Part shown: positions 1 through 43,900 of the stretch, in pieces
How positions within the stretch are numbered: position 1 is the first letter of the stretch
How the letters are laid out: each line of letters opens with the position of its first letter
Origin: Escherichia phage slur05
Length of the DNA: 43,900 nucleotides
Reading direction: 5' to 3' (one strand)
Sequence record: NC_028901.1
The notes under the pieces: model-generated
The model's database searches: none
Told to the model about the DNA's origin: nothing
The model's input: only the letters and a program-made list of their open reading frames with translations
Position numbers and translations under genes: made by a program

Positions 1-1192
1 GTTCTCATCCCTGCTGGTCGTAGACGGCACCGGACCGGAGAAGGACCGTATTGCCGCGCTTGAGAGCGACGCTAACGTGGTTTGTGTTAACTACGATGTG
101 GTTGAGTGGCTGGTCGACTATTACGGCGATGCGTGGCCCTTTACGGTCGTTGTTGCCGATGAATCGACTAAGCTGAAAGGCTATCGTAGCAAGCAGGGGA
201 GCAAGCGCGCCCGCGCACTGGCAGCGATTGCACATAAACACGTCAAGCGCTGGATTAACCTGACCGGCACACCAGCGCCAAACGGGCTAAAAGACCTGTG
301 GGGGCAGACGTGGTTTGTCGACGGTGGCGAACGACTCGGCAGTAGTTATAAGGCATTCACCGATCGCTGGTTCATTAGCAAGCCTGTTAAGCCTGGAAGC
401 TTCACGATGCAGCACGCCCCGCTAAAGAACTCCGAGAAAGAAATACAACAACGCCTGTCTGACGTATCACTAACCGTTGACGCGGCTGAATACTTCGGAT
501 GCGACAAGCCAATCTATACGCCGGTTGTTGTGGACCTGCCGAAGAAAGCCCGCAAGATCTACGACCAGTTTGAAAGCGAGCTATTTGCCGAACTGGAAAG
601 CGGAACAGTGGAAGCGGCGAACGCGGCATCGAAGACAATTAAGTGCCTTCAGCTTGCATCCGGGGCCGTGTATAAGGTGGATGAAGACGGCGAACGGACC
701 GACAAGTGGGTGAAGATTCACGACGCGAAGCTGGACGCGCTGGAAAGTATCGTGGAGGAGTTGAACGGTGCGCCGTTGCTCGTTGCGTATCAGTACAAGC
801 ATGACCTGGCACGTCTTAAGAAGAAATTTCCGCACGGCGTTGCGCTGGGTAAAGGTAAGCAGGGCAATAAGGATATGGAAGCGTGGAACAGAGGCGAGAT
901 CCCCATCATGTTTGCGCACCCGGCATCGGCGGGCCACGGCCTTAACTTGCAGGACGGCGGTCATCACCTGGCAATCTTCTCCGATACCTGGAACTTTGAG
1001 CACTTTTCGCAGATCGTTGAACGTATCGGGCCGGTTCGCCAGATGCAAGCAGGACACCCCCGTCCGGTATTCGTCTACATTATCCAGGCGCGCGGAACAC
1101 TGGACGAACTGGTCGCCGAGCGTCGCGACAGTAAGCGGGATATTCAGGACGACTTGATGGAATACATGAAAGCTAAAAAGGCGCGCAAATGA
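1..1192 (+). CDS. SNF2-family helicase, C-terminal part (5' end outside window)
   Basis: Frame is open from base 2 with no upstream stop, so the gene starts before the window. Translation shows SNF2 motifs: VVADEST (DExx box), LTGTPAPNGLKDLW (motif III), GLNLQ and QIVERIGPVRQ (C-terminal helicase motifs). Confidence 0.75.
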   Translation, partial: FSSLLVVDGTGPEKDRIAALESDANVVCVNYDVVEWLVDYYGDAWPFTVVVADESTKLKGYRSKQGSKRARALAAIAHKHVKRWINLTGTPAPNGLKDLWGQTWFVDGGERLGSSYKAFTDRWFISKPVKPGSFTMQHAPLKNSEKEIQQRLSDVSLTVDAAEYFGCDKPIYTPVVVDLPKKARKIYDQFESELFAELESGTVEAANAASKTIKCLQLASGAVYKVDEDGERTDKWVKIHDAKLDALESIVEELNGAPLLVAYQYKHDLARLKKKFPHGVALGKGKQGNKDMEAWNRGEIPIMFAHPASAGHGLNLQDGGHHLAIFSDTWNFEHFSQIVERIGPVRQMQAGHPRPVFVYIIQARGTLDELVAERRDSKRDIQDDLMEYMKAKKARK

Positions 1193-1884
1193 CAATCTGG
1201 TCACTGTTTGACGGCAGCGGCTTGATGATTGAGCGTGCGGCTGAGATGGGGCATAAGTGTTATTGCTTCAACTACTCCGAAGCCGATCACGGGTCTTACC
1301 TTGACTACCGGATTTATGGTCGCGGAATCCGGTATCGCAATGAGTTTATCGATCTGGACTTTGTAGACCGTGCGATGAATGGCGATTTCGGTACGCCAGA
1401 TATCATCTATGCGTTTCCTCCGTGCACGGATCTGGCAGTGAGCGGCGCGCCAGCTTTCCCGCGCAAACGTGCAAAAGACCCCGCCTTTCAGCTTAAGGCG
1501 GTGCGCACCGCGAAGATCGCCGCTTACCTGGGTGACTTCTTCGAAGTGCCATATATGATTGAGAATCCGCGCAGTGTGCTTTCCACCCAGTGGCGCAAGC
1601 CGGATCACTCGTTCGACCCGTGGGAGTATGGGGGGTATCTGCCGGAGGATGACGTACACCCGCTCTTCCCGGAATACATCAACGCCCGCGATTCATATCC
1701 GAAGCTGACTTGCTTATGGACCGGCAACGGCTTCCGTATGCCAGAGAAGAAACCTGTTTTCGTTGAAAAAGGGTACTCGAAACAGTATAGTCGCCTCGGT
1801 GGTAAATCCGCTCGTACAAAATTAATCCGCTCACTCACTCCGCGCGGCTTCGCGATAGCGGTTAACGAGGAAAATTTAAAATGA
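1189..1884 (+). CDS. Mini C5-cytosine methyltransferase-like protein (231 aa)
   Basis: ATG overlaps the helicase stop (ATGA). Ordered C5-MTase-like motifs: LFDGSG (motif I), FPPCTD (PC catalytic motif), IENPR (ENV-like), RSLTPRGFA (motif IX-like). Too short to carry a normal target-recognition domain. Confidence 0.45.
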   Translation: MTIWSLFDGSGLMIERAAEMGHKCYCFNYSEADHGSYLDYRIYGRGIRYRNEFIDLDFVDRAMNGDFGTPDIIYAFPPCTDLAVSGAPAFPRKRAKDPAFQLKAVRTAKIAAYLGDFFEVPYMIENPRSVLSTQWRKPDHSFDPWEYGGYLPEDDVHPLFPEYINARDSYPKLTCLWTGNGFRMPEKKPVFVEKGYSKQYSRLGGKSARTKLIRSLTPRGFAIAVNEENLK

Positions 1885-2204
1885 ACGCTACATACGAAAC
1901 CATCGATTTTTCGGTCGCAATGACTAACCAGCTATTCACCTACGACAGCAAAACCGGAGTCATCCGTCTGAAGTCCGCCGGCTGCAAGATTGGCAACATC
2001 AATACTGCCGACGGCGGAACACGTATCGAATGCAACGGAAAGACGCTGTCTGGCGCACGCGTGGCGTGGATTATTGAGACGGGCAATACAATCCCTCCAG
2101 GCTTCGCCGTTGTGTGCCGCCAGCGCACACCAGGGCACTACGGCAACCGAATCAGCAATCTGTATTTGGTAGACGTTGCACGCGACCCTAACTTTTATGC
2201 GTAA
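1881..2204 (+). CDS. HNH_3/homing-endonuclease-like protein, probably degenerate
   Basis: ATG overlaps the previous stop. Pattern IECNGKTLSGARVAWIIETGNTIPPGFAV...GNRISNLYLV resembles HNH_3 proteins, but the expected DH/HN catalytic residues are replaced. Confidence 0.3.
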   Translation: MNATYETIDFSVAMTNQLFTYDSKTGVIRLKSAGCKIGNINTADGGTRIECNGKTLSGARVAWIIETGNTIPPGFAVVCRQRTPGHYGNRISNLYLVDVARDPNFYA

Positions 2205-2238
2205 ATTGGTTGCATAATTAGATTGGTTGCATTATCTT
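2205..2238 (+). promoter_or_regulatory. Promoter-like element: tandem ATTGGTTGCAT boxes, TTGCAT-17-TATCTT
   Basis: ATTGGTTGCAT at 2205-2215 and 2222-2232; -35-like TTGCAT 2210-2215, -10-like TATCTT 2233-2238. Confidence 0.4.
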
Positions 2239-2284
2239 AAGGGTGTCCGGTTGGACGCCCTTTTTAATACCTGGAGACAACACG

Positions 2285-2749
2285 ATGAAAATTTTACAAG
2301 AAGAGAAAAATTACTGGGCCGCGCAATGCCTCGAAGCCCGCGAACAGGCCGAACGTGTTAGCGCGCTGGCGGACACCTACCTGGCGAGCTATGAAGGCGA
2401 GGAGAAGGCGCGCAAGGAATTAGAGGAGCGCTTCGAACTGCTGTATGAGTTGATGGGTATTATGCAGCGCACCGGGTACACAACCTCCGTCGCGCTAAAC
2501 CGCATCACTGCCGAAGGTCTGCGCGAGCATTGCAAACGGGCCGAGGCGTACGTGCGCCCCAAAGGTCGCCAGTCTAAGATCGACCGTAAAGACCTGGTAC
2601 GTATGGCATGGCGCAACCCCACAAACGGCAAATTCTACCCGGATGCGCGCCCTTTAGGTGTGTCGGAGACGCAGCGATTGCAGCGAATCCTGAAAAAAGG
2701 TGACAAGATTGCCCTGTACGCGATAGATCCAGATCATGCAGAAGAGTGA
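2285..2749 (+). CDS. Hypothetical protein (154 aa)
   Basis: ORF with GGAGA 7 nt upstream of ATG 2285; preceded by promoter-like tandem ATTGGTTGCAT boxes; predicted helical/coiled protein. Confidence 0.5.
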   Translation: MKILQEEKNYWAAQCLEAREQAERVSALADTYLASYEGEEKARKELEERFELLYELMGIMQRTGYTTSVALNRITAEGLREHCKRAEAYVRPKGRQSKIDRKDLVRMAWRNPTNGKFYPDARPLGVSETQRLQRILKKGDKIALYAIDPDHAEE

Positions 2750-3245
2750 GCAAAAAGATGGCTGGCGCACGCCGCCAGCTTTATTTAAACCACTGCGTCG
2801 GAAGTACCGATTCCGTTACGATATGGCGGCAAGCGATGCCAACCACCTGCTACCGCGTTACTTCACGGCGGAGCACAGCGCGCTTGATGTGGACTGGGCA
2901 GAGTTGAAAGGGTGGAAGTGGTGCAATCCGCCGTACTCCGATCCGCTGCCGTGGGTAGAGTGCGCTGCGCACGGACGCCGGACCGTCATGCTACTGAATC
3001 AGGACACGTCGACGAAGTGGGCGAAGCTGGCCAGGAAGACTGCAAACCTGATTATTTTGCTGGACTGGCGGATCCGGTTTATACACGCCGTCACCGGTAA
3101 GGTCGGGCCGAGCAACAACAAGTGCCAGCAATTGATAATCTTTGAAGAAGTGCCGCCAAACGGCAGCGCACAAATCGAAATAATGAGCGAAGGTGAATTA
3201 AATGAATATCTTAGTCGTCGACCGAAGTCCTCGCGTCGTGGATGA
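2736..3245 (+). CDS. Phage Dam-family N6-adenine DNA methyltransferase
   Basis: N-terminal WRTPP and the NPPY motif (CNPPYSD) typical of small phage N6-adenine methyltransferases; start overlaps the upstream gene. Confidence 0.65.
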   Translation: MQKSEQKDGWRTPPALFKPLRRKYRFRYDMAASDANHLLPRYFTAEHSALDVDWAELKGWKWCNPPYSDPLPWVECAAHGRRTVMLLNQDTSTKWAKLARKTANLIILLDWRIRFIHAVTGKVGPSNNKCQQLIIFEEVPPNGSAQIEIMSEGELNEYLSRRPKSSRRG

Positions 3246-3423
3246 AATAATTAAACGCTACCAGGTTTTCCCTGGAAATAAAGTAAGGCGCGCAAGCCAA
3301 CCTCATCAATTGCTGGGCCTTGACCTAACTGGCTGGCTTGTCATGACGGCGCGTTGCCATCTTGTGTGCGACGCATTCTCGGCCCGTATTGTACGTGAAA
3401 ATTTAATGGCGGAATTAAAATGA
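3202..3423 (+). CDS. Hypothetical small protein (73 aa)
   Basis: ORF overlapping both neighbours by a few bases, consistent with translational coupling; no recognisable motif. Confidence 0.3.
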   Translation: MNILVVDRSPRVVDEIIKRYQVFPGNKVRRASQPHQLLGLDLTGWLVMTARCHLVCDAFSARIVRENLMAELK

Positions 3424-3890
3424 AACTACTGATTTGCGATTTAGATGGCGTTATCAACGGGTCAAGCAGTGTGCGCGACGACCTAGTTCCGGGGATCAAG
3501 ACTAAATCAACGTTTTGGGCGAAGTGGCATAAGGCCCACGTCCGCGAAGACATTAATTATGACATGCTGCCGTTATTGCGCATGTACGCTAAACAGGGCT
3601 TCGACATTGCGTACCTGTCAAACCGCCAGTCAGATTGCTGGGAGTCAACGAAAGAGCAATTGGATAGATTCCCGAAAGGTCGTCTGTTCTTACGCCATAT
3701 GCTTGATGACACGCCGCCTCCAGAGTACAAGGCCCGTTCCGTATTTGGCCTGGTGTGCTATGCAGAAGTTAACGAACTGGTCATCATTGACGACTGCGCG
3801 AAGAACATCGCCGCCATCAAACGGGCGTGTGAAGAACTGGTCCCGCATATTTATTCTGTGAATCTTGCAAAATTCACTTGCAACCAATAA
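3420..3890 (+). CDS. HAD-superfamily hydrolase/phosphatase-like protein
   Basis: N-terminal DxDGV motif (LICDLDGVING) and a C-terminal aspartate motif (VIIDDCAKN), as in HAD phosphatases. Confidence 0.5.
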   Translation: MKLLICDLDGVINGSSSVRDDLVPGIKTKSTFWAKWHKAHVREDINYDMLPLLRMYAKQGFDIAYLSNRQSDCWESTKEQLDRFPKGRLFLRHMLDDTPPPEYKARSVFGLVCYAEVNELVIIDDCAKNIAAIKRACEELVPHIYSVNLAKFTCNQ

Positions 3891-3906
3891 TGCAACCAAC
3901 TATATT
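3878..3906 (+). promoter_or_regulatory. Sigma70-like promoter TTGCAA-17-TATATT
   Basis: -35 TTGCAA 3878-3883, 17 bp spacer containing TGCAACCAA, -10 TATATT 3901-3906; upstream of gene 3953-4474. Confidence 0.5.
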
Positions 3907-3952
3907 AACCACATCGGGAGGCAATACCGCCTCCCCTAAAAGGAGACAAACC

Positions 3953-4474
3953 ATGAAAGCATACGAATACTGCAAAAACGCCGCCACCACTATGGAACAG
4001 CGCGGGAAAGAAAACGGCTATGACAACGCGAAAGACGAACGCAGCGCTAAACAGGTCGCCGCCGTGTTTAACGCGCTTACCGGGCGCAACCTTACCGAGC
4101 AAGAAGCCTGGACCTTCCTGATCTGCCTGAAGCTGGTGCGCCAGCACCGTAAGCACCAGGAAGATAACATCGTGGACCTGGTAGCATATGCCGCACTGCT
4201 GGGTGAGTCTTACATGACCGTGCATGACGAGATTCAGATCGATACAACGGCAGCACAATTCGACAGCCTCAAAGGCTGGCCCATCTCCACCGGCGGAACG
4301 TGGCGTCCTTCGGCATCTGCGGGCAAGACTGTCAAAGCCGCCGATTTCGGCGTCGTAGCCCAGGACGTCCAGCCTATTGTCGTGCTCACTGGCGAGGATG
4401 GGTCCAAAATCCTCATGACGCCGGAAGATTTCCGTAATATGGAAAAAACACTGGTGACTGGCGCACTTAAATAA
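3953..4474 (+). CDS. Hypothetical protein (173 aa)
   Basis: AAGGAGA RBS before ATG 3953; upstream promoter TTGCAA-17-TATATT (3878-3906); followed by a UUCG-loop hairpin at 4483-4498. Confidence 0.5.
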   Translation: MKAYEYCKNAATTMEQRGKENGYDNAKDERSAKQVAAVFNALTGRNLTEQEAWTFLICLKLVRQHRKHQEDNIVDLVAYAALLGESYMTVHDEIQIDTTAAQFDSLKGWPISTGGTWRPSASAGKTVKAADFGVVAQDVQPIVVLTGEDGSKILMTPEDFRNMEKTLVTGALK

Positions 4475-4482
4475 TGCTAATA

Positions 4483-4498
4483 GCGGGCTTCGGCCCGC
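4483..4498 (+). other. Stable UUCG-tetraloop hairpin without a U-tract
   Basis: GCGGGC-TTCG-GCCCGC directly after the stop of gene 3953-4474; no T-run, so more likely a stability/processing element than a terminator. Confidence 0.35.
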
Positions 4499-4516
4499 AT
4501 CAATGAAGGATCCACA

Positions 4517-5092
4517 ATGTACGGCGAATACGAAATATCTGGTAAACAATTCCACCTGGCGGCAATGATAGCAAGCATCGAGTTTGACCAGTGGAGATAC
4601 AAGTCTGACGCGTGCAAGCAAAGCCGTCTTGTCGGTGTGCTGGGCGAGATGTTTGCAGGCATGTACCTCGAAGGGCAGGCGGGCGGGCGTAGCTGTATTC
4701 CACAAGGTTTGCTAATGCGTACCGGCATGTTTAGCGCTAACACTATCGACCGCGGCGATATTATCATGGTCGGCAAGCGCAAGGTTAAGTCCGGCCCCGA
4801 CTACAAAGAACACATGATTGATGCCGTCTGGACATATGAGGTTAAGGCCGCAAGCGGCATACGTCGCGGACTGGTAGAGGCGCGTTGCGCTCGCGAGTAT
4901 CTCACTCGTCGAGTTGCCGGTGTTATTCTGGTGGGGGTGTCGTTAGGGCCGCAAAGCGCGCATGGCGTGATTGAGGACATCGCAGAGCCATACGTGATTG
5001 TTAATGACTGGCCTTTAGTGGAAGTGGAAGGAAAGGAATACTACGAAAGCCCCCTGGTGCGGCGCAAAATGGACTGGGAAAACTCAAACTAA
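4517..5092 (+). CDS. Hypothetical protein (191 aa), possible PD-(D/E)XK-like nuclease fold
   Basis: ORF ending at a bidirectional terminator; segment PDYKEH...IDAVWTYEVK loosely resembles a D...(D/E)xK nuclease motif. Weak. Confidence 0.35.
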   Translation: MYGEYEISGKQFHLAAMIASIEFDQWRYKSDACKQSRLVGVLGEMFAGMYLEGQAGGRSCIPQGLLMRTGMFSANTIDRGDIIMVGKRKVKSGPDYKEHMIDAVWTYEVKAASGIRRGLVEARCAREYLTRRVAGVILVGVSLGPQSAHGVIEDIAEPYVIVNDWPLVEVEGKEYYESPLVRRKMDWENSN

Positions 5093-5115
5093 AAAAAGGG
5101 GCCGCACTGCCCCTT
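5089..5115 (-). terminator. Rho-independent terminator after the tail fiber gene (also faces the convergent plus-strand gene)
   Basis: Stem AAGGGGC/GCCCCTT with loop CGCACT, followed on the minus strand by a T7 tract. Confidence 0.6.
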
Positions 5116-5119
5116 CTCG

Positions 5120-6805
5120 TTATGCTTTAGTCAGTGCCTCGACCGCGACTTTCAAATCAGCTACGGCAGCTTTCAGTTCTGCAATCTCGGCCTTGTTCGC
5201 CTCGTCACGCGCTCTTAACGCTTTAATAGCTGCCAGGCAATCCGCGACAAGCGGGTTTAAGTCTAACGTCATCATCCCCGGCACTTCGTGGTCGTGCACA
5301 TATTCCCTGTCAACCGTTGCCGCTTGCTGTGCAATGATTCCGCGTCGCGTAGATCTCTCCGGTTCGTCAAACGTGTACCGGAACAACTTAAACTCAAGGC
5401 GGTTGATGTTATCCAGTGCCGCTTCCACATTTAAATTGCCCTTAATATCCTTCACACGGGCGTCAGACTTACCAGCATCTTGCACCCGCGACCATGTTTT
5501 CGTTGTGGAGGAGACTTGCGCGTTGCCGGAGTCGTTCCAACGATAGTAGAGCGCTGGCAGCGCGCCGACCATAACCTGTGCGACACGAGAGGGCGTGTAG
5601 GCAGATTGAAATCCTGCTCCGTTTACCGGTGCCCATGTAGGGGTGCTGATCGACTGCGAGAAAAAGCAAGCCTGCGTATTTGGGGGCGCGTATGAGTATT
5701 CAATCCCAAGTCCGTAGTCCCCCGGCTTCACCGCTTCGCACCAGTTCTGCAGCGCACCATTCTCTTTAGTTCTCCAGAAAAAACGGCTTTGACGTGCGGC
5801 GAACTGTACCGCGTAGTTTTCCTCAAACTTAACATGCAGACCCGCCGCCGAAGTACCCTCGATCGGTGATCCGAAGACGGTAGCGAGATAGGTGCTTCCG
5901 TCAACTTCGTTCCAACTTCCGCCAGGTGCGTTGCCGTTAATGCCATAATCCCCAACGCCGATTGCGTTGAGGGTCTGCCGTGCCGCTGATTTGTCAGTGA
6001 GGTCGGTTAGGTTGTTACTTACCTTAGCGTATTGAGACGGGTCAACCTCGTTTTTGAATTGTTCGGCCTCGTTCCTGTACCCCTGAGCGGCATCACGGGC
6101 GGCTTGCGCGTCCGTCTTCGCGGTGTTGGCCTGATCGCGAATAACTCCGGTATCCGTCTTAATTTGGTTGGTCTGGTCCTTGATGGCCTGCGTATCCGTC
6201 TTAATCTGGTTGGTCTGCGTCTTGATGGTATTGGTGGCGTCGTGGATAGCCTGTGTGTCCGTCTTAATCTGGTTGGTGTTGTTGTAGATGACCTGCGCGC
6301 CTTCCTTGAATCCTTTAGCTTCGTTCCTGGAATTCTGCGCGGCTGCTTCCGATGCGGCGGCTTGTTGCTGCAGGTCGCGCATTTCCACTGGGTCGATCTG
6401 TTTCATCAACTGCGACAGGTATCCCCATGACATACCCTGCATCACCTGCCCGTTCGGCAGCGTGACCGTGATTTCTTCAGCGTCGCCGAAGATTGCACGC
6501 CAGTTGTTTTCATCTGCAATCATCAAGCGCAATGCTTTTTGAGCCTGTACGGTAACGCCCATCGTTGCCAGTGACATGGTATCGCGCTTAACACCATCCC
6601 ACGCAAGGCCGGTTGCCGTTGGGCCGTCGAACGGCAACACCAGCGTGAGCGCGGTTGCGCTTTCAATGGACGCGATTGCCACGGTGTATGGGACTTGTCC
6701 TACCACCAGCGTCAAGAAGTCGCCAGCTTTAAACGCAGTAAACGTTGTGCCGACCCCTACTACAGCCTTGCTATTATTCGTTACAGATAGCGTACCCGCT
6801 GCCAT
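5120..6805 (-). CDS. Tail fiber protein
   Basis: 561 aa with Gly/Thr-rich N-terminus, tandem repeats TNQIKTDTQAI(K/H)DQ, C-terminal coiled coil; sits in the tail module with a strong terminator at 5089-5115. Confidence 0.65.
   Translation of the reverse strand: MAAGTLSVTNNSKAVVGVGTTFTAFKAGDFLTLVVGQVPYTVAIASIESATALTLVLPFDGPTATGLAWDGVKRDTMSLATMGVTVQAQKALRLMIADENNWRAIFGDAEEITVTLPNGQVMQGMSWGYLSQLMKQIDPVEMRDLQQQAAASEAAAQNSRNEAKGFKEGAQVIYNNTNQIKTDTQAIHDATNTIKTQTNQIKTDTQAIKDQTNQIKTDTGVIRDQANTAKTDAQAARDAAQGYRNEAEQFKNEVDPSQYAKVSNNLTDLTDKSAARQTLNAIGVGDYGINGNAPGGSWNEVDGSTYLATVFGSPIEGTSAAGLHVKFEENYAVQFAARQSRFFWRTKENGALQNWCEAVKPGDYGLGIEYSYAPPNTQACFFSQSISTPTWAPVNGAGFQSAYTPSRVAQVMVGALPALYYRWNDSGNAQVSSTTKTWSRVQDAGKSDARVKDIKGNLNVEAALDNINRLEFKLFRYTFDEPERSTRRGIIAQQAATVDREYVHDHEVPGMMTLDLNPLVADCLAAIKALRARDEANKAEIAELKAAVADLKVAVEALTKA
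6100..6300 (-). repeat. In-frame tandem repeats (~33 bp units) inside the tail fiber gene
   Basis: Repeated CCGTCTTAATCTGGTTGGTCTG-type units encoding TNQIKTDTQAIxDQ. Confidence 0.6.
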
Positions 6806-6826
6806 AGCTGAATCCTCTTAAATTGG

Positions 6827-6854
6827 TTGCAATCCTGGTTGAGCGGTGTAATAC
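6827..6854 (+). promoter_or_regulatory. Promoter-like element TTGCAA-16-TAATAC for the lipoprotein cassette
   Basis: ATTGGTTGCAA at 6822-6832 followed 16 bp later by TAATAC. Confidence 0.35.
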
Positions 6855-6885
6855 TAAAACTCAACCAAATATAGGGGATGATACC

Positions 6886-7107
6886 ATGAAAACTTTAATT
6901 ATGATTTGTGCGGTTCTTTTATCCGGTTGCGCCGTAGAACGCAACAACGGCGATTGCATTACGGTTGCGTACGGTAGCTGCATGTTGTGCTACGTTGATG
7001 GGCAAAAAGTCCCGGCAGGAGATGTGGACATGCGATTCACGGGGCTGTCTTCAGATAGCGACGGCAATTTCTCAGGCACAGTATCAGTTAAATCACGGGA
7101 GTGGTAA
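6886..7107 (+). CDS. Small lipoprotein (73 aa), Cor/Llp-like superinfection-exclusion candidate
   Basis: MKTLIMICAVLLSGC: signal peptide with lipobox LSGC; AGGGGA RBS; opposite strand to the flanking tail genes, with its own promoter-like element. Confidence 0.55.
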   Translation: MKTLIMICAVLLSGCAVERNNGDCITVAYGSCMLCYVDGQKVPAGDVDMRFTGLSSDSDGNFSGTVSVKSREW

Positions 7108-7109
7108 TA

Positions 7110-8075
7110 ATGGGCGCTGGAATACTTATCGACTATAACGACGGAAGACCGCGCATGGAGATCACCGCGGGACTTCGCGCGCCGTCATACTGCACCAGCT
7201 TTAACCAGCGGGCACAGTCCAATAAGACGTTAACCATTAACACCCCTCTTACGGCGGGGTCGCAGGTCGTCGTCGCTCTCACTCGCCCGGTAGAGGTGAT
7301 TGAGGTATTCGACCAGACACTGGTAATACCAGATCCGTTTTACGTTACGTCGGTTACTCGCAACGGTAATAGTGGTATCACCCTGCGCGGGGAGGATGCG
7401 TATGGCGCGTACTCTGGTTTACCACAATGGGCTGGCGTCATAATGGAAGTGCTGCCGGTTGGGTCGCGAAACGCAGGTTTACTGGTGGCTAACTCGACGG
7501 ACTTCACCGCCATATCCAACGTGTCTAAGCTAATGACCTGCCGATACGCACAGCGAGTACGCGTCAACGGTAGTATGGCCTTGCCCGTTAGCGGTGTCCC
7601 GTTCGCCCGCTGGGATGACGGCAACGTATCAGTAGGCTTCGATGGTGGCAGTATTATCGTCCGCAACGCGGCCTATGGTGGCATCGACGATGTGGCGGCT
7701 TCGGTGGACATGGACCTTGTCATATTCAACAATACACCACCCACGCCAGGGGCCGGGATCACTATGACAAATAACCAGAATCAGGTCACGTTCTCGACGG
7801 TGAACAAGCCGTTCGTATATGACCGCACGATTAACATCGGCACGGGCGACCAGAATATAGGAAACAGCCTGATCCAGCTTTCATACACCGGCGCGCTGAT
7901 TCAGAACAACGGGGGCTATAACCACGTCCGCATGAACGGAATACGCATGGCGGGTAATAATGTGCGCGTCGCTAAAAACCGCGTCATCGGCAACTACTCA
8001 CGGCAGCAATTCCAGATGCCAGGTAAAAATATTGCCGTACCCACCCCGCTACTCGTCATCCCGAATATGTATTGA
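7110..8075 (+). CDS. Hypothetical protein (321 aa) co-transcribed with the lipoprotein
   Basis: ATG 7110 with GGGAG RBS, 2 nt after the lipoprotein stop; Gly/Asn-rich, probably beta-rich; followed by hairpin 8077-8096. Confidence 0.45.
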   Translation: MGAGILIDYNDGRPRMEITAGLRAPSYCTSFNQRAQSNKTLTINTPLTAGSQVVVALTRPVEVIEVFDQTLVIPDPFYVTSVTRNGNSGITLRGEDAYGAYSGLPQWAGVIMEVLPVGSRNAGLLVANSTDFTAISNVSKLMTCRYAQRVRVNGSMALPVSGVPFARWDDGNVSVGFDGGSIIVRNAAYGGIDDVAASVDMDLVIFNNTPPTPGAGITMTNNQNQVTFSTVNKPFVYDRTINIGTGDQNIGNSLIQLSYTGALIQNNGGYNHVRMNGIRMAGNNVRVAKNRVIGNYSRQQFQMPGKNIAVPTPLLVIPNMY

Positions 8076-8100
8076 AAAGGGGCCGGATGGCCCCTTCGCA
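8074..8100. terminator. Bidirectional terminator-like hairpin between gene 7110-8075 and the J-like gene
   Basis: 8 bp stem AAGGGGCC/GGCCCCTT with 4 nt loop; T-rich flank on the minus strand. Confidence 0.5.
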
Positions 8101-8101
8101 T

Positions 8102-11100
8102 TTACCACGTCCCGACTTTCACCCTCCCCCCGCCAGGTAACGGCACGTTTACGCCTGTCTTGTCGATCGTCACGGTCCCACCAGAAAACCCGAAGTTACC
8201 CGATGTGGCGTACAGGTTGCCGCGGACCGTTACGTTGTTCAATTCCGCGTTACCCGATTTAGGCAGGTTCCACCCTGACGACCCCGCAACGAAGTTATTA
8301 GACCGCAGCGTGTCCGTGATCTGTGCGAAGTTAATGGACGCGTTCTTGATTCGTGCCGTGTCGATGTACACCTGTCCTCCGTCGACGATGAACGCGGACG
8401 AAAGCGACCCATTAGATGGGTGCATGATGTAGAACTGGTCGGCTTTGAACGCGATACGAGATTTAACCGCGCTGCCCGACGTTACAACGGAAAGCTGCAT
8501 ACCCGCATCATAGTAAGTACCGTTATACGTCACACCCGCCTTAAGGCTGTATGTGGCGCTACCACCGGAGTGGTTAAACGAGGACGTCATCTTCTGCTCG
8601 ATCGCGGCGGACTGCTGACCGAACTTAGCGGCAACAGTTTGTTGGTACTGGGCGAACGCTTGCTCGTGCGTGCTTTGCGCGGTCTGCAACGTGTGGATTG
8701 CCGCTTCCGCATCGTCAAGGCGAGTACCGATCAACGTTTCCAGTTGCGCTACCGCCTGGTGGGCATCTGCCGCCACGTTATACGCGACCGAGATTTCTGC
8801 ATAAATCCCCTTGTACTCGGCGCGGGCGTTAAACAATTGCTGTGCGTCGGTGAGCATAGCCTCATAAATGCCTTGCGGCATGGTGTCGATCGCTTCCTGG
8901 AAGCGTTTACCGTCCTCAGAAGTCAAGAACTCGTCGTCCAGCCCATTCATATACTCGTCAACATTGTCACTCACCTGCCCTTCAAACGGGTCCGACCAGT
9001 CCGACAGGTTGCCGATTTTATCCGCTACACGGGCGCGCAACTGCTGATAGATGCCGAACTCCAGCGACGTTTGCGCATACTCCGACCCCGGGTATGGGAC
9101 GTTGGTTAGGAATTTCCATTCCGTTTCACCCGTCTTGCGAACTTCAAGCTCGGTGTACGAAATATCCGTCGCGGCGTTATTGTGGTTCCACTTCCACAAA
9201 ATCTGGTGAAGGCCCGAAATCGCGTTGGTGATGATAGGCGCGTTAAGACCGCCGAGACGACCTTCCACCGGCGTGATGGCAGAAGACACCCACGGGGATG
9301 AAATCTCGCCCATACCGATCGCGCGGACGCGTGCCTGATAATTGCCTGAAAACACGTTAGGGATGTGCGCGCCGTTCGATGCCGTACGTGGGATGTTTAC
9401 CCAGTCGTTACCCCACTGGATTTCCATATTCTGCAAGCTGGTGCGTCGCCACTGGATTTCATACACCACGGCATCTTTCACCGGCGGGAATACAATATCA
9501 ACGTTGGTGATTAGCTGGCCTTGCGATGAAATCTGCGACGGGGTGATGGTCACGGATTCCGGCCCCTTCATTACACCGTCGGGCACTTGCGTAAAGATGC
9601 CTGGGTCAAGGCGAGCGCCATTATCAACGGCATCATATTTGCTATCGTTGTATTCGATCCCGCGCACTGAAAAAGTGCTGGTAGAGTCGTCATATTCCAG
9701 GTCGGTGATGCGGAACTTCTGCAACTGGATATCGTTGCCATCGACGCAAAACGGCTGATCAGGAATCGGGTCGGCGTCCAGTGCGGTTTTTAGCGTAACC
9801 TTGTTGCCGTTGACGCTGGCAATCTCGCGAGTCTCCACATTACCGCTATCGGTGCGTACCAGGAATTTATCACCTGGGCGGAACGTGATTTCGCTGTCCG
9901 TGTTAAGCACGGTACGCGTGCCAGGGTCCGACAACAGGCGACCGCCGCGTGTCTCGAAGCCGCCAGAAAAGTTTGTATCGGCGATCGCGACTACGCTACC
10001 CGGAATAAAGAAAAGTCCCTCCATGCCAACCTTAAAGCTAACTTGCTGGTCAAGCTGGTTGGAGATTAGCGCCCAGTGCCCGCGGCGTTGCGCTTCAGAT
10101 TCACGCGTACAGCCGATCGCCGTGATGTCCAGACGGTTAATCTTATGGCGGCGTACCAGTTCGACACGCTGCCCCGTAGCAATGGCATCTTCATAGTGGT
10201 TCTTCGGGTTGCCGTATGCTACCGCGAATGTGGAATATCGAGTTTTCTGGCTGCCGGACGCGTAGTCGAATCGACCATCAATGACCGAGGCGTTGGTGAT
10301 GGTGTGCGATACCGCTGCGACCGGCTGGTCACTGACGATATTCAACATCTGATTTCCCCACCAGGTCATACCGGCAAAGATAGCGGCTAAATCCTTAAGC
10401 ACGGTCCAGGCATCCGTCTGTGACTGAATGTACATATCATTCTTAAAGCGGATTTCTCGACCACCGTTGCCGTCGCTGACCAACTGATCGCAGCGCTGCG
10501 CAATCTGGTAGAGCGCGTATCGGTTTAGCATTTGCGGTTTGATACGCCGACCGAGGCCGAAGCGCTCAGTAATACAAATATCGTACCAGTGCCACGCAGG
10601 GTTATCCGTCCATGCGCGTTTAAACGTGCCGTCCCAGTCCCCGGAATAGGTATGATTGATCGGGTCGTAGTTGTTCGGTATTAGAACTTTGCGACCTTTG
10701 CACTTAATGGACACGCGCGGGATGTTCTGGAACGCTTTGGCGTCGAACTCCACAAACAACAGCGCGGTTAGCGGGTAACGCAGGCGGGCGTCAATAATCT
10801 CAGTGATGGACTGCACCCGGATATCATTAACCACTTTCGCCGATGTGGAGTCTGCCGTTATGCGGTGCACCTCCACGCGCCAGCCGGTGTTAACGTTCGG
10901 AGGTAATTCGATGCGGTGGTCGCGCTCATATAGCGACATTGTTTTACCAACGGCGGCGAATCTGAACTCACGCGGGTCGGCGTTATCCGTATACACAACT
11001 ATCTTATAGTCGATGCGCCCGCCCACCAGGTCGCCGTTGTCTTCGTTGGTGTACAGGGCCGGAATGCCGATTCGAATGCGCACGGCGTCAAGACTGGTGT

Positions 11101-11452
11101 CGTTAATCTGGCGCACCCACGGCGTGCCGTTTTCCAGTTTTACGCCTACGGATTGCTCACTTTCCACCGCTGAAAATCCGTGGATCACGTCCTGGTGCTG
11201 TGTGCCTGGGCGGAACTCCACGCGCGCGCCGGGGAAGTTTTCCGACAGGTCGGCGTTCTGGATCGGCGTGCCGTCCAGATATACACGCTGCCGTAATTCG
11301 CTGTCGCTGGTAATACTTTCGAATTCCCCTTCCCCTAGCGCAAGCAAGATGCGAATTTTAGCCAGGGAATGCAGGCTATCCGGCGTTTCCTGCGGGGTGT
11401 GCTGTTTGCCGCCGCCGCCTTTATGCCCAGTGACGTCGTAGATAATCGTCAT
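8102..11452 (-). CDS. Tail tip/central fiber protein (lambda J-like)
   Basis: 1116 aa; N-terminus (GGGGKQHTPQETPDSLHSLAKIRILLALGEGE) resembles the lambda J N-terminus; follows the I-like gene. Confidence 0.75.
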   Translation of the reverse strand: MTIIYDVTGHKGGGGKQHTPQETPDSLHSLAKIRILLALGEGEFESITSDSELRQRVYLDGTPIQNADLSENFPGARVEFRPGTQHQDVIHGFSAVESEQSVGVKLENGTPWVRQINDTSLDAVRIRIGIPALYTNEDNGDLVGGRIDYKIVVYTDNADPREFRFAAVGKTMSLYERDHRIELPPNVNTGWRVEVHRITADSTSAKVVNDIRVQSITEIIDARLRYPLTALLFVEFDAKAFQNIPRVSIKCKGRKVLIPNNYDPINHTYSGDWDGTFKRAWTDNPAWHWYDICITERFGLGRRIKPQMLNRYALYQIAQRCDQLVSDGNGGREIRFKNDMYIQSQTDAWTVLKDLAAIFAGMTWWGNQMLNIVSDQPVAAVSHTITNASVIDGRFDYASGSQKTRYSTFAVAYGNPKNHYEDAIATGQRVELVRRHKINRLDITAIGCTRESEAQRRGHWALISNQLDQQVSFKVGMEGLFFIPGSVVAIADTNFSGGFETRGGRLLSDPGTRTVLNTDSEITFRPGDKFLVRTDSGNVETREIASVNGNKVTLKTALDADPIPDQPFCVDGNDIQLQKFRITDLEYDDSTSTFSVRGIEYNDSKYDAVDNGARLDPGIFTQVPDGVMKGPESVTITPSQISSQGQLITNVDIVFPPVKDAVVYEIQWRRTSLQNMEIQWGNDWVNIPRTASNGAHIPNVFSGNYQARVRAIGMGEISSPWVSSAITPVEGRLGGLNAPIITNAISGLHQILWKWNHNNAATDISYTELEVRKTGETEWKFLTNVPYPGSEYAQTSLEFGIYQQLRARVADKIGNLSDWSDPFEGQVSDNVDEYMNGLDDEFLTSEDGKRFQEAIDTMPQGIYEAMLTDAQQLFNARAEYKGIYAEISVAYNVAADAHQAVAQLETLIGTRLDDAEAAIHTLQTAQSTHEQAFAQYQQTVAAKFGQQSAAIEQKMTSSFNHSGGSATYSLKAGVTYNGTYYDAGMQLSVVTSGSAVKSRIAFKADQFYIMHPSNGSLSSAFIVDGGQVYIDTARIKNASINFAQITDTLRSNNFVAGSSGWNLPKSGNAELNNVTVRGNLYATSGNFGFSGGTVTIDKTGVNVPLPGGGRVKVGTW

Positions 11453-12066
11453 TCGTTCAAGTCCTCGGTTACGATTCCGGCTGAAATAATAGCGCCGCCG
11501 ATCTCACGCTCGCCCCATAATACACCAAGCGCCGTGCCTTGCGCTGTTGTATTCACTGGCCCGCCGAACGCGTACGACGCTTTGTTATCCACGTCCTGCC
11601 GGGTCTGCAATCCTTTCGGCTGCGGCGACAGCAATTGCATAGCACCGCCCAGCGCAAGCGACATGCCAAACGAAAATGTAGCCGTACCGATAGCGGCAGC
11701 GGTTGCAGCCGAAGCCCCGAAAGCGGCAGTAGCAAGTCCGCCAGTATAGAACGACGCCACTACAATCGCGACACCCGCCAGCAATTGGCCCAGTCCGCTT
11801 TTTGCCCCCGTCATAACCGGCGCGATGGTAACGACGCGGTCGCCGTGGAACTCGCCAAGCTCATCATAACCGGTCATCGTGTGGTTGCCTTTGCGCACCT
11901 TGAACATCATATTGTCCAGGTGGGCCGACATTAAAAAGTCTTGTAACCCTGGCAACTTCACACACAGGCCGGTGATGCCTTCTCCCGGTGTGAAGCAGTC
12001 CAGCTTATGCACTTTACCAAAACGACGCCCTAAGACGCCGTACAATTTAAACGTGGTCATTGCCAT
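11449..12066 (-). CDS. Tail assembly protein (lambda I-like)
   Basis: 205 aa at the lambda I position; Gly/Ala-rich C-terminal half. Confidence 0.55.
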   Translation of the reverse strand: MAMTTFKLYGVLGRRFGKVHKLDCFTPGEGITGLCVKLPGLQDFLMSAHLDNMMFKVRKGNHTMTGYDELGEFHGDRVVTIAPVMTGAKSGLGQLLAGVAIVVASFYTGGLATAAFGASAATAAAIGTATFSFGMSLALGGAMQLLSPQPKGLQTRQDVDNKASYAFGGPVNTTAQGTALGVLWGEREIGGAIISAGIVTEDLNE

Positions 12067-12797
12067 TCTGTGATATTCCCTGTTAGGTCTTTATGACGTA
12101 CCCATTTAACCACATTGTCGCGGAAAAATCCTGCCCGGAAGGGAATCACGCTCGACAGGCTGCCGTAGATATGGTGTAGTAGTTGGTTGCCCGGAAGGAA
12201 TATCCCAGCGTGGTTAGGCACAGGCGCGCTAATCTGCATGATGACCATTGCCCCCGGCGTATTCTCCTCGCATTCCCTGAAGCCAGCACCGTACCAATTA
12301 TCCATATACAGATTTTCGCCTGTCTCCCACCAGTTATACGGCACGCGGAAGTCTGGCAGGTTTACACCCTGCTTTTTGTGCCAGTCCATGACGAGGCCAT
12401 AACAATCTGTAATTCCGAGAACAAATCGGCGGCCTACCAGCGGCGGGTCTTCAGGGTCGATCTCGATAAAGTCGCCATATTCGTTAGTGATGGTCCAGAC
12501 TACGCCGCTGCCGTTGCATCCGTTAACGTCGCCAAGTGAGGGTGTAAGCTCTCGCTGGCCTGGATGCGAGTGGACTACTCGCACGACGTCGCCCATATCC
12601 TCGGCATCCATCCAGGCCATATCACTAATCGTGAATGCGTCTCTGCGTGAGCGCACGCCGGTCGGGTCTTCGAATACGTTCATGCACGGGACAAATACTT
12701 GTTTGCGGCCCACCATGACAACCAGGCCACAGGCTTCTTCAGGCAGACATGCCGCAACGTGCGCGGCGATATCGCTTTTAACCTTTTTCGTTAACAT
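12057..12797 (-). CDS. Tail assembly protein (lambda K-like, JAB/MPN plus NlpC/P60)
   Basis: HSHPG motif (JAB/MPN metalloprotease-like) and Cys/His features; position between L-like and I-like genes. Confidence 0.6.
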   Translation of the reverse strand: MLTKKVKSDIAAHVAACLPEEACGLVVMVGRKQVFVPCMNVFEDPTGVRSRRDAFTISDMAWMDAEDMGDVVRVVHSHPGQRELTPSLGDVNGCNGSGVVWTITNEYGDFIEIDPEDPPLVGRRFVLGITDCYGLVMDWHKKQGVNLPDFRVPYNWWETGENLYMDNWYGAGFRECEENTPGAMVIMQISAPVPNHAGIFLPGNQLLHHIYGSLSSVIPFRAGFFRDNVVKWVRHKDLTGNITEWQ

Positions 12798-12799
12798 GG

Positions 12800-13588
12800 C
12801 TACCCCTTGATTAATTTGGACCCAGGAAAACCACCGAAGTCCAGCACCGCAGCTTTAGGGTCCGCAAGCCCTTGCCCAAAACGAAGATAGCAGTCGGACA
12901 AACAGCCGCCGCATCGGTCCATATTCATTGCAATGACTTCATTACCACGCTCGTCGTAATACTTGATGCCGGGCTTCGCAAGGTTCCACGTGCAACCGTC
13001 CCCGCTGGCGTACTTCCCATTTAACGCCCATTCGCACATGTTCATGATTTGGCGACGCGGGACGACCTGCCCTTCCATATCCGCAGGAGAGGATAGTGCG
13101 AAGGTGATTTGCTTGCCAGGATTGCGCCCGACCTGCGAGTCAATGTAATACTCCTGAACTCGTTTCTGCGTCGGGTCTGGATCTGTCCCGTTGTCCAGGA
13201 ACTTCGCGAACGTATCAATGATCTCAACCTTCGCGCCCAGTAGCTGGTCGTGATTCAGCGACAGCCGGGTTATTATGCCGCCAATATCGACAATAGTTAG
13301 CTGCGGTTCTGCTGCCGTTGATGTGGAGAAGTTAAGGCCGGACAAATCGAAGGGCCAAAATTCGAACTCCTGCCCGCCGAAGAAGATGGATTTAGGTTTT
13401 AGCTTGTCCTCGTCACCACCTGCGGCGGCAATATCCTCGGCAGTGTGCGGAATAAAGCAATAGTGAAAATAGTGATGGCCCGCGCCGATCGCGCCGTCGC
13501 CTGGTTCCACGTCCTGCGCATCAATGTGAATCAGGCGAACGCGTCCCGATGGGTCAAAGCGCGTCGCCTCGCGATATAGTTTATTCAT
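12800..13588 (-). CDS. Minor tail protein (lambda L-like)
   Basis: 262 aa, position and Cys-rich C-terminus (CGGCLSDC) consistent with L-like minor tail proteins. Confidence 0.55.
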   Translation of the reverse strand: MNKLYREATRFDPSGRVRLIHIDAQDVEPGDGAIGAGHHYFHYCFIPHTAEDIAAAGGDEDKLKPKSIFFGGQEFEFWPFDLSGLNFSTSTAAEPQLTIVDIGGIITRLSLNHDQLLGAKVEIIDTFAKFLDNGTDPDPTQKRVQEYYIDSQVGRNPGKQITFALSSPADMEGQVVPRRQIMNMCEWALNGKYASGDGCTWNLAKPGIKYYDERGNEVIAMNMDRCGGCLSDCYLRFGQGLADPKAAVLDFGGFPGSKLIKG

Positions 13589-14184
13589 CTTACGAATCCA
13601 ATAGCTGTCTTAAGGGTGGCGGACACAGTTGCCGTGTAGTGCCCGTTGTCAGTGTACGACAAGCTCGAACGCTCGACCACGAATAAACCTGTTTCGCCAT
13701 CCGGCGCGGTGACAACAAACGGCTTGACGAAGTGACCGCGAAGAAAGTTGTAAACCAGTTTAGGGTCGCACCACTTGTCAGTAGTAAGTCCGATGAATTG
13801 CACGGGGAACTGTTTCGTTTCGGCGTTCGGGCCGTCCGCGATGTTCTGACCGTAACCGTTACCAAATTGCAATTCCTCGGACCGGAAAGCTAACTGCACG
13901 TCCCCGCCGCCTTGCAATTGCATGTGCCAGTAATATGGCCATTCGTTTGACCGCGGGTCGTGCGCTTCGATTAGCTCATAAGCCACACCGGCTTTTGTCG
14001 GACCTGCCCAGTTATCCGCCAGGGTGATGACGGTGTTAGAGTTGAATGCTGCAATTTTGCCGGTGTAGTCGTTGCCGTCGATGCGGGCAAATACGCGGAC
14101 CTTCCCAATCTCGCTCAGGAACGCCGTCCCCGCGCCCGTTACGGTCTTACTTCCTTTCGTTAGTGTGATTGTACCTTGTGACAT
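13585..14184 (-). CDS. Minor tail protein (lambda M-like)
   Basis: Start refined to the ATG at 14184 (MSQGTITL...); directly downstream of the tape-measure gene. Confidence 0.5.
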   Translation of the reverse strand: MSQGTITLTKGSKTVTGAGTAFLSEIGKVRVFARIDGNDYTGKIAAFNSNTVITLADNWAGPTKAGVAYELIEAHDPRSNEWPYYWHMQLQGGGDVQLAFRSEELQFGNGYGQNIADGPNAETKQFPVQFIGLTTDKWCDPKLVYNFLRGHFVKPFVVTAPDGETGLFVVERSSLSYTDNGHYTATVSATLKTAIGFVR

Positions 14185-14219
14185 AAAAAAGCCCCCACGT
14201 TGTAGTGAGGGCCATTTTA

Positions 14220-16862
14220 TCATCGTTTGTAAAGTACACCACCCGGTTTCGTCGCCTTCACGATCTCGGCCTTGACCGACTCGGTGATTTGCTTCCCGAA
14301 CGCCTGCGCGGTGCGCGGGTCTGGTCCGCTAACACTGGTATCCGTCTTACCGGTCCCCATGTTAACGTTGGTCGTTACAATCATCCCCCCGCCTACACCG
14401 GCAGCGGCGACTCCAAGTTTGCCGTCCGGGCCGCGCTTCAGTGGCATGATGGCTTCGGGTCCGGCCTCACCCATCAATCCTGCGCCCTTAGCGAACGCCT
14501 TGACGCCATAACTGAAAAAGGTTGGCTGGCTTACCACCTGCCCCGAATAGGCCGCGAGATTGCCCCCTGCGTACGCTCCGCCGTCCGCATTCTTAGTGAG
14601 GCCGGAGAAGATAGCGCCGAACAATCCGTTTTTGCCGCCGTCGCCACCGAAAGCGCTAACGATGGACTTGAACGCCTGCGAGGTAGCCAGCTTTATTAAT
14701 TCGCTCAGAATGGACTTAACCATATCTTTTGCGTTCAGCTTGCCAGCCTCGAAAAACTCGTTCATCGTGTCCTGCATAGCGCCGAACGTGAATTTTGTGA
14801 GTGACGTCATCTGCGTGTAGCCGCTACCCATTTCATCCACGCTATCCTTAAGCCCGCGGCTGAAGCCATCCCATAGCGAGGCGTTAGCACCGGTCTGTGC
14901 TTCCTGCACTTCGCGCAGCTTAGACACCGCCAGGTCAATATCGGTATCGTTAGCACCAACGCGCTTAAGGCGGTCAATCAGCTGTAATTCTTCGCGCAGG
15001 TTAGCCGCTTCGCGAGTGGAAAGCGCATAGCCCGCCGCGGTGGCTTTTAGCTCGGCGTTCTGGTTCTTAACGAAGGAGTCGATCTGCGCGTGCGCCTTGA
15101 CCTGCTTCTCTTTCGCGTCCAGCAATTTGGCTTCTTCGACGATCTGCTCGCGTACTTCCTTCACGCGTCCGAATTCGACCATCTGCTGCTTTTCTGCTGC
15201 CGTTAGTGCTCTTTCTTTGCTTGCTGCGATTAACTGCTCATTATCCGCGATCAGCTTGTTTAGGGCCGCCTGCGCGCGTTGCGTGCGGGTCTGCGTCGAT
15301 GCGTTGGCTTCGATCTGCTTGCCGGATTCTCGAAGCTGGGCCAGTTCGCTCCGTGCTACTTCCAGCATTTTCAGCCCGGCATCGACTCGAACAGCGGCGG
15401 CCTTCTTCGGGGCGGGGTCTTTGTACCGCTCGTTGACCTGCTTCACCGCCTCGGCAAGCTCTTTCTCGTCAATCACGCCGCGCTTATTAAGCAAATTGAG
15501 GCGGGCGATCTCGTCGGCGCGCCTCTTCGCGTTGGTTGCGTACTCCTTCTCAAACGCGGCGCGGTCGCGGGCGGTGCGGTTTGCCTCTTCGTTCGCCTTT
15601 GCTGCTTCGTCAGCGGCACTTGCGTTGTCTCGCTCTGCACGGTTGCGCAGGGTGAGCGACGCCACTACTTTTTCCTGGGCTACCAGTTCGCTGTAAAGCA
15701 TGTTAATACGCGCTTTCTGCGCTTCGGTCATCACCCCACCGGCAGCGTTTACCGCTTTCATCTCGGCATAGTAAGCCGTGGTCAGTCGCTGCAATGATTC
15801 ACGCGCTTTCATCTCTGACTCATTCGAGGACTGCGCGCGCCCGACATCCAGGATGGCATCCCACATAGATTTAGCTGCCGATATAACGACGTTCATCGAC
15901 CGCTCAAGCGTACCCATGTTGGACTTGATCTCATTGGTCATAGTGGTAAACGACGCTGCGGCTGTTTTGTTAGCCAGCGCCACCGCTTCGGTTTCGCGAC
16001 CAGCCGTCACTAGTGACTGCACCTGCTGGATCTGCGCTTCGTTTACGACGTGATACTTATCCGCCAGCGCACGCAGTCCGCCAACGGGGTCGGTTGACAG
16101 CTTCGCCACCGCCGCCACCACATCCTCGATCGGCTGGCTGGACACCTTCGCAAAGTCATTAACTACCTTAGCCAATGCGCCGAAGTCACCACCCGCTTTC
16201 ACACCCGCCGCCGCCAGCGCCTGGATTGTGTCACGCGTCTTGCGGAATGATCCGCCCATGCGCTCGGCGTTCTCGGATAACACCAGGATCTGGTTTGCAG
16301 TGAGGCCGGAAATGTTACCTGACAGCGCCAGCGTCTTGTTAAGCGCGGCGACCTGGTTCTCTGCGCGGGACGTAATTGCCACGCCCACGCCTAACGTTGC
16401 CGTTACGGCGGCGAGGCCGATCCCTACTGGGCCGAGGAAGCCCGCAACATAACGCAGCGTGTTACCCAGTCCACCGAACGCCCCAGTTAGCTGCGGTAAC
16501 TGCTGAAGCATGACGCGGTGAACCGGCATCCCCATCTCAAGCGTTACCGCAATATCCTGTAGCTGGAATGCGGCGTTACGCGAGGCAAAGCCCAGGTTTT
16601 TAGTCGACATCCCTAACCTGTTGGCGAGTCGCTCCTGTTTAGTCATGCCATCGGCGGCGCGCTGCGATTCGTTTGCCAGCTTTTCCATTCCGCCCGCGGC
16701 GTCACTCGTCACCTTTTTGGATTTGCCGAGGGTGTCGTTTAATTTCTTAACCTTGTTTTCTGTGTTCTCGGATTTCTGTGCGAAGGAGTCCAGCACAGTA
16801 TTTGCCGTTCTGATTTGTGCAACATCAGCCTTTAGCGTGATGCCTGCTGCCTGATCTGCCAT
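14220..16862 (-). CDS. Tail tape measure protein
   Basis: 880 aa, long Ala/Glu/Lys-rich coiled coil and Gly-rich C-terminal region; between chaperone and minor tail genes. Confidence 0.8.
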   Translation of the reverse strand: MADQAAGITLKADVAQIRTANTVLDSFAQKSENTENKVKKLNDTLGKSKKVTSDAAGGMEKLANESQRAADGMTKQERLANRLGMSTKNLGFASRNAAFQLQDIAVTLEMGMPVHRVMLQQLPQLTGAFGGLGNTLRYVAGFLGPVGIGLAAVTATLGVGVAITSRAENQVAALNKTLALSGNISGLTANQILVLSENAERMGGSFRKTRDTIQALAAAGVKAGGDFGALAKVVNDFAKVSSQPIEDVVAAVAKLSTDPVGGLRALADKYHVVNEAQIQQVQSLVTAGRETEAVALANKTAAASFTTMTNEIKSNMGTLERSMNVVISAAKSMWDAILDVGRAQSSNESEMKARESLQRLTTAYYAEMKAVNAAGGVMTEAQKARINMLYSELVAQEKVVASLTLRNRAERDNASAADEAAKANEEANRTARDRAAFEKEYATNAKRRADEIARLNLLNKRGVIDEKELAEAVKQVNERYKDPAPKKAAAVRVDAGLKMLEVARSELAQLRESGKQIEANASTQTRTQRAQAALNKLIADNEQLIAASKERALTAAEKQQMVEFGRVKEVREQIVEEAKLLDAKEKQVKAHAQIDSFVKNQNAELKATAAGYALSTREAANLREELQLIDRLKRVGANDTDIDLAVSKLREVQEAQTGANASLWDGFSRGLKDSVDEMGSGYTQMTSLTKFTFGAMQDTMNEFFEAGKLNAKDMVKSILSELIKLATSQAFKSIVSAFGGDGGKNGLFGAIFSGLTKNADGGAYAGGNLAAYSGQVVSQPTFFSYGVKAFAKGAGLMGEAGPEAIMPLKRGPDGKLGVAAAGVGGGMIVTTNVNMGTGKTDTSVSGPDPRTAQAFGKQITESVKAEIVKATKPGGVLYKR

Positions 16863-16926
16863 TATGCAGTCCCCTTTTTTATGCAGTTGCCGATGGATAT
16901 TGTATCAGCTATTTCAAAACAAACCT

Positions 16927-17246
16927 TATTCAGTCTCAGACGAGGGGGGCCACTGACCCCCGTCTAGTCTGAAAGACTGGGGTGCTGTCCCGCTGTCCCG
17001 ATCGGCTGAAAACCGCGGCAGCACTGGCGGGGACGGGGTGCTGTCCCGCTTTGTCCCGCCTCTTGTTTGTCCCGCTTTCTGTCCCGTTTGTTTTATGCAC
17101 GAAAACCGAATACGTATGCACTTTTGTGGGGTGGGACAAAACGGGACGTCCCGCTTGTCCCGCTTTTTATTATGCAATGGAAGTGAGTAGGTATGCAGTT
17201 TCACAGGGGTGGGACAAAACGGGACGTCCCGCCTGTCCCGCTTCAT
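16927..17246. repeat. Structured non-coding repeat element, copy A: hairpin, GTCCCGC iterons and two GGGACGTCCC palindromes
   Basis: Core 16927-17100 is ~85% identical to 33700-33870; bulged stem-loop AGACGAGGGGGGCC...CCCCCGTCT, at least 6 GTCCCGC iterons, sub-repeat GGGTGGGACAAAACGGGACGTCCCGCNTGTCCCGCTT at 17127-17167 and 17207-17245. Confidence 0.8.
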
Positions 17247-17937
17247 TATGCGGGGTTCTGCTGCGCCATCTCATCAAGCGCGATTCGTTCCATTAGCTTG
17301 ATATCTTTAAACGCACGCTGCTCGTTTTCGATACCGTGCATCTTAAATAACCACTCCAGCACGCCGTAGTCGATGCCGTATGCGCCACCAAATCCGGTGC
17401 GCCATTGCGTGGCGCAATCTGTGAAGACTGCGACTATCTTCGCGTTGTCAGGCCACAGCGCAACAGGTGGACAAACATCTTCGGGGGCCGCACCCCATAA
17501 ACTTGCGGCTAAATCTTCGGAGGGTGGCGGCGGGCCATAAAAGCGTCGCGCCGCCTCAATTAGTTTTTTTCACGCAACCCCATCAGTTCGAGATAGTACG
17601 ACGTGTGGAACACACCGAACGCGCGTGGATAGTTGACCACCAGGCGGCGGACGTTCTCCGCGTTAAATTCGTCCGGCAGATTCCAGCCTTCTGCGACGTG
17701 CATGATGGCCTCGACCATAACGTTAAAGCCGTCCGGGTCATTGTCGTCATATTCCGACAACTTGCGTTCGGTGTCCTGCATGGTCTGCGAAAATTCGTCG
17801 ATAGGGCGGTGGCGGACGGTGAAAGTCATCTTCCCCGGCTCGTTCTCACCAGGGCGCGGGATCTCAATCGGCAGCTTAAAGGTCGGCTTAGGGTCAAGTG
17901 TAAATAGTGGTGCTTTAGCCATTGTAGTATTCTCCAA
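17247..17937 (-). CDS. Tail assembly chaperone G-T fusion made by -1 frameshift
   Basis: Minus-strand heptamer A_AAA_AAC (plus 17563-17569) at the end of the G-like ORF; the -1 frame stays open for ~105 codons (LIEAARRFYGPPPPSEDL...QQNPA) to a stop at 17247-17249. Confidence 0.6.
17560..17922 (-). CDS. Tail assembly chaperone (lambda G-like)
   Basis: Start refined to MAKAPLF with GGAGA RBS; acidic ~120 aa protein; ends at slippery heptamer A AAA AAC next to its stop codon. Confidence 0.65.
   Translation of the reverse strand: MAKAPLFTLDPKPTFKLPIEIPRPGENEPGKMTFTVRHRPIDEFSQTMQDTERKLSEYDDNDPDGFNVMVEAIMHVAEGWNLPDEFNAENVRRLVVNYPRAFGVFHTSYYLELMGLREKN
17563..17569 (-). other. Programmed -1 ribosomal frameshift site (A AAA AAC) for the G-T chaperone
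   Basis: Slippery heptamer in the last codons of the G-like ORF with an open -1 frame downstream (17247-17562). Confidence 0.6.
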
Positions 17938-17961
17938 TAAAAAAGGGGCCGTGCTGGCCCC
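17938..17961 (-). terminator. Rho-independent terminator/attenuator between major tail and chaperone genes
   Basis: Stem GGGGCC/GGCCCC with loop GTGCT, followed on the minus strand by a T6-7 tract. Confidence 0.6.
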
Positions 17962-17991
17962 ATATTATCACTCGCTATTTAAGCGACCAAA

Positions 17992-18717
17992 TCAAGACAA
18001 TGCCTCGACCAGATCCTTACGGTAGATAACCATATCAGACTGCATGGTCAGAGTGGATTGTACCGTTTCCACGTTGTTTACTTCAGCGGACGGAATCTTC
18101 TGGAAAGATACCTTAGCTGGGTAAATACGAATCTCACCTTTGCCGCTTGCTGCCGCTGGGTTAGTGAACTTAATCACAGTGGTTTTCTGTGTGTCGTCCA
18201 GGTCTTCCAGGATTGGGCGGATCGGGTCTTCTTCGTCGTGGGTGAAGGTGTAAGTCTGTACCAACGGGTTTTTCGTGGTGTTCAGACTGATCGCGGTATT
18301 CACCTGCAACGGCTGGAAGGTGGTGGTCTGCTGGTCGCCACCCGACACTGCAACGTTAGTGATAAACGGGAAGTCGATAAAGCTCGACACCTTCACCACT
18401 TCGCCCGGCGTGCCTACGCCGAAAGCGCCGGTAGGGTATTTTGTGACGTCTTGAGTATCGAAGCGCGCCAGCGTCACGTAGTTAGTATCCACTTTACCCA
18501 CGATGAACGCGCGGTTAAGCGCTCGGACCCACGGGGTTTTAGTGAACATAACAACGTCGCCAACAACCAGACCATGCGAAGCCGCGCAGGTAATTACGCA
18601 ACCTTGCGTAAGGTCTGAGATCGACGCGGCGGCGTTGGTAGCTGCCGTAACCGCGATGCCGCTGCCTAATACGGACCCGATCTGGACGCTGGACCCGTTG
18701 GGAAGTTGATAACCCAT
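17992..18717 (-). CDS. Major tail protein
   Basis: 241 aa upstream of the chaperone gene, with strong terminator 17938-17961 downstream. Confidence 0.65.
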   Translation of the reverse strand: MGYQLPNGSSVQIGSVLGSGIAVTAATNAAASISDLTQGCVITCAASHGLVVGDVVMFTKTPWVRALNRAFIVGKVDTNYVTLARFDTQDVTKYPTGAFGVGTPGEVVKVSSFIDFPFITNVAVSGGDQQTTTFQPLQVNTAISLNTTKNPLVQTYTFTHDEEDPIRPILEDLDDTQKTTVIKFTNPAAASGKGEIRIYPAKVSFQKIPSAEVNNVETVQSTLTMQSDMVIYRKDLVEALS

Positions 18718-18777
18718 AATAAAGCTCCTGTTTAGATATACGGTTTAATGATACAGCACGCGCAGAATTGCGCCAAA

Positions 18778-19200
18778 TCAGGCGCAACAGGTGTAGGGTA
18801 CTGTAACCACGATGCGGGCGCGATCAACATCCTCAATCACCGAACTGGTGTATGGCGCGTCTTGAAGCTGGAACGCAGCGCCGGTAAGCCTTACGGCCTG
18901 CCACTTGTCAGACGTCGCGATGGCGTCCGCCAGTTCGCTCGCATACTGTGTGCCAGTGCCCGCAGGAAATACCACAGCGACCTGATACACGCCTGCATAG
19001 ATCCGGCCCTTCTGCTGGAAGCCCACAAACTGGGTCGGGGCCGGAAGCAGATATGGTTCCAGGTAGACACCGCTGCCGTTTGCGTGGTCTCCGCTCACAT
19101 TCTCCCAGTTAACCTTTATCGGGCGCGTGCTAGTGCTCAGGCTTACCGATAACTCTTCTACTACGCTGTTAAGCGCCTTGCGGATTAGAGTATTGCTCAT
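18778..19200 (-). CDS. Tail terminator / tail completion protein (putative)
   Basis: 140 aa immediately upstream of the major tail gene; assigned by position only. Confidence 0.4.
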   Translation of the reverse strand: MSNTLIRKALNSVVEELSVSLSTSTRPIKVNWENVSGDHANGSGVYLEPYLLPAPTQFVGFQQKGRIYAGVYQVAVVFPAGTGTQYASELADAIATSDKWQAVRLTGAAFQLQDAPYTSSVIEDVDRARIVVTVPYTCCA

Positions 19201-19793
19201 TATTTCACCTTCGAATTGATTTCTGCCGCTACGACGCGAACAATCCCCGCGGGCGCTTGTTTACTCCAGCCATACTCGAGTCGCTGCGCATACGGCACAT
19301 TGTTAGTAAACCAGATAGACCCGTATTCACCGGAATCGTAATGCGCCAGCACTTCACGCCCTGCGGCTAATGTTGCCGTTCCGGCCTTGTCCACGCGGTC
19401 AATAGCGCCGACAGCCGGGCGGTCGAACGTAACCTGCCAGTTTCCCCGGAAGCGTCCGCCGGTGTAATTCTTCGCAGCCCAGCCACGCTGGCGGAACGTG
19501 ACGTTGCCGTTTTTAGTTTTGAATGAGATGAGCACACTGGCGTGCTTCTTCTGCCCGCGCTTCAGTTTGCCGCCATTCTTGCGGCGCTGCGCGGCGTTCA
19601 CCTTGTTCGCGTGTTCGCGTGCAAGCGCGTAGGCCTTGTTAATCTTCCACCGGCGTGGGTCGCCTACCGGGGAGATATCAATAAGGCGTCCGAGTATTTG
19701 CATACCGTACGCCCGCACCGCCTTATCGTTGTTCTCCTTCGTCTTATCCACCCACGTAGCAATAGTGGCGGCGAATGAGTAGACTTCAGCCAC
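19200..19793 (-). CDS. HK97 gp10-like head-tail joining protein (putative)
   Basis: C-terminal YAQRLEYGWSKQAPAG resembles the HK97 gp10 family signature; gene order. Confidence 0.45.
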   Translation of the reverse strand: MAEVYSFAATIATWVDKTKENNDKAVRAYGMQILGRLIDISPVGDPRRWKINKAYALAREHANKVNAAQRRKNGGKLKRGQKKHASVLISFKTKNGNVTFRQRGWAAKNYTGGRFRGNWQVTFDRPAVGAIDRVDKAGTATLAAGREVLAHYDSGEYGSIWFTNNVPYAQRLEYGWSKQAPAGIVRVVAAEINSKVK

Positions 19794-19794
19794 G

Positions 19795-20148
19795 TTAGCC
19801 CCTTAGCTGTAGTTGAAACAGCATGGTAGTGCCAGCCGGTTGCAGTGGGTTCGGGTTGACTACCCGGTAGTCAGTGCCGTTCAGGTTAACAAGGTCGCCC
19901 ACCCGCAATTGCTCAACCGCCCGACATAAAAACTTCACATCACCGGCAACGATACGCGTTCCGTCGATCTCGCTAGGCTTGTACTCCTCGCGAAGACCGA
20001 TGACGTCAAACGACGTTGGCGGGATTACCACTTCGTCGCCGTCTACACGGTCAACCGATCCCGGACGCGTAACCGTAACGGTCATGCCGAATTTTTTAAT
20101 CAGCGGATTCACTTTCCGCTTTAATCCTGCGTAATTAAAGCCCGCCAT
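19795..20148 (-). CDS. Head-tail adaptor / head closure protein (putative)
   Basis: 117 aa, position between connector and tail-completion genes. Confidence 0.4.
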   Translation of the reverse strand: MAGFNYAGLKRKVNPLIKKFGMTVTVTRPGSVDRVDGDEVVIPPTSFDVIGLREEYKPSEIDGTRIVAGDVKFLCRAVEQLRVGDLVNLNGTDYRVVNPNPLQPAGTTMLFQLQLRG

Positions 20149-20254
20149 CTTCTTCGCTCTCCTGTGCCGGTTGTACTGGTTCTGGCTCCGGTTCTTGTTC
20201 CGGCGGCTGTTTAGTGTTGGCGGCGATTATCGCCGCGAGTAATGCAGGATTCAT
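20135..20254 (-). CDS. Small Pro/Glu-rich protein (39 aa), hypothetical
   Basis: ATG 4 nt after a GGGGG SD; MNPALLAAIIAANTKQPPEQEPEPEPVQPAQESEEDGGL; overlaps the downstream gene start by 14 nt. Confidence 0.3.
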   Translation of the reverse strand: MNPALLAAIIAANTKQPPEQEPEPEPVQPAQESEEDGGL

Positions 20255-20255
20255 A

Positions 20256-20756
20256 TTACCCCCTGAATACGTCGAAATTGCCTGCGGCGTTGCCGCCAGA
20301 ATCAACCCAGTGCCCTAACAAGCCATCCCACCACGGGAACGACACCCCGCTACCAATCGACGCCGGGTCATATTCCATCGTTATCGGGCCGACCGTTTCG
20401 CGGATAGTCTCTTTACCATCGCCGACCGGAGAAATATCGATCTCGTCCGCCACCAACAGCGCCAGCCGGTAAACAGCTTGCTCAACGGCAACGGGGATTG
20501 ATGCAAAGTCTACGATTTGCCTGGCAGGCACTACCGCCACGACTTCGGTTAGCGTGTCGCGCACCGGCTTACCGTCCGATGGGTAATTGATGCGGGGCCA
20601 TGCGTCTATTCCTGTCTGGTCCGCCGGTTCGCCGATCCAGTTGATGCCGTTAAGGAAGTCATTAACGATGGTAAGGTGTCGCGTTGCATCGCTCAGCGTG
20701 ACTTCAACGCCTCGCGCAGCGGCATAATCAATAAAGGTTTGCGGGTCGCCATACAT
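20256..20756 (-). CDS. Head-tail connector protein (putative)
   Basis: Start refined to ATG 20756 (GGAG RBS); first gene after the capsid terminator. Confidence 0.4.
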   Translation of the reverse strand: MYGDPQTFIDYAAARGVEVTLSDATRHLTIVNDFLNGINWIGEPADQTGIDAWPRINYPSDGKPVRDTLTEVVAVVPARQIVDFASIPVAVEQAVYRLALLVADEIDISPVGDGKETIRETVGPITMEYDPASIGSGVSFPWWDGLLGHWVDSGGNAAGNFDVFRG

Positions 20757-20771
20757 TGTATTCACTCCTAT

Positions 20772-20797
20772 AAAAAAGGCGGGCATAAGCCCGCCCC
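20772..20797 (-). terminator. Rho-independent terminator after the major capsid gene
   Basis: Stem GGCGGGC/GCCCGCC, loop ATAA, followed on the minus strand by a T6 tract. Confidence 0.65.
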
Positions 20798-20814
20798 TTT
20801 GGGATTTGCGCCCG

Positions 20815-21915
20815 TTAAGACGCGGTAGTCGCAGTCAGCGTAACCAGTACGCCAGCCGTTTCCTTGATGTGGCGGGTAGGCACTGCCTGTGCGGCCTGGG
20901 TCTTACGACGGCCTTTAGTATCGCCATCCCCCACAGCGCCAACATCCTGCACGGTTGCCGGTGCGTTGTCTACCTGGCCCTGGTCCAGTTCCCAGTTAGC
21001 GGAAGTGGTGATATCGTCCAGCTTGAACGAGCGCACACCTTCGATCGGGGTACGAGCGGACGCCTTCAGACGGTAGCCTTTAACGGCCACGTTGAAGTCG
21101 AACTCGCCCTGCCACCAGCGTTCGATGTTCTCGTTACCGCCTTTCTCCTGCGCCAGCATATCGAGGCCGTTGGTGGTAACTGCAACCGCGCCAGGAACCA
21201 GACCCAGCATGTTACCAGCGCCCATAGAATCGGCAGCGGCATCGGAGATAATGAATCGACGGCCCAGGCCATCACCCATTACCTGTAGATCGCCAATTGC
21301 GAATACCTGTTCAGCGGAAGGGAGTGCCTGGTACGCAATGAAGTTTGCCCAGGTAACGCCGTCCATAAACCAGGACTTAATCAAAGACGCCTGATCGCCG
21401 AACTTAGAAGCCGCCAGCGGGAAGTCTGCCAGGGTCGGGAAGGTACGACCGCCAACGCCGTCAACGCGCGCCGGTTGGGTGTATTTTGCCGCTGCGTTGC
21501 TTTCGATCGCCGCTTTACTTGCGCCGATACCAGCTTTCAGGTAGTGCAGCATAATCGCTTGAGTAGCCTGTGCCGCAATCTCAGCCGCAACGCTGTTAAC
21601 GTTGGTTTCGATCTTAGCCATCATAGCCTTAGTGATTGCTACCGGACCCACTTTTGCGGAAAGGTTAACCGAGTTGGTCAGCATACGCGCCAGAACTTTC
21701 GCGGTTGCCGGAGTGCCGACAGGGGCGTAGGCGTTACGGTCGGTAACGAGGTTGGCGATCAAGCCTACGGACATTTTCTCAATAACATCCTTCAGCACTT
21801 CACCAGTACCGAGAACAACAGCGCCATTGGCGGCGGCGTTGAAAACGTTCAGGTTGTCGGGGATCATTTGCGTAACCGCGGTAACGAGTTTACGCTGGAA
21901 CACTGTTAAAGACAT
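20815..21915 (-). CDS. Major capsid protein
   Basis: 366 aa directly after the scaffold gene, followed by strong terminator 20772-20797; Ala/Gly/Val-rich composition. Confidence 0.7.
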   Translation of the reverse strand: MSLTVFQRKLVTAVTQMIPDNLNVFNAAANGAVVLGTGEVLKDVIEKMSVGLIANLVTDRNAYAPVGTPATAKVLARMLTNSVNLSAKVGPVAITKAMMAKIETNVNSVAAEIAAQATQAIMLHYLKAGIGASKAAIESNAAAKYTQPARVDGVGGRTFPTLADFPLAASKFGDQASLIKSWFMDGVTWANFIAYQALPSAEQVFAIGDLQVMGDGLGRRFIISDAAADSMGAGNMLGLVPGAVAVTTNGLDMLAQEKGGNENIERWWQGEFDFNVAVKGYRLKASARTPIEGVRSFKLDDITTSANWELDQGQVDNAPATVQDVGAVGDGDTKGRRKTQAAQAVPTRHIKETAGVLVTLTATTAS

Positions 21916-21983
21916 ATCGAAATCCTTTGAGTTGTGAGCATTCGCCCAGTGACGTTAATGTTACCTTAGATTTCCGCGCTAGC

Positions 21984-22010
21984 AAAATCGCCCGCTTTCG
22001 CGGGCGATCT
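21984..22010 (-). terminator. Terminator/attenuator hairpin between scaffold and capsid genes
   Basis: 9 bp stem ATCGCCCGC/GCGGGCGAT with loop TTTC, T4 tract on the minus strand. Confidence 0.45.
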
Positions 22011-22012
22011 GC

Positions 22013-22717
22013 TTACTCGTCGTCGCCCATCTTCGCGATGATATCCCCCGCCTGTTTCGTAAGGTCAGTGATACCGAAGCTATGGCCCATAGTGATTTTC
22101 GACTTCACATCTTCGACAACCTGCGTCGGTTTGCTAGGCGCGCCACCGGCTGGCGTGCCAGCCAGGACGGATGCAAAATCGGCGTTATTACGGAACTCTT
22201 TTTCAAGCTCTTCCATAGTCAGCGCGGACGGTTTGCCATCCTGCAAGACACGCACTTTCAAGCTGCCGTCTTCGCCGTCTTCCAGCGTCAGGCGGTCCAT
22301 TACGTGGCGTTGCATGATGCCCGCATTCTTACCGAATAGCTTCGATGCCAGGTCTTTGGCAGCGCTGCCGATGGTTAGGTCGTGGATCTGCTTGCGGTAG
22401 GCTTCGATTTTTCCCGATGTGTCTGCTTCGTGTTTCGCAAACTTATCTTTCCAGGACTTGTCGATTGCTTCGAGGTCGCCATTTTTGCGCGCTGCGGCTT
22501 CCTCTTTCTCTTTCGCAAGGCGCTCAGCTTCGGCGCGGCGTTCAGCTTCTGCTTTCTTCTCGCTCACCAGCTTCGCGTTGTTGTCTTTCAGACCCTTGAT
22601 TTCCGCCTGTACTTCTTCTGCGGTCATGAAAGTTGATTTATACCCGTCGCCATCGGCAACAAAAAGCGCCTTCATACCTTCCGGCAACGCGTCATATTCT
22701 GCTTTAGTAAGTTTCAT
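22013..22717 (-). CDS. Capsid scaffolding protein
   Basis: Start refined to MKLTKAEYDALPEG (GGGGGAT SD); central charged coiled coil (KKAEAERRAEAERLAKEKEEAAARK); upstream of the capsid gene. Confidence 0.65.
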   Translation of the reverse strand: MKLTKAEYDALPEGMKALFVADGDGYKSTFMTAEEVQAEIKGLKDNNAKLVSEKKAEAERRAEAERLAKEKEEAAARKNGDLEAIDKSWKDKFAKHEADTSGKIEAYRKQIHDLTIGSAAKDLASKLFGKNAGIMQRHVMDRLTLEDGEDGSLKVRVLQDGKPSALTMEELEKEFRNNADFASVLAGTPAGGAPSKPTQVVEDVKSKITMGHSFGITDLTKQAGDIIAKMGDDE

Positions 22718-22807
22718 GCTATCCCCCTGGGATTGTGGCAGAGCAGGCCACCCGCTCGACTTCACGCTTCTAATATTATCAGCGATAAAAATAATCGCAA
22801 AATTCGC

Positions 22808-22836
22808 TTGCAATCCTCGTATTGGTTGCATATATT
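22808..22836 (+). promoter_or_regulatory. Sigma70-like promoter TTGCAA-17-TATATT for moron 22866-23630
   Basis: -35 TTGCAA 22808-22813; spacer contains ATTGGTTGCA; -10 TATATT 22831-22836; second ATTGGTTGCA at 22834-22843. Confidence 0.5.
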
Positions 22837-22865
22837 GGTTGCACACCAACAACGAGGACACACTA

Positions 22866-23630
22866 ATGAGACTGACAAAAGACATTAAAAACCAGATTCT
22901 GGCTAACATCCTGCGCGACCATGAAATCGCGACCGAAGCAAAATCCATCATGATGGACTCTCGCGACTTGGCGTACGCCATTACGCTGGACTGTATGCCG
23001 GAAGGCATTCGCACGTTCGCCGAGTTACGCGCATATATCGCAGAAATCCGCGATAACCAGTCGCAGATGTATGGCGTTAGCGTTTACACCGACAAGGCGA
23101 CGTATAGCTATAACTCCGACCGGCCAAAAGGCATCGGCCGCGTTTATAGCGCCGGATTCGATATCAACGCAGGCGGTAATGTTCGCACCGTATCATTGAG
23201 CGGCGATGGATACCGATACCGCCTGCACCGCGGATACTGGGAAGAGAAATATATGAACAAGCTATCTCCCGATCTCGGTGATATCGTACCGGGGTACGAG
23301 GAAGTTATGCTGGCTTCAGTGTGCGAAGTGGACGAGGACGGAAAATCGCTGCCGATATATCTTCCGCGCGGTCGCGTAGACTACCCGGCGGACCATGATT
23401 TCTGTAAGTGCCTGGATCGCAACGACAAGTCCCGCCGCGAGTTGCGAGCTAAGTATGACGCGTTCAAACTAACCGTTACCGGTGTGCTGGATATGCACAA
23501 TACCGATAAGAAGCTGATCAAGGCGTGGCCTGAAGTGGAACAGTTCATTCCTTACCCGGACAAGCCAAAATCCACGGCGGTGGCGCTGGACGTGAAGACG
23601 TTAAACGAAATCTGCGGTATTCAGCGCTAA
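22866..23630 (+). CDS. Hypothetical protein (254 aa), plus-strand moron inside the head module
   Basis: GAGGA RBS; own promoter TTGCAA-17-TATATT (22808-22836); terminator hairpin 23636-23654; opposite strand to all neighbours. Confidence 0.55.
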   Translation: MRLTKDIKNQILANILRDHEIATEAKSIMMDSRDLAYAITLDCMPEGIRTFAELRAYIAEIRDNQSQMYGVSVYTDKATYSYNSDRPKGIGRVYSAGFDINAGGNVRTVSLSGDGYRYRLHRGYWEEKYMNKLSPDLGDIVPGYEEVMLASVCEVDEDGKSLPIYLPRGRVDYPADHDFCKCLDRNDKSRRELRAKYDAFKLTVTGVLDMHNTDKKLIKAWPEVEQFIPYPDKPKSTAVALDVKTLNEICGIQR

Positions 23631-23635
23631 CAAAA

Positions 23636-23660
23636 GGGGGCCATCACAGCCCCCGAATTA
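23636..23660. terminator. Bidirectional terminator between moron 22866-23630 and the spanin genes
   Basis: Stem GGGGGC/GCCCCC with 7 nt loop; T-rich flanks on both strands. Confidence 0.5.
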
Positions 23661-23874
23661 TTTTCTGCAAATCCAGCACTTGCGCCCTTAGCTTCGCGCC
23701 GCATTCCATATTTTTCACGTCAATCATCAAATCTTCGTCGGGGTCCGCAGACGGGTTATCGAACTTGCACGGCGGTCGCAGTGCCGACTCCGTTAGCGGC
23801 ATCAACGGCACGTTGCTTGATCCGCACGCGCTCAGCATCAAAACTACAATCAGGGCGGTTAGGGCGCGTAACAT
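23644..23874 (-). CDS. Outer-membrane lipoprotein, o-spanin (Rz1-like) candidate
   Basis: MLRALTALIVVLMLSACGSS: signal peptide with lipobox LSAC; Pro-rich mature part with Cys; overlaps the 3' end of the i-spanin candidate in another frame. Confidence 0.55.
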   Translation of the reverse strand: MLRALTALIVVLMLSACGSSNVPLMPLTESALRPPCKFDNPSADPDEDLMIDVKNMECGAKLRAQVLDLQKIIRGL

Positions 23875-24085
23875 ATTTAACAACCTCTTTCGTGATAGTC
23901 CGGTATTCTACGTCGCGGGCTTGTTCGGCCTGCACGGAGCGCTCAATAACTTTAGTTTGCTGCCGTTGGGCTTCTGCTTGCGCTTCTTGCGCCGCCTCCG
24001 CCACTACGCCAGCGCGATAGGAGTCACCTAGCCAGAATCCTACCACCAGACCGATAACCAGCCCAATCGCTGCATACTTAATCAC
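23756..24085 (-). CDS. i-spanin (Rz-like) candidate
   Basis: Probable GTG start after a GGGGG SD; N-terminal transmembrane segment (IKYAAIGLVIGLVVGFWLG) then coiled coil (AEAAQEAQAEAQRQQ); classic overlapped Rz/Rz1 arrangement. Confidence 0.5.
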   Translation of the reverse strand: MIKYAAIGLVIGLVVGFWLGDSYRAGVVAEAAQEAQAEAQRQQTKVIERSVQAEQARDVEYRTITKEVVKYVTRPNRPDCSFDAERVRIKQRAVDAANGVGTATAVQVR

Positions 24086-25181
24086 GCCATAACCCCCGGT
24101 TTTTAAGCTGTGCAATAGTCATTAGTTCGCCAGTATCGGTGAACATCTTCGGCACTTTCACGCCGCGCATAATCTGATCGGCGCGCTGCACCCCATATAA
24201 TTCCTCCAGAATATGGCGCGGCTGGCGCTGCACCCATGAGAAGAAATCAGTCTGCGCGTCGACCTGCTCACTCAGCAATCTGCCTGCGTCAGCCTTCAGT
24301 GCCGGACGCTTACCACTGGGCCAATCTTCCATACCTTTGACTTTCCACGTCTCCGTCGAACGGCAGCAATAATGCAGCTTGCCCGGACCAGCGCCATATT
24401 GTGACCCCGCCACCACTTTCCCGCCGCGCTTTCCTTTGGTGTCGGGGGTAACATCAACCGGATAAAACAGGCGATCGCGTAGCTGGCACATGGGAGAAGT
24501 ATGCGTGTCCAATGTAGCCAACCATTGGCGACCTTCGAGAATATCGTCATTAGCTTTTACCATTAATTCGCGGGCGGTCGCCGCATAGTGGTTGACCGCG
24601 GACTTAACAACGCTTGAGATTGCTTGCGCACTACGACCGCCTAGCGCGCGCCTCACATCCGCGATAATTTCCATCGTCGGCTTGCCCTGGATGAATCCAG
24701 CGCGCACCTGATTGCCGATCTGCGTCCTAGTCCACTCGGAAAGTGAATCAGGCCATTGCATCATGGTGTTTCCCTGGAACGGGTTTTTCATTGCAGTCGC
24801 TGCAATCTGCGCGCCCGTAACTACACCCACCACCTCAACCGCTGGTACAGCGACAGCGGGCTGGATCGCTGCCGTTAGTGTGTCCGCGAGATAATCAGCC
24901 TCGGTGTCGGCGAACTCCTGAAGGCTCTCCGCCAGCACTTTAAACTCGGCGCGCAGTTCCGTTTTGACGGTCTTGTCGATTTGGGTTAACAGTGTGGTAA
25001 GTGCCTTGTTGCTCATGGACTTTTTGCCATCAAGTAACTCGGTCAGCTTACCAAGTAAAGTGGGCCGGAACTTCTCCCACATAGCCAGCACCCTCCGCGC
25101 CTGATCATTGCTCAGGCGCTGGGTGAAGATGTGACGGCGAATCATTCGATCCGCCAAATGTTGATTAATTGTCTTCGCCAT
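24078..25181 (-). CDS. Head morphogenesis protein (SPP1 gp7 / Mu F-like)
   Basis: 367 aa after the portal gene; ATLDTHTSPMC motif characteristic of the gp7/MuF minor head protein family. Confidence 0.65.
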   Translation of the reverse strand: MAKTINQHLADRMIRRHIFTQRLSNDQARRVLAMWEKFRPTLLGKLTELLDGKKSMSNKALTTLLTQIDKTVKTELRAEFKVLAESLQEFADTEADYLADTLTAAIQPAVAVPAVEVVGVVTGAQIAATAMKNPFQGNTMMQWPDSLSEWTRTQIGNQVRAGFIQGKPTMEIIADVRRALGGRSAQAISSVVKSAVNHYAATARELMVKANDDILEGRQWLATLDTHTSPMCQLRDRLFYPVDVTPDTKGKRGGKVVAGSQYGAGPGKLHYCCRSTETWKVKGMEDWPSGKRPALKADAGRLLSEQVDAQTDFFSWVQRQPRHILEELYGVQRADQIMRGVKVPKMFTDTGELMTIAQLKNRGLWRD

Positions 25182-26685
25182 TGTCCGCTACCTTGTCCGG
25201 GTCTTCTTCGGTAGATTCTACCGCATCAGGGGACATTTGAGGCAATGGATTCTGATTTCGCAATTCGTCTTCCACCTGCTCGACGGTTTGCGAGTCGTCG
25301 ATGACACCCTGCGCCATCATCCACTTGATGAAGTCAGCCAGGCGGACCGTACCCGTCTGCACACCCGACATCATCGCGGTCATAAGCTGCGCATCAACCG
25401 TGATTTCGGTGTAGAACTTATTCAGCGTCACACGCTGGTCGGCGGTGTCGCCCGTGAATAGCTGGACGATTTGCAGCGCACGGTTGAAAGCCTTCTCGAC
25501 GTTACCGGCGATCAGTGACAGGATACTGTTATCAGTCTGCGCATCGTAGGCCGCTTCCGTTGCCGTCTTAGGTGCGGTCCCCTTCTCGACCAGGGCCGCG
25601 CCAAGTTTAGCCATTTGCAATTCGCGACGCTCACACAGTGCAACAGACAAGTTGCGCTCCTCCGCCTGGATCAGTTTAGCGTCCATGTTCTGGCCCAGGA
25701 TAACGCCCTTAGTCGCACCGAGGGCAATGCCGCCCTTCAGGTTCTTGTCCGCCCATGATTGGGTCAAGCCCGTCGCAACTAGGGTAGGCTGGCCCACGAT
25801 GTGCGCAATCTCGGCGACGTCCGCTTCGGCGTTGTAGTGCTTAATGTTGATGGATGCGATATCCGCCAGCGGAGCGGCGTCAGGCGTTGCGTTGTTGTCC
25901 ACCGCACCGCACCAGCAAAACGGTAGTTGCGTAAGCGCGTTACCGGCAGCATCCACCAGTGGTACAAGGTCGGTTCGGGTGAAGCCGCGCGGCAAGTCCA
26001 TTTGCACCTCGGACGTGTCCGCGTTGTAGTACCAGCGGCGGGCGTGTGCCGCACCGTTAATCATGCGAAGCTCGGTCCAGATTGTTACTTCGTGGTTTGC
26101 GAAGTCGTCCGGGTCTTCGGTGCTGATTTCGTCCGTTTCCTTCAGCACAATTAGCGTATCGACGCCGTTGGTCTGCCGCCAGTTGATGATCTGTTCTGCC
26201 GTGTACAGGCGGATAAGAGGGCGGTGTGACGCCATCTCGGCGGCTGTCTGCGGAACTACGTTACCCAGTTCATCAAAATGCGCCTGGCGATCGTAGTCCA
26301 CCATAAAGCCCGCACGGCCTGATTGCAGCACTTCCGACATAGCACCGCGCAGGAGTTGCGCCAGTGGCATCCCGCTGCCGTCTACGTCATCAATCAGGTC
26401 AGCCATTGCCCCGGAAAGGTCAATACTCACCGGCTTCGCGAAGGCCACGCCTAACAGTGCGTTAAGGGTTCTGGCGGTGGCGTTCAGGAAGACGGCGCGC
26501 TGCTTATACGCCTTATAACGCGCACGCGATTTAGGGTCGGTGGTGTCGCCGCTTGCTGGGTGTGGCAGGTATAATGGGCCGCACGCCTTCACGGCGCGCT
26601 CCCCTGCTACGCAGTCACGGATCATTTTCCACTCTGGCGCGATGCGCGCATAGAGCGGGTGCTGGTTGTCTACGTTAACGGTCAT
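25165..26685 (-). CDS. Portal protein
   Basis: 506 aa between terminase large subunit and the MuF-like gene; acidic C-terminus. Confidence 0.65.
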   Translation of the reverse strand: MTVNVDNQHPLYARIAPEWKMIRDCVAGERAVKACGPLYLPHPASGDTTDPKSRARYKAYKQRAVFLNATARTLNALLGVAFAKPVSIDLSGAMADLIDDVDGSGMPLAQLLRGAMSEVLQSGRAGFMVDYDRQAHFDELGNVVPQTAAEMASHRPLIRLYTAEQIINWRQTNGVDTLIVLKETDEISTEDPDDFANHEVTIWTELRMINGAAHARRWYYNADTSEVQMDLPRGFTRTDLVPLVDAAGNALTQLPFCWCGAVDNNATPDAAPLADIASINIKHYNAEADVAEIAHIVGQPTLVATGLTQSWADKNLKGGIALGATKGVILGQNMDAKLIQAEERNLSVALCERRELQMAKLGAALVEKGTAPKTATEAAYDAQTDNSILSLIAGNVEKAFNRALQIVQLFTGDTADQRVTLNKFYTEITVDAQLMTAMMSGVQTGTVRLADFIKWMMAQGVIDDSQTVEQVEDELRNQNPLPQMSPDAVESTEEDPDKVADNGEDN

Positions 26686-26695
26686 GGTCGTTTCC

Positions 26696-28081
26696 TTAGT
26701 AGAAGTCTACAGTTGGAACAACGGCGATTGGGCGAATCACTGGGAACAGGTGCGCAATTGGATAGCCCGCGGCATCGTTCATGTGGTCCACACCGGCGGT
26801 TTTATCCGGCTCGCCTTTCTTCAGGTCGTAAACCTGCTGTTCCAGACATTTCGCTAGTGTAGGGCATTTATCCAGGTTGACAAAATACTGGCGCACACCC
26901 TTCGAGTTGCACATCATAGTATTCATCGCGATCAATCGGTCTTTCACAGGTGGGTTAACACTGTCGTATTCCACCTCGAAGCCCGCGTCTTCCAGTTGTG
27001 CGATATCTGACGACGATGCGTTAACAGTCTTGCGAGACTTGCCGCTGCTATCCGGGTAAACGACAACACGACCGGCAGCACAATGATCGGGGTAGCGCTC
27101 CTCGATCGCCTCAATCATAGCCGGGGTATCAAACAGGTCCACAAATTCATCCACTGCGTGGATCTCGTCGCGGAACTCCTTGTTTTCGGTGATGCGCTGC
27201 CGTCTGACGTACACGACCGCCGCCATCTTCGTGACGTTAAAGTCCATGCCGATAATCAGCGTGTCTTCCGGCTGCACTTCTTCGGTGCTGGCGTTCTCCT
27301 CCCGGTTGAACATCTTGTACACCGCGCCCGACGTAAGGTTGACAAACAGGCCGTTCAAGTACGCATCAATCAGGTTAGCCGGGTATTGGCTGCGCAGCGT
27401 GTCGATAAAGTCTGCCGGTAAGTGGTGGTTATCGGTGGTCTTCGCCCGGATCAAACGCTTCTGGCTATCCTTCTCCACTTCGAAAATTTGATACATCGCC
27501 CGGTAGCCTTCAGGCGTTGACACGATGACGAACTGGCGGACGAAGCCAGCACGCAGACGACCGAGCAATTTGTGATATGCCGCCAGCGCGACGTCTTGCT
27601 TCGTGGTATCGAACTCGTCGGCAACAATCCACGCGGCATTAACCCCGATCAGGCGGGTATAGTTCTCCATTGACTCACAGATAACGCGGGTCCATTTGCC
27701 TTTCACAAGCACGTTATAGATCTTGTCCTGCTTATTGAACTTCCACCGGAAGCCCGCCTCGTCGAATGCCTTTTCCAATTCCGGATACATGATTTTAACC
27801 AGGAGGGGAATCGTCGGTTCTGTTACGATGCCATCATGACCGGGGTTAAGTGTCAGAAGCTGGATTACCTTACGGGCTGCGACCCACGACTTCCCACCAC
27901 CGAAGCCGGAACACAGGCCGAGGATTTTAGTCTTCGTGTCACGCAGCAGTTCGACCTGGTGCGGAAGGCAATCTGGCTGGTAAAGGCGGACGGCCTGCGC
28001 AACGCGTGTCGGGCGTGGCGGTCGGTTACGCTTTGCGATCGCGCGTTCCAGTGCGCGGTGTTCTGCCGCATAGTTACGCAT
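26696..28081 (-). CDS. Terminase large subunit
   Basis: Walker A-like LGLCSGFGGGKS, Walker B-like IVADEFD, C-terminal nuclease-like Asp motifs; start overlaps the small-subunit stop. Confidence 0.8.
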   Translation of the reverse strand: MRNYAAEHRALERAIAKRNRPPRPTRVAQAVRLYQPDCLPHQVELLRDTKTKILGLCSGFGGGKSWVAARKVIQLLTLNPGHDGIVTEPTIPLLVKIMYPELEKAFDEAGFRWKFNKQDKIYNVLVKGKWTRVICESMENYTRLIGVNAAWIVADEFDTTKQDVALAAYHKLLGRLRAGFVRQFVIVSTPEGYRAMYQIFEVEKDSQKRLIRAKTTDNHHLPADFIDTLRSQYPANLIDAYLNGLFVNLTSGAVYKMFNREENASTEEVQPEDTLIIGMDFNVTKMAAVVYVRRQRITENKEFRDEIHAVDEFVDLFDTPAMIEAIEERYPDHCAAGRVVVYPDSSGKSRKTVNASSSDIAQLEDAGFEVEYDSVNPPVKDRLIAMNTMMCNSKGVRQYFVNLDKCPTLAKCLEQQVYDLKKGEPDKTAGVDHMNDAAGYPIAHLFPVIRPIAVVPTVDFY

Positions 28082-28653
28082 TATTCACCCTGACCTTTGC
28101 CGGAAGGTTCGACAACTACGTCGCCGTTATCATCTTCGTCGTCATCCAGCGGTACATCGTCGCGGACGCCGTGGTTTGCTTTAAGCAGGAACGTAGCGAA
28201 GCCCGCCGCGATGGTTACGCCGCCAGCTTCCATCAGGAAAGTTTTCTGCAACTCCATTGCGTCCGCCATCGCCTCGGCAAACTCCTCATGCGCACGCGCC
28301 CAGCGATACAAGCAAGCTACACCCACGCCGATTTCAGCGGCAAATCGGCCGAAGGTTGGCATTTTGTTCCGGGGGATTACTTGCGCAGCGCCTTTATCGG
28401 AGTAGTTGACCTGCCATGCGTCGGCGTCGGCAAAATAGCGGCGAAGCTGGTCGCAGTAAACGGATCGGTAGTCAGTAGGGCGTCCACATTTGCCGCCTTT
28501 ACGGCGCTTTCCGTACTCGATTTCAGGTCCGAGATTGGTGTGCTCGGTTTGCTCGCCTGGTTTACGGCGCGGGGTAACTGCTACTCGTCCGTCCAGTTTA
28601 GCGCGACGGCCTTTAACTTTAATTTCTGCCATGATATAAGCCCTTTTGTGCAT
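28081..28653 (-). CDS. Terminase small subunit
   Basis: Terminase_2-like signature (PTDYRSVYCDQLRRY...FAAEIGVGVACLYRWARAHEEF) and acidic C-terminus; directly upstream of the large subunit. Confidence 0.6.
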   Translation of the reverse strand: MHKRAYIMAEIKVKGRRAKLDGRVAVTPRRKPGEQTEHTNLGPEIEYGKRRKGGKCGRPTDYRSVYCDQLRRYFADADAWQVNYSDKGAAQVIPRNKMPTFGRFAAEIGVGVACLYRWARAHEEFAEAMADAMELQKTFLMEAGGVTIAAGFATFLLKANHGVRDDVPLDDDEDDNGDVVVEPSGKGQGE

Positions 28654-28714
28654 ATGCGCCGACCATCGGCAACATAAGAGACGGCCCTGCCATCTAAGGG
28701 GATTATAACAGGCA

Positions 28715-28740
28715 CAAAAAAGCCCACCAAATCGGTGGGC
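28715..28740 (-). terminator. Rho-independent terminator upstream of the terminase genes
   Basis: Stem GCCCACC/GGTGGGC, loop AAATC, T6 tract on the minus strand. Confidence 0.6.
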
Positions 28741-28749
28741 CTCTGTGGT

Positions 28750-28962
28750 TTAAACGTCGCGCCCGTAGTATCGGGTTAACATGCTTTGTACTTCTCTTAT
28801 CGCGCCTTCTGTGTAGCGTATTTGCGACAGTATTTCGATCCTCTCGTCCATCGACATTCCGACTGCCGCTGCCGTTCGTTCAAATCGGCGCAAGCCTTCG
28901 AGTTGCTTGCGTAGTTCTTTCAGGCGGGTGGCCTGCGTGCTCATGAATACTTGTCTGATCAT
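28750..28962 (-). CDS. Hypothetical small protein (70 aa)
   Basis: ORF overlapping the end of the upstream gene (ATGA-type), followed by terminator 28715-28740. Confidence 0.35.
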   Translation of the reverse strand: MIRQVFMSTQATRLKELRKQLEGLRRFERTAAAVGMSMDERIEILSQIRYTEGAIREVQSMLTRYYGRDV

Positions 28963-30101
28963 TTCAACATTTCCGGGCTAATGGTTAAGCGCGCTACTTC
29001 GCCGTAGTTGGCGCTATAGGTTATCACGTTTGCACTGCGTCCGCTCATCCAACCGCCTCGGCTGGCGTAGGCATCCTTCGCGGCAAGCGTGCGGTGCTGT
29101 TCAACAATCATGTTGCGCGATTCGACAATCTTCTGGTGGTGCAGGTGTCCTACGTGCGCATAGCTGTACTGGCTGGACCCGAACGCCTCACGAAATTTCG
29201 AAATCATGACCGGCTCGATAGCGTCAAATCGCGCTTTGTGCCCGTGGTGGAAAAATAGTGTGGTCTTACCGTGCTGCACCATTTTGTAGACGTCCGGGGA
29301 CGTATCCACATCGACGCGCGGCTCGTTCTCGTACAGCGTGTTGAACATCTCAGCAAGCCAAATCATGCCTGACTCGTCATGATTACCCTGGACGATTAGC
29401 AGTTTGACTTTGTGGTGTTTTTGCAGCGCCAGGTCTACCACGTTGCGCACCATGCGGATCATGTAGCGGACTAACTTCTGGTATCGGGTGTCGGCGTCCA
29501 ATACGTGACCGCTTGCCGGTGTGACGGCATCAAGGCTATCAAAGTGCGCCATATCGCCGAGGATATTGATCACGGCAGTGCCTGCGTCCGGTGCGCGGGC
29601 GAAGGCTTCGACAAACCAGCGGTAGAACAGGTCTTCGGCGATCGCCATATCCCAATCTTCGCCAGTCTCCTCGCCCCATGCCAGCATACCCAGGTGGAAG
29701 TCGGACACGGTGTACAGGTTGAGCAAGTCTAGCGCCTGGATCGGTACTGGCGGGGCGTTTACTGGCGCTGCCGGTGTGATTTCGCTGTTCATACCCTCGA
29801 CAACAGCGCGCATAGCTTCGAGTTGGCGCTCCTTGTCCTGCTCAGTGATGACCCACGACATGACCTCTTCGCCATTACCGCGCACCAGGGCCGATACGCG
29901 CTTAACCCCAAAGCCATCGGCAACGCGCTTACGGATCACGGCATAATTGCCATGACCAATCCCCTTTTTCGACAGGCGGGCTTTGCGCATATAGACATTT
30001 CGAAGTGCAATGCCGTATTTCTTCGCAATCTCTTTAACCGTAGTCCCTGCCTGAATTTCTGTGATCAATTGCTCATCGGTAATTTTAGTTTGCGGGTGCA
30101 T
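28959..30101 (-). CDS. HTH domain fused to calcineurin-like metallophosphoesterase
   Basis: N-terminal HTH-like segment (TVKEIAKKYGIALRNVYMRKARL); phosphoesterase motifs GDMAHFD (GDxxH-like), GNHDESG (GNHD/E) and GHLHH. Confidence 0.55.
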   Translation of the reverse strand: MHPQTKITDEQLITEIQAGTTVKEIAKKYGIALRNVYMRKARLSKKGIGHGNYAVIRKRVADGFGVKRVSALVRGNGEEVMSWVITEQDKERQLEAMRAVVEGMNSEITPAAPVNAPPVPIQALDLLNLYTVSDFHLGMLAWGEETGEDWDMAIAEDLFYRWFVEAFARAPDAGTAVINILGDMAHFDSLDAVTPASGHVLDADTRYQKLVRYMIRMVRNVVDLALQKHHKVKLLIVQGNHDESGMIWLAEMFNTLYENEPRVDVDTSPDVYKMVQHGKTTLFFHHGHKARFDAIEPVMISKFREAFGSSQYSYAHVGHLHHQKIVESRNMIVEQHRTLAAKDAYASRGGWMSGRSANVITYSANYGEVARLTISPEMLK

Positions 30102-30124
30102 ATTTAATTAATTCCTGATTAGTT

Positions 30125-30148
30125 GACCGTGGACAATATACCACGGTC
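30125..30148. promoter_or_regulatory. Inverted repeat GACCGTGG-N8-CCACGGTC upstream of the HTH-phosphoesterase gene
   Basis: Perfect 8 bp arms, 8 nt spacer, ~25 bp upstream of start 30101; no flanking T-tract, so operator-like rather than terminator-like. Confidence 0.35.
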
Positions 30149-30304
30149 CATATGGCGGCGGGCTATATCAATTCGCAAATAACCATGCCGATGAAAGCTG
30201 CGGTGGTCCAGATTGCCAATACCCAAATATCTTTACGTGCCATCTTGATTACTCCTCTCGTTGGTTGGTTGCAGTATGGCCCCTATGTTGGTTGCGAGTC
30301 AAGC

Positions 30305-30333
30305 AATAAAAAGCCCGGTATTATCCGGGCTTG
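30305..30333 (-). terminator. Rho-independent terminator at the end of the lysis cassette
   Basis: Stem AGCCCGG/CCGGGCT, loop TATTAT, T5 tract on the minus strand. Confidence 0.6.
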
Positions 30334-30338
30334 ATTGT

Positions 30339-30506
30339 TTACGCTGCGGGGCCGGGTTCTTCCGGCGGTGGTGGGCTTGGCAGCTTCGCATCAAAGACCC
30401 CCGCGTGGTTGATAGAGTCCGCGATGATAGCGCGTGCGCCTGGGTCTTCGGTTTTAGCCAGTGCGGCAAGCGCGTCCGCATTATGATCAAGAATACTTTT
30501 TAACAT
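30339..30506 (-). CDS. Hypothetical small protein (55 aa) downstream of endolysin
   Basis: ATG 30506 after a GAGGGGA SD; MLKSILDHNADALAALAKTEDPG...PPPPEEPGPAA; followed by terminator 30305-30333. The longer overlapping ORF (30339-30743) is rejected. Confidence 0.4.
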   Translation of the reverse strand: MLKSILDHNADALAALAKTEDPGARAIIADSINHAGVFDAKLPSPPPPEEPGPAA

Positions 30507-30522
30507 ATCGTGTCCCCTCGTA

Positions 30523-31014
30523 TTATGCAGCGTTACGACCGATTCGTTCGGCAACGTCCCACTGCTTACCATCAAACAACGCCTGTCTGCCGATTGCACG
30601 GCGTACCAGACCCTTAAGCACTTCGCCGCCTTGCTTGCGGAACTGCGGCAGCGTAGCACGGACCTTCGCCCAGTCGCCCAAGCGCACCGCGTCGTCGAAG
30701 TCATTGGCAATATGGTCCGGTACGATCGGACCTTGACCTGCATTGATAACCAGGTCCACCAGCGCGTCGAATTGCGCCTGGTTAATGCTATTATGCGCGT
30801 ATTTGTTCACCCAGTCCTCAGCATACGCCACATCGCGCTTAAGTAGCTCCAGCGCTTCCGCGCGGGTAATGCTTCGAGGCGGGTTAGTGCCAGTGTGACC
30901 ATAACCCCAGGTGTACAGGCCGCGGGCCTGCTCTTTCTTAGTCGCGAAATACGGCACCGGGCTAAACGTCTCCCATGCTGCCGTAAATCGTAGACCGTTG
31001 TCACTGAATCGCAT
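30523..31014 (-). CDS. Endolysin (GH24-type lysozyme)
   Basis: 163 aa; GLYTWGYGHTG and the general layout resemble phage lysozymes; adjacent to membrane (holin-like) ORFs. Confidence 0.65.
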   Translation of the reverse strand: MRFSDNGLRFTAAWETFSPVPYFATKKEQARGLYTWGYGHTGTNPPRSITRAEALELLKRDVAYAEDWVNKYAHNSINQAQFDALVDLVINAGQGPIVPDHIANDFDDAVRLGDWAKVRATLPQFRKQGGEVLKGLVRRAIGRQALFDGKQWDVAERIGRNAA

Positions 31015-31246
31015 GTTTTACCCCATTCAAAACAGCATTACGCAGCGTGCGCAATGCAAACAGCCAGATTAACGCGGTCCAGGTGGTGTCAGATACGTCT
31101 CCTGTTTGCAACAATCCGATAACGCAGATCATCGCCGTTAGCAGATATAGCACCCGGCCTAAAATGCCATCCTGGACGGACGGCGCATACACGTTAAACA
31201 GGGACGAAGCCCCGATGATAACAAACAACAGGACGGAGATAATCAT
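31001..31246 (-). CDS. Holin-like small membrane protein
   Basis: Probable start at MIISVLLFVIIG...; 2-3 predicted transmembrane segments; overlaps the endolysin start. Confidence 0.45.
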   Translation of the reverse strand: MIISVLLFVIIGASSLFNVYAPSVQDGILGRVLYLLTAMICVIGLLQTGDVSDTTWTALIWLFALRTLRNAVLNGVKHAIQ

Positions 31247-31532
31247 TTTGCGCCCCCGGAAGTCGGAACGACTCAATAGTCTCCCTGATCCGGGCGGCTA
31301 TTGGCATCCAGAAGATTGCAGTTACGAACCCCAAACCGGCGACAGTGCGCTCACCAGATAAGCCCGCCCACTCGGCAATCGCTGGAGCGCCAAAAACGGC
31401 ACACAAGAAGCCGACCACGATATATAACACGAAGTTTAGCGGCCCTTTCGTAGCCTCGCCATGAATGCGTGCGCCTACGAAGCCGCCAGCCAGACATGCG
31501 AGGGCGAATAACCACTCGTTTAGCTTATCCAT
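31194..31532 (-). CDS. Membrane protein (holin or antiholin candidate)
   Basis: 112 aa with ~3 hydrophobic segments; in the lysis cassette. Confidence 0.45.
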   Translation of the reverse strand: MDKLNEWLFALACLAGGFVGARIHGEATKGPLNFVLYIVVGFLCAVFGAPAIAEWAGLSGERTVAGLGFVTAIFWMPIAARIRETIESFRLPGAQNDYLRPVVCYHRGFVPV

Positions 31533-31584
31533 AAAAAAGTCCCAGTAAGTTTTATCTCACTGGGACTATATCACGCTTGCATAA

Positions 31585-31884
31585 TTAATCGAAAATGGAC
31601 CACTTGCCGACGCCTTTCCACTCCCATCCACTCGACCGGACGGCCTCGAATGTTCGCCCGCCTATCATATCCCGATACCACAGCCACCACATGCGCAACC
31701 TGGTCGGGTGCTCCGTGATCCCGCGGCGCTTGTATACCTCGAACGTCATGCGGGTAATACTGGCGGCTTCCACTGCAGGCCATACGACGAACATCAGGAT
31801 GCCCAACAGCACCGCGGTAAGCAGGCATAGCCCGCAGATCAAACCAAACCAATAAATCACATCATGAATCATAATCTGCCCCAT
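31585..31884 (-). CDS. Membrane protein with N-terminal transmembrane anchor
   Basis: 99 aa; hydrophobic N-terminus (VIYWFGLICGLCLLTAVLLGILMFVVW) then a Trp/Arg-rich soluble domain. Confidence 0.4.
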   Translation of the reverse strand: MGQIMIHDVIYWFGLICGLCLLTAVLLGILMFVVWPAVEAASITRMTFEVYKRRGITEHPTRLRMWWLWYRDMIGGRTFEAVRSSGWEWKGVGKWSIFD

Positions 31885-32091
31885 AGGTATTTAACCAGAC
31901 TAATAACCGACGCCAACAGCACCAGGGCCGCCAGACTACCGCCACATACTACCGCGAAGACGTATAGCATCGAATTGCCCCTTCCGGTTTGCCAATATGG
32001 CGCGCCCATGCACGCGCCACGAAGTAATTGCGAAACACCCGACCGCCTATCTCAAAGCGGTTGTGCATGAGCATATCACGGATAGACGCAC

Positions 32092-32664
32092 TCATTTCAT
32101 AATCACCGAGCGCGGGTCGATGGCCTTCATGCTGCCGTCTGGTTCGACACGGATAAATCCCACACCGTATTCCCGCGCCTGGCGCTGTGCATTCGTCACG
32201 GCATCAAAGCGATTGACTATCTCACGCGTGGCCTGGCGGATCGGCTCCATCACTTTGCTCGCGTCGTAAGTGGCATACGCGGGCTGCGACTTGCGGAACT
32301 CAACGCGCTCATGAGGCTGGCGGTCGCGCAGGCTGTACTTGCGCCCCACTCGCTCGTAGTTGATTAGCCCAAAGTACGTCATACCCCTCTGTATGTTACC
32401 CACTACGCCATCCTTGCGGGATTGCATACGCAGGCCATGACGGCCGACATACTCGACGACCCACAATCCGCCGTCGCGAATATCACGCAGCACATCGCCG
32501 CGCTCGATATCGTGAGTTAGTACGTCGAAGTTTTCCGGCAGCGTGTATTTCTTTGCCCACCACACCCGACCGCCAGCCGCGTTTTGTAAGCGGACGTGGG
32601 AATCCAGGGTTTGGATCGGCTTCAGGATACGGCCATCGTGCTTACGGCGGAATAGTAATTTCAT
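32092..32664 (-). CDS. Hypothetical protein (190 aa)
   Basis: Long ORF with consistent coding appearance; no recognisable motif. Confidence 0.45.
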   Translation of the reverse strand: MKLLFRRKHDGRILKPIQTLDSHVRLQNAAGGRVWWAKKYTLPENFDVLTHDIERGDVLRDIRDGGLWVVEYVGRHGLRMQSRKDGVVGNIQRGMTYFGLINYERVGRKYSLRDRQPHERVEFRKSQPAYATYDASKVMEPIRQATREIVNRFDAVTNAQRQAREYGVGFIRVEPDGSMKAIDPRSVIMK

Positions 32665-32736
32665 TGTTCTGTCTCCTTAAAGTTTAACCGTGCTGCGGGG
32701 AAGTTTAATGTTTTGCTAATCGATGCTTTCATAATC

Positions 32737-32991
32737 TTACTTTCTGTACCTGTACATGTTGTCGCCGTCTGCGGCTAGTGGGGACTCTTTCGCCCATACA
32801 GGCACGCCGCACATCAGCGCGCAAAGTTCCTCGGTAGTGTAGTCGTCGACCTCATCAAGCTCGTCGGCTGTAAGGTTGTCGCCGTCGCATACCGTAGCGA
32901 TGCCGTAATGGGTGTAGTCGTCATAGCAGGATACGAGGTCGATAAACTCCTGCGAATACCCTGCCATTAGCGTTATTTGCATTGGCGTCAT
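32737..32991 (-). CDS. Small protein paralogous to the DNA polymerase C-terminus
   Basis: Last ~36 aa (DDYTTEELCALMCGVPVWAKESPLAADGDNMYRYRK) nearly identical to the polymerase C-terminus; upstream LVSCYDD aligns to polymerase motif C LSVHDE with catalytic residues changed. Confidence 0.5.
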   Translation of the reverse strand: MTPMQITLMAGYSQEFIDLVSCYDDYTHYGIATVCDGDNLTADELDEVDDYTTEELCALMCGVPVWAKESPLAADGDNMYRYRK

Positions 32992-33151
32992 TTGCTCAGT
33001 CTCCAGTGTTTGCCTACCCGCTCAACGGCGGGCTTCCGGCGTAATGTAATACGAATTCCCATTGGTTGCAAGGAAGTCCGCACCCTGAAATCGTGTTGCG
33101 CTGCGAACTGGTGCAAGTAGCGAGTCTGCGTCAACGGCTCATTTTGGCCCC

Positions 33152-33478
33152 TTATTTCGCAAGCTGGGCGAATAGTTCACGCTGGGCTTTAATCCGGGCG
33201 ACGTTTGTCACTGCCGTCTCGCCGATCCCGAAGCGATACGCAAGGCGCTCACGGGCAAATGCAAGCGCGTAGTCCTGGATTGCGTTCGCCAGTGGCTGGA
33301 TCTCCGCCATCGTGTCGAAGCGGCGCTCCAGCATACAAGCGATGGCCTGCTGCGTGACGCGAACAACGGACCACGCTGCCGATAGTCTTTCGACCGCTTC
33401 CGCTCCTTCACCGGCGAACTCCGCCGCTTCTTGTGCCGCCGCCATAGCCATTGCGTAATTCCAGATAATCGCTTTCAT
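33152..33478 (-). CDS. Hypothetical protein (108 aa)
   Basis: Ala-rich helical ORF, first gene downstream of the 33.5-34.0 kb regulatory region. Confidence 0.4.
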   Translation of the reverse strand: MKAIIWNYAMAMAAAQEAAEFAGEGAEAVERLSAAWSVVRVTQQAIACMLERRFDTMAEIQPLANAIQDYALAFARERLAYRFGIGETAVTNVARIKAQRELFAQLAK

Positions 33479-33699
33479 TGTTCAGTCCTCATGTTGGGGT
33501 GCAACCAATATAGCAAGGTGCCAGGCGGAACGCAACCAATATTAATCACGCGCATGAAAAAGTTGATCGCTATCTGCTGTGACTGCAAACCGCATTTTTC
33601 ACTTCGCATAATGCAACTCGCATTGGTTGCCTAGTTCATCCGCGACCGCACTTCGCATCATGCTGCCGTGTATTTTGCAATCCCCGGATTTTATTCAGT

Positions 33700-33870
33700 C
33701 TCAGACGAGGGGGGCCGCTGACCCCCGTCTAGTCTGAAAGACTGGGGGTTGTCCCGCCTGTCCCGCTCCTCTCCAGGCCGCGCCATACGGGGCGGGACGG
33801 GGGTGCTGTCCCGCTTTGTCCCGCCCCTTGTTTGTCCCGCTTTCTGTCCCGCTTACTTTATGCAATAAAA
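33700..33870. repeat. Structured non-coding repeat element, copy B
   Basis: Same hairpin and GTCCCGC iteron series as copy A, with inverted GGGAC...GTCCC pairs; lies in the 533 bp non-coding region beside the primase-helicase gene. Confidence 0.8.
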
Positions 33871-33973
33871 CTGCATAACTATTCATTATATTTACACTAC
33901 ACGGCAACCAATACGACCCGATAAAAACACTCAAAATGGCAACCAATGCGCGCAAAATTTAACCTTTTAGCGA

Positions 33974-33989
33974 TATGGGAATTCCCATA
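33974..33989. promoter_or_regulatory. Perfect 16 bp palindrome TATGGGAATTCCCATA flanked by direct repeats
   Basis: Self-complementary 16-mer; GGCAACCAATGCGCGCA occurs on both sides (33938-33954 and 33992-34008); just 3' of the primase-helicase gene. Confidence 0.5.
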
Positions 33990-34012
33990 CCGGCAACCAA
34001 TGCGCGCAGGAT

Positions 34013-36277
34013 TTAATCTTTCAGATCGTCATCGGTCGCAGAAAGCGTGATGGGTATATTCGTTTTAATGACGATATTCGACGACCCATAGATGGCCCCG
34101 GTGTGCGGATCTGTATAAAAACCGAGCACGCCGCGCTCCACCATATCGTCTATTGCCTTCGTCGATGTGCCACCTTTTGCCAATCCCGCCTGGCGGACAA
34201 TTGCCGATTTACTGAATCCGGTATGGTCCGGGTTATCTTCCATCAGTTTTTCCAGTGCCGCATAAAGCACTTTCTCTTTTTCATTGCGCGGTCCTGCGGC
34301 GTTCTCATCCTTAACTGCGGCCTTGCCCGCGGCCTTCGCCTGTTCGATGGCGAACGGTGCCAGGGCGACAGGTACGAGATAAAGAGTCTCGTCGCGTGGC
34401 GTGGATGCAATTGGCTTGACGTCCCAACCGGCAACCACGTCGCCGAAGTCAGGCCCGGTGCTGGTGGACTGGTGTGATTCGAACGCTTCGGACTTGCGGA
34501 GATCCACCTTAACCTTGCACTTGAGCAGGACGAAGCCGCGCGGCGCTTGCTTGATGCCGTTACGCGCCTTTTCGTGATACAGGTTCAATTGGCCCGGCTG
34601 ATTGTCGTCCGGTTGCTCGAGGAAGAACGCAGAATCGACAGCGCCATGCAGCGCGCCGGACCCACGGGGAGATCTGCTGCCGTTTGCACCCTTCGCCGGG
34701 TGGTGGATGACGCCCGCACTGCCGCCTGTATTTTCCGCAATGGCCTTCAGCGCTTTGACCACTTCACCCATATCGCTGGCGTTGTTCTCGTCGAACGGTT
34801 TAGCATCGGCGGACCGCAGCGCAACAGTCTGGTTGAGTGAGTCGAACGCCACCAGGCCAACCGGCTCGCCGTTAGCGGTGCGGTTGATGAAGCTGATAAC
34901 TTCACGCAAGCCGGATTTGCTGGTGATATCCCAGCCGCGTGATTGCAGATCGATAATGTGCAGCTTGTCCAGGTCGTGCTCATATTTAATCTGCAATGCT
35001 TCCTTACGCTGGTTGGAGGCTTCGCCACCTTCCGCGTCGAAATAGAAGCAATGAGACTGGACGACCTTCGCGCCGCCGAACGGAATCCCCGCGGCAACCG
35101 CACCCATTTGCCCCAGCACATAGAACGACTTACCGATGTTCGACTCACCGGCAAGATACCAGGTCGATTTAAAGTTAATCAACCCCTCGATGATCGGGTC
35201 GTGCTTGCTGAACAGTGCAACCGGCTCGTTGTCCAAGTCTGCGTCCGTACATCCGCCGTACTCGTCGCCGTCTCCGACCGCATCAACGATATGCGCATAG
35301 CACGATTCCACTTCCTCGTCGTCCAGTCCTGGGAGGATGGCGGCGATTTGCTTACGTGACATGTTGTGCGGTTCGACGTTCAGGTGGTCCGGGATCCCGA
35401 TAAGACGTAGCGCCAGGTGCTGGTGTCTGTTCAGTTCGGAACAGCACTCGTTGCCGGTGTGCATACACTTGAAACGGATCTCGCCATCCTTAACCATGAT
35501 AGCGGTGGACCCTTCGCCACTATGCAGATGTTCGTTCGGGCACGGCACTTCATAACCGCGACCAGAAGATAACTCCTCGAATCCGGCCTGGAAGCACCAG
35601 TCCAGAATGCCGTCTGCCACTGCGTCGTCGCCATGGGTAAGCTCGCGGCGTACTTCCTCTTTTTCCACTCCCAGCTTATCAGCCAGGCGAAGCAGACGAC
35701 GGACGCGGGCACGTTTGCCGTAGTGACACTTAACAACCGATTGCTGGTGAGGCAGGTACATAAGGCGGTTTGTGTCTTTCGTGCAATCGTCGAAGTCCAC
35801 ATCTGACAGGCCCAGTTGGTGTAATAGTGCATACTGGACGCGGCCCAGGTCTTCAGCCGGTACAGGCTTGTCAGTGAGCACCAGGAAACGAGCGCAACGC
35901 GTGCCACCTTTCAGCGGGTGGCGATCGCCGGTTGTGGTGTGAAATACATGTTCCAGTCCCGCGTCGATGAACGCCTTACGGCAGCGGCGCAGGGTGCGGG
36001 TGTCGGTACGGTCAATATCGAAGAACAGGATCGAGCGATCCACCGCACTGGTCTTGCGGCGTAATCCGTCACTGGTATAAGCCACAATCCCATCAGCCTT
36101 ACGCTTGCGGCGCGCATACTCCGCTTTATCTTCCGTTTTGTTGATATGCACCGAGGAGATTTCTTTCGCATCATTGATAAATTCGAAAAACTCTTCGGTA
36201 GTCATCTGGAAGTTTTCCGCCCTGGCTTTTTCGCCTTTTTTAGCGGGTCGTGTTACAGCGAATTTAATCAAGCTCAT
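34013..36277 (-). CDS. Primase-helicase (primase/prim-pol-like N-terminus plus P-loop helicase)
   Basis: 754 aa; N-terminal Asp-rich motif (LFFDIDRTD), Cys/His cluster (CPNEHLH...C...NECC), Walker A LAGESNIGKS, Walker B-like LVAFDSLNQ, sensor GVIHHPAKG. Confidence 0.7.
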   Translation of the reverse strand: MSLIKFAVTRPAKKGEKARAENFQMTTEEFFEFINDAKEISSVHINKTEDKAEYARRKRKADGIVAYTSDGLRRKTSAVDRSILFFDIDRTDTRTLRRCRKAFIDAGLEHVFHTTTGDRHPLKGGTRCARFLVLTDKPVPAEDLGRVQYALLHQLGLSDVDFDDCTKDTNRLMYLPHQQSVVKCHYGKRARVRRLLRLADKLGVEKEEVRRELTHGDDAVADGILDWCFQAGFEELSSGRGYEVPCPNEHLHSGEGSTAIMVKDGEIRFKCMHTGNECCSELNRHQHLALRLIGIPDHLNVEPHNMSRKQIAAILPGLDDEEVESCYAHIVDAVGDGDEYGGCTDADLDNEPVALFSKHDPIIEGLINFKSTWYLAGESNIGKSFYVLGQMGAVAAGIPFGGAKVVQSHCFYFDAEGGEASNQRKEALQIKYEHDLDKLHIIDLQSRGWDITSKSGLREVISFINRTANGEPVGLVAFDSLNQTVALRSADAKPFDENNASDMGEVVKALKAIAENTGGSAGVIHHPAKGANGSRSPRGSGALHGAVDSAFFLEQPDDNQPGQLNLYHEKARNGIKQAPRGFVLLKCKVKVDLRKSEAFESHQSTSTGPDFGDVVAGWDVKPIASTPRDETLYLVPVALAPFAIEQAKAAGKAAVKDENAAGPRNEKEKVLYAALEKLMEDNPDHTGFSKSAIVRQAGLAKGGTSTKAIDDMVERGVLGFYTDPHTGAIYGSSNIVIKTNIPITLSATDDDLKD

Positions 36278-36287
36278 TGCCGTTGCC

Positions 36288-36617
36288 TTACTTTGAAGTT
36301 TTATTATTGCGTACCCAGGAGCGCACTGTGCTCTGATTAATTCCGGTCAACTCGGCGATCATTGCCCATGACTTTCCCTCATTGCGCAAACGGATAACCT
36401 GCTTTTTGTATTCTTCCATTTCTTCATTGTGTTTTTGCAGCTTGCTTGCTGCCGTGCCGTTGAGCAATTCCAGCTTCGCGGTAAGCTCCTTCTCAGCACG
36501 CGATAATCTGGACACTTCAAATAACAGAGTATCCACCGCATTTGTGTAATACCAGGATTTACCCGCTTCGCCGCGGATTGCATTAGATAACACTTCAATT
36601 GCTTCTTTGATATTCAT
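36288..36617 (-). CDS. HTH DNA-binding protein (putative transcriptional regulator)
   Basis: C-terminal helix-turn-helix (SWAMIAELTGINQSTVRSWV); coiled-coil middle; heads a divergent regulatory region carrying an operator-like palindrome. Confidence 0.55.
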   Translation of the reverse strand: MNIKEAIEVLSNAIRGEAGKSWYYTNAVDTLLFEVSRLSRAEKELTAKLELLNGTAASKLQKHNEEMEEYKKQVIRLRNEGKSWAMIAELTGINQSTVRSWVRNNKTSK

Positions 36618-36630
36618 AATTCAGTCTCCT

Positions 36631-36647
36631 GTTGGTTAATGACCAAC
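36631..36647. promoter_or_regulatory. Operator-like inverted repeat GTTGGT-N5-ACCAAC in the leader of the HTH regulator gene
   Basis: Perfect 6 bp arms separated by 5 bp, between the putative promoter (TTGACA at 36671-36676 on minus strand) and the RBS. Confidence 0.4.
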
Positions 36648-36746
36648 GAAACTACACCTAAAACTGCATGGTGTCAAATCCTTTGGATATTGAAACGGGC
36701 GCGCACGCGTGTAATAATAATTCCCGTCTCATTGTCTCTTATTGGT

Positions 36747-36782
36747 TAGCGCCGTCGCATTTTGCCTCGGCGCTTTTTTTTT
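36747..36782 (+). terminator. Plus-strand intrinsic terminator inside the divergent regulatory region
   Basis: Stem AGCGCCG/CGGCGCT followed by T10; no annotated plus-strand gene upstream. Confidence 0.5.
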
Positions 36783-36793
36783 GAAATTAGTTG

Positions 36794-36823
36794 TTGACAC
36801 CCATCCTGCAACCAATCTATCAT
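36794..36823 (+). promoter_or_regulatory. Sigma70-like promoter TTGACA-18-TATCAT for the charged-protein operon
   Basis: Consensus -35 TTGACA 36794-36799, -10 TATCAT 36818-36823; spacer contains TGCAACCAAT. Confidence 0.55.
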
Positions 36824-37019
36824 TCACTCCGTCGACAGGATGCAGGACGCAAACTGGAGAGGGGCAACGCAGGGGCCGGATCGAAGTGTCAGGATTCCCA
36901 ACCGTGATTATATAACCAGGTCCACTACCCGAACGGGAGAACGCGCAACCTGGCAATATGTTAAGGCCACCGACGAAGTTAACTGCCGACACCTAAACTT
37001 AACCAATCGGAGATATACC

Positions 37020-37538
37020 ATGTTTGAGCAAATCGTAAACCTGATCACTCGCGGCGTAGTAGCACTGGAAGTCATCGCTAAGCATTATGAAACCGTTGGC
37101 GCTGCCGTTGGTAAGCAGGACGACAAGAAGCCGTCTAAGGCCAAAAAAGAAGTTGTCGAAGATGGCGACGATGAAGCCGAAGACGAAAAACCGGCTAAAG
37201 CTAAAAAAGCACCGGCGAAGGGTAAGGCCAAAAAAGAAGTCGTAGAAGATGACGACGACGAAGACGCCGAAGACGAAAAACCGGCTAAGGCTAAAAAAGC
37301 ACCGGCGAAAGGCAAAGGTAAGAAAGATGCCGATCCGCTGGCAGAGATGCGCGACGAAATCAAACAGTATGCCGCGATTATCGCCGGTGGTGATGACGAC
37401 GATGCTAACGACGAATTTGACGACCTGCTGGAAGCGTTCGAGATCAAATCAATCGCCAAGCTGGAAGACGACGACGTCGAAGACTTCCACAAAGATTTAA
37501 AAGAAATCGTCGAGACTTATTTCGAACTGGAAGACTAA
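37020..37538 (+). CDS. Charged repetitive protein (Lys/Ala-rich repeats alternating with acidic blocks)
   Basis: GGAGA RBS; promoter TTGACA-18-TATCAT upstream; internal repeat KKEVVEDxDDExEDEKPAKAKKAPAKGK x2; acidic C-terminal half. Confidence 0.6.
   Translation: MFEQIVNLITRGVVALEVIAKHYETVGAAVGKQDDKKPSKAKKEVVEDGDDEAEDEKPAKAKKAPAKGKAKKEVVEDDDDEDAEDEKPAKAKKAPAKGKGKKDADPLAEMRDEIKQYAAIIAGGDDDDANDEFDDLLEAFEIKSIAKLEDDDVEDFHKDLKEIVETYFELED
37140..37300 (+). repeat. Direct ~75 bp tandem repeat inside the charged-protein gene
   Basis: AAAAAAGAAGT(T/C)GT(C/A)GAAGATG...GAAGACGAAAAACCGGCTAA(A/G)GCTAAAAAAGCACCGGCGAA occurs twice. Confidence 0.6.
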
Positions 37539-37542
37539 TATC

Positions 37543-37668
37543 ATGGACTATGAAATGAGAATCATGCTCGATTTCATAGCAGAAAATTGGGCGGCATTCA
37601 CCGCCTTCTGCGAAGAAAGAGGCGACGACCCGGACGAGGTTTATAAACAACTCGGCGGTGAAGATTAA
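37543..37668 (+). CDS. Hypothetical small acidic protein (41 aa)
   Basis: ATG 4 nt after the upstream stop; followed by intrinsic terminator 37676-37704. Confidence 0.35.
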   Translation: MDYEMRIMLDFIAENWAAFTAFCEERGDDPDEVYKQLGGED

Positions 37669-37675
37669 TATTATC

Positions 37676-37704
37676 CGGCCCGCATATTAGCGGGCCTCTT
37701 TTTA
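37676..37704 (+). terminator. Rho-independent terminator after the charged-protein operon
   Basis: Stem GGCCCGC/GCGGGCC, loop ATATTA, then TCTTTTT. Confidence 0.65.
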
Positions 37705-37716
37705 GAGGACGAGACA

Positions 37717-37968
37717 ATGGCACGCTTCACGCTAATCGAGGCGGTGGACTCCCGCGACCAACGCCCATATTATTGGCTATTCGAACGCATCGGCAATTTT
37801 CGGTCGCGCGTGGCTGTAATAGACAAACGCCGCAACACCCCCGCGCAAATTAAGCGCACCACCTTTACTAATCCCGACTTTTATATTTGGGCCGATTCCA
37901 ATCTGGAATATGTTCGCTTCGCCGTTGCATCAGAAGCAAGAACAATTGACCGCTGGGAGACAAAATAA
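37717..37968 (+). CDS. Hypothetical protein (83 aa)
   Basis: GAGGA RBS (GAGGACGAGACAATG); basic protein. Confidence 0.45.
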   Translation: MARFTLIEAVDSRDQRPYYWLFERIGNFRSRVAVIDKRRNTPAQIKRTTFTNPDFYIWADSNLEYVRFAVASEARTIDRWETK

Positions 37969-38147
37969 TGAAATTCTTCGTCCTGGCAACATGCCACAAA
38001 TTAGACGACCATTGCTCTTTTATTGTTGAAAACACCAACGAAAGCAATTGCTTTGCGGACGCACAAAATGAAGTTAAGCGCCGCGGCGAAAAAGCGGGCA
38101 AGGCTAATGTGAAATATGTAATTGTCCAGTTTACACGGGTGGAATAA
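37968..38147 (+). CDS. Hypothetical small Cys/His-containing protein (59 aa)
   Basis: ATG overlaps the upstream stop; stop overlaps the downstream ATG (TAATG); below the 60 aa cutoff of the supplied ORF track. Confidence 0.35.
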   Translation: MKFFVLATCHKLDDHCSFIVENTNESNCFADAQNEVKRRGEKAGKANVKYVIVQFTRVE

Positions 38148-39577
38148 TGGCGATTAAACCAAAACGTAAAACGCAATCCGGTAGCAACACGGAGCATTCA
38201 TTACTCGGCCCGTCCGGGTCTAAAAAATGGATGGGTTGCCCCGCCGCCCTGGTGGTGGAAAAAGATATCCCGAACGAATCCGGGCAAGCGGCGATTAACG
38301 GTACGAGTATGCACACCGTATCTGAAGTCGTGCTCAACCGCATCATTGCCGGTGAGAAGATGATAACCGCGAAGACGTACAAAGGGTGCTACGTCGAGAA
38401 TGAAGGCAAGGGGCCAGTAAAGGCGCACCCGAAAGCGCCGAAAGGCGGCGTACTGGTCAACGACGACATGGTGAAACAGTGCGATGCGTACATCGACCAC
38501 TGGCGACCGCTCCTCGAAGTGGCAGAGTTTGTCCAGCTTGAGATGCGCGCCGATCTGACCCGCGTCCTTCACTCAGACTACGAGATCGACGGCAACCGGG
38601 TTAAGACGTTCGGTACTGCAGATATGGTCATGGTCATGAAGAAGACCGACGGTACGTACATGCTGATTGTTGGCGACCTGAAGACTGGGTGGCATAAGGT
38701 CGAGGCGAAAGAAAACAAACAGCTTATGTTGTATGCGCTGGGCCTGCTGCGCAAGCTGAAAACCATGTACGACATTACGACCGTGCGCCTGGTTATCTTC
38801 CAGCCGTATTGCGGCGGGGCGTCGGAGTGGGATATTTCGGTAGAAGCCCTGGAGATATTCGCGAAGTTTGCGTCCAAGCGTGCTATCGCCGCCCTGGAAG
38901 CGTACGCCCGCGGCAAAAAGGGACTAACCCGTGCCGACTTCCGACCGAGCGTTGATGCGTGTCAGTGGTGCAGATTTGCGGATCAGTGTAGCGCCCGCGC
39001 TAAGGCTGCAATCGACACGATGACCCCACCAACGGCAACAGACGAAGACCTGGGCGACGACGTGAGTATTGCGACAGAGGAAGAATGCGCCAATCACGAC
39101 CGCAATATGGCCCGCGAAGCCCGCAAAGCGGCACGACGTGCTAAGCGTGGCAAGAAAGAAGCGGCCCCCGGCGCTATGACCGCCGCAGAACTGCGCAAGG
39201 CTTATGAAGGCCTGGACGCAATGCGCCAGCACATCAAAGCTATCGAGTCCGCGGTATTCAAAGCGGTAATGGCGGGCGATGGCGAATCGCTGGGCCTCAA
39301 GATGGTTGCCGGTAAGGAAGGGATCCGTAAGTGGGCGGACGAGAGCGAAGTTATTGAAATCTTCACGAAGGCCCGGATCAAGCGCGATGTGATGTACAAA
39401 GAAACATTGCTCAGCCCTACGGATGCCGAGAAGGTACTGAAGGACGAAAAACCGAAAGTGTGGGCGAAGCTGTGTGATAAAATCACGCGCGCACCTGCCA
39501 AACCGGTGTTAGCACCAATCGACGACCCGCGCCCTGCGTGGTCGGAAGCTACTGACGAGGACTTAAGCAATGAATAA
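38147..39577 (+). CDS. PD-(D/E)XK nuclease, DUF2800/Cas4-like
   Basis: N-terminal LLGPSGSKKWMGCP, nuclease core (GTADMVMV...GDLKTGWHKVEAKENKQLMLYALG), Cas4-like Cys cluster (CQWCRFADQC); charged C-terminal extension. Confidence 0.6.
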   Translation: MAIKPKRKTQSGSNTEHSLLGPSGSKKWMGCPAALVVEKDIPNESGQAAINGTSMHTVSEVVLNRIIAGEKMITAKTYKGCYVENEGKGPVKAHPKAPKGGVLVNDDMVKQCDAYIDHWRPLLEVAEFVQLEMRADLTRVLHSDYEIDGNRVKTFGTADMVMVMKKTDGTYMLIVGDLKTGWHKVEAKENKQLMLYALGLLRKLKTMYDITTVRLVIFQPYCGGASEWDISVEALEIFAKFASKRAIAALEAYARGKKGLTRADFRPSVDACQWCRFADQCSARAKAAIDTMTPPTATDEDLGDDVSIATEEECANHDRNMAREARKAARRAKRGKKEAAPGAMTAAELRKAYEGLDAMRQHIKAIESAVFKAVMAGDGESLGLKMVAGKEGIRKWADESEVIEIFTKARIKRDVMYKETLLSPTDAEKVLKDEKPKVWAKLCDKITRAPAKPVLAPIDDPRPAWSEATDEDLSNE

Positions 39578-39812
39578 AGTATTCGCAATCTTATTGATGT
39601 TTTTGCTCGGAGCGCTGGGCTTTATCCTGCATTGCGTGCAAGGCGTGTTAATGGTGGCGTGGATGATTCGGCATCCGACCCGCTGGCTGGATGACGGCTA
39701 TAGCGAAGTTGCCGTCGATTGGGTGGGGACGAACATCGACCGCCCGCCGTTAAGCTGGATCGAGAACGCTACCGACTACGTTACCAGAAATCTTTTTAAT
39801 GAAAATGCTTGA
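39570..39812 (+). CDS. Small membrane protein (80 aa)
   Basis: Hydrophobic N-terminus (VFAILLMFLLGALGFILHCVQGVLMVAWMI); overlaps the upstream stop. Confidence 0.4.
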   Translation: MNKVFAILLMFLLGALGFILHCVQGVLMVAWMIRHPTRWLDDGYSEVAVDWVGTNIDRPPLSWIENATDYVTRNLFNENA

Positions 39813-39837
39813 CCGCTTAGGCGCAACCAAGTAAATT
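39809..39837 (+). promoter_or_regulatory. Promoter-like element TTGACC-17-TAAATT upstream of the SSB gene
   Basis: -35 TTGACC 39809-39814, -10 TAAATT 39832-39837; GCAACCAA motifs in and after the spacer. Confidence 0.4.
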
Positions 39838-39902
39838 GGCAACCAAGCCGAACGGGGTGGCTTCCAATAACCCCGATGCATGTGAAAATGAGGAATTGGA
39901 AA

Positions 39903-40685
39903 ATGGCTAAAGTCAACCTGAAAAATGTGCGCGTATGCTTCCTGAAAATTTGGGAACGTGATACCCCTAAACAGGATGGACAAAAACCGGCATACCGTGC
40001 CGTGATTCTTCTGGATAAAGAAGATCCGCAGGTGGACAAAGTGGAAGCGGCAGCGCGCGCAGTGCTCACCGACAAGCTGAAATCCGAGAAGAATGCCGAT
40101 AAGTGGATGGACCGCCACTACGCCCAGGATTCTAAGGAATGCGCAGTGCGCGACGGCGACGAGCGCGATGAAGTAACCGAAGAATTCGAAGGCATGTTGT
40201 ATATCAACGCCAAATCGTTCAAACAACCAATCATTCAAACGTCACTCGGCGAGAAGCAGACTGAACAAGGTCTGACCATCGACGGCGACGAGATTGAAGG
40301 CCAGGAGATCTACTCCGGTTGTTATTGCAACGTGTCCCTTGATATTTGGGCGTGGAACAACACCAACGGCAAGGGACTCGGTGCTGGCTTGCTGGGTTTA
40401 CGCTTCCGTGATGACGGTGAAGCCTTCGGCGGTGGCGGGTCTTCATGCTCCGATGAAGACCTGGACAACGACGACGAAGACGAAGCACCGCGCAAGGCTA
40501 AGAAGTCAAAACGTCGTGATGACGATGATGAAGATGACAAGCCGCGCAAGTCCAAGAAATCCAAGCGCCGCGATGACGACGACGATGAGGAAGATGAAAA
40601 ACCTCGCAAACGTCGTAAGCCACGCGATGACGAAGATGAGGACGACGACGAAGACGAAGCACCACGCAAACGTCGCCGCCGTTAA
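39903..40685 (+). CDS. ssDNA-binding protein (DUF2815-like) with charged repeat tail
   Basis: GAGGA RBS; promoter TTGACC-17-TAAATT (39809-39837); partner of DUF2800 nucleases; C-terminus has DDDEDE/PRKxKKSKRR repeats; terminator 40704-40727. Confidence 0.5.
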   Translation: MAKVNLKNVRVCFLKIWERDTPKQDGQKPAYRAVILLDKEDPQVDKVEAAARAVLTDKLKSEKNADKWMDRHYAQDSKECAVRDGDERDEVTEEFEGMLYINAKSFKQPIIQTSLGEKQTEQGLTIDGDEIEGQEIYSGCYCNVSLDIWAWNNTNGKGLGAGLLGLRFRDDGEAFGGGGSSCSDEDLDNDDEDEAPRKAKKSKRRDDDDEDDKPRKSKKSKRRDDDDDEEDEKPRKRRKPRDDEDEDDDEDEAPRKRRRR

Positions 40686-40703
40686 GGGCAAAGCCCACTA
40701 TTC

Positions 40704-40727
40704 AAGCCCGCTTAATGCGGGCTTTTT
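40704..40727 (+). terminator. Rho-independent terminator after the SSB gene
   Basis: Stem AAGCCCGC/GCGGGCTT, loop TTAAT, then TTTTT. Confidence 0.65.
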
Positions 40728-40743
40728 AATAGGACAATGAAAA

Positions 40744-40914
40744 ATGCGTATTAAAGCCAGCGAAGTAAAAGTCGGGATGAAAGTATGGTCCAAGCTACTG
40801 GGGGAATATTTCACAGTTGCCGAGATTCGCAACAACGGCGAAGAGATCACCCTGTCAGACGGCATCTTCTCCATGATCGGCAGCGCTGACGCCGTAGTGA
40901 GGATAAAGCAATGA
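40744..40914 (+). CDS. Hypothetical small protein (56 aa)
   Basis: ORF whose stop overlaps the polymerase ATG (ATGA); below the ORF-track cutoff. Confidence 0.35.
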   Translation: MRIKASEVKVGMKVWSKLLGEYFTVAEIRNNGEEITLSDGIFSMIGSADAVVRIKQ

Positions 40915-43202
40915 AAGACTTCGAACGTCTGTTTCTCGACACCGAGACATTTAGCGGGGTGGACCTGAAGAAAGTGGGGGCGTACGCCTACGCAGAGCAC
41001 CCAACCACCGAGATTATGATTTGCACCTACGCCATCGACGAAGGCCGCGTGCAGACATGGGATTGCACTGAATCCCCCACAATGCCGCGTGAACTGCGCA
41101 AGGCGCTCCGCCATGTATCCCGCAAGAAAGCAAAAATAGTGATGGCTAACGGCCTCCTGTTTGACCGCCTGGTTATCCGCGAGAAGTGGGGCATCGACCT
41201 GCCGGTAAGCCAGATCGAAGACACCATGATTATGGCCTTTCGCCACGCGCTGCCCGGTAGCCTCGATATGCAGTGCCAGGTGCTGGGCGTTGACGCAGAG
41301 CACGCGAAAGATAAGGCAGGCAAGGCGCTGATTAAACGATTCTGTAAGCCCACCCCTAAGACCTACAAAATCCGCCGCTACACACGCGAGACGCACCCCG
41401 AAGAATGGGCCAAATTCTTGCGCTATGCCGCGCTGGATATTGTTGCCATGCGTGAAGTCTACTGGCGCATACCGGACTGGGGCAACTCACCGAAGGAAGA
41501 TGAAATCCTGCTCATCGACCAGTTGATTAACGACCGCGGCTTCTACGTTGACGTTGACCTGGCGAACGCCGCGATCAAAGCGGTACAGGCGCATAAGGAA
41601 GAATTGAAGGAAGAAGCCTGGGAGCGATTTGGCGGTAAGCTGACAGGCAATGACTTCCTGCCAATCCTGCGTGATATCGCCCCGGCGTTCACGATCCACA
41701 ACGCGCAAAAATCCACGCTTAACGACCTTCTTGAAGACCCGGACTTCCCCGACGAAGGCAAAGCGCTTATCGAAATGCGCCTCGGCGCGTCATCAACGGC
41801 ATCGACTAAATACAATCCGCTCGTTAATGGCCTGTCTGCCGATGGTCGCCGTCGTGGGTGTCTTCAGTACGGCGGCGCAAAGCGCACGCTACGCTGGGCC
41901 GGTAAAGGCTTCCAGCCGCAAAACCTGGCACGCGGCGAGTACAGCGACGACCACGAAGGGAAGATTAAGCGCCGCGAAGGCGAGAGCGACGTCGCTTTTT
42001 GGGTCCGGTCGCACATGCTCACCAACGGCATCAACTCCCTGTTACGCGGGACTGCACACTGGGCGTATGACATATCGAAGTTAACGGCCTCGACCGTTCG
42101 CGGGTGCATTATTCCGGCTAAGGGTAAGAAGTTTGTTGTAGCTGACTATTCTAACGTGGAAGGGCGTGGCCTCGCCTGGATCGCTGGTGAGAAAACCGCG
42201 CTAATGGTGTTTAGGGCCGGTCGCGATATTTATTGTGAAACTGCCGGTAAGATGTTCGGCCTTGACCCGGAATACATTAAAGCCAACCGCAAAGACCTAC
42301 GCCAGATTGGTAAGGCGTGTGAGTTGGGACTTGGCTATGGCGGCGGCGTGGCTGCGTTCTTGCAGTTCGCTAAAAACCTGGGCCTCGACCTTTACGCGAT
42401 GGCGGACGTCATGAAGGGCACATTCCCCGATCACATTTGGGCAGCGGCTAAACGGGGTTATGAGTACGCCCGCATTAACGAAGCGAAGCGACCGCCGAAG
42501 CCGGGCAAGAAGGACGAGCGCCCGACTTACATACTGCCTAAAAACGTTTGGCTGACCTGCGACGCGATCAAACGCATGTGGCGTGAGGCCCACCCGAAGA
42601 CGGTAGCCTTTTGGGCCGAGCTTGAGGACGCGGTGTTGTGTGCAATCCGCAATCCTGGCAAAGCGTACTGGGCTGGCGCGAACGTTCGCCCGGATGGTAA
42701 GAAAGCGCTCAAGATAGTCCGCACGAAGGCGAAGCATGACCCAACCTTCGACGAGGAACGCGACGACCCGAACGCCGCGGGGTGGTGGTTGAAAATTGAG
42801 TTGCCGTCGGGGCGTATTATGAGTTATCCGGGCATTGCGCTGTCTGTCACTACCGAGATCGACGAAGATACTGGCAAGAAACGCACCAGCACCCGCATTA
42901 AATATCAGGGCGAGAATCAGACGACCCGCCAGTGGGGCTTCCAGTACACCTACGGCGGCAAACTCACGGAAAACATCGTACAGGCGCTGTGTCGCGATAT
43001 CCTCGCATGGTCCATGCCTGGCGTTGAAGCTGCGGGATATGAGATCGTACTGTCCGTACACGATGAACTGATAACCGAAGTGCCGGATACTGACGACTAC
43101 ACAACCGAGGAGTTGTGCGCGCTGATGTGCGACCTGCCTGTTTGGGCGAAAGGCTTCCCGCTTGCCGCGGAAGGCGACATTATGTACAGGTACAGGAAGT
43201 AA
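40911..43202 (+). CDS. Family A DNA polymerase with N-terminal 3'-5' exonuclease domain
   Basis: Exo motif LFLDTETFS; polymerase motif A DYSNVEGRGLAWIAGE, motif B RQIGKACELGLGYGGG, motif C LSVHDEL. Confidence 0.85.
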   Translation: MKDFERLFLDTETFSGVDLKKVGAYAYAEHPTTEIMICTYAIDEGRVQTWDCTESPTMPRELRKALRHVSRKKAKIVMANGLLFDRLVIREKWGIDLPVSQIEDTMIMAFRHALPGSLDMQCQVLGVDAEHAKDKAGKALIKRFCKPTPKTYKIRRYTRETHPEEWAKFLRYAALDIVAMREVYWRIPDWGNSPKEDEILLIDQLINDRGFYVDVDLANAAIKAVQAHKEELKEEAWERFGGKLTGNDFLPILRDIAPAFTIHNAQKSTLNDLLEDPDFPDEGKALIEMRLGASSTASTKYNPLVNGLSADGRRRGCLQYGGAKRTLRWAGKGFQPQNLARGEYSDDHEGKIKRREGESDVAFWVRSHMLTNGINSLLRGTAHWAYDISKLTASTVRGCIIPAKGKKFVVADYSNVEGRGLAWIAGEKTALMVFRAGRDIYCETAGKMFGLDPEYIKANRKDLRQIGKACELGLGYGGGVAAFLQFAKNLGLDLYAMADVMKGTFPDHIWAAAKRGYEYARINEAKRPPKPGKKDERPTYILPKNVWLTCDAIKRMWREAHPKTVAFWAELEDAVLCAIRNPGKAYWAGANVRPDGKKALKIVRTKAKHDPTFDEERDDPNAAGWWLKIELPSGRIMSYPGIALSVTTEIDEDTGKKRTSTRIKYQGENQTTRQWGFQYTYGGKLTENIVQALCRDILAWSMPGVEAAGYEIVLSVHDELITEVPDTDDYTTEELCALMCDLPVWAKGFPLAAEGDIMYRYRK

Positions 43203-43206
43203 GATT

Positions 43207-43398
43207 ATGAAAGCAGAAATGAGCATTATGCGCGCTGGCGCGACGGACAATGACGAGATTCGAATCGTCATTAGACTGGAACGTGGCAAGACCATTACGG
43301 CACTCGTCACGCCTGAAAACCTGGCGCTGGCACTAACCGTGCGATCGGATATACCGGTAGACCTTCGTCTGCGTAACGTGGAATTGCAGACCAAATGA
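43207..43398 (+). CDS. Hypothetical small protein (63 aa)
   Basis: ATG 5 nt after the polymerase stop; overlaps the downstream start. Confidence 0.35.
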   Translation: MKAEMSIMRAGATDNDEIRIVIRLERGKTITALVTPENLALALTVRSDIPVDLRLRNVELQTK

Positions 43399-43673
43399 CA
43401 CCAGAAGGCAAGATTCAAAGTCACCTGATGCGACGGGTGAAAGAGGTGGGCGGATTCTGCCGCAAACTGGCATGGGAGGGGCGCGCAGGTGCGCCCGATC
43501 TGATTATCATCATCAACGGCAGAATAGTTTTCGTCGAAGTGAAGCGCCCCGGAGGCAAACCGAAGCCGCACCAGGTGCGCGAACATGAACGTATGGCCCG
43601 CCGCGGTGCTGACGTTCGCGTTATCGACACGATAGCCGACTGCGATTTATTGGTTGCTGAATTGGTCGCGTAA
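43395..43673 (+). CDS. VRR-NUC domain nuclease
   Basis: 92 aa with a PD-(D/E)XK core (GAPDLIIIINGRIVFVEVKRPGGKP), typical of VRR-NUC proteins. Confidence 0.65.
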   Translation: MTPEGKIQSHLMRRVKEVGGFCRKLAWEGRAGAPDLIIIINGRIVFVEVKRPGGKPKPHQVREHERMARRGADVRVIDTIADCDLLVAELVA

Positions 43674-43713
43674 CGGTATAGTGTGCAGGTTGGCACTATC
43701 GAGGATTTTAGAA

Positions 43714-43887
43714 ATGGTTGAAGAAAAACGTTGTAGTAATTGCGGATGCATCAAGCCGCTATCCCAGTTCCACAAGTACACCGGCAAGACTGCGCGAAGT
43801 CCAGACGGTCATCGGGCCGAGTGCAAGTCGTGCCGCAATAAAAAAGAGCGCGAACGGCAGCGCCGCTATCGCGCAGAACAAGAATAA
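43714..43887 (+). CDS. Small zinc-ribbon protein (57 aa)
   Basis: GAGGA RBS; four Cys in CxxC...CxxC arrangement (CSNCGC...CKSC); basic C-terminus. Confidence 0.4.
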   Translation: MVEEKRCSNCGCIKPLSQFHKYTGKTARSPDGHRAECKSCRNKKERERQRRYRAEQE

Positions 43888-43900
43888 TCAATACGGCGGG

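Follow-up and report, generated by a model that had tools for sequence, protein, structure and literature searches.

Between positions 23644 and 24085 of the 43,900-nucleotide stretch of DNA analysed here (the window), two overlapping minus-strand ORFs, one for a small membrane protein and one for a small lipoprotein, are lodged among the genes for packaging and head formation, and their presence raises the question of what such a pair does there. A first-pass annotation had placed the ORFs at 23756–24085 and 23644–23874, where both are indeed found, and had read them as an overlapped spanin pair in the head module, apart from the endolysin and holin genes. We arrive at the same reading: the ORFs most probably encode the two-component spanin of a Dhillonvirus phage and belong to the “Jersey” overlapped family (probability about 0.9). 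Homology, anatomy and gene context are the grounds on which this putative function rests, through matches to PHROG profiles, the annotation of relatives, the listing of close relatives in a published catalogue, codon-position variation and a lambdoid contig in which a pair of the same family stands with lysis genes. The genes, their architecture and their location are already known, being tabulated in Kongari 2018 and annotated in sister genomes.

The frame of the lipoprotein gene (o-spanin, Rz1-like) is +1 relative to that of the membrane protein gene (i-spanin, Rz-like), and the positions of both genes and their signals are collected in Table 1. As the o-spanin gene continues 112 nt beyond the i-spanin stop, the pair is of the “overlapped”, P2-like class and not of the “embedded”, lambda-like class, as Kongari 2018 (PMC6139136) defines them. 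The initial description of an embedded lipoprotein gene in the classic Rz/Rz1 architecture must accordingly be replaced by an arrangement like that of P2 lysB/lysC. At the upstream end, the TAA stop of a MuF-like head morphogenesis gene (24078–24080) overlaps the i-spanin start (junction GTGATTAA), an overlap that suggests co-transcription and translational coupling. At the downstream end, the o-spanin TGA stop lies in the loop of a hairpin situated 5 nt after the stop of nmad5, the convergent gene; this hairpin probably serves as the terminator of the spanin transcript and is possibly bidirectional.

Table 1. Positions in the window of the spanin gene pair, its signals and the other genes considered.
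Feature	Position	Strand	Basis and details
i-spanin (Rz-like) gene	23756–24085	-	GTG start, 109 aa; ORF read from sequence, phrog_2536 match
o-spanin (Rz1-like) gene	23644–23874	-	ATG start; 76-aa lipoprotein precursor, 60-aa mature protein
Dual-coding overlap of i-spanin and o-spanin	23756–23874	-	119 nt; coordinates and mixed codon-position variation
i-spanin Shine-Dalgarno GGGGG	24093–24097	-	7 nt upstream of GTG, within 3´ end of MuF-like gene
o-spanin Shine-Dalgarno GAGG	23884–23887	-	9 nt upstream of ATG, within i-spanin gene
Predicted inner-membrane anchor, i-spanin codons 4–20 (YAAIGLVIGLVVGFWLG)	24026–24076	-	Hydropathy; inside modelled helix 4–72
o-spanin signal peptide and lipobox (MLRALTALIVVLM-LSAC)	23824–23874	-	Lipobox regular expression and hydropathy
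G+C-rich hairpin, then TTTTG	23636–23654	.	Terminator scan of both strands; RNA fold -20.1 kcal/mol, z = -2.05
MuF-like head morphogenesis gene	24078–25181	-	phrog_241, 6.8e-117; Pfam Phage_Mu_F weakly (0.19)
Endolysin	30523–31014	-	phrog_7, 9e-35; record label “Phage lysozyme”
Two holin genes upstream of endolysin	31001–31246, 31194–31532	-	phrog_2508, 1e-26, and phrog_2359, 1.6e-32; GenBank version of the latter gene is 31243–31532
Small ORFs flanking lysis genes	30339–30506, 31585–31884		phrog_11068 and phrog_2531
Second credible lipoprotein ORF, beside tail fibre gene	6886–7107		Lipobox LSGC; weak Cor-type match

By the criteria of Summer 2007 and Kongari 2018, the i-spanin has the anatomy of its class: one predicted transmembrane helix at the N terminus and, also by prediction, a periplasmic domain that is largely helical. 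Its one hydrophobic stretch covers residues 5–19 (Kyte-Doolittle mean 2.49 at the peak of a 15-residue window), and the remainder is polar and mostly helical. A single-sequence AlphaFold2 model of low confidence (pLDDT 62), used for secondary structure alone, gives a helix at 4–72, a linker with Pro and Cys, a helix at 84–97 and a loose tail. The short subfamily of Jersey i-spanins is described as two helices and a linker with one predicted strand, followed by a variable C-terminal tail (PMC6139136), and the orthologue in HK578 is 51% helix by Jpred (Kongari 2018 Table S2, PMC6139136). The single cysteine, C80, is conserved and falls in the predicted periplasmic helix-linker-helix domain. A search of PDB sequences with the i-spanin as query returned no meaningful match. 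The protein had first been described as having an N-terminal membrane anchor and a coiled coil. The anchor is supported by hydropathy; the coiled coil is not confirmed, since the modelled helix is long but heptad counting gives a weak pattern with no convincing coiled-coil register, and the Pepcoil results in Kongari 2018 (PMC6139136) are zero for the orthologue in HK578 (Table S3) and show no coiled coil for the i-spanins of the short subfamily.

The o-spanin precursor starts with a signal peptide, MLRALTALIVVLMLSA, that ends directly before a cysteine, Cys17, predicted to be the lipidated first residue of the mature protein. Pattern matching and hydropathy both show what is expected of an o-spanin, a signal peptidase II signal and a lipobox without Asp at +2. 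The residue at +2 is Gly, which fits with sorting to the outer membrane. The mature part of 60 aa contains six Pro and two further Cys (C36 and C59), so that the initial description of a lipoprotein with lipobox LSAC, Pro and Cys is upheld. Hydropathy reveals no second hydrophobic stretch in the o-spanin, such as the C-terminal transmembrane helix that a unimolecular spanin of the T1 gp11 type would have besides its N-terminal lipobox. Together with C80 of the i-spanin, C36 and C59 provide predicted candidates for periplasmic disulfides. When all six frames of the window were scanned with a relaxed lipobox pattern, only three loci emerged, which makes chance an unlikely explanation of the o-spanin lipobox ORF.

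Both proteins are similar to the partners of the Jersey overlapped spanin family (PHROG 2536 with PHROG 5672/1267). Spanin-specific profiles had been proposed as a check of the first reading, and the PHROG profiles labelled Rz-like spanin are matched by the i-spanin (phrog_2536, 3e-36) and by the o-spanin (phrog_5672, 6e-26, and phrog_1267, 5e-12). Scans of both proteins against Pfam at E<=1 returned DUF7904 (0.069) and an LptM match in the signal region (0.29) but no spanin family, and NCBIfam gave no spanin match; homology to lambda Rz or Rz1 is thus not demonstrable. Phage records matched by tblastn number 665 for the i-spanin and 649 for the o-spanin, 588 of the latter over at least 80% of the protein. 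The matches are mainly to Dhillonvirus, Jerseyvirus and Kagunavirus, with a few Klebsiella, Serratia and other phages, and many of the matched records carry the label spanin, i-spanin or o-spanin. At the nucleotide level, megablast of 22400–25200 identifies LN881731.1 (slur06, a Dhillonvirus) with 100% identity over 2.8 kb and 156 other records at 90–99%, nearly all of them Dhillonvirus Escherichia phages; across 15.1 kb compared, LN881731.1 differs from the window by one single-base indel. The same search against 5,426 complete E. coli genomes gave no match to the locus, which argues for the genome of a virulent phage and against a prophage; a prophage remnant was ruled out on this ground.

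The annotation of these relatives is uneven. In LN881731.1 the i-spanin CDS is “hypothetical” and the o-spanin CDS is absent, a common failure of gene calling given that 196 o-spanins of the survey set in Kongari 2018 were wholly unannotated (PMC6139136). At the identical position in the BASEL phages KarlBarth (Bas17) and JohannBuxtorf_Bas84, the genes are annotated as i-spanin and o-spanin or “Rz-like spanin”. In the published catalogue, both partners from HK578, JL1, EK99P-1, EP23, SSL-2009a and SO-1 are placed in the Jersey overlapped two-component family (Kongari 2018, PMC6139136). The i-spanins of HK578, JL1 and EK99P-1 are listed with 109 aa, a start of MIKYAAIGL and the RBS “aaaaccGGGGGttatggc” (Kongari 2018 Table S1, PMC6139136), and their o-spanins with 76 aa and an overlap of 119 nt (Kongari 2018 Table S4, PMC6139136). 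The i-spanin of HK578 carries the locus tag HK578_005 (Kongari 2018, PMC6139136), consistent with the fifth gene after those for the small terminase, large terminase, portal and MuF proteins. The o-spanin cysteines are conserved in the short Jersey subfamily (Kongari 2018, PMC6139136).

That both frames are coding is best judged from their variation. The pair was compared with 16 other Dhillonvirus loci of 81–97% nucleotide identity, of which two came from annotated phage records and 14 from IMG/VR contigs, the latter including those corresponding to HK578 and EK99P-1. Both ORFs are open in all 16 loci, with conserved GTG and ATG starts, every one has a lipobox of the form [LM][ST]AC, and Cys80 of the i-spanin and Cys17, Cys36 and Cys59 of the o-spanin are invariant (16/16 each). 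Upstream of the overlap, the variable columns at positions 1/2/3 of the i-spanin frame number 23/12/45 (p=3e-8); downstream of it, those of the o-spanin frame number 13/5/23 (p=1e-4). The non-overlapping parts thus vary mostly at their own third positions, which points to purifying selection on both frames. Inside the 119-nt overlap, the count in the i-spanin frame is 17/6/16 (p=0.013), and such mixed variation is the expectation for dual coding. Both frames appear to be translated, and these comparative data agree with the first-pass annotation in treating the lipoprotein frame as a real coding frame.

The location of the pair needs a separate account. Directly after the MuF-like gene and 6.4 kb from the holin-holin-endolysin cluster, with packaging and head genes between, the pair lies in the head module much as first reported (about 6.5 kb from the endolysin). 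A place in a lysis cassette, which is usual for spanins rather than defining, is not what is found. The MuF-like neighbour given initially is matched by phrog_241; the plus-strand neighbour, called a moron, is not well described by that term, since it encodes an Nmad5 domain and is found at the same position in both related phages checked. Nor does the implied unusualness of the location stand up, since all three of the related groups looked at have it too and T4 already offers an example of unlinked spanins. The order in Kagunavirus Shashou, Jerseyvirus S532 and Serratia phage Smarc3 is TerL, portal, MuF, none to two small genes, i-/o-spanin and scaffold; the pair is annotated as i-/o-spanin in all three, and holin and endolysin are elsewhere. 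Jerseyvirus SeF1 has the same PHROGs at gp009/gp010 and its holins and endolysin at gp063–065 (PMC9409062). The separation of spanin from other lysis genes is therefore common to several related phage groups and not peculiar to one genome. The literature searched for this head-module location in Dhillonvirus and Guernseyvirinae yielded annotations and catalogue entries and no experiment.

A contextual argument for a role in lysis, which the Dhillonvirus genome itself cannot give, comes from the IMG/VR lambdoid contig L022. It carries members of both PHROG families, the i-spanin 40% and the o-spanin 35% identical to those of the window, and there the pair ends a cassette of Q, holin, holin and endolysin, with the small terminase gene next. 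In the window, the pair at 23644–24085 is the only spanin candidate found when the ORFs flanking the lysis genes were inspected and the lipobox scan was taken into account. No spanin follows the endolysin in the window, nor in KarlBarth and Bas84, which share the order holin, holin, endolysin. The ORFs flanking the endolysin were searched for a second spanin and have no lipobox, and the 55-aa ORF after the endolysin is without membrane or lipoprotein signal. The lipobox scan brought up two loci besides the o-spanin. The first, at 6886–7107, has neither a C-terminal membrane helix nor a second hydrophobic stretch; as a unimolecular spanin it was rejected for lack of that helix and for its likeness to Cor, and it is more likely a superinfection-exclusion lipoprotein. 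The second, at 41889–42014 (41 aa), was set aside as probable noise.

The mechanism by which lambda Rz and Rz1 act is well established, and we borrow it here to infer, for the pair in the window, the membrane topology, lipidation and assembly of the two products and their part in lysis. An N-terminal helix would hold the 109-aa product in the inner membrane, from which its mostly helical remainder would reach into the periplasm. The lipoprotein pathway would process the 76-aa product, cutting it and attaching lipid at Cys17, and would deliver it to the outer membrane's inner leaflet. Binding between the C-terminal parts of the two proteins would then give complexes that span the periplasm, probably stabilized by disulfides through the conserved cysteines and probably containing disulfide-linked dimers. 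Such complexes would be trapped in the peptidoglycan mesh until the wall is destroyed by the holins and endolysin encoded 6.4 kb away, upon which they would join the inner and outer membranes, break the outer membrane and complete lysis.

Expression can be sketched as well. To judge from the sequence, the pair would share a late transcript with the genes for terminase, portal and MuF; the i-spanin would be translationally coupled to MuF through the overlap of start and stop, the o-spanin would be translated from its own RBS inside the i-spanin gene, and the transcript would probably end at the hairpin by the o-spanin stop. Because spanins are harmless until the wall has been removed, they need not be encoded beside the holins and endolysin, and because they are inert until then, late expression from a structural operon is compatible with their role. 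One intriguing, if rather doubtful, extension is that placement in the head block, with the start overlapping the MuF stop and a like arrangement in Dhillonvirus, Kagunavirus, Jerseyvirus and a Serratia phage, might be more than a neutral accident and could set the dose and timing of the spanin from the structural late operon, independently of holin and endolysin, and that the short i-spanin, having no predicted coiled coil, could use a variant of the lambda fusion mechanism.

Three other explanations have to be weighed, which even jointly we consider unlikely. One is that the lipoprotein serves, together with the membrane protein or by itself, to exclude superinfection or block a receptor in the manner of Cor or Llp, and that its place among virion genes reflects a role at the envelope during infection rather than in lysis. 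The distance from holin and endolysin genes would suit such a factor, but in L022 a pair of the same PHROGs does end a canonical cassette of Q, holin, holin and endolysin. Small exclusion lipoproteins do exist in phages, and the genome has a second lipoprotein gene, with a weak Cor match, at 6886–7107; yet this same gene already takes the exclusion slot beside the tail fibre, and the genome would otherwise be without any spanin candidate. The papers searched contained no experimental test of any member of the Jersey spanin family, lysis experiments included, which leaves some room for an exclusion role; against it, the lipoprotein gene never stands alone: in the +1 frame it accompanies that of a membrane protein with a single N-terminal helix, and this is the signature of spanins. 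We regard an exclusion factor as very improbable.

A second explanation, to which we attach just as little credence, accepts the pair as a spanin by descent and holds that it is dispensable or decaying, the outer membrane being disrupted in some other way, for instance through shear or a further small protein encoded near the endolysin. In lambda, Rz and Rz1 are dispensable in shaken cultures without divalent cations, and two small ORFs (phrog_11068 and phrog_2531) flanking the lysis genes could be thought of as substitutes. Decay is hard to reconcile with the purifying selection on both frames, with the fact that disrupted copies are found in none of the 16 related loci and with the retention of the pair in this place by those Kagunavirus, Jerseyvirus and Serratia phages that were checked, and the 55-aa ORF after the endolysin lacks membrane and lipoprotein signals. 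The least probable explanation, that only the 109-aa ORF is real and the 76-aa lipobox ORF an open +1 frame by chance, could appeal to the slur06 record without an o-spanin CDS and to several related records in which the area is labelled only “hypothetical protein”, but such omission is typical (Kongari 2018, PMC6139136), the 112 nt beyond the i-spanin vary at o-spanin third positions, the ATG, lipobox motif and three cysteines are kept in the 16 related loci, and the PHROG match is joined by tblastn identities of 34–48% in Jerseyvirus, Kagunavirus and Serratia phages.

The preferred reading, a two-component Jersey-family spanin, has as its practical outcome a correction to the annotation of slur06 and has little significance beyond annotation. 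Many Dhillonvirus records list the i-spanin as “hypothetical” and omit the o-spanin, and a reader of these could think that a spanin is absent. For the use of Dhillonvirus phages in therapy or engineering, it is relevant that the lysis system is split, with holin, holin and endolysin at 30.5–31.5 kb and the spanins at 23.6–24.1 kb of the window. The locus is also a further example of spanin genes unlinked to a lysis cassette, a situation established for T4 and implicit in published catalogues for the Jersey family.

Among known systems, the closest are the spanins of HK578 and EK99P-1, orthologues at 95–96% protein identity. HK578, JL1 and EK99P-1 share with the window proteins of 109 and 76 aa, the GTG start, the GGGGG RBS, the 119-nt overlap and the place after a MuF-like gene, and the short Jersey subfamily differs from the pair by a few substitutions and otherwise in nothing of substance. 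More distant are the pairs of Jerseyvirus and Kagunavirus (Jersey, SETP3, K1G, Shashou) and of Smarc3, which have the same PHROGs and the overlapped +1-frame layout. Their i-spanins are 38–59% identical to that of the window over the conserved C-terminal half, and their o-spanins are 39–46% identical to the window o-spanin. The i-spanins of these relatives are longer, at 125–128 aa in three records checked, and they contain polyQ stretches and a coiled coil by prediction; between MuF and the spanins stand one or two additional small genes, nmad5 does not follow, and the overlap in Jersey is 155 nt, compared with 119 nt here.

Lambda Rz/Rz1 is of the same functional class and is presumed to work by the same mechanism. 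It shares with the pair in the window an inner-membrane protein with an N-terminal helix, a small Pro-containing outer-membrane lipoprotein in the +1 frame and periplasmic cysteines, but lambda Rz1 lies wholly inside Rz and the genes end the lysis cassette, whereas the genes in the window are only overlapped and lie 6.4 kb away. P2 LysB/LysC is the prototype of the overlapped layout, in which the o-spanin gene begins within that of the i-spanin and extends past its end, and the P2 spanin genes are part of a lysis cluster. P2 and Jersey are separate families of overlapped spanins (Kongari 2018, PMC6139136). The likeness to T4 is one of location, since the spanin genes PseT.3/PseT.2 are also found away from those for holin and endolysin (Kongari 2018 Fig. 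8 legend, PMC6139136). The T4 genes are of the “separated” class, belong to another family and are not part of a head-gene operon, whereas those of the window are overlapped and sit within the head block.

In several public records the spanin pair, an i-spanin gene with an overlapping o-spanin gene, is incompletely described. The deposited slur06 annotation (GenBank LN881731.1) lacks an o-spanin CDS, and its i-spanin is entered as "hypothetical protein"; several further Dhillonvirus records share both the omission and the label, and in one Jerseyvirus record, S532, the i- and o-spanin labels are interchanged. The neighboring gene, taken for a plus-strand moron in the first-pass annotation, lies on the plus strand and is an Nmad5-domain gene. 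It faces the spanin pair in convergent orientation, antisense to the late operon, and the related Dhillonvirus phages KarlBarth (Bas17) and JohannBuxtorf (Bas84) also carry nmad5 at this position. A single missense change in nmad5, K216E or K296E, suffices for escape of a Dhillonvirus phage from Tmn defence, and deletion of the gene gives no escape (2025, PMC11846954). Lys216 is present in the window (codon 23511-23513).

Features in and around the spanin pair, the lysis cluster and the tail fibre gene
Feature	Position	Strand	Match or description
Second lipoprotein gene	6886-7107	+	73 aa; MKTLIMICAVLLSG followed by C; phrog_4281, 1.4e-32
Tail fibre gene	5120-6805	-	
Sigma-70-like promoter	22808-22836		sequence match
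Nmad5-domain gene	22866-23630	+	Pfam PF18757, 9.5e-55
o-spanin	23644-23874	-	PHROG 5672
i-spanin	23756-24085	-	PHROG 2536
Conserved small ORF	30339-30506	-	55 aa, acidic, Pro-rich; phrog_11068
First holin gene	31194-31532	-	
Conserved small ORF	31585-31884	-	99 aa, N-terminal hydrophobic stretch; phrog_2531

The lysis cluster, two holin genes and the endolysin gene, is flanked by a conserved small ORF upstream of the holins (phrog_2531), and another lies just downstream of the endolysin (phrog_11068); neither contains a lipobox. Within the first holin gene, a run of G residues on the coding (minus) strand at 31253-31258 has five G in the window and six in LN881731.1, KarlBarth and Bas84, the sole difference between the window and LN881731.1 in the 15.1 kb compared. 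The five-G run changes the C-terminus from …LPGGAK* to …LPGAQNDYL…, lengthens the protein from 96 to 112 aa and abolishes the ATGA junction between the two holin genes. The discrepancy probably stems from homopolymer sequencing or from a different sequence version, not from a biological change.

The second lipoprotein gene adjoins the tail fibre gene. Its product shows a weak match (0.0015) to the Cor superinfection exclusion family and probably serves as an exclusion lipoprotein that blocks the receptor.

A lambdoid IMG/VR contig (IMGVR_UViG_3300011800_000008) carries, at 1721-3457, a Q antiterminator, two holins, a glycoside hydrolase 19-like endolysin and an overlapped spanin pair, followed by the small terminase. 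This pair and that of the window share their PHROGs (2536 and 5672), and the spanin family is thus found both within and outside lysis cassettes.

Follow-up and report, generated by a model that had tools for sequence, protein, structure and literature searches.

What does the protein do that Escherichia phage slur05 encodes just ahead of its terminase genes, and does it act in packaging, in the control of its own gene or in DNA metabolism? The gene lies within a window of 43,900 nucleotides, the whole stretch of DNA analysed here (NC_028901.1); LN881731 (Escherichia phage slur06, genus Dhillonvirus) has 100% DNA identity to this region, and ~150 related phage records match it at 80–95% identity. 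The open reading frame (28959..30101, minus strand) starts with ATG and encodes 380 amino acids plus a stop, a product identical to slur06 CUL02243.1. A first-pass annotation had described it as a fusion of a helix-turn-helix (HTH) domain with a calcineurin-like metallophosphoesterase (MPE), preceded by a perfect inverted repeat. Both the gene and this architecture are already in public annotation: the slur06 record labels the product “Calcineurin-like phosphoesterase superfamily domain protein”, the records of relatives use phosphoesterase, DNA repair exonuclease, HTH luxR-type domain protein and winged-HTH protein, and several note the combination of HTH and MPE. Some records label homologues “putative serine/threonine protein phosphatase”.

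All features of the surrounding locus described here lie on the minus strand. Upstream, two holins precede an endolysin (30523-31014), which is followed by a 55-aa ORF (30339-30506) and then by an intrinsic terminator (30311..30332; TTTTTATT after a GC-rich stem of 8 bp), at which the lysis unit ends; a 26-codon ORF (30163-30243) separates the terminator from the inverted repeat. A Shine-Dalgarno AGGA (30113..30116) is found 11 nt before the ATG of the HTH-MPE gene, and the ribosome-binding region AATCAGGAA is nearly invariant among 14 Dhillonvirus upstream regions. The gene does lie upstream of the terminase genes, as the first-pass annotation had it, with a 70-aa helical ORF (28750..28962; PHROG 20931, E=7e-49), whose start overlaps the MPE-gene stop (ATGA), intervening before terS (28081..28653), terL (26696..28081) and the portal gene. 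This small ORF is present in six Dhillonvirus loci and absent from four, and small ORFs following distant MPE homologues had no detectable kinship to it. We thus rejected the idea of a conserved small downstream partner gene, the ORF being confined to some Dhillonviruses; judged by its distribution, it is an accessory gene and not an obligate partner of the MPE.

An AlphaFold2 model built from an alignment of 84 homologues (pLDDT 93.2, pTM 0.79) begins with a three-helix HTH domain at residues 9-45 (29967..30077), with helices at 9-17, 22-29 and 33-45 and pLDDT of ~93-95. The segment that follows (46-63) was modelled at low confidence (pLDDT ~53) and leads into a linker module delineated by predicted secondary structure and conservation, which comprises a beta-hairpin (64-88) and a helix (90-106) and is encoded at 29784..29912. 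In family alignments this module is family-specific, has the consensus KGTSTLY..DG....QWVKT, and contains two nearly invariant residues, G77 and W83. The remainder of the protein (residues 121-380; 28962..29741) is the MPE catalytic domain, which adopts the beta-alpha-beta-alpha-beta sandwich fold of the superfamily and carries all five of its metal-binding motifs (DxH, GDxx(D/H), GNH(D/E), H and GHxH) as DFH (134-136), GDMAHFD (182-188), GNHD (239-242), HHGH (285-288) and GHLHH (318-322). The protein also has a TPxSGHxLDxD loop. The proposed fusion is therefore borne out, by the HTH helices in the model and by the complete set of MPE motifs.

Completeness of the catalytic motifs in an accurate alignment was a point on which the first-pass annotation had made its reading depend, and across the 84 homologues (33–81% identity to the query) the motifs are complete and their key columns invariant. 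D134, H136, G182, D183, N240, H241, H286, G318 and H321 are invariant, and H186, D188, D242, H285, H288 and H319 nearly so. Since all of the MPE metal ligands are invariant, the protein is expected to be an enzyme and not a degenerate scaffold; as far as can be judged from its sequence, it is a binuclear metallophosphoesterase, competent in catalysis, from the superfamily's nuclease branch, with an N-terminal HTH.

Domain searches, which had also been suggested, gave a divided answer. The protein matches PHROG 704 (“DNA repair exonuclease”) over its full length (E=8.4e-161; residues 5-380 aligned to profile positions 2-390 of 390) and PHROG 284 (“exonuclease”) at 2e-13, and HTH families of Pfam are matched across the family, but the protein alone falls below Pfam thresholds. 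Its scores missed the gathering values of both MPE models (19.7 bits against 21.5 for PF00149 and 22.7 against 27 for PF12850), a shortfall that arises because the family is too divergent for these models, which match 22 and 14 of the 84 members, respectively, at E<=0.01. The HTH matches of the single protein were likewise sub-threshold (HTH_28, E=0.02). Among the 84 members, the N-terminal region matched HTH_1 (20 members), Sigma70_r4_2 (12, best 1.5e-9), HTH_8 (11), HTH_23 (9), GerE (6, best 2.4e-8) and also HTH_28, and the family profile weakly matched GerE/LuxR-type HTH structures (E=0.03). We conclude from these profiles and the model that the N-terminal HTH is a genuine, family-wide feature for which DNA binding is predicted. 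A sequence search of the PDB with the protein returned spurious repeat-protein matches only, PADLOC had no match for it, and its HTH had no relationship to the TerS of the same phage.

The family is large. Of 50,697 phage records, 2,062 (~4%) contain a full-length homologue; most are from phages of Escherichia, Klebsiella, Salmonella, Vibrio and Campylobacter. The family comprises 3,743 clusters at 90% identity; at 50% identity it comprises 4,659 clusters with E<=0.001, 1,131 of them with E<=1e-30. PHROG 704 is annotated in Dhillonvirus, Drexlerviridae, Guernseyvirinae, Jedunavirus and others, and phage T1 encodes a homologue, gp16, that is 45% identical over its full length (E=1e-108). Carriers are mostly virulent phages; at least one homologue (L111) belongs to a phage that encodes a large serine integrase. 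Bacterial chromosomes have essentially no close relatives of the gene: megablast against complete E. coli genomes found no match, and among 185,579 representative bacterial genomes the sole exception was a 3.8-kb MAG contig.

We compared the protein with characterised members of the MPE superfamily. T1 gp16 and PHROG 704 share the same HTH, linker and MPE over their full length with no substantive difference, and the database names of the family derive from superfamily similarity. The nearest folds to the model are DP1, SbcD and Mre11. Against Mre11/SbcD (and T4 gp47), ~186-190 residues align at 14–17% identity, with a profile E of only ~0.2-1. Motif II of the protein is GDxxH, as in Mre11. 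Mre11 has a C-terminal capping domain and Rad50-binding helices, both of which are missing here, whereas the N-terminal HTH and beta-hairpin module has no counterpart in Mre11. Dhillonvirus Bas84, which is 92% identical, has 68 annotated genes and no Rad50/SbcC gene among them, and none adjoins the MPE gene in 21 diverse locus clusters. Without a capping domain and a Rad50/SbcC partner, the protein is thus not an Mre11/SbcD. The small subunit of archaeal PolD, DP1, a 3'-5' proofreading exonuclease, is 13% identical; it has an OB-fold and a DP2 partner, whereas the phage protein has its HTH/beta-hairpin N-terminus and the phage has no DP2, and these two absences exclude an assignment to DP1.

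Other comparisons led to the same outcome. The MPE of cluster A mycobacteriophages (A10ZJ24 Gp48; Bxb1 gp47 and L5 gp54) is a stand-alone protein of ~255 aa encoded among replication genes, with motif I at residue ~10 and neither HTH nor linker module; the spacing of motifs III-V can be aligned between the two, but the family profile did not match Bxb1 gp47 significantly (E=0.007, probability 5%). Bxb1 gp47 doubles as a recombination directionality factor. On these profile comparisons, the family of A10ZJ24 Gp48 appears to be kin to the HTH-MPE family at the superfamily level only. The lambda Ser/Thr protein phosphatase (PPP) and PdeM belong to the same superfamily as well. We rejected membership of the PPP type, the combination of the signatures GDxHG, GDxVDRG and GNHE with a close fold not being found in the protein, and of the ligase-associated endonuclease PdeM (TIGR04123), for which the score is far below the NCBIfam cut-off even though this very weak match is the only one in NCBIfam. 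Top Foldseek matches include the class III cyclic-nucleotide phosphodiesterase Rv0805 and GpdQ (E ~7e-8 to 5e-7). As none of these characterised families shares its defining features with the protein, we place it in a separate MPE clade, to which nucleases come closest in structure.

Adjacency to the terminase genes is a property of some lineages only and not a trait of the family. In one locus the MPE gene lies between terL and a P22-type portal gene (L071) and in another before a Mu-type portal gene (L059). On a T4-like contig it is found between the clamp-loader gene and regA, with gp59 and gp32 also near, and at one further locus after a DEAD helicase. In T1 and tunus it follows helicase, VRR-NUC and Dam genes and precedes the lysis genes, and in the Jerseyvirus Ent3 it occupies an island inside the tail module. 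In several independent lineages the MPE lies directly upstream of a Pnk-type HAD phosphatase (phrog_415), often with a dNMP kinase (phrog_139) and/or an ATP-dependent DNA ligase nearby. Gene orders of this kind include MPE, HAD Pnk-type phosphatase and dNMP kinase (15 Kagunavirus-like loci); MPE, HAD_PNKP, kinase and ATP-dependent DNA ligase (L082); MPE, HNH, HAD and ligase (L081); and MPE and pseT (Jedunavirus SBP). Endo VII, HNH, ATP-dependent ligase and dGTP diphosphohydrolase genes are other neighbours. In slur06 a phrog_415 HAD phosphatase (3420-3890), a phrog_10530 “DNA ligase” (2243-2749) and a PD-(D/E)XK exonuclease (38147-39577) are encoded away from the MPE gene, as is the phage's own family-A-type polymerase, and no dNMP kinase is detectable.

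The first-pass annotation had further proposed that the inverted repeat upstream of the gene might be bound by the HTH. A perfect 8-bp repeat, GACCGTGG-N8-CCACGGTC, is indeed present at 30125..30148 and forms a putative, partly conserved dyad, but several observations indicate that it is unexceptional. The window contains 16 perfect 8-bp inverted repeats with spacers of 3-12 nt, against 8.8 +/- 3.4 in Markov shuffles. Several of these 16 are terminators. The octamer occurs in the window only in its two arms (1.6 occurrences expected), and no half-site copies were found elsewhere in it. The predicted hairpin (-16.7 kcal/mol) has z = -1.57, a fold energy matched by 13 of 200 shuffles. The recognition helix ALRNVYMRKARLSKKG is identical in 12 Dhillonvirus orthologues, yet in four of them (L005, L007, L010 and L012) the arms are no longer complementary, so the dyad is not kept wherever the helix is. 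Pairing of the arms across Dhillonvirus upstream regions is 79% compared with 75% in shuffles, covariation is not significant (reached by 58 of 500 shuffles), and no comparable repeat lies upstream of the T1, tunus, SBP and Ent3 homologues. We therefore rejected the repeat as a conserved functional dyad, whether as an RNA or DNA structure or as an operator, given its chance-level count, fold z-score and covariation and its broken arms.

Conservation in this region centres on a different element. In 14 Dhillonvirus sequences the strictly invariant upstream bases are CC.TG.TATATTG (columns C15, C16, T18, G19 and T21-G27), which include an extended -10-like element, TGGTATATT (TGnTATATT; 30135..30143, minus strand), a putative promoter whose TG lies within the left arm and whose TATATT forms the first six bases of the repeat loop. 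An exact second copy, TGCTATATTG, occurs elsewhere on this strand, between genes and 28 nt ahead of an ORF, and Kagunavirus-like loci have TGGTTAAAT at the same distance upstream. Genome-wide, TGnTATATTG is not enriched (6 matches against 7.2 expected), and it is thus only conservation and position that argue for a promoter. Such a promoter would start a transcription unit that takes in the MPE gene and continues into the terminase genes. The inverted repeat is probably an incidental or lineage-specific symmetry around this conserved extended -10 element.

Literature searches for functional work on the family turned up genome notes and one virion proteome, and no biochemistry for any member. 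On balance, we lean towards a reading in which the HTH tethers to DNA a Rad50-independent MPE nuclease or phosphodiesterase of phage DNA metabolism. The enzyme would be a metal-dependent (probably Mn2+) DNA exo- or endonuclease or DNA-end phosphodiesterase, held on DNA by an HTH flexibly linked through residues 46-63 and working without a Rad50/SbcC partner, and it would either process DNA ends, in replication, recombination or repair, or break down host DNA. This reading is favoured by the invariant metal ligands and confident model, by the GDxxH form of motif II together with the full-length match to PHROG 704 and the match to PHROG 284, by the family-wide HTH, and by the independent lineages that place DNA and nucleotide enzymes beside the gene. 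It also has a precedent in a phage MPE: A10ZJ24 Gp48, which stands alone, has phosphodiesterase activity, and it both damages the DNA of the host and counters defence (PMC12287305). Several points count against it, namely the absence of a capping domain and of a Rad50/SbcC-like partner, the faint profile links to Mre11/SbcD and to Bxb1 gp47 given above, and the PD-(D/E)XK exonuclease that the phage already encodes. We infer that the substrate is DNA rather than nucleotides or protein, that the HTH binds DNA, and what the biological role may be.

Within this nuclease reading, a special case is that the enzyme degrades the host chromosome and so feeds nucleotide salvage in virulent phages (T1-like phages, Dhillonvirus and Kagunavirus), which we judge unlikely. 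T1 and TLS break down host DNA and recycle its nucleotides, and a 2024 re-annotation of TLS states that the enzyme responsible in these phages has not been identified (PMC11447400), and T1 has a full-length homologue in gp16. Classical T1 mutants with a defect in degrading the host chromosome have been described (Roberts and Drexler 1981). The HAD phosphatase and dNMP kinase directly following the homologue in the 15 Kagunavirus-like loci and L082 would suit such a salvage pathway, the host-DNA disruption by the mycobacteriophage MPE (PMC12287305) provides an analogy, and the near absence of close relatives from E. coli and other bacterial genomes is in keeping with it. In T4, the MPE nuclease gp47 serves host DNA breakdown together with gp46, which we also count in its favour. 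All of this support is purely associative, however; slur06 has no detectable dNMP kinase, at least one homologue resides in the integrase-bearing phage noted above, and the idea does not account for how the phage's own DNA escapes. In its most developed form, which seems to us equally doubtful, the whole family (the slur06 gene, T1 gp16 and PHROG 704) would be the host-chromosome nuclease of T1-like and related virulent siphophages, Mre11-like, Rad50-independent and guided by its HTH, providing dNMPs for salvage by the HAD phosphatase and dNMP kinase encoded next to it, setting the level of generalized transduction and possibly being delivered with the virion. The same neighbourhoods can be read in terms of repair: damaged DNA (or RNA) ends, such as those left by host nucleases, might be healed and sealed by the phage's Pnk-type phosphatase and ligase together with this protein, acting as a phosphodiesterase or exonuclease that cleans 3' ends. 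The kinase, phosphatase, ligase and pseT neighbours in L082, L081 and SBP, the HAD phosphatase and “DNA ligase” that slur06 encodes elsewhere, and the very weak match to the ligase-associated PdeM are consistent with this, which we regard as quite unlikely all the same. A little less probable again, and outside the nuclease reading, is a phosphodiesterase acting on nucleotides or cyclic (oligo)nucleotides, for instance to remove immune signals of the host or to alter nucleotide pools, with the HTH serving localisation or regulation. Rv0805 and GpdQ are among the top structural matches, and the dGTP diphosphohydrolase, dNMP kinase and HAD phosphatase neighbours fit a nucleotide substrate equally well, a point that weighs against the nuclease reading.

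Two further explanations start from the position of the gene and its upstream region. The product could be associated with the virion or linked to packaging: expressed late with the terminase operon and attached to DNA by its HTH, it would be packaged along with the DNA and carried into the next host. We consider this very unlikely. The slur06 gene is the first after the terminator and forms one unit with terS and terL, the terminase and portal neighbours in L071 and L059 point the same way, and the orthologue ORF44 was detected in CsCl-purified virions of the Dhillonvirus vB_EcoS-B2 by 13 unique peptides and 36.6% coverage, more than for several tail proteins (PMC5945888). The same preparation, however, also contained the product of the 55-aa ORF, the DNA polymerase and the replication exonuclease (PMC5945888), and carry-over of DNA-binding proteins is therefore likely. 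Synteny, moreover, speaks against the packaging factor that the first-pass annotation had entertained, as T1, tunus, T4-like phages, Jerseyvirus and others carry the gene in replication, lysis or other modules. Least likely of all, and in our view highly improbable, is an autoregulated DNA-binding enzyme or repressor with the 8-bp repeat as its operator, or a protein phosphatase. A dyad centred on a -10-like hexamer is a classic repressor geometry, and the outer arms GGACCG/CGGTCC are retained in 9 of 14 Dhillonvirus sequences. Because the arms are broken in some orthologues despite an identical recognition helix and covariation is not significant, autoregulation through the repeat, as an operator of the protein's own HTH, is unsupported.

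The observation that drew attention to this locus is therefore correct but ordinary, and its inverted repeat is not significant. The gene adds nothing beyond public annotation, and its value is as a pointer to a widespread and active-looking enzyme family, carried by ~4% of sequenced phages including T1 and many therapeutic phages of Escherichia, Klebsiella and Salmonella. Should the family turn out to supply the T1-type host-DNA nuclease, or else a nuclease for end processing or counter-defence, a conserved step in the biology of virulent siphophages would be explained, and there would be a bearing on transduction safety in phage therapy.

Homologues of the helix-turn-helix (HTH)-metallophosphoesterase (MPE) in other phages recur in a gene string in which the HTH-MPE gene is followed by a HAD phosphatase gene (phrog_415) and then a dNMP kinase gene (phrog_139); a gene for an ATP-dependent DNA ligase or for a dGTP diphosphohydrolase accompanies them in some cases and not in others. 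This string was found at locus L015 (4122-5179) and 14 similar loci, as well as at L082 (2161-4386), L081 (6591-8573), and L119 (5116-5610); it occurs in unrelated phage lineages, and the stop and start codons of its genes often overlap. In one environmental phage (L105) the MPE homologue directly follows a gene (121-4839) for a polyvalent protein of 1,573 aa that carries ART-PolyVal and LPD38 domains. Polyvalent proteins of this type usually enter the host together with the DNA.

Two of the functional classes that adjoin the MPE gene in other phages are also encoded in the window, both on the + strand: a stand-alone Pnk-type HAD phosphatase (3420-3890; phrog_415, E=1e-30) and a small protein of a "DNA ligase" family (2243-2749; phrog_10530, E=7e-96). 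The + strand further encodes a DUF2800/PD-(D/E)XK exonuclease (38147-39577) and an Enc34-type ssDNA-binding protein (39876-40685), which likely form a recombination pair; with this exonuclease, the phage has a second nuclease that is unrelated to the MPE.

Small ORFs lie on both sides of the MPE gene, all on the - strand. A 70-aa helical ORF (28750-28962; phrog_20931) has a start codon, ATG, that shares bases with the MPE gene's TGA stop (ATGA). Six Dhillonvirus loci contain this ORF and four otherwise collinear ones lack it; it thus behaves like a cassette, either present or absent, immediately upstream of the small terminase gene terS. On the other side, a 55-aa acidic ORF (30339-30506; phrog_11068) separates the endolysin gene from the terminator upstream of the MPE gene. 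Its orthologue in the related Dhillonvirus vB_EcoS-B2, ORF46, was detected at 94.5% coverage in purified virions, and the 55-aa product may be an unrecognised small virion protein. Closest to the MPE gene, a 26-codon ORF, MARKDIWVLAIWTTAAFIGMVICELI (30163-30243), is preceded by a strong Shine-Dalgarno sequence, GAGAGGAG, and is predicted to encode a single hydrophobic helix. This ORF is kept in seven Dhillonvirus sequences with mostly synonymous changes, and is missing from others. The slur06 record carries no annotation for it; in Bas84 the same DNA is covered by another annotated reading frame, Bas84_0066, which looks less conserved than the 26-codon frame.

The whole window contains 16 perfect inverted repeats of 8 bp whose arms are separated by a short spacer, about twice the 8.8 expected. 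In several, a GC-rich stem leads into a run of T (for example 30311-30332, 40704-40724, 8077-8096, and 21987-22008), and these are therefore probably terminators; a further terminator, with a 12-bp stem, lies at 31538-31567. Promoter-like sequences were also present on the - strand. The extended -10-like sequence TGCTATATTG has a second exact occurrence in an intergenic gap (33506-33515), 28 nt before the ATG of a 108-aa ORF (33152-33478), and could mark another promoter of the kind proposed upstream of the MPE gene. In addition, a sigma-70-like sequence, TTGACT-18-CATACT (30273-30302), immediately follows the terminator and precedes the 26-codon ORF. If this sequence is active, the leader transcript of the MPE gene would contain the inverted repeat in front of that gene as a hairpin.

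What the first reader, a model, noticed from the sequence alone, without database searches (positions are those of the whole stretch)
32737..32991. Small ORF that is a diverged duplicate of the DNA polymerase C-terminus
The 84 aa product ends DDYTTEELCALMCGVPVWAKESPLAADGDNMYRYRK, almost identical to the last 36 residues of the polymerase (TDDYTTEELCALMCDLPVWAKGFPLAAEGDIMYRYRK, 43.10-43.20 kb). Further upstream LVSCYDD aligns with polymerase motif C LSVHDE but with the catalytic residues replaced. The two DNA segments are only ~80% identical, so this is an old duplication kept in frame, ~10 kb from the polymerase in the late region. It could be a partner-binding tail expressed separately (a regulator or decoy) or a decaying remnant.
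Basis: seen in the sequence. Interest (0 to 1): 0.65.

Follow-up and report, generated by a model that had tools for sequence, protein, structure and literature searches.

The report
Polymerase-tail fragment fused onto small phage gene
A 169-base piece copied from the end of a phage DNA polymerase gene was inserted into a small unrelated gene 10 kb away, giving that gene a borrowed 36-residue tail; this is an ordinary by-product of phage genome shuffling, not a second polymerase part.

Summary
The window is Escherichia phage slur06 (Dhillonvirus). The repeat is real: 134 nt, 84% identical, in inverted orientation (32714-32847 vs 43092-43225), and 30 of the last 36 residues match. Only the last 36 codons of the 84-aa ORF come from the polymerase. 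Residues 1-48 belong to an unrelated small-gene family (phrog_15977) that is a 44-50-aa protein in most Dhillonviruses, so the proposed motif C remnant (LVSCYDD) is a chance resemblance.

Comparison with empty-site phages shows a clean 169-nt insertion (32677-32845). It carries the polymerase tail, its stop codon, the 4-nt gap and the first codons of the gene that follows the polymerase.

The insertion made two in-frame fusions:
- the 84-aa ORF;
- a 23-codon mini-ORF (32661-32732) that ends on the old stop codon and overlaps the start of the next gene.

Eight distinct variants exist, in three GenBank phage records and six metagenome contigs. All keep both frames open, and all three indels are multiples of 3. 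The tail's amino-acid sequence is only weakly constrained: dN/dS is 0.35-0.65, against 0.07 in real polymerase tails.

My reading is a captured fragment that is translated and tolerated, perhaps kept open to preserve translational coupling. I see no evidence of polymerase-related function. Interest is low to moderate.

The parts
32737..32991 (-). Chimeric 84-aa ORF (slur06 CUL02236.1): an N-terminal core of the phrog_15977 family fused to 36 codons copied from a polymerase 3' end, using the copied TAA as its stop
32848..32991 (-). Codons 1-48, the native small-gene core (invariant GIATVCDGD). Most Dhillonviruses have it as a 44-50-aa protein ending ...EIEETEQ*. Codons 43-48 (32848-32865) contain a 9-nt in-frame tandem duplication shared with phage Lzu_P1.
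32677..32845 (-). 169-nt insertion relative to empty-site phages (bov16_1, UDS3lw). Empty site: GAGATTGA|GGAGACTGAGCAATGA. Two to five bases of microhomology (A-Y-Y-GA) at the left junction.
32714..32847 (-). Recognisable polymerase-derived part (arm 1 of the inverted repeat): 36 codons, TAA, GATT, and ATGAAAGCA plus a few bases of the gene that follows the polymerase
43092..43225 (+). Arm 2: the resident polymerase's last 36-37 codons, its stop codon, and the start of the downstream 63-aa gene (phrog_1222, 43207-43398)
32661..32732 (-). 23-codon mini-ORF MKASISKTLNFPAARLNFKETEQ. It uses the copied start codon 4 nt after the TAA, ends on the original ETEQ-stop of the 50-aa gene, and its TGA overlaps the ATG of the next gene (ATGA). 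Open in all 8 variants.
32665..32676 (-). Relic of the original 3' end of the small gene (GGAGACAGAACA, against GGAGACTGAGCA in empty-site phages). It still serves as the Shine-Dalgarno region of the 190-aa gene.
32092..32664 (-). Downstream 190-aa gene (phrog_10243, unknown function). In empty-site phages it overlaps the 50-aa gene by ATGA.
40911..43202 (+). Resident family A DNA polymerase (763 aa). Motif C (SVHDE) lies at about residues 714-718 and the copied region corresponds to residues 728-763.
32988..33134 (-). 5'-truncated remnant (48 codons) of the 89-90-aa gene that precedes the small gene in related phages. Its stop overlaps the ATG of the 84-aa ORF.

Best explanation
SHOWN:
- The ORF is a chimera. 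A 169-nt fragment was inserted, in inverted orientation relative to the polymerase gene, into the last codons of a small accessory gene (phrog_15977 family, normally 44-50 aa).
- The fragment is the 3' end of a Dhillonvirus family A polymerase gene: its last 36 codons, the stop codon, the 4-nt gap, the first roughly 7 codons of the next gene, and about 35-45 nt of untraceable sequence.
- The left junction fused the small gene's core in frame to the polymerase tail. The right junction fused the copied start codon in frame to the small gene's old last codons. The second fusion is a 23-codon mini-ORF whose stop still overlaps the start of the following 190-aa gene.
- It was a single event: the junctions are the same in all carriers. 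The insertion now sits next to very different alleles of the small gene.

INFERRED:
- The event was illegitimate (microhomology-level) recombination between phage genomes or genome copies.
- The copied tail has no polymerase function. It lacks every catalytic motif, and it is an internal palm element that cannot fold on its own.
- It is translated as a loosely constrained C-terminal extension.
- What selection preserves is mainly the unbroken chain of translated, stop-start coupled ORFs: 84-aa ORF, TAAGATTATG, mini-ORF, ATGA, 190-aa gene. The peptide sequence itself is not preserved.
For: Identity and origin:
- The window is slur06.
- The N-terminal core matches phrog_15977 and the tail matches a polymerase PHROG only at residues 44-84. 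There is no Pfam or NCBIfam hit.
- Alignment of empty and occupied sites defines the insertion and the retained old 3' end.
- The repeat runs through the polymerase stop-start junction. That junction, TAAGATTATGAAAGCA, occurs only in one class of Dhillonvirus polymerase loci.
- The copies form a clade (77% bootstrap) nested among exactly those loci.

Distribution:
- 3 phage records carry the fusion, against 98 with the core gene and about 157 Dhillonvirus records.
- There are 8 distinct fusion proteins in the large protein collection.
- No hits in IMG/VR or JGI contigs.

Constraint (dN/dS):
- Polymerase tails 0.07; copied tails 0.64 (six loci), 0.49 (eight loci), 0.35-0.58 within clades; native core 0.29; mini-ORF 0.28.
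- 12 or more nonsynonymous changes out of about 16 (my hand parsimony count) has p=4.5e-6 under polymerase-like constraint, and neutrality is not rejected.
- One clade carries a 13-nt inverted patch that rewrites 6 residues and was tolerated.

Frame maintenance:
- Both ORFs are open in 8 of 8 variants. TAAGATTATG and the ATGA overlap are invariant. Indels of 9, 24 and 3 nt are all in frame.
- The chance of no stop codon under neutrality is roughly 0.08-0.09. Three in-frame indels have a chance of about 0.04 (inference).

The polymerase tail maps after motif C, as in Klentaq.
Against: - There are no expression data for this ORF. The one Dhillonvirus proteomics paper detected few non-structural proteins (PMC10673088).
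- The frame-maintenance statistics are weak because the sequences are few, short and related.
- PVWAK and RYRK are invariant in all eight tails and dN/dS is below 1, so some sequence-specific role of the tail is not excluded.
- A Shine-Dalgarno sequence (AAGGAGA) precedes the 190-aa gene, so that gene may not need coupling.
- The origin of the last 35-45 nt of the insertion was not found.
- The structure prediction was uninformative (pLDDT 45).
Confidence: 0.7

Rival explanations
1. Neo-functional tail. The captured 36 residues give the small protein a new, selected activity. For example, they might mimic the polymerase C-terminal helix and hairpin to bind something that normally contacts or senses the polymerase, acting as a regulator or as a decoy for a host defence.
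For: - The frame is kept in 8 of 8 variants, including across three indels.
- PVWAK, RYR(K/R) and DYTTEELCA are conserved where present.
- dN/dS is 0.35-0.65, below 1.
- The insertion is found next to very different core alleles: core dS 0.83 against tail dS 0.17. It has therefore spread by recombination.
Against: - Constraint is 5-9 times weaker than in the real polymerase tail.
- Radical changes are tolerated: C to R, G to W or E, a 13-nt inversion rewriting LAAEGD to PAFCGG, and an 8-codon deletion of IEDYTTEE.
- The segment is a buried palm element, not a docking tail (plus established Pol I structure).
- It is rare: 3 of 98 phage records with the core gene.
- No confident fold was predicted.
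Confidence: 0.17
2. Purely neutral scar. The fragment is a recent recombination remnant under no selection, and the open frames are chance survival.
For: - dN/dS is not significantly different from 1.
- The probability of no stop codons by chance is about 0.09, which is not negligible.
- The surrounding region is full of decay and indels: a truncated upstream gene in slur06, and a deletion fusion in BF9.
Against: - All three indels are multiples of three, and both ORFs and both stop-start junctions are intact in eight variants.
- The mini-ORF has dN/dS 0.28.
- Divergence between the tail clades reaches about 20% without disruption.
Confidence: 0.1
3. Recombination substrate. The two inverted 134-nt arms allow inversion of the 10.2-kb replication module between them, which would swap the two tails. 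Because the module is transcribed divergently, transcription polarity would be preserved on both sides.
For: - The inverted repeat flanks the divergently transcribed replication module.
- Phage recombinases can act on diverged repeats (PMC2327257, title and abstract only).
Against: - No polymerase gene in about 150 Dhillonvirus genomes ends with the copy-type tail. All are at most 75.6% identical to it at protein level.
- No inverted arrangement was seen in any related record.
- The arms are only 84% identical.
Confidence: 0.02
4. Footprint of a homing endonuclease or a split polymerase gene. The fragment would be a displaced exon-like end left by a mobile endonuclease.
For: The neighbouring gene's homologue is labelled 'HNH endonuclease' in UDS3lw. 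Polymerase C-terminal fragments exist as separate ORFs in some phages (phrog_7766; P0063).
Against: - The 190-aa neighbour has no HNH or other nuclease domain in Pfam, NCBIfam, PHROGs or by PDB sequence search.
- It sits at the same place in empty-site phages.
- The resident polymerase is intact, and the copy lacks motif C.
Confidence: 0.01

Closest known systems
Mosaic phage genomes built by illegitimate or homeologous recombination, which create new gene boundaries and gene fragments (general model; own knowledge, e.g. the Hendrix/Hatfull mosaicism work; also PMC2327257 and PMC2884548, seen as abstracts only)
   Same: A short foreign segment is inserted at a site with only a few bases of microhomology. 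It produces a novel chimeric ORF in a hypervariable accessory region and has since spread by homologous recombination into diverged backgrounds.
   Different: The donor here is an essential gene of the same phage genus, and the fragment includes a stop-start junction. Both junctions happen to be in frame, so an uninterrupted chain of translated ORFs is restored.
Translationally coupled phage operons (ATGA-type overlaps, termination-reinitiation; own knowledge)
   Same: Neighbouring genes in this block overlap by ATGA in related phages. The insertion keeps a 4-nt stop-start gap and an ATGA overlap.
   Different: Coupling through a 23-codon bridging ORF made from two gene ends has not been demonstrated here. 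It is an inference from conservation.
Split or fragmented family A polymerase genes in phages (phrog_7766: separate ORFs of about 186 aa covering the polymerase C-terminus)
   Same: Residues 44-84 align to the last 41 positions of that profile.
   Different: The copy lacks motif C and everything upstream of it, the resident polymerase is complete, and the rest of the ORF is an unrelated family. It is not a polymerase subunit.
phrog_15977 small proteins of Dhillonviruses (44-50 aa; also 63-72-aa forms with a C-terminal Cys/His-rich extension)
   Same: Residues 4-48 are a full-length match, at the same genomic position between the helicase-primase gene and the lysis genes.
   Different: The usual ...EIEETEQ end is replaced by a polymerase-derived tail. 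The function of the family is unknown.

Membership tests
Family A DNA polymerase (functional domain or split subunit) | Catalytic palm motifs A and C (the carboxylates, e.g. the HDE of motif C) and motif B of the fingers | tested here: not met
   Similarity to the polymerase starts after motif C (pol residues 723/728-763; motif C at 714-718, aligned to Klentaq). No DNA similarity upstream of that point.
Family A DNA polymerase (functional domain or split subunit) | Significant match to the DNA_pol_A profile | tested here: not met
   No Pfam or NCBIfam family at E<=0.1 for the 84-aa protein. It matches only the last 41 positions of phrog_7766.
phrog_15977 small-protein family | Full-length profile match and a conserved genomic position | tested here: met
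   E=6e-17, residues 4-48 against profile positions 1-45 of 47. Homologues lie at the same position in 98 phage records. GIATVCDGD is invariant.
Pseudogene or decaying remnant | Stops or frameshifts in orthologues | tested here: not met
   Eight distinct variants are all open to the same stop, and the 9-, 24- and 3-nt indels are in frame.
Pseudogene or decaying remnant | dN/dS about 1 | tested here: inconclusive
   dN/dS is 0.35-0.65, with few changes. Neutrality is not rejected, and polymerase-like constraint is rejected at p=4.5e-6.
Homing-endonuclease-associated duplication | An adjacent gene with an HNH, GIY-YIG, LAGLIDADG or similar nuclease domain, present only with the duplication | tested here: not met
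   The neighbours have no nuclease domain. The 184-190-aa neighbour is also present at empty sites.
Invertible DNA segment | Both orientations found among isolates, and a dedicated invertase | tested here: not met
   No polymerase gene with the copy-type tail in the phage collection. No invertase is annotated in the module. Orientation within slur06 lysates is not testable here.
Translationally coupled gene chain | Stop and start codons that overlap or lie within a few bases, conserved across relatives | tested here: met
   TAAGATTATG and ATGA are invariant in 8 of 8 variants.
Translationally coupled gene chain | Downstream expression depends on upstream translation | not testable with these tools
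   This needs reporter fusions with premature stop codons.

The most novel reading that the evidence does not exclude
The captured polymerase helix-hairpin has been exapted. The 84-aa protein would then present a mimic of the polymerase C-terminal element. It could titrate a factor that recognises the phage polymerase, such as a host defence sensor or a replisome partner. Alternatively it could insert into polymerase molecules as a dominant modulator. That would be a new way for a phage to regulate or shield its replicase.
Probability: 0.05. Interest if true: 0.7.

Novelty: new member of a known kind. Interest (0 to 1): 0.25.

Why it matters
This is a cleanly resolved case of how phage genomes make new reading frames. 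The donor class, the empty target site, both junctions and eight descendants can all be read directly.

It also corrects database annotation: the orthologue in phage Lzu_P1 is deposited as 'DNA polymerase I'.

If the coupling idea holds, it shows that an insertion can be tolerated because it happens to restore an unbroken chain of translated ORFs. That constraint acts on the frame and not on the protein sequence. None of this changes what is known about phage replication.

Tried and rejected
- **Motif C remnant:** rejected.
- **Source of the last 35-45 nt of the insertion:** not found. I tried a local alignment to the polymerase-downstream gene and to the whole window against shuffles, blastn against phages and exact scans of IMG/VR.
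- **More carriers:** an exact-pattern scan of IMG/VR and JGI metagenomes found none.
- **Promoter and terminator scan around the ORF:** nothing above shuffles.
- **Rfam scan of 32400-34100:** nothing credible.
- **Repeat of the spacer motif elsewhere in the window:** none.
- **AlphaFold2 of the 84-aa protein with a 10-sequence alignment:** pLDDT 45, unusable, so no fold search was run.
- **Neighbour function:** Pfam, PHROGs, NCBIfam and PDB sequence searches gave no function, and the 'HNH endonuclease' label on the neighbour's homologue in UDS3lw is not supported for the slur06 protein.
- **Apparent compensated frameshift in the L009 tail:** reinterpreted as a 13-nt in-place inversion. CGCCTTCTGCGGC is the reverse complement of GCCGCAGAAGGCG, which is present at the homologous place (1 nt offset) in polymerase allele L025. 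It is therefore not counted as evidence for frame selection.
- **Resident polymerase tail of contig L009:** could not be fetched. The locus was cut 175 nt short, so gene conversion between the copies was not tested.
- **Literature:** no description of this duplication and no expression data.

Full report
**What the window is**

Positions 32000-34000 are 100% identical to Escherichia phage slur06 (LN881731, genus Dhillonvirus), in reverse orientation, and about 157 related records exist. In the slur06 annotation the finding is CUL02236.1, 'hypothetical protein'. It lies on the leftward-transcribed arm, after the helicase-primase gene (34013-36277) and a 108-aa ORF, and before a 190-aa ORF, the holin/lysozyme genes and the terminase. 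The polymerase lies on the rightward arm of the same divergent replication module.

**Check of the observation**

- The 84-aa ORF (32737-32991, minus strand) exists.
- BLASTP against the 763-aa polymerase (40911-43202) gives 31/41 identities, E=2e-19, covering ORF residues 44-84 and polymerase residues 723-763. Nothing else in the ORF aligns.
- At DNA level the repeat finder reports one inverted pair, 32714-32847 and 43092-43225, 134 nt at 84%.
- Pairwise and multiple alignments show that similarity begins exactly at the GAC GAC TAC of DDY. It runs through the stop codon into TAAGATTATGAAAGCA, the stop-start junction between the polymerase and the 63-aa gene that follows it (phrog_1222, 43207-43398).
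LVSCYDD is not a degenerate motif C. There is no DNA or protein similarity upstream of DDY, and the distance to DDY differs (30 residues against 16).

**What the N-terminal half is**

- Residues 4-48 are a full-length match to phrog_15977, a 47-position family of unknown function (E=6e-17). Residues 44-84 match only the last 41 positions of a polymerase PHROG.
- No Pfam or NCBIfam family matches.
- A tblastn search with residues 1-47 finds this core at the same genomic place in 98 phage records.
- In bov16_1 and UDS3lw it is a 50-aa gene ending ...EIEETEQ*, and its stop overlaps the ATG of the next gene (184-190 aa, phrog_10243) as ATGA.
- Only three phage records have core and tail in one piece: slur06, the identical P-GXEC-L2P5, and Lzu_P1. 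In Lzu_P1 the 78-aa orthologue is annotated 'DNA polymerase I'.

**Anatomy of the insertion**

Aligning six occupied sites, two empty sites and two polymerase 3' ends gives these sequences:
- Empty site: GACGAGATTGA|GGAGACTGAGCAATGAAATTAC.
- Occupied site: GAnGAGATCGA|CGACTAC...(insert)...AAACTTTAA|GGAGACnGAnCnATGAAATTAC.

The insertion is 169 nt (window 32677-32845). It consists of:
- 36 polymerase codons, TAA, GATT, then ATGAAAGCA and a few more bases of the polymerase-downstream gene. These parts make up the 134 recognisable nt.
- About 35-45 nt whose source I could not trace.

The left junction shares only 2-5 bases (A-Y-Y-GA) with the polymerase sequence (GATACTGA|CGACTAC). The old last codons of the small gene (GGAGACAGAACAATGA) remain downstream of the insert and still provide the Shine-Dalgarno sequence and the ATGA overlap for the 190-aa gene.

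Because 169 = 3x56+1, the old end is out of frame with the 84-aa ORF. It is, however, in frame with the copied start codon. This creates a 23-codon mini-ORF, MKASISKTLNFPAARLNFKETEQ (32661-32732), which starts 4 nt after the TAA and stops on the old TGA.

**Distribution and history**

- Two searches of the 5.8-billion-protein collection found eight distinct fusion proteins (P0001-P0006, P0011, P0012; 67-84 aa). The many other hits were tail-less forms of the core gene.
- Their DNA (loci L005, L009, L011, L012, L014, L093-L095) has the same junctions, so this was one insertion event.
- Exact-pattern scans of IMG/VR and JGI contigs found no further carriers.
- A neighbour-joining tree of the 108-nt tails places all copies in one clade (77% bootstrap). 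That clade is nested within Dhillonvirus polymerase tails, next to rolling and L017. Their loci are among those with the same TAAGATTATGAAAGCA junction; other Dhillonviruses have different genes after the polymerase.
- Copy-versus-polymerase divergence is mostly synonymous (dS about 0.9, dN/dS 0.11-0.14), in the range of polymerase-versus-polymerase divergence within the genus (dS 0.59). The 84% identity within slur06 therefore largely reflects descent from a different polymerase allele. It is not evidence of long decay in place.
- The core next to the insert is far more diverged among carriers (dS 0.83) than the tail (0.17) or the spacer (7% differences). The insert has therefore been moved by recombination onto different core alleles.

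**Selection**

Nei-Gojobori dN/dS estimates:

| Sequence set | dN/dS |
|---|---|
| Polymerase tails, 16 Dhillonvirus alleles | 0.07 |
| Copied tails, six loci | 0.64 |
| Copied tails, eight loci, last 28 codons | 0.49 |
| Copied tails, within the two clades | 0.58 and 0.35 |
| Native core | 0.29 |
| Mini-ORF | 0.28 |

- With about 12 of 16 inferred changes nonsynonymous (my hand parsimony count), polymerase-like constraint is rejected (p=4.5e-6) and neutrality is not.
- Tolerated changes include C to R, G to E or W, and an 8-codon deletion (P0012).
- One clade also carries a 13-nt patch, CGCCTTCTGCGGC, that is the exact reverse complement of GCCGCAGAAGGCG, found at the homologous place (1 nt offset) in polymerase allele L025. 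This small inversion turns LAAEGD into PAFCGG.
- Against that, in all eight variants both ORFs are open and the TAAGATTATG junction and the ATGA overlap are invariant. The three indels (9, 24 and 3 nt) are all multiples of three.
- The chance of escaping stop codons over the minimum number of substitutions is about 0.09 (six loci) or 0.16 x 0.53 (eight loci). Three in-frame indels have a chance of about 0.04. Together these are suggestive but not conclusive evidence that the frames are maintained.

**What the copied piece is in the polymerase**

The polymerase's ...EIVLSVHDELITEVPDTD aligns to Klentaq's ...LLQVHDELVLEAPKER (motif C), at chain residues 473-501 of 538. The 35 residues that follow in the phage enzyme therefore correspond to the final helix and beta-hairpin of the palm in Pol I-type enzymes (established structure knowledge). 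This is a core element and not a flexible docking tail, which weakens the 'partner-binding tail or decoy' idea. AlphaFold2 on the 84-aa protein gave pLDDT 45, and below 40 for residues 61-84, which is uninformative.

**Interpretation**

The origin is shown: a chimera made by a single 169-nt insertion of a polymerase 3' junction fragment into a small accessory gene.

The function is inferred. The tail is a translated but loosely constrained extension. The conserved features are the frames and the stop-start junctions. That pattern fits selection for uninterrupted translation through to the coupled downstream gene, in a block where ATGA overlaps are the rule.

Rivals:
- A selected new function of the tail is possible. 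PVWAK and RYRK are invariant and dN/dS is below 1.
- A purely neutral scar is possible but fits the indel pattern poorly.
- An inversion substrate has no support in about 150 genomes.
- A homing-endonuclease footprint has no support. No nuclease domain is found next door, and the neighbour is also present at empty sites.

**Novelty and score**

No paper in the searchable library describes this duplication. The mechanism class, phage mosaicism by illegitimate recombination producing a chimeric ORF, is well known. The case is unusually well resolved but not surprising. Interest 0.25; new member of a known kind.

Noticed in passing
window 16926-17250 and 33691-33885: A 195-nt direct repeat (82%) lies in two noncoding stretches. 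It holds a GC-rich hairpin (AGACGAGGGGGGCC.CTGACCCCCGTCT) and all 12 exact copies of TGTCCCGC in the window (chance expectation 2.1), all on the + strand. Each stretch sits just upstream of a leftward gene block: the 880-aa ORF, and the 108-aa ORF, small ORF and lysis genes. This is probably a shared regulatory region with arrays of protein-binding sites.
   Followed up: partly
window 32661-32732 (-): An unannotated 23-codon mini-ORF is created by the insertion. It runs from the copied start codon of the polymerase-downstream gene to the old stop of the small gene and overlaps the next gene's ATG. It is open in all eight carriers, with dN/dS about 0.28.
   Followed up: yes
window 32988-33134 (-): This is a 5'-truncated remnant (48 codons, TTG start) of an 89-90-aa gene that is complete in BF9, Lzu_P1 and the metagenome contigs. 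slur06 has lost its first 40 or so codons.
   Followed up: partly
L002 (phage BF9) 2399-2812: In BF9 a deletion fuses the same small-gene core in frame to the C-terminal 50 or so residues of the 190-aa neighbour. This is a second, independent chimera at this locus, and the fused ORF is not annotated in the record.
   Followed up: partly
proteins P0007, P0008, P0018, P0035, P0038, P0058: The small-gene family also exists as 63-72-aa forms with a Cys/His-rich C-terminal extension (...ECNHDH...CDKCG......CEHDF...CRKCG...), possibly zinc-binding. The C-terminus of this family is a hot spot for alternative ends.
   Followed up: no
L005 2386-2622 (phage vB_Eco_Lzu_P1, XHV08148.1): The 78-aa orthologue of the chimeric ORF is deposited as 'DNA polymerase I'. 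This is an annotation error caused by the 36-residue tail.
   Followed up: yes
L009 / L093 / L095, tail codons 22-30: One clade of the copies carries a 13-nt in-place inversion relative to polymerase alleles (CGCCTTCTGCGGC against GCCGCAGAAGGCG), with 1-nt adjustments on each side. It looks like a quasi-palindrome template-switch mutation.
   Followed up: partly
record PQ843332.1 (phage P-GXEC-L2P5): The record is 88,607 bp, about twice the 44-45 kb usual for the genus, and it has six separate places matching a 2-kb query. It is probably a concatenated or duplicated assembly.
   Followed up: no
window 37143-37322 and 40452-40684: Two genes on the rightward arm, one of them the Enc34-type ssDNA-binding protein (39876-40685), end in similar low-complexity repeats that alternate acidic (DDDEDE) and basic (KPRK/KPAKAKK) runs.
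   Followed up: no
loci L015-L026, L081 (Dhillonvirus polymerase 3' ends): At least four different genes or junctions follow the polymerase stop codon within the genus: the phrog_1222 gene, VRR-NUC directly, and two others. The polymerase 3' boundary is itself a recombination hot spot.
   Followed up: no

Follow-up and report, generated by a model that had tools for sequence, protein, structure and literature searches.

A probable iteron-type replication origin beside the primase-helicase gene of Dhillonviruses, with a repeat word that tracks the C-terminal winged helix of the enzyme

We propose that a non-coding element of Escherichia phage slur05 (positions 33696-33900 of record NC_028901.1, referred to below as copy B) is probably an iteron-type replication origin served in cis by the primase-helicase encoded just upstream of it, because the sequence of its repeats changes together with the DNA-binding tail of that enzyme in related phages. 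The window, by which we mean the whole stretch of 43,900 nucleotides that was analysed, is the genome of a Dhillonvirus (a slur06-like coliphage). This group includes HK578 and the BASEL phages Bas14-18, widely used model coliphages. A literature search found no published replication origin for a Dhillonvirus, and a search for the repeat word GTCCCGC returned matches to unrelated primer sequences only. In HK578, mutations that escape OLD map to the same helicase-primase and its promoter, and the authors of that study, a preprint, argue that OLD senses hairpins at iteron origins; the origin of HK578 was itself not located there, and a hairpin trigger in this phage is deduced from the escape mutations only (10.64898/2026.07.10.737580).

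Results

Genomic setting of the element

The genes around copy B are encoded on the minus strand. Beyond the non-coding gap that follows the primase-helicase gene, the order on this strand is small genes from 33478, lysis, terminase, head and tail genes, and the tape-measure gene (16862-14220), while the other replication genes (a PD-(D/E)XK nuclease, a gp2.5-like SSB and a family A polymerase) are read in the opposite direction from about 36840. The first-pass annotation had described a second hairpin and GTCCCGC series within a non-coding interval at 33479-34012, together with three short motifs and a palindrome, and all of these features are present at the following positions.

36617-36288, minus strand: small HTH protein gene, upstream of the primase-helicase gene
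34013..36277, minus strand: primase-helicase gene, 754 aa, stop at 34013
34043..34282, minus strand: region coding for the C-terminal winged helix (about residues 666-745), the proposed iteron-binding module
33479-34012: non-coding gap of 533 bp between the primase-helicase stop (34013) and the next gene start (33478)
33992-34001, 33938-33947 and 33903-33912, minus strand: three ATTGGTTGCC motifs, two of them inside a 54-bp tandem duplication
33974-33989: 16-bp palindrome TATGGGAATTCCCATA, inside the 54-bp tandem duplication
33853..33900, minus strand: AT-rich module, 77% A+T against 45.5% for the window
33751..33852, minus strand: copy B iteron array, with GCGGGAC at 33852, 33840, 33824 and 33814 (spacing 12, 16 and 10), inverted at 33792-33798, then at 33766 and 33757
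33696..33744, distal end of the array: imperfect GC-rich hairpin of 49 nt, DNA fold z about -3.1
33479..33695, minus strand: distal non-coding part, with three more ATTGGTTGC motifs at 33501, 33532 and 33622 (inverted)
16931..17243, minus strand: copy A, with hairpin 16931-16979, core array 16987-17087, AT-rich module and two extra modules

A repeat unit present in two copies

Copies A and B belong to a 195-nt direct repeat (16926-17120 and 33691-33885, 82% identical), the two copies lying 16.8 kb apart, one before the tape-measure gene and the other after the primase-helicase stop. The 49-nt hairpin sequence is identical at 33696-33744 and 16931-16979 and absent elsewhere in the window. Read on the gene strand, the unit runs from the AT-rich module through four direct GCGGGAC words, one inverted and two direct ones to the GC hairpin. 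The word, GTCCCGC on the other strand, was observed 22 times in the window against 8.3 expected, a count reached by none of 100 shuffles, and its only clusters in the genome are copies A and B. Copy B holds seven within 102 bp (33751-33852), six direct and one inverted, which start at 0/12/28/38/inverted 54/86/95; with spacings of 9, 10, 12 and 16 bp, it thus contains more than the three short repeats at roughly helical spacing that mark an iteron array. Copy A holds eight exact GTCCCGC words in 16987-17241, or nine sites if GTCCCG[CT] is allowed, and its array includes further GTCCCGA/GGGAC variants.

When 18 copy-B and 16 copy-A sequences were aligned, the spacers varied but the GTCCCG(C/T) words were invariant; most of these loci had been fetched via an exact 23-nt anchor within the hairpin, and the conservation of that stretch is partly by construction. 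Both copies were present in 157/157 Dhillonvirus records of the phage collection, and at the DNA level nowhere else. A selfish or neutral (MITE-like) repeat, a packaging (pac) site or an unrecognised coding sequence might be considered, given that the 195-nt unit exists in two copies and that annotators have called small ORFs over both (33701-33955 and 16926-17246). We regard these explanations as highly improbable, since both copies are kept in every one of these records and in a lineage whose helicase is only 68% identical, the conservation is centred on the repeat words and not on a reading frame, with 1-nt indels in the G/C runs, the terminase genes lie at least 5 kb away, and the position beside the helicase gene is kept in relatives with unrelated words.

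As DNA, the hairpin folds at -13.4 to -14.1 kcal/mol with the above z-score on either strand. Phages differ freely in its loop but keep its stem; in the lineage with the 68%-identical helicase (L050) the copy A stem carries one compensatory change of A:T to G:C. It is a candidate single-strand priming or assembly signal.

The AT-rich tract noted earlier was likewise recovered, and its composition supplies the AT-rich stretch next to the iterons that an iteron origin has. It contains TTATGCA-N7-TGCATAA (33858-33878) and GCATAACTATTC (33873-33884), and is a candidate DNA-unwinding region or auxiliary-factor site. The 7-nt centre of its near-palindrome was seen in both orientations among near-identical phages, which, speculatively, would fit frequent hairpin formation at this module.

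Flanking motifs and transcription signals

The GGCAACCAAT motifs at 33903, 33938 and 33992 are a genome-wide promoter-associated motif and are not specific to an origin. The window contains GCAACCAAT 15 times where 0.45 would be expected, always in intergenic positions, where it reads ATTGGTTGC in the direction of the gene that follows, whose start codon is 20-75 nt further on; ATTGGTTGC often provides a -35-like TTGC, with a -10 about 17 nt beyond. Related lineages have their own version of the motif, and the intergenic 21-nt repeats of T1 and TLS recall it (PMC11447400). Among Dhillonviruses, the number of ATTGGTTGCC copies at copy B ranges from 1 to 3, and the 54-bp duplication, comprising the palindrome and the third motif, is absent from about half of the Dhillonvirus sequences read. 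The 16-bp palindrome is thus a strain-variable insertion and not an origin-specific element.

A sigma-70-like promoter, TTGCGT-17-TATATT, could be read directly for the gene starting at 33478, although the consensus scan did not call it. The downstream genes are served by this promoter, which is 200 bp or more past the array, and the array is therefore not needed to explain their expression. The distinction bears on a second explanation, in which the element controls transcription where early genes give way to late ones and once more inside the tail operon. On this view the repeats would serve as operators or as sites for an activator, the AT-rich modules would be promoters of low strength, and the hairpin would signal RNA processing or attenuation. 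In keeping with this, copy B is situated between the replication genes and the block of small, lysis and structural genes and is flanked by promoter-associated ATTGGTTGCC motifs, the copy A modules read TGCATA-N17-CATAAT just downstream of palindromic repeat blocks, and in Ioannina-type phages a rho-independent terminator immediately precedes copy A. However, the consensus scan found no sigma-70 promoter in 33000-34300 and only one marginal site in 16600-17700, upstream of copy A, and in most of the putative -10 elements the critical last T is missing (CATAAA). Nor does a T/U run follow the hairpin on either strand, and an Rfam scan of the whole window gave no RNA family match. As the repeats moreover track the helicase domain and not the XRE or HTH regulators, and the downstream genes have the separate promoter described above, we consider transcriptional control improbable as the function of the element. 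The only terminator-like sites were plus-strand hairpins arising from the inverted iterons of copy A, which were judged incidental.

Domain plan of the primase-helicase

The primase-helicase is assigned to PHROG 3228 ('replicative helicase-primase'). Its helicase domain matches Pfam AAA_25 (E=4.9e-20, residues 357-531), and RepA of RSF1010 (1G8Y) gives a weak sequence match (E=0.49). An AlphaFold model of the N-terminal part (residues 1-340, pLDDT 86) matches the AEP domain of S-2L PrimPol (6ZP9, E=7e-5) and, as a fold-level likeness only, the catalytic domain of RSF1010 RepB' bound to initiator DNA (3H25, Foldseek probability 0.97, E=5e-3). D87-x-D89 and the Cys/His zinc motif C246/H252/C271/H273/C279 are invariant. 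The last 114 residues were modelled by AF2 as H-beta-H-H-beta-wing-beta with a core pLDDT of 80-90, and the top Foldseek matches of the C-terminal model were all winged-helix proteins (the H1 globular domain, MarR/MepR, ArsR and the Rio2 wH), with weak E-values of at least 0.15. As modelled, then, the primase-helicase is an N-terminal AEP primase, a zinc motif, a RepA-like helicase and a C-terminal winged helix in one chain. Such a chain would unite three functions of RSF1010, namely a RepB'-like primase, a RepA-like helicase and, presumably, a RepC-like iteron binder, a combination which supports an iteron origin.

The repeat word tracks the C-terminal domain in related lineages

Full-length homologues of the helicase, 43-49% identical, are found in Cornellvirus-like Salmonella phages and metagenomic siphoviruses. 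We examined 13 related lineages, GRNsp27 and 12 more, all with helicases in this range except for one divergent Dhillonvirus-like lineage at 68% (L050), which was the only useful result of a 14-mer scan of viral contigs that otherwise gave mostly chance matches. A non-coding gap of 300-650 bp directly follows the helicase stop in 13/13 lineages, with an array of a word particular to the lineage. In most of them an AT-rich module comes first, then direct repeats, one or more inverted repeats and again direct repeats, with a GC hairpin at the end. In GRNsp27, for instance, two GTGAATAGTTATTC modules are followed by GGGGAGA words starting at 0/11/28, inverted at 47 and direct at 83, and then by a GC hairpin. 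GC hairpins are found at the same position in L040, L041 and L044-L047, and in these lineages and GRNsp27 (L040, L041, L044, L045, L046, L047 and GRNsp27) the GAATAGTTATGCAG module, in two copies, stands directly before the first iteron whatever the word.

This conserved near-palindromic module GAATAGTTATGCAG, of the form G(A/C)ATA-NN-TAT(G/T)C, is carried by the Dhillonvirus AT-rich tract, which is thus more than low-complexity sequence, and is common to relatives with different iterons. Since it is conserved across lineages with different words, the AT-rich near-palindrome is probably recognised by a conserved factor or by a conserved part of the enzyme.

The repeat word, in contrast, is lineage-specific, GCGGGAC in Dhillonviruses against GGGGAGA in GRNsp27, and reads as follows in other lineages.

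L037 and L039: ACTCGCAA
L038: GGGGATC
L040: TCCGACA
L041: AGGGATAA
L042: AGGGAT (AGGGATA in the word list)
L043: TCCGCACA
L044: GCGGACAA

Divergence within the helicase is by far greatest in the C-terminal approximately 80 residues, which track the repeat word. Over 105 pairs, C-terminal identity predicted which pairs share a word with an AUC of 0.974; the same measure gave 0.83 when taken over the N-terminal region, 0.85 over the helicase and 0.78 over the post-helicase segment. Three comparisons illustrate this.

GRNsp27 and L040, words different: N-terminal 95%, helicase 97%, C-terminal 52% identical
L040 and L045, word same: N-terminal 68%, C-terminal 89% identical
L037 and L039, word same: C-terminal 55% identical (21-42% to others), N-terminal region and helicase no closer than to other lineages

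Furthermore, 4/4 words were foretold blind from the C-terminal domain alone: TCCGACA in P0120 and P0086, AGGGATA in P0071, and GGGGATC in P0019, whose array is small. We therefore propose, from this co-variation, that the iterons are bound by the C-terminal winged helix of the primase-helicase. The match between recognition helix and word is imperfect, the GG-RRRPA helix of L040 resembling those of lineages with GGGAT words, yet its word being TCCGACA.

Only about 100-200 bp separate the C-terminal codons from the iterons, and such physical linkage would bring some co-inheritance even without a functional link. The comparison of GRNsp27 and L040 is informative here, as their DNA homology continues through the gene end and the AT-rich module and resumes after the hairpin, while inside the array each word is replaced in a scaffold that is itself retained. 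With the scaffold retained and the words different, many sites appear to have changed in concert, so that the pattern looks like concerted change and not a single cassette swap. The conserved stretch between codons and array and the site-by-site replacement of the words speak, as an argument and not a test, against a simple cassette swap.

Three other proteins were considered as iteron binders. The upstream XRE regulator was excluded, being identical at 71/73 positions between GRNsp27 and L040 though their words differ, as was the small gene between XRE and helicase, which is different or absent among the three TCCGACA lineages. The Dhillonvirus HTH protein gp45 (Sigma70_r4-like) was rejected on the ground that relatives which keep the array layout have no homologue of it. 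Kagunavirus and Jerseyvirus relatives (helicase 32-34% identical) are arranged differently, the helicase gene being followed directly by an XRE gene.

Copy A is an old duplication

Copy A occupies a non-coding gap that has the tail-chaperone frame on one side and the tape-measure start (16862) on the other. It is a complete unit with hairpin, array and AT-rich module, in agreement with the earlier suggestion of a second site of the same kind or a duplicated element, and its two extra modules each carry a palindromic four-site block, CGGGACGTCCCG (17142-17153 and 17220-17231). It is present in L050 and absent from the Cornellvirus-like GRNsp27, which has one locus only. Judged by this distribution, copy A is older than the split from the L050 lineage (helicase 68% identical), and copy B is the ancestral site and copy A a retained duplication.

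Discussion

Initiation or binding only

The co-variation of word and winged helix speaks for binding specificity and not for initiation. The arrays could accordingly be binding sites of the primase-helicase but not the start site, acting as control, enhancer or barrier loci, the true origin being at another place such as the AT-rich divergent promoter region (36618-36839). It is general background that iteron arrays downstream of initiator genes can be control loci and not origins, as with P1 incA and F incC, and binding-only models may be named after titration or handcuffing as at P1 incA, an enhancer as at P4 crr, or a fork barrier of the kind suggested at SPP1 oriR. G+C is lowest (47%) at 36-37 kb, and the minimum of the cumulative GC skew falls in the same place (about 36-37 kb, the divergent promoter region) and not at 33.8 kb; this profile is confounded by the switch in gene orientation, which it follows, and is thus uninformative on the origin. 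For SPP1 oriR, bound initiator has been proposed to stall forks (PMC6316719; PMC3485210). No GTCCCGC cluster exists elsewhere in the window, however, including 36618-36839, so that a sequence-specific initiator would be without sites at the supposed other origin. The unit has all that an origin needs in iterons, a 77% A+T module and a hairpin, relatives such as GRNsp27 have only this one array, and copy-number control would be of little use to a virulent phage. For these reasons we think it unlikely that the arrays serve for binding alone.

Copy B as the origin is the reading we prefer. The architecture first offered in its favour was reduced in one respect and strengthened in another: the GGCAACCAAT motifs are found genome-wide and the palindrome is strain-variable, whereas the position is kept in relatives and the word co-varies with the winged helix. 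As regards host factors, TTATGCACG fits the DnaA-box consensus at 8/9 positions in copy A and some copy B sequences, which we set aside as too weak and too variable, and inspection by eye found no IHF consensus.

A model for initiation at copy B

In our model, the C-terminal winged helices would bind the GCGGGAC repeats, both direct and inverted, and thereby concentrate and orient subunits beside the AT-rich module, which would melt, possibly aided by transcription from the ATTGGTTGCC-type promoters directly upstream. The RepA-like helicase ring would then load and unwind the DNA. On the exposed single strand the GC hairpin would form and act as the entry or priming signal for the RepB'-like AEP primase, as ssiA and ssiB do for RepB', and the primer would be extended by the phage Pol A with the gp2.5-like SSB. 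Copy A, a complete second unit, would bind the same protein and might act as another origin, or as an initiator-bound fork barrier or looping partner by analogy with the proposals for SPP1 oriR and P4 crr.

A broader scenario can be entertained only tentatively, and we think it rather less likely than not to hold as a whole. Winged helix and iteron words would form an exchangeable specificity cassette, swapped repeatedly by close relatives (for example those with 95-97% identical helicases and GGGGAGA as against TCCGACA), each lineage becoming a private replicon; Dhillonviruses would have duplicated the origin unit into the tail operon, where the initiator-bound second copy would switch the replication mode together with the first by looping or fork arrest; and the hairpin would be sensed by OLD or Lamassu. 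If replicons are private in this sense, a co-infecting relative could neither fire nor titrate the origin of another lineage. With a named origin candidate and its binding partner, it becomes testable how replication is started by one chain that combines AEP primase, RepA helicase and winged helix, and likewise whether copy A acts like SPP1 oriR or P4 crr and whether OLD is triggered by a hairpin at the origin. Near-identical helicases between which winged helix and iterons have been swapped also provide ready-made specificity variants for engineering or for the study of how protein-DNA recognition evolves.

Relation to known replication systems

The element is best filed, on the comparisons made here, as a well-supported addition to the iteron-origin kind, with a single-chain IncQ-like initiator, swappable specificity and a duplicated unit as its notable traits. 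The origin of RSF1010 combines iterons, an AT-rich stretch and a hairpin priming signal that is exposed after unwinding (PMC8567376; PMC4234260). The phage element resembles this IncQ oriV, and the enzymes share the helicase and primase folds, a RepA-type AAA_25 and a RepB'-like AEP, RepC being the iteron binder of RSF1010. In contrast to RSF1010, the phage has the three activities in one 754-aa chain, with a C-terminal winged helix in place of RepC; no separate gene for a RepC-type initiator was found, the winged helix being fused to the helicase. Its repeats are words of 7-8 bp, spaced by 9-16 bp and some of them inverted, whereas RSF1010 iterons are about 20 bp, and each unit has one hairpin where RSF1010 has ssiA and ssiB on opposite strands. 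The replicon here is also a virulent siphovirus with its own Pol A and SSB.

ORF904 of pRN1, like a protein of Bordetella phage BIP-1, joins an AEP prim-pol, a helicase and a C-terminal winged helix, and the pRN1 origin lies directly downstream of the replicase gene and has a required stem-loop (PMC4234260). The phage element is likewise directly 3' of its replicase gene and has a conserved hairpin, but pRN1 differs in its SF3 helicase, its stem-loop of about 100 nt and its lack of iterons.

The P4 alpha protein is a single polypeptide in which primase and helicase are joined to a C-terminal winged helix that binds short origin repeats (PMC4234260). The phage primase-helicase has the same domain plan in one polypeptide, and its role in origin binding would be the same by inference; alpha, however, has a Toprim-type primase and an SF3 helicase, in contrast to the AEP primase and RecA-fold, RepA-like AAA_25 helicase of the phage, and neither alpha nor the P4 origin-binding domain gave a PDB sequence match or a specific fold match to the phage protein. 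The P4 ori and crr are reportedly two cis loci that share a repeat and lie a few kb from each other, one adjoining the gene (work ascribed to Flensburg and Calendar, 1987, and Ziegelin and Lanka, 1995). Copies A and B of Dhillonviruses similarly are two separate cis loci with the same repeat.

SPP1 is a virulent siphovirus of about 44 kb with two similar units that combine direct repeats with an AT-rich DUE and stand about 13 kb from each other, one accompanying the initiator gene and the other in a non-coding gap interrupting late structural genes, and the phage initiator binds both (PMC6316719). At oriR, fork stalling by the bound initiator is proposed to trigger the switch from theta to sigma (concatemeric) replication (PMC6316719; PMC3485210). 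The replication machinery of SPP1 differs, consisting of a separate origin-binding protein gp38, a loader gp39, a DnaB-type helicase gp40 and the host primase and polymerases, and its oriL is inside gene 38 and not downstream of it; a separate origin-binding protein, loader or DnaB-type helicase was seen in 0/10 proteins encoded around the Dhillonvirus element, and none is annotated in the related phage Oekolampad. The Dhillonvirus units are nevertheless likewise placed, one alongside the replication genes, the other in a non-coding gap among the late genes, and by analogy SPP1 offers the closest parallel to copy A.

Probable promoter-associated intergenic motif

The motif ATTGGTTGC (GCAACCAAT) occurred 15 times in the window, against an expectation of 0.45, at the following positions:

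ATTGGTTGC motif sites, window 2205, 2222, 3880, 6822, 22821, 22834, 33061, 33501
ATTGGTTGC motif sites, continued, window 33532, 33622, 33904, 33939, 33993, 36808, 43649

The sites were intergenic and pointed towards the downstream gene, and a -35-like TTGC was often found within the motif, with a -10 element located approximately 17 nt further downstream. Related lineages each carried a variant of their own (ATGTTGGCTGC, GTTGGCAGCAA and GTTGGCCGCAA). ATTGGTTGC is likely to be a phage promoter-associated motif, and we liken it to the 21-nt intergenic repeats of phages T1 and TLS.

Sequence elements near the iteron arrays and in related phages

Within the AT-rich module of copy B, the iteron unit that follows the primase-helicase gene, a 21-bp element, TTATGCA-N7-TGCATAA (window 33858-33878), was found with its 7-nt centre reading either ATAAAAC or GTTTTAT in Dhillonviruses that are nearly identical apart from this difference, a small inversion polymorphism flanked by 7-bp inverted repeats.

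The Ioannina-type loci L033 and L023 contained a rho-independent terminator of canonical form, GGCCGGGTAATTCCGGCC and then TTTTT. Read along the gene strand, it lay shortly before the array, separating copy A (the second iteron unit) from the tail-chaperone frame. The window had no such terminator at this place. The loop of the Dhillonvirus hairpin held no inverted iteron copy, in contrast to four related lineages (L040, L044, L045 and L046), in which the loop of the post-array hairpin held an inverted copy of the lineage's own iteron, TGTCGGA or TTGTCCG.

Among other relatives, the Cornellvirus-like GRNsp27 (L034) carried four tandem 11-bp units with CCGAAAG (28782-28830) where convergent genes are separated by a short intergenic gap. 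A non-coding stretch of approximately 130 nt that contained GGGGAGGGTT-type repeats as well as a hairpin was highly conserved between Kagunavirus and Jerseyvirus (L035, 1360-1500; L036, 1130-1270), where it occupied the divergent region upstream of the HTH and primase-helicase operon. This stretch may represent the equivalent cis element of these genera, differently placed.

Other repeats in the window

Further repeats were observed as follows:

32714-32847 and 43092-43225, inverted repeat of 134 nt, 84% complementary
36840-37538 and 39876-40685, long acidic Asp/Glu-rich repeats
37143-37322, 90-bp tandem duplication among the Asp/Glu-rich repeats
6113-6297, 80-nt repeat present three times, the copies overlapping (offsets 42 and 63 nt), within a 561-aa ORF (5120-6805, minus strand)

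At the 134-nt inverted repeat, the DNA polymerase gene (40911-43202, plus strand) had its 3' end duplicated, in inverted orientation, inside the ORF at 32737-32991 (minus strand), the product of which matched the C-terminus of a phage DNA polymerase PHROG. The Asp/Glu-rich repeats belonged to an unknown protein (PHROG 3127) and to the C-terminal part of a gp2.5-like SSB.

Follow-up and report, generated by a model that had tools for sequence, protein, structure and literature searches.

Escherichia phage slur05 (NC_028901.1) was analyzed as a window of 43,900 nucleotides, to which all phage coordinates below refer. The feature studied here lies inside a non-coding region of approximately 530 bp (33479–34012), directly 3′ of a helicase-primase gene. 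This region is bounded by the helicase-primase stop codon on one side and by small genes leading to the lysis and structural genes on the other. The helicase-primase gene (34013–36277, minus strand) encodes a protein of 754 amino acids with an AAA_25 domain (PHROG 3228). A comparison of this protein with solved structures gave no usable match and no detectable similarity. Judging from its sequence, the C-terminal domain may be a winged-helix origin binder. The adjoining gene (36288–36617, minus strand) encodes an HTH protein of 109 amino acids, for which the only Pfam matches are HTH_23 and a sigma-70 region 4-like domain. Other records label this protein as a transposase, as 'DNA recombination nuclease inhibitor gamma', or as hypothetical.

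The 501 bases around the feature show 100% identity to Escherichia phage slur06 (LN881731.1, genus Dhillonvirus) and match about 155 related records at 70–96% identity. The window is the reverse complement of the slur06 record and is circularly permuted. The two alignment blocks share 127 bp (window positions 20095–20221), which align to both ends of the record and reflect either terminal redundancy or an overlap left by the assembly of the deposited record.

The sequence-only reading of this locus had described a perfect 16-bp palindrome, bracketed by two 17-bp direct repeats, at the 3′ end of the helicase-primase gene. These observations are correct. The palindrome TATGGGAATTCCCATA at 33974–33989 is exactly self-complementary, and GGCAACCAATGCGCGCA is found on the plus strand at 33938–33954 and again at 33992–34008. 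Both elements are longer than first described. The direct repeat extends over 33 nt with 88% identity and a period of 54 (33938–33970 and 33992–34024, plus strand), and its second copy covers the helicase-primase stop codon (34013–34015) and the last three codons of the gene. Because the second copy overruns the 3′ end of the gene, the first copy is a pseudo-copy of that 3′ end. The palindrome extends over 22 bp (33971–33992; CGATATGGGAATTCCCATACCG / CGATATGGGAATTCCCATAcCG) around an AATT center. Twenty-one of its 22 positions are symmetric, and the 22-mer is perfect in phages welsh, PNS1, and Teewinot. A full unit (33938–33991) is 54 bp long. It consists of a 32-bp arm, which contains the GCAACCAAT box, TGCGCGCA, and the pseudo-copy of the gene 3′ end, followed by the 22-bp palindrome. 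Two separate elements, GGCAACCAATGCGCGCAAAATTTAATCTTTTAG and CGATATGGGAATTCCCATATC, are joined in this unit. One and a half such units, belonging to a 54-bp variable-number tandem repeat (VNTR) that starts at the 3′ end of the helicase-primase gene, make up the feature.

When the window was shuffled 200 times, 111 of the shuffles contained a perfect palindrome of at least 16 bp (mean 0.76); taken by itself, the palindrome is therefore not significant. It is single-copy within the genome, unlike the GCAACCAAT box and the iterons described below. The repeat arms are significant by themselves, and the significance of the palindrome derives from sequences outside the window. Neither sigma-70 promoters nor intrinsic terminators were detected at the feature in scans of 33100–34200. 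The stem lacks a following T-run on both strands, and no terminator was found at 33930–34012. A search of 33300–34200 against Rfam 15 gave no credible match; the best was the mir-645 model, which scored 20 bits where the gathering score is 90.

We aligned the region by eye in 13 Dhillonviruses. The palindrome is absent from Haito, JL1, and jat. It occurs once in slur06, welsh, Envy, Shigella 1b, and B2, twice in PNS1, three times in SM_S24, and five times in Teewinot. In LM40P1 and Ioannina (most divergent of the 13), the 32-bp arm is duplicated without the palindrome, and the duplication ends in CCATATTG, which resembles a deleted palindrome arm. Judged by match length, among 40 evenly sampled records 19 carry one palindrome, one carries two, two carry at least three, and 16 carry none. 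The remaining two are of the LM40P1 type, with the 32-bp duplication and no palindrome. The palindrome is missing in approximately 40% of the sampled Dhillonvirus genomes. The C-terminal 100 amino acids of the helicase-primase are alike in phages with and without the palindrome, and its presence or absence cuts across two haplotypes of this C-terminus. No ORF co-varies with the palindrome in a comparison of three genomes that have it and four that do not, and the palindrome-less Haito, JL1, and jat retain an unchanged HTH gene and helicase-primase C-terminus. The palindrome array is accessory and dispensable, with a copy number of 0 to 5. Given these copy numbers next to an unchanged C-terminus and gene set, neither the helicase-primase nor the HTH protein (36288–36617), the two binders originally proposed, can depend on it as an obligatory site.

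Conservation in relatives had also been proposed as a check. It was carried out, and the answer is divided: within the genus only some members keep the palindrome, yet far beyond the genus it is conserved. Among the Dhillonviruses, the outer right arm of the palindrome drifts (ATATCG, ATACCG, ATAATG, AAAATG) about as fast as the flanks do, and purifying selection on the palindrome is therefore not demonstrated within the genus. The left arm and the 16-bp core are retained in every palindrome-bearing phage examined, and in B2 a symmetric double change (GGGGATCCCC) restores a perfect 16-mer.

The box within the arms is an element in its own right. There are 15 copies of GCAACCAAT in the window against 0.45 expected, and no shuffle reached 15. 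Intergenic sequence makes up 11% of the genome and holds 13 of the 15 copies (P = 3e-11). The copies lie at 2205, 2222, 3880, 6822, 22821, 22834, 33061, 33501, 33532, 33622, 33904, 33939, 33993, 36808, and 43649, and they are often paired, 12–17 bp apart. The copy at 33904–33912 (plus strand) is a third box near the feature, on the origin side, and is conserved in 13 of the 13 phages compared. Three further copies lie in the same intergenic region at 33501–33630 (33501 and 33532 on the plus strand, 33622 on the minus strand). The copies that flank the palindrome are conserved in all relatives aligned, and in the divergent phage Ioannina GCAACCAAT is found at orthologous intergenic positions. 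Near 36808 the box lies between the −35 and −10 hexamers of a divergent early promoter, TTGACA-N18-TATCAT (approximately 36794–36823); elsewhere it directly follows TATAAT-like hexamers. A literature search for GCAACCAAT found nothing relevant. We infer that the arms belong to a separate core system of operator-like boxes for a phage regulator, placed at promoters and at the origin. The 109-residue HTH protein is a candidate binder of this box rather than of the palindrome. As in phage operator boxes, the copies are intergenic and paired and overlap promoter hexamers. They differ from such boxes in being asymmetric, in occurring in both orientations relative to genes, and in that three origin-side copies have no good −10 hexamer.

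An iteron cluster at 33745–33852 contains six direct copies of TGTCCCGC and one inverted GCGGGAC. The adjacent stretch at 33853–33900 is 77% A+T in a genome of 54.5% G+C and is a candidate DNA-unwinding element. The cluster is contained in a 189-bp element (33691–33877) that is repeated at 16926–17112 with 86% identity. This repeat and two further GGGAC/GTCCCGC units make up a second iteron cluster (16926–17250), which occupies a non-coding gap of approximately 390 bp directly upstream of the tape-measure gene. The GC-skew profile is uninformative on the origin, as the direction of transcription dominates it. An iteron-type origin would fit the GTCCCGC cluster and the A+T-rich stretch; the palindrome is unrepeated elsewhere in the genome and dispensable. 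The segment 33745–33900 is probably a replication origin. In phage P4, octamer iterons in two separated clusters, ori and crr, are bound by the C-terminus of the alpha primase-helicase. The present locus resembles P4 in its large primase-helicase gene, iteron cluster, and A+T-rich stretch, with a second cluster 16.7 kb away. The likeness covers the GTCCCGC iterons and extends to neither the palindrome nor its arms; the present helicase-primase is of the AAA_25 type, and its binding to the iterons is putative.

The wider identity of the palindrome became clear outside the genus. In 185,579 species, with one genome each (596 Gb), the full palindrome CGATATGGGAATTCCCATATCG has 63 exact matches against approximately 0.03 expected. 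The hosts of the 22-mer include cyanobacteria, Bacteroidota, Proteobacteria, Chloroflexi, spirochaetes, and Bacillota. In addition, GATATGGGAATTCCCATA is present in more than 120 IMG/VR contigs of 21–66% G+C. Forty-four of the 63 chromosomal 22-mers are inside genes for KilA-N domain proteins (PF04383), where they encode x-D-M-G-I-P-I-S. The other 19 are non-coding, and none of these has a KilA-N gene within 8 kb. The palindrome at 33971–33992 fits a class that we define here as the KilA-N 'G-I-P' palindrome, a two-fold symmetry of 20–28 bp centered on GGRATYCC. The Dhillonvirus 22-mer (perfect in the three phages named above, 21/22 in slur06) equals the DMGIPIS variant of these genes, and the alleles GGGAATTCCC and GGGGATTCCC, with AATT and GATT centers, are common to Dhillonviruses and enterobacterial KilA-N genes. 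The palindrome unit of the Dhillonviruses contains in-frame stops and is not in a KilA-N reading frame; it is a free non-coding copy. There is no resemblance to a KilA-N gene beyond the 22 bp on either side of the phage palindrome. A KilA-N homologue was sought across the window and none was found. A 57-residue ORF (43715–43888), which is called "kilA anti-repressor" in phage Ioannina, has no Pfam match.

Among cultured phages, the palindrome is almost confined to the Dhillonviruses and a few temperate coliphages. In lambdoid E. coli prophages, the 22-mer lies approximately 50 bp upstream of hok/sok (hokD), at a junction of mosaic blocks (locus L029, 6600–6621; locus L134, approximately 2800–2822). 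In one contig (L044) it directly follows a RusA gene, at a distance of 1.2 kb downstream from a homologous AAA_25/PriCT_2 primase-helicase that has an iteron field of its own. At two other loci (L126 and L136) it is read in frame as part of the linker that follows an AAA_24 ATPase domain, 2.4–3 kb from a helicase-primase homologue. In phages other than the Dhillonviruses, isolated copies are found in replication or nin modules. No neighboring gene is common to most of the non-coding copies. Recurrent neighbors are confined to a primase-helicase homologue, seen in 3 of the 31 contexts, and to two ORF families, each of them present at three loci.

Several of these loci have a structure of their own. 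A non-coding region of approximately 670 bp (L124, 12276–12950; also L015, L040, L303, and L315) contains ATAAAAACGGGAATTCCCGTTTTTAT and CGATATGGGAATTCCCATATCG 337 bp apart. The sequence between them is G+C-richer and looks structured; Rfam found no family in this region. An intergenic array at L304 (7344–7456) holds five different perfect palindromes of 14–18 bp within 113 bp, centered on GAATTC or AGATCT (for example, AGTCGGAATTCCGACT and ACGCGGAATTCCGCGT); several of these equal possible G-I-P variants. In Tolypothrix (L184, 4447–4484), a perfect palindrome of 38 bp surrounds the same 22-mer (TCCCGTATCGATATGGGAATTCCCATATCGATACGGGA) and overlaps a second GGGAATTCCC dyad. A separate AAACGGGAATTCCCGTTT palindrome "family" in 44 viral contigs was discounted, as many of its members are bidirectional terminators with an A-run, a stem, and a T-run, and such sequences are expected to be common anyway.

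For the KilA-N genes themselves, we fetched 76 loci (25 distinct sequences) by protein pattern. The palindrome is written in the codons GAT, ATG, GGA or GGG, ATT (rarely ATC), CCC, and ATA, of which GAT, CCC, and ATA are invariant in the 25 distinct genes. At other conserved residues of the KilA-N domain, codon entropy is 0.8–2.2 bits and synonymous variation is saturated. Departures from the central GGA ATT are strongly unequal: GGG ATT, which gives a G-U pair in the sense strand, occurs at 47 loci (10 distinct sequences), as opposed to 2 loci (2 distinct sequences) for GGA ATC, which gives A-C. Among 120 more distant KilA-N proteins, the residues that flank G-I-P change in pairs as the DNA dyad demands. 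The pairs are M or I/I, T/V, V/T, A/A, D or E/S, V/T, and S/D. Palindrome-compatible pairs number 81 of 99 at the inner position and 81 of 99 at the middle position, compared with 42±3.6 and 53±3.0 in shuffles (maxima 57 and 64), although the sequences are related. Eight variant genes, which encode DTGIPVS, EVGIPTS, DAGIPAS, VMGIPIT, SMGIPID, ATGIPVA, ITGIPAI, and DIGIPIS, each have their own near-perfect palindrome of 24–28 bp (for example, CCGAGGTCGGAATTCCGACCTCGG and TTCCGATGCCGGGATCCCGGCATCGGAA). At other pairs, A-C in the sense strand is the more frequent mismatch, with T/A in 8 proteins compared with 3 proteins that have a sense-strand G-T.

The frozen codons, the paired changes, and the variant dyads together mean that the dyad is a selected nucleic-acid feature of KilA-N genes. 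On this sequence evidence, canonical KilA-N genes of many phyla carry a 20–28-bp dyad, centered on the G-I-P codons (GGA ATT CCC), that is selected at the DNA level. The compensatory covariation fits a hairpin of RNA or single-stranded DNA equally well as co-evolving protein–DNA pairs. Literature searches on the palindrome, on KilA-N with palindrome, and on KilA-N with EMSA gave nothing relevant, and no description of the dyad turned up in the literature that could be searched. There is no solved KilA-N–DNA complex; the only relatives in the PDB are the APSES domains of yeast Mbp1. At two metagenomic loci (L320, 1–326; L325, 1–297), the ORF of an IS1595-family transposase ends at or overlaps the start of the KilA-N gene, an arrangement that suggests mobilization of some KilA-N genes as passengers of IS elements.

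Many palindrome-bearing KilA-N proteins also contain a BstA_C domain. An E. coli prophage protein whose gene has the exact palindrome matches the PADLOC model for BstA. Of 5,426 complete E. coli genomes, 137 (2.5%) have the KilA-N + BstA_C gene (product WP_000200358.1), which lies between the prophage replication genes and hok (L328, 4001–4774). BstA, whose DNA-binding domain is KilA-N-like, is an abortive-infection protein of prophages; it accumulates where phage DNA is being replicated and stops replication (PMC8585504). It is neutralized by a cognate DNA element, aba, in high copy (Owen et al. 2021, PMC8585504). The aba of prophage BTP1 is 63 bp long, spans the bstA start codon, and has terminal CCCGCC direct repeats that are functionally essential (PMC8585504). 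Several Dhillonvirus iterons read GTCCCGCC; the resemblance to the CCCGCC of aba is probably a coincidence of six letters.

The palindrome is not the published aba: it has another sequence, it occupies another position in the gene, and the window lacks bstA. The two are alike in being short DNA elements tied to an abortive-infection protein of the KilA-N type, and aba is a precedent for a DNA decoy in defense and counter-defense: it acts as DNA, is effective when a replicating element carries it in many copies, and matches the protein variant to which it belongs. They differ in that aba is 63 bp long, lies at the start codon, and is not a palindrome, whereas the present element is a palindrome of 22 bp that lies approximately 60 codons into the domain in KilA-N genes. 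The element here is also in a virulent phage without bstA, and its function is putative. Centromere arrays offer a second comparison. In sopC of plasmid F, twelve tandem units of 43 bp each have a short inverted repeat that is bound by SopB. The Dhillonvirus array is similar in having tandem units with one palindromic site each, and in such arrays the copy number is variable and largely redundant. It differs in belonging to a virulent phage and in being absent from many members of the genus. No partner of the ParB/SopB type was found among the annotated genes or in the five proteins scanned.

Several explanations were weighed against these results. The palindrome and repeats could be bound by the HTH protein or helicase-primase that the phage itself encodes, as part of the origin or of gene regulation. 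They adjoin the iterons and the A+T-rich stretch and abut the helicase-primase gene, and the flanking GCAACCAAT boxes are conserved in all relatives and look regulatory genome-wide. We consider this explanation improbable for the palindrome, which is missing from Haito, JL1, jat, and about two-fifths of the sampled records while the C-terminus and the HTH gene are unchanged, and which, in contrast to the box and the iterons, has no second copy in the genome. What survives of this explanation is the GCAACCAAT arms, not the palindrome. A dimeric binding site had been read from the palindrome-within-repeats geometry. A two-fold-symmetric recognition site is still the best reading of the palindrome, but the composite geometry is a by-product of the 54-bp tandem duplication. 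The other original suggestion, a cruciform that would mark or regulate the origin by extrusion on supercoiled DNA, is very hard to sustain. The symmetry is perfect and the center is AATT, but stable extrusion in vivo needs longer palindromes or more A+T-rich centers. At 16–22 bp, with a single-stranded DNA hairpin of only −4.8 kcal mol−1 and an element that is dispensable within the genus, extrusion is unlikely. A cis-acting hairpin would not have to extrude. In the early helicase-primase transcript it could be a stabilizer of the 3′ end or an RNase III-type processing site, or it could be a single-stranded DNA structure at origin firing, and in KilA-N genes the same stem–loop would throttle expression of a toxic protein. 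The compensatory changes that keep pairing over 24–28 nt, the excess of GGG ATT (G-U) over GGA ATC (A-C), and the location in the helicase-primase 3′ untranslated region are all in its favor. Selection for structure alone would leave the identical 22-mer in unrelated phages unexplained, however, and the stem has no T-run on either strand, no predicted terminator, no Rfam match, and a weak single-stranded DNA fold (z = −2). At other pairs the sense-strand A-C is the more frequent mismatch (8 as opposed to 3 proteins), so the strand bias is inconsistent, which counts against a hairpin. Taken together, we regard the hairpin as unlikely.

The palindrome might instead be a neutral scar, the remnant or junction of an old recombination with KilA-N-bearing DNA, duplicated by slippage together with the adjacent sequence, with no function in the phage and a drifting copy number. 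Such a scar could arise because palindromes favor template switching and deletion end-points. The range of 0–5 copies, the distribution across flanking haplotypes, and the decay of the outer right arm at about the flank rate are what such a scar would give. In the lambdoid prophages, the palindrome lies exactly at the mosaic junction by hok/sok, where other prophages hold a whole KilA-N gene, and the CCATATTG end of the duplication in LM40P1 and Ioannina looks like a deleted palindrome arm. Against it, KilA-N resemblance stops at the 22 bp on both sides. All palindrome-bearing phages examined retain the left arm and the 16-bp core, and the GGGGATCCCC change in B2 restores symmetry. Independent, isolated copies occur in unrelated phages of 21–66% G+C, again in replication modules. 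We therefore treat a scar as possible, although on the doubtful side. The explanation that we tentatively prefer, and hold with less than even confidence, is that the palindrome is a recognition site of the KilA-N type that the phage has captured and that serves as an accessory DNA decoy or target of variable copy number. In its support, the 22-mer is identical in phages and KilA-N genes, both of its alleles recur in the two contexts, the dyads are variant-specific, and the palindrome lies in replication modules. Against it stand the drift of the right arm, the absence of the palindrome from about 40% of the genus, the rarity of the matching host gene, the lack of a KilA-N gene within 8 kb of any of the 19 non-coding chromosomal copies, the difference from the aba of BTP1, and the plausibility of hairpin selection; binding by a KilA-N protein is putative.

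In the preferred explanation, the palindrome would be a portable recognition site for a dimeric DNA-binding protein of the KilA-N type. As slur06 has no KilA-N protein, the binder would be supplied in trans by resident prophages, for example as the KilA-N + BstA_C protein. The tandem palindromes on the origin side could act as a multicopy decoy or titration site, by analogy with aba and BstA; alternatively, the palindrome may be the site that KilA-N-type proteins target. Copy number of the VNTR would change by recombination or slippage between the 32-bp arms. A broader and rather speculative version is that canonical KilA-N genes, including BstA-like ones, carry within the coding sequence of their DNA-binding domain a co-evolving palindrome for self-recognition or self-immunity, that both virulent and temperate phages have captured matching sites into their replication modules, and that the origin-side array of the Dhillonviruses titrates or evades the protein. 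The 0–5 copies would then be the trace of an arms race.

The original observation is real but was partly misread: the locus is a tandem duplication and not a composite site, and its interest lies in the wider identity of the palindrome. Three look-alike elements, namely a regulatory box, a tandem repeat, and a palindrome, have been separated here, with the box and the iterons as the core and the palindrome array as an accessory. If the palindrome is only a scar or a hairpin, the finding shrinks to an ordinary intergenic VNTR beside an origin. The palindrome also draws attention to a trait of KilA-N genes that seems not to have been described, a dyad held by frozen synonymous sites and paired residue changes across phyla. 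It bears on the questions, posed in PMC8585504, of what KilA-N/BstA-type proteins recognize and how aba-like DNA silences them. The 22-mer, which is common to a defense gene, to prophage replication regions, and to a virulent phage of the same host, would be a direct reagent for binding and plaque assays.

Follow-up and report, generated by a model that had tools for sequence, protein, structure and literature searches.

A candidate antisense small RNA and a conserved, predicted structured leader RNA between the divergent early operons of a virulent Dhillonvirus

Introduction

The c4 RNA of phages P1 and P7 and the CI RNA of phage P4 carry unpaired segments that pair with repeats in early or immunity transcripts of the same phage; these RNAs are related to their targets by sequence duplication, and the targets include ribosome-binding regions. 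Lambda OOP, P22 sar and the CopA-type RNAs down-regulate a regulator or replication-initiator gene through its translation or stability. At the level of DNA, direct repeats together with inverted half-sites at a replication promoter are the classical layout of initiator autoregulation. To our knowledge, early regulation is essentially unstudied in Dhillonviruses and T1-like phages, which are frequent in coliphage collections and in defense-system screens; the literature that we searched held no transcript, 5' end or binding data for any Dhillonvirus.

We analyzed the 43,900-nt sequence of Escherichia phage slur05 (NC_028901.1; hereafter the window), a virulent Dhillonvirus infecting E. coli; in a sequence comparison it matched phage slur06 at 100%. 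The gap of about 400 bases between a gene for a helix-turn-helix (HTH) protein and a gene for a highly charged protein is the phage's divergent early-gene control region. The candidate small RNA (sRNA) in this gap resembles c4 and CI in that a single antisense copy is accompanied by two or more sense copies inside 400 nt. Those RNAs, however, are processed from the operon transcript they regulate and serve lysogenic immunity, whereas here the phage is virulent, the RNA has a separate promoter-terminator unit, and its predicted targets lie in two divergent operons. OOP, sar and the CopA-type RNAs, at 60–90 nt and with a strong promoter and an intrinsic terminator, are comparable in build; they are cis-encoded and fully complementary to their targets, in contrast to the sRNA described here, which overlaps no gene and is partly complementary (7+7, 8+7 or 10 bp).

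The gap also holds a structured leader RNA. It recalls HK022 put, EAR and similar elements, which are structured RNAs immediately after early promoters of phages transcribed by host RNA polymerase. By description the two are set apart, put being two stem-loops of about 70 nt and the leader a 160-nt multi-helix junction; in addition, and unlike the put case, relatives without the leader keep the same downstream terminator. Like DUF2693-FD, PhotoRC and GOLLD/ROOL, the leader is a phage-borne orphan RNA that emerged from comparative analysis with covariation support, but it matches none of the 4227 families of Rfam 15. Finally, a repeated 9-mer invites comparison with iteron-type control (plasmid Rep proteins; P4 alpha with ori/crr), both in its direct repetition adjoining replication genes and in the inverted half-sites that cover the promoter of the replication-protein operon. 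Here, in contrast, the motif is also found at several other promoters, and both binder and origin are putative.

Results and Discussion

Promoters and operons of the control region

Sequence reading and hexamer scoring placed three sigma-70-type promoters in the gap, one leftward (minus strand) and two rightward (P1 and P2, plus strand). They score 9/12, 10/12 (with TG) and 11/12, respectively, with spacers of 16–18 nt and predicted start sites; P2 and P1 are the best two promoter matches in the 16 kb scanned, and the GenBank record of phage HK578 annotates promoters at the same three places. Host RNA polymerase would transcribe the early region. The divergent control region proposed in a first-pass annotation of this DNA is borne out and matched by the HK578 annotations, with the addition of the third, minus-strand promoter, which would drive the operon for the HTH protein and a helicase-primase.

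The first gene of this leftward operon (36288..36617, minus strand) encodes a 109-aa protein with a coiled coil and a C-terminal HTH, with matches above cut-off to Pfam HTH_23, Sigma70_r4_2 and HTH_28, as well as to phrog_9366; its HTH half shares 44% identity with HK578_045. The helicase-primase gene (34013–36277) follows after 10 nt. The leftward promoter (36650..36678, minus strand) consists of TTGACA (36678–36673), a 17-nt spacer and TAGTTT (36655–36650). Its -35 is invariant across all relatives compared, and the promoter annotated at this position in HK578 has TAGTAT as its -10. An inverted repeat, GTTGGT-TAATG-ACCAAC (36631..36647), lies exactly where it had been reported and overlaps the leftward promoter's predicted +1. 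It is invariant in every relative carrying the same left gene, and missing in HK578 and CHD5UKE2, whose left gene has a different 5' part. By chance alone, a 6+6 palindrome with a short gap should turn up about once per 400 nt, so the repeat is not significant by itself; a role as operator, as first proposed, is nevertheless plausible from its composition, since it comprises two inverted AACCAAC-like half-sites of an over-represented motif (see below) placed over the leftward +1.

On the other side, promoter P2 (36794..36823, plus strand; TTGACA-18-TATCAT) is the consensus early promoter that the first-pass annotation had named at this position, and it would drive the rightward early operon. 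The stretch of about 190 nt from P2 to the first gene holds the leader RNA. This gene (37020..37538, plus strand) encodes the 172-aa highly charged protein (phrog_3127), with its true start at ATG 37020. An in-frame extension from ATG 36840 was rejected: the added stretch is subject to a 148-nt indel among relatives (not a multiple of 3), covaries as RNA, and has no conserved frame. An intrinsic terminator inside the rightward operon (37677..37702, plus strand; GGCCCGC-N6-GCGGGCC and a T-run) is present in 16 of the 16 Dhillonvirus loci checked, with or without the leader RNA.

No tRNA or tmRNA was found. The window contains no match at the gathering threshold to any of the 4227 families of Rfam 15, and at E ≤ 10 only sub-threshold matches at chance level; a weak match to DUF2693-FD, below threshold, lies on the opposite strand at 36803–36841.

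A predicted short transcript from promoter P1

Promoter P1 (36690..36718, plus strand) combines TTGAAA (36690–36695) either with AATAAT (36713–36718) after a 17-nt spacer, where a TG gives the extended -10 TGtAATAAT, or with TAATAA after a 16-nt spacer. The latter is the form first noted, with its start given as 36689 rather than 36690. Among 15 Dhillonviruses P1 has a nucleotide diversity (pi) of 0.005 and a single variable column, and the spacer CGCGCACGCGTG, in which pyrimidines and purines alternate, is invariant. Over about 2 kb, no DNA is more conserved than P1 and the body of the sRNA; the flanking genes have a pi of 0.10–0.14.

Downstream lies an intrinsic terminator (36748..36782, plus strand), with a hairpin at 36748–36774 (7 outer and 3 inner pairs, dG -16.7, z -3.2) followed by T9 (36774–36782); a GC-rich hairpin immediately before a U-run is what defines Rho-independent terminators. 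The strong terminator of the first-pass annotation is real, although its limits of 36747–36782 and its T10 tract shift to the stem and T9 given here. Over six variants of the stem, two of the 10 pairs show compensatory double changes and none is broken. An automated terminator scan overlooked this hairpin because its loop exceeds 8 nt. A bidirectional terminator was rejected, the minus strand having no T-run after the stem. That no protein gene stands upstream of the terminator also holds: no conserved ORF ends there, and small ORFs in the sRNA region are excluded because 1-nt indels among relatives, located near 36720 and 36688, break all of them. These include the plus-strand ORFs at 36639–36749 and 36668–36784, as well as a minus-strand ORF of 24 codons that begins near 36731 and in addition is served by no promoter.

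The candidate sRNA (36725..36782, plus strand) has its 5' end placed from the -10 and its 3' end from the T-run. At about 57 nt it is slightly shorter than the roughly 60-nt non-coding transcript originally suggested; a short non-coding plus-strand transcript from P1 is in other respects well supported by comparative sequence evidence, namely conservation, compensatory changes in the terminator and complementarity to targets. Its single-stranded, CU-rich 5' part (GUCUCAUUGUCUCUUAUUGGUUAG; 36726..36749, plus strand) leaves 23 nt unpaired, contains two GUCUC anti-Shine-Dalgarno motifs and AUUGGUUA, and is antisense to an initiation motif shared by early genes, UAACCAAY-N-GGAGAC..AAUG. The body (36728–36747) has zero substitutions in the 15 relatives compared (pi 0.000); sRNAs of the L005/LM40P1 type have a 1-nt deletion in it. 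No Rfam match was found for the sRNA. Its locus is a partial direct duplication of 36611–36638, the initiation region of the HTH gene, and is therefore antisense to that region; the sRNA would have arisen by this partial duplication, read in the antisense direction. The sequence AACCAANNGGAGA has three copies, all inside this gap, compared to 0.52 expected genome-wide.

Predicted targets of the small RNA

When 82 candidate initiation regions were ranked, four of the top five predicted sRNA targets were flanking early genes. The early set, which was defined post hoc, after the pattern had been seen, has a mean dG 6.8 kcal/mol below the rest, compared to +0.96 ± 1.35 for seed shuffles (0 of 300 as extreme). 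The predicted targets are the HTH gene, the helicase-primase gene, the charged-protein gene and the genes at 37717 and 37968. For the HTH gene, the initiation region (UUAACCAACAGGAGACUGAAUUAUG in mRNA sense; 36618..36640, minus strand), which is a copy of AACCAANNGGAGA, gives a duplex of -18.7 kcal/mol (rank 2 of 82); for the first rightward gene (UUAACCAAUCGGAGAUAUACCAUG; 36999..37022, plus strand), 8+7 bp are predicted at -18.0 kcal/mol (rank 3 of 82). The target at 37717, GAGACAATGG, is invariant in 16 relatives, and the variant left gene of CHD5UKE2 offers AGACAAUGAG, which pairs 10/10 with the same invariant sRNA. The duplexes are modest overall (-16 to -20 kcal/mol), and the target test is informative only when restricted to initiation regions. 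Among raw RNAduplex energies computed for both strands of the whole genome, the two flanking sites fall outside the top 60. Covariation between seed and targets was not seen, the seed itself hardly varying. The conserved unpaired seed and, for a target set chosen post hoc, its complementarity to initiation regions beyond chance are marks of a trans-acting base-pairing sRNA.

We read the sRNA as probably a trans-antisense repressor of the phage's own early genes. Its 5' part would pair with early mRNAs from either side, where these carry their ribosome-binding sites and start codons, and this pairing would lower early-gene translation, as negative feedback or as an early shut-off. If confirmed, the sRNA would be an RNA-based mechanism of early shut-off or feedback in a virulent phage, invariant in sequence and aimed, by prediction, at early and replication genes of the phage itself.

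It is rather unlikely, in our judgment, that P1 and its terminator are instead kept for a DNA-level or purely transcriptional role (insulation of P2 from upstream transcription, a polymerase sink, a supercoiling device, or a protein-binding or replication site), with the short RNA as a functionless by-product. The alternating P1 spacer, a stretch that normally drifts, is invariant and so points to constraint on the DNA, the site sits between back-to-back promoters near replication genes, and the raw duplex energies are unexceptional genome-wide. Neither a promoter nor a terminator, however, needs the 20-nt unpaired RNA body to be invariant; moreover, compensatory changes preserve the RNA hairpin, and it is early initiation regions in particular that the seed complements. 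Because the seed both derives from and matches phage initiation regions, we also regard as improbable a genuine sRNA directed at host mRNAs or at a host RNA chaperone (e.g., by Hfq titration), for which one can cite the terminator's long U-tail and the AU-rich sequence preceding the hairpin, both of them features of Hfq-dependent sRNAs, and a seed that is invariant even where the phage target sites vary. There is, finally, the possibility that UAACCAAY-N-GGAGA is a shared leader, translation enhancer or protein-binding motif whose copy in the sRNA locus is a decayed inverted duplicate of no regulatory meaning. The sequence AACCAAY followed by a Shine-Dalgarno recurs at the genes at 6822, 22821 and 30260. 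A common Shine-Dalgarno/leader motif could produce the complementarity as a side effect, and in L005 and LM40P1, the most divergent relatives, the sRNA and the charged-gene site have changed in ways that make the upstream helix weaker, with no compensation. We give this little credence, as a decayed duplicate would not be the region's most conserved 20 nt, nor would it be flanked so exactly by a strong promoter on one side and a terminator on the other.

A repeated 9-mer at promoters and replication genes

The genome contains 20 exact copies of GCAACCAAY, where 0.87 are expected and at most 5 were obtained in 200 simulations. The copy GCAACCAAT (36808..36816, plus strand), a candidate regulator binding site, lies in the spacer of P2, abutting the -10, and is invariant in divergent relatives. 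Copies are similarly placed at other promoter-like sites, and at several other promoters, too, the 9-mer falls within the spacer or the -35 region. Beside the replication genes (33894–34024) it forms iteron-like direct repeats, and the palindrome at 36631–36647 is built of its inverted AACCAAC half-sites.

GCAACCAAY would be recognized by a DNA-binding protein of the phage, for which the neighboring HTH protein is the simplest candidate; for the HTH protein the case is circumstantial, adjacency being the evidence. Besides the P2 spacer, such a protein would occupy the half-sites across the leftward +1 and the iteron-like repeats by the replication genes, and its binding would couple early transcription with replication control. 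The 9-mer connects early promoters with a putative replication origin.

A structured leader RNA behind promoter P2

Judged from sequence comparison, the predicted P2 transcript opens with a 160-nt multi-helix RNA (36831..36990, plus strand; starting at about +1 of P2) that belongs to a family outside Rfam. The model comprises an outer helix P1 (36831–38/36983–90), a hairpin P2 with a GGA loop (36841–51), a long-range helix (36861–65/36966–70), a further hairpin (36872–99) and a three-part arm (36908–14/36957–64, 36916–21/36948–53 and 36928–37). Of its cells, 84% are paired, compared to 32–48% in slid controls, and 20 of its 36 pairs show double changes (3–7 in slid controls); none of 500 shuffles reached the observed values. 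L209, KMI8 and Lumpael supply further compensatory variants. The stem of hairpin P2 changes sequence completely, yet A(N)GGA is always in its loop. Unpaired invariant nucleotides comprise GGAGA, AACGCA, AACCGUGA, CACU, AGAACGC and CCGACGAAG. A single-sequence fold did not recover the covariation model and was of ordinary stability (z +0.34). Any given reading frame is open in at most 18 of the 29 leader copies, and neither permissive Rfam settings nor a search with the Arya copy (0 matches) returned a match for the leader.

We found the leader in about 170 phage records, from Dhillonvirus, some Drexlerviridae and Jilinvirus-like phages, with copies 80–94% identical across these unrelated virulent groups. 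It always lies directly behind a promoter, starting at about +1, upstream of unrelated genes; no homology among the downstream genes was found across the phage groups that carry it. It ends 12–45 nt before the first start codon, whatever the gene, a distance that may be called constant at about 25 nt. From some Dhillonviruses it is precisely absent, as the 148-nt indel, with YD-2008.s and Envy as natural examples of its loss, and it was found neither in 5,426 E. coli genomes nor in plasmids. By this distribution the leader is an accessory, horizontally shared module. An accessory, horizontally exchanged pattern is usually seen for anti-defense genes; here the signature applies to an RNA, and to a covariation-supported family absent from Rfam.

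Wider searches used a core pattern of the leader, in which the true gap is 17 nt. We rejected 21 metagenome matches as chance because the gap had been set to 20–34 nt, which does not include the true one. A scan of genome contigs gave 23 matches, about the chance expectation, and the only true copy was on a 42.8-kb contig binned as Cereibacter that is probably phage. Recurring matches in Elusimicrobia and Akkermansia look protein-coding and were rejected as leader copies, and L042 matches the 5' core pattern but is not a member. String searches of the literature for leader core sequences found nothing relevant; an CCGACGAAG match in a TnpB/IscB paper proved to be a guide target in umuDC.

Two functions are favored for the leader: a generic cis-acting role, or that of a stand-alone RNA aimed at a host factor. 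On the former reading, which we hold tentatively, the leader is an expression element such as a put-like antiterminator, an anti-Rho element, a 5' stabilizer or a translation enhancer. This would suit its fixed place between the start of a strong promoter and the first start codon, as well as the intrinsic terminator inside the rightward operon. The core, however, is far more elaborate and sequence-constrained than a stabilizing hairpin needs, and natural variants lacking the leader retain the same internal terminator and operon; when co-occurrence of terminator and leader was used as a test of antitermination, the two did not co-vary over 16 Dhillonvirus loci. That the leader is an accessory RNA in its own right, working on a host factor, for example as an anti-defense decoy or as a sponge for an RNA-binding protein such as CsrA, is likewise possible but short of probable; first place in the early transcript would then simply give early and abundant production. 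Precise presence or absence among close relatives, high identity across unrelated virulent phages, unrelated downstream genes, the negative search of E. coli genomes and plasmids, and the constant A(N)GGA loop on a changing stem all favor it. CsrA/RsmA-binding RNAs display several A(N)GGA motifs in hairpin loops, and the leader loops CAGGAUG and CAGGACG resemble CsrB repeats; still, only one GGA of the leader is in a hairpin loop, the others being in a junction or helix, and the constant distance of about 25 nt to the next start codon hints at a role in cis. We doubt that the leader is a riboswitch or self-cleaving ribozyme of a new class. Its multi-helix junction with invariant unpaired nucleotides is as in aptamers and ribozyme cores, but this aptamer-like core comes with no conserved expression platform (no terminator, no Shine-Dalgarno sequestration), no conserved downstream gene or coherent gene set, and no Rfam relative.

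More broadly, and only as a conjecture that we rate below an even chance, the leader may represent a new functional class of phage RNA, a promoter-proximal cassette moving between unrelated virulent enterobacterial siphophages and acting on a conserved host machine or defense system, for example as an RNA decoy, an inhibitor or an RNA-polymerase-modifying element. If so, the leader and the adjacent sRNA would make the control region largely RNA-driven.

The control region as a whole

Taken jointly, the region would comprise three promoters, an sRNA repressor made from P1, a protein binding the 9-mer and a leader RNA at the head of the P2 transcript, a combined picture that we consider about as likely to be right as wrong. 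The earlier interpretation stands in part: every feature that it listed is present to within 1–2 nt. It had passed over the leader RNA, the antisense relation of the sRNA to the initiation regions of the flanking early genes, and the 9-mer in the promoter spacer. Some GenBank records annotate ORFs across the leader RNA, and recognizing the RNA would correct them.

Layout of the control region

The stretch 36200–37600 is a 100% match to Escherichia phage slur06 (LN881731.1, genus Dhillonvirus) and is common to about 170 related phage records; no E. coli genome contains it. The features marked in the first-pass annotation lie in a non-coding gap of 402 nt, flanked on its left by the minus-strand gene for a 109-aa HTH protein (36288–36617), with a minus-strand helicase-primase gene (754 aa) 10 nt beyond it. 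The first gene to the right encodes a 172-aa highly charged protein (plus strand, ATG at 37020; phrog_3127), with small ORFs and a PD-(D/E)XK nuclease after it. The HTH domain occupies the C-terminal half of the 109-aa protein (Pfam HTH_23, Sigma70_r4_2, and HTH_28 above cut-off; phrog_9366). Public records label its homologues “DNA recombination nuclease inhibitor gamma,” “transposase,” or “resolvase,” names that appear to be propagated guesses, as Pfam and PHROGs back only a generic HTH domain.

The first-pass observations were confirmed with coordinates off by at most 1–2 nt, and their interpretation is supported in part; the region contains more than was described there. The inverted repeat GTTGGT-N5-ACCAAC is present at 36631–36647 as claimed, as is the consensus promoter, here promoter P2 (TTGACA-18-TATCAT, 36794–36823, plus strand, score 11/12). 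The second plus-strand promoter, P1, is also present, but begins 1 nt from its annotated start and has a spacer of 17 nt (TTGAAA 36690–36695, TGtAATAAT, −10 ending at 36718; score 10/12). The terminator hairpin at 36748–36774 (dG −16.7, z −3.2) is followed by nine T residues, not ten. Promoters P2 and P1 are the top two promoter matches in the 16 kb scanned. A leftward promoter on the minus strand was read from the sequence (TTGACA 36678–36673, 17 nt, TAGTTT 36655–36650), and in phage HK578 the depositors annotated promoters at the same three positions. Taken as a whole, the region is a candidate phage early control region with regulatory RNAs.

Within the promoter P1 spacer, 36700–36711 is a perfectly alternating pyrimidine-purine tract (CGCGCACGCGTG), which in relatives is either invariant or swapped only for another alternating sequence (CGCGCGCGCGTG). 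Promoter spacers are not usually so constrained, and the tract may serve, between the two divergent promoters, as an element sensitive to supercoiling (Z-DNA-prone) or as a site for protein binding.

The left gene occurs in two forms: that of the window, and that of HK578 (locus L017, 717–1145) and CHD5UKE2 (locus L200, 416–865). Only the coiled-coil/HTH C-terminal half is held in common (44% identity), and the forms are unlike in N-terminus, leader, and presence of the palindrome. All four combinations of left-gene form with presence or absence of the leader RNA described below occur, which makes the control region a mosaic whose modules have been exchanged independently of one another.

A promoter-terminator unit and its predicted small RNA

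We aligned 16 Dhillonvirus loci and calculated nucleotide diversity from 15 of them, with HK578 omitted. Diversity was 0.144 in the HTH gene and 0.103 in the charged-protein gene, 0.005 in promoter P1, and 0.000 in 36728–36747, the unpaired body of the putative transcript (36725–36782, plus strand). Positions within the unit vary only around the predicted start, in the hairpin loop, and in T-run length. In the most divergent relatives, locus L005 and LM40P1, the terminator stem AGCGCCG/CGGCGCU has become AUCCCCG/CGGGGAU, with two compensatory pairs and none of 10 broken. One-nucleotide indels in relatives rule out small ORFs on either strand, in agreement with the first-pass statement that the terminator has no protein gene upstream. 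Diversity values and compensatory changes together indicate strong selection on the unit, exerted in part on the RNA hairpin and the unpaired 20-nt sequence. The region has no match in Rfam. We consider it probable that the small RNA is made.

What it might act on is suggested by a 13-mer, AACCAANNGGAGA, which with one mismatch allowed has three copies in the genome (0.52 expected), all within this gap. Two are mRNA-sense at the ribosome-binding sites of both divergent first genes, and the third is antisense, within the putative small RNA. The small-RNA locus (36712–36748) is a partial direct repeat of the HTH gene start region (36611–36638), and a plus-strand transcript would therefore be antisense to the HTH gene initiation region. 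Measured against every genomic window, raw duplex energies are unexceptional (−18.5 and −18.8 kcal/mol for the flanking sites, outside the top 60). We also scored a restricted set of 82 candidate initiation regions, defined by a Shine-Dalgarno sequence and a start codon with an ORF of 40 aa or more. The HTH gene, the charged-protein gene, and two rightward-operon genes (37717 and 37968) account for four of the top five; the energies at these four sites average 6.8 kcal/mol below those of the remaining candidates, compared to a difference of +0.96 ± 1.35 for 300 shuffles of the seed (the CU-rich unpaired 5′ part), none equally extreme, although this early-gene set was defined post hoc, once the pattern was visible.

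The predicted duplexes are UAACCAA.AGGAGAC with GUCUCUU.UUGGUUA at the HTH gene; UAACCAAU.GGAGAUA with UGUCUCU.AUUGGUUA at 37020; GAGACAAUGG with UCAUUGUCUC at 37717, where 10 bp span the start codon; 10+6 bp at 37968; and CAAUGAG with CUCAUUG at the helicase-primase start. The 37717 site does not vary in 16 relatives, and where the left gene has a different 5′ part the invariant small RNA would still pair with the initiation region that replaces it (CHD5UKE2: AGACAAUGAG, −19.4 kcal/mol). Trans-antisense repression of early-gene translation is the mechanism we tentatively favor. Counting against it, along with the post hoc gene set, are the lack of true seed-target covariation, as the seed hardly varies, and changes in L005 and LM40P1 that weaken one seed-target helix with no compensation. 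The proposed action resembles that of the P1/P7 (c4) and P4 (CI) trans-antisense RNAs and of OOP, sar, and CopA-type regulators; unlike these, the small RNA would come from a promoter-terminator unit of its own, in a phage that is virulent, and its predicted targets are spread over two divergent operons. Neither it, the leader RNA, nor the 9-mer layout treated below is described in Rfam or the searched literature, which also contains no Dhillonvirus transcriptome.

A side observation concerns the intra-operon terminator GGCCCGC-N6-GCGGGCC (37677–37696), conserved at the same site in loci L001–L017. Dhillonviruses carry its 6-nt loop in one orientation or the other (TAATCT or AGATTA; ATATTA in slur06), and the palindromic hairpin appears to have been wholly inverted in some lineages.

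A modular leader RNA

When the whole gap was the query in a sensitive search, approximately 36842–36978 matched unannotated DNA of unrelated phages at 80–94% identity: the Drexlerviridae swan01, slyngel, tunus, PHB17, Motto, and KMI8; the Jilinvirus phages Arya and PT1; and Serratia MQ-4, Klebsiella IME279, Salmonella Lumpael, and Alux-21. The element (36831–36990 in slur06) always begins 6–12 nt after a sigma-70-type promoter and ends 12–45 nt ahead of a start codon, and the genes downstream have no homology between phage groups. Dhillonviruses differ in its exact presence or absence, a 148-nt polymorphism: YD-2008.s, Envy, L005, L014, LM40P1, and CHD5UKE2 lack it and have a short hairpin instead. 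Any given reading frame is open in at most 18 of the 29 distinct copies. A 191-nt query found no Rfam match even at E ≤ 10, literature string searches gave none, and E. coli genomes and plasmids contain no copies; a scan of 185,579 species genomes returned chance matches and one probable phage contig.

Hand analysis and per-sequence folding yielded an architecture shared by the copies. Stem P1 closes the element. Hairpin P2 invariably presents A(N)GGA in the loop, and a long-range helix pairs GGRGC with GGCYAC, R and Y covarying as A-U (16 copies) or G-C (13 copies). The next hairpin is GGGG-CUUGA-(8-nt loop)-UCAGG-AU-UCCC, and the last component is a three-part arm whose terminal 3-bp stem carries a GAAA-type loop. 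We built a covariance model and realigned the 29 distinct copies to it. Standard pairs fill 84.1% of cells, compared to 32–48% when partners are slid 1–3 columns; 20 of 36 pairs are changed on both sides (3–7 in slid controls). The covariation score is 0.376 (about 0.05 in slid controls), and 0 of 500 shuffles matched the observed values; the model is favored here by an alignment that was fitted to it. Because the model register is that of the Arya group, it counts stem P1, hairpin P2, and the outer arm as unpaired in the Dhillonvirus copies, although all three pair in their own register. Additional independent compensatory changes are seen in locus L209, where the entire hairpin P2 stem is replaced (GCUAUA-AGG-AUAUAGC) and C-G becomes U-A in the next hairpin, in KMI8 (G-C to A-U), and in Lumpael (U-A to G-U). 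Folded singly, the sequence shows no unusual stability (z +0.34), and the case for structure thus rests on covariation. The constant placement, the unrelated downstream genes, the precise presence or absence, and the lack of a conserved reading frame mark the element as a real, modular RNA; it is a new RNA family.

Its fixed position at +1 and near the next start codon is what would be expected of a cis-acting leader for antitermination, stabilization, or translation, but relatives without it retain the same operon and the same internal terminator; HK022 put and similar promoter-proximal elements are alike in position only. The multi-helix core with invariant unpaired nucleotides would suit a riboswitch or a new self-cleaving ribozyme, the former being disfavored by the absence of an expression platform and of a coherent gene association. 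The element is patchily distributed, has been exchanged between virulent phages that are themselves unrelated, heads unrelated cargo genes, comes first in the early transcript, and keeps an invariant GGA loop; these features would fit a putative stand-alone accessory RNA directed at a host factor. That the leader RNA represents a functionally new class with a host machine or defense as its target is possible, if rather doubtful.

Public records place ORFs across the element (window 36840–37019; PT1, locus L196 1489–1695, minus strand; PHB17, locus L197 831–1589; several Dhillonvirus records): the charged-protein gene extended upstream in frame, hypothetical proteins on one strand or the other, or a “DNA methyltransferase” whose 3′ end falls there. 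In these records an RNA element has probably been mis-annotated as coding. A 42.8-kb contig from a Cereibacter sphaeroides MAG bin (L178, QFQS01000013.1) carries a full-length copy that hardly differs from the one in Klebsiella phage IME279; the contig is probably of phage origin and was wrongly binned with a bacterial MAG. The profile search rejected as a family member L042 7456–7640 (IMG/VR 3300020576_005136), an unrelated GC-rich stretch with a GGAGAGGAGGAACGCAGGGGC core string between complementary CCCCCGC/GCGGGGG.

A genome-wide 9-mer and the candidate operator

A 6+6 inverted repeat is expected by chance within 400 nt, and the palindrome by itself proves nothing. Its half-site is nevertheless part of a wider pattern: AACCAAY has 28 copies (11 expected), and GCAACCAAY has 20 exact copies vs. 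0.87 expected, about 20-fold more, with a maximum of 5 in 200 simulations. These 20 include sites at 2205, 2222, 3880, 3892, 6822, 22821, 22834, 30264, 30287, 33061, 33501, 33532, 36808, and 43649, and are frequently paired with 12–35 nt between them. They lie in spacers or −35 regions of promoter-like sequences or shortly 5′ of Shine-Dalgarno sequences. The copy in the promoter P2 spacer abuts the −10 (TTGACAcccatcctGCAACCAATcTATCAT), as do those at 3892 and 33532; the copy at 30287 directly follows a −35, and those at 3880 and 33061 overlap a TTGCAA −35. This suggests that GCAACCAAY is a phage-wide regulatory site.

Two AACCAAC-like half-sites in inverted orientation make up the palindrome, which lies over the leftward promoter's predicted +1. 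It does not vary where relatives share the left gene. HK578 and CHD5UKE2 lack it; their left gene differs in its N-terminal part, and both keep the HTH half and the 9-mer in promoter P2. The layout is that of a putative autoregulated iteron-binding initiator or regulator, similar to iteron/initiator autoregulation, which makes the first-pass description of the palindrome as operator-like reasonable.

Iteron-like repeats (GGCAACCAATGCGCGCA..ATTTAA, 33894–34024) and an inverted copy (33619–33631) directly adjoin the 3′ end of the helicase-primase gene. They fall in a 530-nt gap without a long ORF (33479–34024), a candidate origin of replication. This gap holds six copies of GCAACCAAT, including the two 33-nt iteron-like repeats and the inverted copy, and further short direct repeats at 33600–33663 and 33744–33828.
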